From Candidatus Nanohaloarchaea archaeon (GTDB lineage: Archaea > Nanohalarchaeota > Nanosalinia > Nanosalinales > Nanosalinaceae): a stretch of DNA of 4,726 nt. How positions within the stretch are numbered: position 1 is the stretch's first letter; each line of letters begins with the position of its first letter. Position numbers and translations under genes: made by a program. The DNA is taken from NCBI GenBank assembly GCA_047617745.1, contig JBLGBN010000033.1:1-4726 (forward strand), read 5' to 3'. Of this stretch, positions 1 to 4,726 are shown piece by piece. The notes under the pieces were generated by a model, which ran no database searches, was not told the DNA's origin, and saw only the letters and a list, made by a program, of their open reading frames with translations.

Positions 1-290
1 GCGACATCGATTCTGAGCATGCCGTCGTATGCCGAGTTCAGATCTGCTCTCCAGTTGTTGTATCCAACTGAGGAGATCTCTGCAATGATGATGTCGCCTT
101 CTTCCGGCAGATATCTTCCGGACATCGGAACGACTCTTACAGAGTTCTGACCGTATTCTACAACTCCTACGTATTTTGAAATGATTTTATCGTCTTCTTC
201 GTACACACCAGAGTTTGGATAAAGTTCATCCCCGTCGTAGACGGTATCTCCTGGTGTAACTAGTTCTTTTTCTTCTTTTACACGTGACAT
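1..290 (-). CDS. rrp4: Exosome complex RNA-binding protein Rrp4 (N-terminal part; runs off the window's left edge)
   Basis: Not in the ORF track. Manual translation from ATG at 290 gives MSRVKEEKELVTPGDTVYDGDELYPNSGVYEEDDKIISKYVGVVEYGQNSVRVVPMSGRYLPEEGDIIIAEISSVGYNNWRADLNSAYDGMLRIDV. It has the Rrp4 N-terminal 'VTPGD' and the 'GRYxPxxGDxxI' entry into the S1 domain. SD-like AGGTG at 302-306. Synteny with SBDS and psmA. Confidence 0.93.
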   Translation of the reverse strand, partial: MSRVKEEKELVTPGDTVYDGDELYPNSGVYEEDDKIISKYVGVVEYGQNSVRVVPMSGRYLPEEGDIIIAEISSVGYNNWRADLNSAYDGMLRIDV

Positions 291-342
291 TTTAAATTTT
301 GCACCTATTTTATCAAGTTATTCTTCTCACAGAAAAATCTGC

Positions 343-352
343 TTTTATAATA
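343..352 (-). promoter_or_regulatory. Putative TATA box for rrp4
   Basis: Minus strand reads TATTATAAAA about 55-60 nt upstream of the rrp4 ATG, leaving room for a short leader containing the AGGTG SD. The BRE is weak. Confidence 0.45.
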
Positions 353-364
353 CCTAAATCGGTA

Positions 365-415
365 GAAAAGCTTAAATACGAAATCCGTAGAACGAGGGGG
401 GAAGACTGTTAAGTA
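365..415 (+). promoter_or_regulatory. Putative BRE/TATA elements for the 437..1580 gene pair
   Basis: Two candidates: GAAAAGC-TTAAATA (365-378) and GAAGACTG-TTAAGTA (401-415). The second starts 28 nt before ATG437, the spacing of a leaderless transcript. Confidence 0.45.
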
Positions 416-436
416 CCATTCTATAGTAACAAATAT

Positions 437-871
437 ATGCGATGGGCAGAATCAGTTACAGCTGAAGAACTGGAATATACCCGAAGAAGTCTCACCTATG
501 GCCGACAGTTCAACCTGGAGTTTGAATCAGAGGAGCAGTCAGAAGAAACTGAAAATTCCAGTTTCTACGCTGCAGCTGTCGGAATGGGAGATGAAATAGA
601 GAAGGAAATGGAGCTTATTGAAGAAAATGTTGATGCTTTTCTAGACGATTGTATTACCGCAGATCTAGGTATTTATAGCGGAGGAGCAGACAACAGGAGA
701 GAGCATATCAACTCTACAAACTGGATTTTGAAGATGAAGAAAAAATACCGGAATCTGGTGACAGGTTCGTATGCGACCTTCAGTTTATACATGGACTTCA
801 GGTTGCTGATAGTCCATGGGAAAATACTTCTAGGTAGAGGTGTTAAGTTTGAAGAGAAGAGATGTAATTAA
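437..871 (+). CDS. Hypothetical protein (acidic N-terminal half, basic/hydrophobic C-terminus)
   Basis: 144-aa ORF with ATG start, an upstream TATA-like element and halophile-like Glu-rich composition. It overlaps the next gene. No motif recognised. Confidence 0.6.
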   Translation: MRWAESVTAEELEYTRRSLTYGRQFNLEFESEEQSEETENSSFYAAAVGMGDEIEKEMELIEENVDAFLDDCITADLGIYSGGADNRREHINSTNWILKMKKKYRNLVTGSYATFSLYMDFRLLIVHGKILLGRGVKFEEKRCN

Positions 872-1580
872 AGGGTTAACTACAGTAGGGTTTCTAAATA
901 TCACTGAAGGGTCTGCGCACCGAGATACACGAAACTTCGCACAGGACAAACTCGATCTCTTCAACGGCTATAATGGGGTCCCAAGACATTATTTTGAGGA
1001 TAGTAATTTCAGGGATAGAGTGGAGGAGGATTTCAACTATCAAGATCCCAGCAAACTGGTTCAAGGCGAGCCAAACATGATTGTGGATTTCAGAGTTTAT
1101 GACAACTTGGATGTCGATATATCTTTCTACGATGAGGTCGAGGACTTTTTCTCCGAGCATGGAGTTAATACAATGTGTATAGAGTACGGCGAGAATCTGG
1201 ATTCCAGTAATATAGAAAACCATGAGCAGGCTATCAAAATACTTGGAAACTCAGAGATTCCAGAATCGATAGATTCCGAAAGCGTGTACTCCAGGATTGA
1301 CACAGCTTATCAGAATCTAGGGGTTCAGGTATTTCTTGTTCCCTGGGATATCGCGGGCCCTAATGGAGGATACGAGTTCACAGGTATAGCCCTTGGAACA
1401 CGATCAGTCGTGGAGTTTGGCAGGAATATAGAATCTAACTTGGATATCACAAAACATGAAATCCTTCACACTCTGGGTTTAGACCATTCTGATAACCCTG
1501 ATAACCTTATGTACTACAAAGAGGGAGGGAGCGATCTTAATCCCTGCCAGTGGGAAGAGGTCAGAGAACAGCTTTCCTGA
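849..1580 (+). CDS. Matrixin-like (metzincin, peptidase M10-type) zinc metalloprotease with putative Tat signal peptide
   Basis: HEILHTLGLDH (1455-1487) matches HExxHxxGxxH and is followed by the Met-turn 'SDNPDNLMYY'. The N-terminus KRRDVIKGLTTVGFL is a twin-arginine motif. The ORF track starts at GTG840, but TTG849 is preferred because GAGGTG (837-842) lies 6 nt upstream, giving MKRRDVIK. Confidence 0.85.
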   Translation: MKRRDVIKGLTTVGFLNITEGSAHRDTRNFAQDKLDLFNGYNGVPRHYFEDSNFRDRVEEDFNYQDPSKLVQGEPNMIVDFRVYDNLDVDISFYDEVEDFFSEHGVNTMCIEYGENLDSSNIENHEQAIKILGNSEIPESIDSESVYSRIDTAYQNLGVQVFLVPWDIAGPNGGYEFTGIALGTRSVVEFGRNIESNLDITKHEILHTLGLDHSDNPDNLMYYKEGGSDLNPCQWEEVREQLS

Positions 1581-1581
1581 T

Positions 1582-2268
1582 CTAGACTTCTTTCATCTCG
1601 GTCTCTCCCGAAGTCATATCCTGGAGTTCATCGATCAGTTCGGATAAAACCCCGGCGGGAAGGGTCAATCTTGCGGTAAAGTAGTTATTACCCCACTGCT
1701 CCTCCTCGATCTCTGCAACCTGCTGTAGTTTGTCGTAGGCTTTACCGGCTTTATCATTCGGTATTCTGATAGCTACTGTTTTCTCATCAAGCGAGACCGG
1801 GATGATTGGTCTGAGTTCGTCGATCGCGTCCTCGAACTTCTCCTCAAGATCGGAATCCCAGTCAATGTTAAAACCGGCTTCTTCCAGCGCGTTCTCAACT
1901 CGTTCCGGAGGGTGCGGGTTACCGGTTTTCGGGTTTTGAACCCTTCTGGATATCATACTAACCAGTTGCTTCCATTTCTCCTCACGCATCTCGGCTTTCT
2001 GCTCGGTGGTTAGCTGCATGTCGCCTTTCTTGAATATCTCATCTGCAGCTTCCATTATCTGCCGGGTTCCAAACTCTTTCTCGATCTCGTCGGCTGAAGC
2101 TCTCTCCCCTTCTCCAGCATCTGTAAATATTTCCTGGACGAAAAGCATTCTCTGGATATCATGGTCTTTTCCCTCCAGTTTTGCTTCCTTCGCCAGATCG
2201 GGTTCAACGAGAATTTCGAACTGTTTATCTCCGCGGTACTGCACCTTGATCGCGTCTGAAGTATCCAT
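1582..2268 (-). CDS. sdo1: Ribosome maturation factor SBDS/Sdo1
   Basis: 228 aa with SBDS motifs FEILVEPD, IFTDAGEGERAS, LTTEQKAEMRE, NPKTGNPHPPERVENALEEAG and LRPIIP. Lies directly downstream of psmA as in the conserved archaeal cluster. Confidence 0.97.
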   Translation of the reverse strand: MDTSDAIKVQYRGDKQFEILVEPDLAKEAKLEGKDHDIQRMLFVQEIFTDAGEGERASADEIEKEFGTRQIMEAADEIFKKGDMQLTTEQKAEMREEKWKQLVSMISRRVQNPKTGNPHPPERVENALEEAGFNIDWDSDLEEKFEDAIDELRPIIPVSLDEKTVAIRIPNDKAGKAYDKLQQVAEIEEEQWGNNYFTARLTLPAGVLSELIDELQDMTSGETEMKEV

Positions 2269-2288
2269 ACTAGGAAATACGTCAGCAG

Positions 2289-2305
2289 AAGTTAAACGGT
2301 TTTTG
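2289..2305 (-). promoter_or_regulatory. Putative BRE/TATA promoter for a leaderless SBDS mRNA
   Basis: Minus strand reads CAAAAACCG-TTTAACTT. The TATA begins 28 nt upstream of ATG2268, and there is no SD before the ATG. Confidence 0.5.
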
Positions 2306-2322
2306 ATTTAAGAAGTAGAATT

Positions 2323-2332
2323 AAGAGAAAAA
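2323..2332 (-). terminator. Possible oligo-U archaeal terminator after psmA
   Basis: TTTTTCTCTT within a pyrimidine-rich tract about 25 nt downstream of the psmA stop. Confidence 0.3.
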
Positions 2333-2355
2333 TATGGGGGATAAAGAATGAGGGT

Positions 2356-3063
2356 TTATTCTAGCCCTCTTTCTTCTAGGTCTTCTGGTTCTACTCTGTG
2401 GTATTCCTCGTCGATGTCAACCAGAGCGAGTTCGATGTTCTCTAACTCAATATCGTCTTCTCCCTGTCTAAGCGCTTCTACAGCCATCTCGACTGCTTCT
2501 TCTTCGCTCAGTCCTTCTTCCCAGTTCTCTTCCAGGTGTTCCTTTGTCTCGTTTCCGCCTTTTCCTATTGCTATAGCGTTCCACTGGTTGAGTGTTCCGG
2601 AAGGATCTGTCTGGTATACCTTCGGATTTCCGTCTTTTACCCCTCCGGAGATAGTTGATACTCCGTAAGGTCTTACTCCTCCGTACTGTGTGAACTGCTG
2701 GCATCTATCGGCTACAAACTTGGCGAGTACCGGGGTTGGTATTTCCTCGTCGTAGGTCATCAGGTAGGTTTGTGCTTCGTTTCTTGTCTCATCGACAAGT
2801 GTTCTTCCGTCTGCTACCAGTCCGGATGTAACTAGACCGAGGTGGTCGTCTACCTTGAATACTTTCTCAGGGTTTCTTACTTTGAGCTGGTGGTTGGATC
2901 TGGTCGCTGCCAGCACGACACCGTTATCGTATGTTAGTCCTAGAGCTGTTGCTCCTTTCTTGACCGCTTCCTTTGCGTATTCTACCTGGAAAAGCCTTCC
3001 GTCTGGTGAGAAGATTGTGATTCCGCGGTCGTACTGTGCCTGCTGTTGGTTAGTCATCTGCAT
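2356..3063 (-). CDS. psmA: 20S proteasome alpha subunit
   Basis: Signature YDRGITIFSPDGRLFQVEYA, plus SGLVADGR, TQYGGVRPYGVS, TDPSG and AIGKG. SD AGGTGA at 3073-3078, 9 nt upstream of the ATG. Confidence 0.99.
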   Translation of the reverse strand: MQMTNQQQAQYDRGITIFSPDGRLFQVEYAKEAVKKGATALGLTYDNGVVLAATRSNHQLKVRNPEKVFKVDDHLGLVTSGLVADGRTLVDETRNEAQTYLMTYDEEIPTPVLAKFVADRCQQFTQYGGVRPYGVSTISGGVKDGNPKVYQTDPSGTLNQWNAIAIGKGGNETKEHLEENWEEGLSEEEAVEMAVEALRQGEDDIELENIELALVDIDEEYHRVEPEDLEERGLE

Positions 3064-3110
3064 TATTAGAATTCACCTTTGATAGTTATGTCAAAGTTAA
3101 GTCTTGGAAG

Positions 3111-3128
3111 ATTTATTAACCTGTTCCG
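3111..3128 (-). promoter_or_regulatory. Putative BRE/TATA promoter of psmA
   Basis: Minus strand reads CGGAACAGG-TTAATAAAT. The predicted start is near 3089, giving a short leader containing the SD. Confidence 0.55.
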
Positions 3129-3168
3129 TCCGTTTCTTTTTCCGCGAGGTTTCAGTTCCCTGGAACTG

Positions 3169-3183
3169 GAAAGCCTTTTTTAG
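3169..3183 (+). promoter_or_regulatory. Putative BRE/TATA promoter of the leader-tRNA-Ile unit
   Basis: GAAAGCC-TTTTTTAG resembles the archaeal BRE-TATA arrangement and predicts a start around 3204-3208. No TATA-like element lies closer to the tRNA. Confidence 0.55.
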
Positions 3184-3206
3184 ATTATGCGGACAGACAA
3201 TCTACA

Positions 3207-3236
3207 TGGGATGAAAGCCGGTTAACCGGCCGACCA
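3207..3236 (+). ncRNA. K-turn-containing hairpin (putative L7Ae-binding element) in the tRNA 5' leader
   Basis: UGG-GAU-GA-AA-GCCGG-UUAA-CCGGC-C-GA-CCA. C-stem UGG/CCA, 3-nt bulge GAU, tandem G.A/A.G pairs, and a 5-bp GC stem with UUAA loop. Contains box C-like AUGAAAG and box D-like CCGA. Confidence 0.55.
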
Positions 3237-3245
3237 CAGATACGG

Positions 3246-3373
3246 GCTCCACTAGCTCAGGGGTTAGAGCACCGTCCTTATACGGACCTCACACAGAAAA
3301 ATACTGGCCTTTGAAGCCCTGTGTGTTGCCTAAAGTTAGGCGGCGGTCCCGGGTTCGAATCCCGGGTGGAGCA
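3246..3373 (+). tRNA. tRNA-Ile (anticodon UAU) with a 55-nt intron at canonical position 37/38; CCA not encoded
   Basis: Acceptor GCTCCAC(3246-52)/GTGGAGC(3366-72) with discriminator A3373. D-arm GCTC/GAGC. Anticodon stem CCGTC(3272-76)/GGCGG(3339-43). Loop C-T-TAT-A(3277-82) plus A3338. Variable loop CGGTC. T-arm CCGGG-TTCGAAT-CCCGG. Confidence 0.93.
3283..3337 (+). other. tRNA intron with relaxed bulge-helix-bulge junction
   Basis: Removing 3283-3337 restores a 7-nt anticodon loop. CTT(A) at 3277-80 pairs with (A)AAG at 3332-35 (3 of 4 pairs), with bulges TAC and TTA. Internal stem CACACAG(3290-96)/CTGTGTG(3319-25). Confidence 0.85.
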
Positions 3374-3379
3374 ATTTAC

Positions 3380-3736
3380 ATGGAACAGATTGAAGAGGGA
3401 AGTCTGTGGAACGAAGTGGAGAAGGTAAAAGATTTTCACGGCAGGAATTTCTCACAATTGACCGATAATTTCTACATAATGAGAGCGGTTCTGAGATATT
3501 ACTCGGTGAAACAGGGAAAGTCGATCACCTCAGCGAGTATTTCTGATAATTTCCCCCTAACAGCGCCGGTTGCAGGTTCGTGTCTAACCGCTCTTGAGAA
3601 GCTTGACGTTGTTGAAAAGAGAACAGAGTCAAGTTCGAAGAGCCGTTATCTGCCCCAGGATGTCGATATGGAGAGGATGATGGAGCTTGAAGAGGTCTTG
3701 AAGAGGCGGCTGGAGATAGAGGATTTTTTAACCTGA
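3380..3736 (+). CDS. Putative winged helix-turn-helix DNA-binding protein (118 aa)
   Basis: The start is taken as ATG3380 because the track's 3311 start lies inside the tRNA. ITSASISDNFPLTAPVAGSCLTALEKLDVVEKR...SRY fits the helix-turn-recognition helix-beta wing pattern of archaeal wHTH proteins. The fold is judged by eye only. Confidence 0.7.
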   Translation: MEQIEEGSLWNEVEKVKDFHGRNFSQLTDNFYIMRAVLRYYSVKQGKSITSASISDNFPLTAPVAGSCLTALEKLDVVEKRTESSSKSRYLPQDVDMERMMELEEVLKRRLEIEDFLT

Positions 3737-3754
3737 GCTAGGTAAATTAGAGGT

Positions 3755-3997
3755 ATGGTATCCGGAAATCTGAAGACGTATCTGAACCATTTTCTGCCCC
3801 GGGAGATTGTAGGGCCGGTGATTATAGTTTTCTCGCTTGAAGGCGTTATCAGCGGTTTGTTTGATCTTTATGTCCCTCAGGAGTTTGCAACTCTGGCCTG
3901 GGGAGCTATCTTTTTGATGTCGGTTTACCTGGTTGCCAAGTGGGGTACAACCGGCGAAGCTGAAGAAGAGCTTGAAGAAAAGCTTGAAGGTACCTAA
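3755..3997 (+). CDS. Small membrane protein (two predicted TM segments, acidic C-terminal tail)
   Basis: 80 aa with hydrophobic stretches IVGPVIIVFSLEGVISGLFDLYV and FATLAWGAIFLMSVYLVAKW, and tail EAEEELEEKLEGT. Starts 18 nt after the wHTH stop, with AGGT motifs upstream. Confidence 0.75.
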   Translation: MVSGNLKTYLNHFLPREIVGPVIIVFSLEGVISGLFDLYVPQEFATLAWGAIFLMSVYLVAKWGTTGEAEEELEEKLEGT

Positions 3998-4017
3998 GTA
4001 GAGCTATAGAGATTTTA

Positions 4018-4593
4018 TTATATCGCGTTAAGGGCATCCTGCATATTTTCATAATTCTCTGCTAGATCATTCAGCCCTGTCTTGAGTTCATACCGCATCC
4101 AGTTTCGGGGTTTGGTCCTGTCTGCTCTGGTTGATTTTCCATCGTGAATATCGAGCATGCCTAGTTTACCAGTTTCTGGATCACGGTAGATGTTCTGTGG
4201 TTTTGTATCTACCTCGAAGCCTTCCTCCGCGGCAGGCTCTATAATATCCTCAAATACTTCATCGACAAAATTTACAGGATTTTGAATCAGGTCCCTGAAT
4301 GTTTCCTCCATTTTTCTCTGCACCACAACAAAATCGTATCCGAATTCAGGTCCAAGTTCTGAATAAACCGTTTCTGGGTAAGGGATATTTGCGCTGTCCA
4401 GCCTCTCCATATTTTCTTCGACTAACCCATTTCTTTTGTCGTCTGTAAACTTTGCGACGGTGCCGTTTTCGAGAAAATACACTGCCTCTGCCATCTGATA
4501 GTTGTATATATCTTTTTCCAGCGGCTCTATCCCGGAATTTAGGCATCGATCTGCGTTATCTTCCAGGTCTACATCGTTGAGGTTAACTGACAC
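4018..4593 (-). CDS. Minimal protein-kinase-like (PKL superfamily) protein
   Basis: 191 aa, GTG start. Motifs in kinase order: TVAKF (K48), E60 (helix C), IPYPE, VVVQRKME (hinge), DTKPQNI (D129/K131/N134 catalytic loop, 4192-4209), LGMLD (D148, DFG-equivalent). TATA-like TTTTTATT at 4627-4634 on the minus strand. Confidence 0.7.
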   Translation of the reverse strand: MSVNLNDVDLEDNADRCLNSGIEPLEKDIYNYQMAEAVYFLENGTVAKFTDDKRNGLVEENMERLDSANIPYPETVYSELGPEFGYDFVVVQRKMEETFRDLIQNPVNFVDEVFEDIIEPAAEEGFEVDTKPQNIYRDPETGKLGMLDIHDGKSTRADRTKPRNWMRYELKTGLNDLAENYENMQDALNAI

Positions 4594-4691
4594 AGCCAGA
4601 CACTATGTTGTTATTACCAGGCAGCAAATAAAAAGCTGTTGGTTTTTCCGGTCAGGAAACTGACTTTAACACGTGAAAGAATTTGTTCTGT

Positions 4692-4726
4692 ATGGAAGAG
4701 TTTGACCTAATTATTATCGGCGCCGG
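4692..4726 (+). CDS. FAD/NAD(P)-dependent oxidoreductase, N-terminal fragment (runs off the window's right edge)
   Basis: ATG4692 gives MEEFDLIIIGAG, the start of a Rossmann GxGxxG dinucleotide-binding motif. TATA-like TTTAAC (4665-4670) starts 27 nt upstream, suggesting a leaderless mRNA. Confidence 0.8.
   Translation, partial: MEEFDLIIIGA

Follow-up and report, generated by a model that had tools for sequence, protein, structure and literature searches.

We found that the 5' leader of the pre-tRNA-Ile(UAU) of a nanohaloarchaeon contains a kink-turn (K-turn) hairpin, and comparison with relatives in which the same hairpin lies between the same promoter and the same tRNA argues that it is a genuine kink-turn RNA kept by selection. 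The explanation towards which we lean is that the hairpin would be an accessory and dispensable module of the pre-tRNA leader, bound by L7Ae and removed by RNase P, and not a guide for tRNA modification. The stretch of DNA in which we analyzed it, hereafter the window, is a whole contig of 4726 nt from a genome of 834 kb in 34 contigs, labelled G000 where a label is needed.

Besides the tRNA gene, the window contains genes for Rrp4, a matrixin-like protein, SBDS, and the proteasome alpha subunit (psmA), together with three further open reading frames (ORFs) without a Pfam family (Table 1). The anticodon of the tRNA, UAU, is a rare archaeal way to read AUA. The Rfam tRNA model puts the first base of this tRNA at 3246, and not at 3243-3245, and places a 56-nt insert after its position 37, and ARAGORN, when introns are allowed, reports tRNA-Ile(tat) i(39,55), with an intron placement 1 nt off that of Rfam; at default settings, ARAGORN found no tRNA in the window. 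We observed that the intron contains a 7-bp helix (3290-3325) that covaries across the phylum, with a 9-nt A-rich bulge in its 5' strand, mostly beginning with GAAA or AAAA, and a small inner hairpin. Downstream of the tRNA, a 118-aa ORF without a Pfam family (3380-3736, plus strand) begins 7 nt past the tRNA end and, because of this short gap, probably shares a transcript with tRNA-Ile(UAU). Its homologues adjoin the tRNA in only 4 out of 30 loci, all of genus g1 and all carrying the hairpin, and we therefore ruled out this ORF as a partner of the hairpin. We also observed a 14-nt direct repeat (3198-3211 and 3372-3385, 12 out of 14 positions identical) that brackets the unit of hairpin and tRNA, the second copy sharing bases with both the 3' end of the tRNA and the ATG with which the following ORF starts; being absent from the relatives G001-G003, this repeat may be due to chance.

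Table 1. Features of the window, and related features elsewhere in the same genome (G000; contig names precede the positions).
Feature	Position	Strand	Remarks
Rrp4 gene	3-290	-	
Matrixin-like protein gene	840-1580		
SBDS gene	1582-2268	-	
Proteasome alpha gene (psmA)	2356-3063	-	
Promoter block	3169-3187	+	BRE-like purine-rich 3169-3175; TATA-like octamer 3176-3183; conserved ATTA
Predicted transcription start	3205-3209	+	predicted from TATA spacing
K-turn hairpin	3207-3236	+	30 nt, between promoter and tRNA-Ile(UAU); from sequence and fold
C stem	3207-3209 / 3234-3236	+	
Three-nucleotide loop GAU	3210-3212	+	
Tandem GA	3213-3214	+	facing GA 3232-3233
AA and C	3215-3216 and 3231	+	between G.A pairs and NC stem
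NC stem	3217-3221 / 3226-3230	+	
Apical loop	3222-3225	+	
Linker from hairpin to RNase P site	3237-3245	+	unstructured; sequence and length vary among relatives
tRNA-Ile(UAU) gene	3246-3373	+	Rfam RF00005, 52 bits; ARAGORN with introns
tRNA-Ile(UAU) exon 1	3246-3282	+	anticodon 3279-3281
tRNA-Ile(UAU) intron	about 3283-3337	+	55 nt
tRNA-Ile(UAU) exon 2	3338-3373	+	
l7ae 5' UTR K-turn	C32:2447-2471	-	upstream of l7ae, C32:2057-2434 (-)
Type-B module copies	C16:12304-12360; C1:10204-10260; C6:7719-7774	+; -; +	

The hairpin consists of a C stem, a three-nucleotide loop, GA facing GA, and an NC stem that is closed by an apical loop and that, in this genome, forms a perfect palindrome with GTTAAC inside. 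The minimum free energy fold gives the same hairpin, with an ordinary energy (z = -1.2). When the 62-nt leader was shuffled 200,000 times with its dinucleotides kept, a generic descriptor of K-turn hairpins matched 733 of the shuffles; it has 468 matches on both strands of the own genome (1.67 Mb). The hairpin shape in one genome is weak evidence, barely more than chance, which is not negligible here. In Rfam 15, at E-values up to 10, the leader had no match and the tRNA was the sole match in the window; the same was seen at the loci of 12 relatives, where the tRNA matched and the leaders did not.

The case for the hairpin being more than chance comes from its relatives, because orthologous copies there combine covariation with an invariant core. 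A DNA search of 41 genomes recovered the tRNA in 37 and, in several, the promoter block and leader too, and the relatives' loci show the same hairpin built from other stem sequences. When we searched 50 genomes of the family with a covariance model (R1) seeded on 11 copies of the hairpin, 19 genomes had one match each, and we accepted 18 of these, discarding the match in G059 (E = 0.06) that lies inside a coding sequence. All 18 copies are found downstream of the promoter and are followed by tRNA-Ile(UAU), except where the end of the contig truncates this tRNA, and 7 of them were recovered outside the seed of the model. Within the own genome, the hairpin is the single strong match (46 bits, the own hairpin being part of the seed); the further matches there (E 0.55-7) lie inside coding sequence and were rejected.

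In the alignment of the 18 copies, we observed compensatory changes at all eight modelled pairs, and the covariation score was reached by none of 500 shuffles. Across the alignment, 95.1% of the cells are paired, a value that is inflated for the 11 rows that were first picked with a pattern requiring pairing, and sliding the partner by one to three columns lowers the pairing to 16-47%. This bias in the choice of the seed explains neither the compensatory changes nor the seven independent recoveries. The C helix has four modelled pairs, all with compensatory changes and 97% of cells paired over the 18 rows, and its pair beside the loop is G-C in 17 copies and C-G in one; it is a short stem (3-4 bp), and in G001 it needs a bulge to form. 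The loop has a constant length of three nucleotides, is present on one strand only, and reads G or A, then A, then U in every copy. It is followed by the tandem G.A/A.G motif, which at the level of sequence appears as GA facing GA throughout (18 out of 18), and, after a step of one or two positions that are unpaired or odd (3b, 4b, and 3n), by an NC helix whose four modelled pairs all covary (93% paired). The positions that are invariant across the 18 copies, L2 = A, L3 = U, G1b, A2b, G2n, and A1n, are the six bases of the K-turn core; they are not Watson-Crick paired and make sense on the plus strand only, and the stems and the apical loop vary around them. Judged by its sequence, the hairpin thus has every feature of a simple standard kink-turn.

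The distribution of the hairpin is patchy, as it occurs in 10 out of 21 genera of the family. Among 70 genomes of the phylum, with none added from beyond the order, we found no convincing hairpin outside the family, and two weak matches in another family were set aside because they lie in an orthologous coding region. The hairpin is also missing at the tRNA-Ile(UAU) of close relatives, where seven loci, including that of G004 from the same genus, have short and plain leaders. Its role, whatever it is, is therefore dispensable in evolution, and a strong functional claim is weakened accordingly. G016 and G020 may have degenerate K-turns, which the covariance model did not pick up and which we left out of the count. 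The linker between the hairpin and the tRNA spans 9 nt in the window when measured from the 3-bp C stem to tRNA +1, or 8 nt when the stem is counted as four positions. Among the carriers, six genomes have a distance of 5-8 nt, three one of 18-38 nt, and seven one of 55-124 nt (in 2 out of 18 it was not measurable), and in seven genomes the whole leader measures 90-160 nt and contains further, inserted hairpins. A linker that ranges from 5 to 124 nt argues against a fixed geometry between the hairpin and the tRNA body. We further observed that in G003 (locus L017, reverse strand, about 1400-1450) the K-turn hairpin runs straight into the anticodon arm, and the 31 nt that make up the 5' acceptor strand and D arm in G002 are missing; this gap reflects either an actual deletion or a fault in the assembly of a genome that is 77% complete. 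From four DNA runs, we obtained no contig that spans window positions 3100-3240. In a related strain (run X14), a contig enters the tRNA, at window position 3245, from a leader in which the final 30 nt include the 3' half of a similar K-turn hairpin, and the leaders of other related strains (runs X10 and X13) are hairpin-less or resemble the type-B module described below.

The promoter block directly upstream of tRNA-Ile(UAU) is near-identical across genera and, weak look-alikes aside, unique in the own genome at up to three mismatches. We observed that it is unlike the TTTAAA-type boxes before other tRNAs of this genome. In all 18 genomes with the hairpin, the first position of the C stem lies 21-26 nt past the TATA octamer. 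For comparison, the mature tRNA itself begins (+1) at 25-27 nt past the octamer in the hairpin-less relatives G015, G024, and G004 and at 32-35 nt in G006, G023, and G022, and in G005, also hairpin-less, a weaker TATA-like motif stands 46 nt upstream of tRNA +1. In Nanoarchaeum equitans, box A of the tRNA promoters is placed 26 nt before the transcription start (PMC3491384). Since the C stem begins at the site that tRNA +1 occupies in near-leaderless relatives, the hairpin most likely occupies the primary transcript from its very first nucleotides on.

L7Ae-bound K-turns are known from rRNA, guide sRNAs, RNase P RNA, SRP RNA, and a few mRNA leaders. The own genome encodes one L7Ae (99 bits), which contains NEVTK, a form of the NExxK K-turn-binding motif, and this motif contacts G1b and G2n (PMC4919917), two of the invariant bases of the hairpin. 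It also encodes fibrillarin and Cbf5, as well as a candidate RNase P RNA that is low-scoring yet spans the full model length (39 bits, E 3e-10). All the proposed partners are thus present, and for that reason none is singled out by being encoded. The l7ae gene provides stronger evidence, as its 5' UTR contains a K-turn that combines a C stem of 4 bp and a GAU loop with two GA that face each other. The 3' strand of this K-turn overlaps the ribosome-binding site, and the K-turn starts about 23 nt past the TATA of l7ae. In 27 out of 30 genomes of the phylum, l7ae is preceded by this motif, at a distance of 6-20 nt from its start codon. This arrangement fits the known autoregulation of L7Ae: in Sulfolobus acidocaldarius, the l7ae 5' UTR has a GAU-loop K-turn that L7Ae binds in gel shifts and through which it represses (PMC5539422). 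Because the tRNA leader hairpin shares its K-turn core with the 5' end of the l7ae mRNA, we consider it probable, by analogy, that L7Ae binds the leader hairpin as well, and no evidence ties L7Ae to tRNA-Ile(UAU) specifically. These results bear out part of the preliminary description of this DNA, made from the single sequence, which had read the hairpin as a K-turn in the 5' leader of pre-tRNA-Ile(UAU), had placed the predicted transcription start right at its 5' end, and had named L7Ae as its plausible ligand.

A K-turn in a pre-tRNA leader was not described in Rfam or in the literature that we searched. In archaeal H/ACA sRNAs, the C helix points toward the rest of the RNA and the NC helix is closed by a loop, as is the case in the leader hairpin. 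The apical K-turn of these sRNAs and the K-turns of archaeal RNase P RNA are ligands of L7Ae (PMC4245976, PMC5499556), as we propose for the leader hairpin, but the latter has no pseudouridylation pocket and no conserved ACA and is not part of a catalytic RNA. It likewise differs from an H/ACA sRNA in that we found no conserved outer stem, an ACA in only 6 out of 18 copies, and no 5' flank at the predicted start. With the box C/D motif (consensus RUGAUGA and CUGA, as quoted in PMC5539422), the hairpin has in common the part that forms the K-turn, [G/A]AUGA on the bulged strand and [C/U]GA on the other, whereas it departs from box C at the positions after GA. A single C/D-like pair is present, a C'/D' pair is lacking, and a stem of at least 4 bp with its loop takes the place of a guide. 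The closest structural counterpart is the K-turn of the archaeal l7ae 5' UTR. As described for Sulfolobus (Daume et al., 2017, PMC5539422), it likewise lies at the transcript's 5' end, belongs to the simple standard K-turns, and combines a GAU loop and two G.A pairs with an NC stem that is short and capped. That K-turn, however, precedes an ORF and masks a Shine-Dalgarno sequence, whereas the tRNA leader hairpin precedes a tRNA and has nothing to mask. The closest counterpart in gene arrangement is found in N. equitans, also a DPANN archaeon, where C/D sRNAs are K-turn RNAs that lie on tRNA transcripts and are separated from them by a tRNA-processing enzyme (PMC3491384). As that study describes them, these sRNAs lie downstream of the tRNA (freed by RNase Z) or in its intron and have a full guide with boxes C, D', C', and D, whereas the leader hairpin lies upstream, on the side of RNase P, and is guideless. 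Having neither a following ORF nor a guide, the leader hairpin is a member of neither the l7ae-leader K-turns nor the tRNA-linked C/D sRNAs.

We propose that L7Ae would bind the hairpin at the nascent 5' end of pre-tRNA-Ile(UAU) and so form a small RNP on the leader. This RNP would cap the leader of a precursor that may mature slowly and that has a 55-nt intron with a conserved, covarying hairpin, until the RNase P cut at 3245/3246 would remove the leader together with the RNP. Here we infer each step, from the transcription start and L7Ae binding to the removal by RNase P and the purpose of the module. The effect would be auxiliary, in that the L7Ae cap may protect and stabilize the intron-bearing precursor or mark it; alternatively, 5' processing may be tuned to the level of free L7Ae. 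Such a role as a cap or sensor is a tentative proposal, which we hold to be possible but somewhat short of probable. A more far-reaching version is an L7Ae-centred circuit, in which free L7Ae on the K-turn would gate RNase P processing or the stability of the precursor and thereby link the supply of the tRNA that decodes AUA to the assembly of ribosomes and RNPs; this we regard as quite unlikely.

The alternative that fares best is that the leader is itself the product. RNase P would then free a K-turn RNA of about 40 nt with a 5' triphosphate, which would act in trans as an L7Ae-bound mini-sRNA, for instance by buffering free L7Ae, and the tRNA gene would provide the promoter and the cut that forms the 3' end. 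This possibility is in line with the dicistronic tRNA-C/D sRNA transcripts of N. equitans, another DPANN archaeon, which are freed by tRNA-processing enzymes (PMC3491384), with the conservation of the K-turn core but not of its distance to the tRNA, and with the seven genomes whose long leaders contain further hairpins. On the other hand, the RNA would be a bare K-turn hairpin without a guide or another evident effector part, and it has been lost in many relatives. We consider this alternative unlikely.

Less probable than the mini-sRNA, and in our view improbable, is that the hairpin is a passenger, i.e. a functionless remnant of a mobile box C/D-like element that is tolerated in a removable part of the pre-tRNA, as RNase P discards the leader. 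Its patchy presence would agree with this, as would the shared, repeated modules that tRNA leaders and introns of the family hold in both orientations and the view that C/D sRNAs are mobile in N. equitans (PMC3491384). Yet the hairpin is single-copy and always found at one locus, and six invariant core bases together with compensatory changes in both helices, kept across 10 genera, would not be seen in a neutral remnant.

The preliminary description had also suggested that a guide RNP is recruited in cis, with L7Ae on the leader bringing in Nop5/fibrillarin for methylation of tRNA-Ile(UAU) or Cbf5 for its pseudouridylation. U34 of the UAU anticodon plausibly needs modification, which is a point in favor of this idea, as is the presence of fibrillarin and Cbf5 in the genome. 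Intron-encoded C/D guides for tRNAs also exist in archaea (cited within PMC3491384). Nevertheless, the architecture of the hairpin speaks against it: the NC helix is capped by a loop, and therefore no guide strand can emerge from it, there is no second box pair, and pocket and lower stem are both lacking. The variable linker is a further point against a guide acting on the tRNA. The outer stem AUCU/AGAU that had been proposed to extend the hairpin would lie upstream of the predicted start, and its pairs are not conserved, nor is the ACA that had been highlighted. Moreover, the duplexes that we predicted between leader and pre-tRNA with RNAduplex, a crude comparison for the long leaders, had z-scores of -2.5 to +1.0 and were beyond shuffled leaders (at most 5 out of 200 as good) in only 1 out of 16 genomes. 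Taken together, these observations make a guide platform very improbable. Finally, the fallback of the preliminary description, that the hairpin is a chance match or a DNA operator, which we considered as a palindrome for a regulator of the divergent psmA and tRNA-Ile promoters, draws on the perfect palindrome of the G000 NC stem and on how common the generic descriptor is by chance, but has almost no probability left, because the palindrome sequence changes among relatives while the pairing is kept and because the invariant bases are the unpaired ones, in the sense of the plus strand only.

Other tRNAs of the own genome also have structured leaders. We observed a 56-nt module of two hairpins, which we call type B, in the leaders of tRNA-Val(GAC), tRNA-Ala(UGC), and tRNA-Ser(UGA). 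It begins with a D-box-like [C/U]UGA and a covarying hairpin, after which come a box-C-like GAUGAUC and a second hairpin. The AACU/AGUU stem of the second hairpin is invariant, and in the three leaders this hairpin ends at tRNA +1. A type-B model found 172 copies, the relatives' loci L072-L120 among them, which are spread over 36 out of 50 genomes of the family and reach a maximum of 13 per genome, and the first hairpin covaries at 7 out of 7 pairs. When we surveyed the context of 48 distinct copies, 10 abutted the 5' end of a tRNA on the same strand, 12 abutted the 3' end of a tRNA on the opposite strand, 4 were within introns of opposite-strand tRNAs, 6 were at 53-111 nt from a tRNA, and 16 had no tRNA called nearby. 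For 7 of these 16, an ATG, TTG, or GTG follows within 0-1 nt, and these seven copies have a Shine-Dalgarno-like AGGUGA or AAGUGA in the second hairpin. At the locus studied here, the type-B module is the tRNA-Ile(UAU) leader in G007, and it follows the K-turn hairpin within the same leader in G014, G046, and G012. A K-turn fold is uncertain for type B, as it would need a loop of 2 or 5 nt, and roughly one copy in five has another sequence in place of the first GA. It recalls the mobile, permuted C/D sRNAs beside the tRNAs of N. equitans, as these are portrayed in PMC3491384; a hammerhead-like or promoter-like nature was dropped after inspection by eye, and the module may be a K-turn, a mobile element, or a processing signal. 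In addition, a motif of about 13 nt (core GGUUACGCUCG) recurs in tRNA leaders and introns in both orientations: in RNA orientation in the tRNA-Ile leaders of G012, G054, and G010 and in the tRNA-Lys(UUU) intron of G000 (C14, about 7217, minus strand), as its reverse complement in the tRNA-Ser(GGA) leader of G000 (C13, about 5979), and also at about 18772 on C11 of G000. This motif is another repeated module of the removable parts of pre-tRNAs.

In summary, with a K-turn that sits in a pre-tRNA leader and opens the transcript, pre-tRNAs would join the L7Ae interactome. The hairpin is conserved, measures about 30 nt, and is carried by some close relatives but not by others, which makes it a compact test case for the effect of a leader RNP on RNase P processing, precursor lifetime, or intron-dependent steps. 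Because the UAU anticodon is a rare archaeal solution for AUA, control of tRNA-Ile(UAU) at the level of its precursor would bear on decoding fidelity. The type-B modules, found alongside, point to an unexplored layer of RNA organization in DPANN genomes. If they work alike, the L7Ae-centred circuit that we regard as quite unlikely would widen to a family-wide, leader-based L7Ae regulon over tRNAs and mRNAs.
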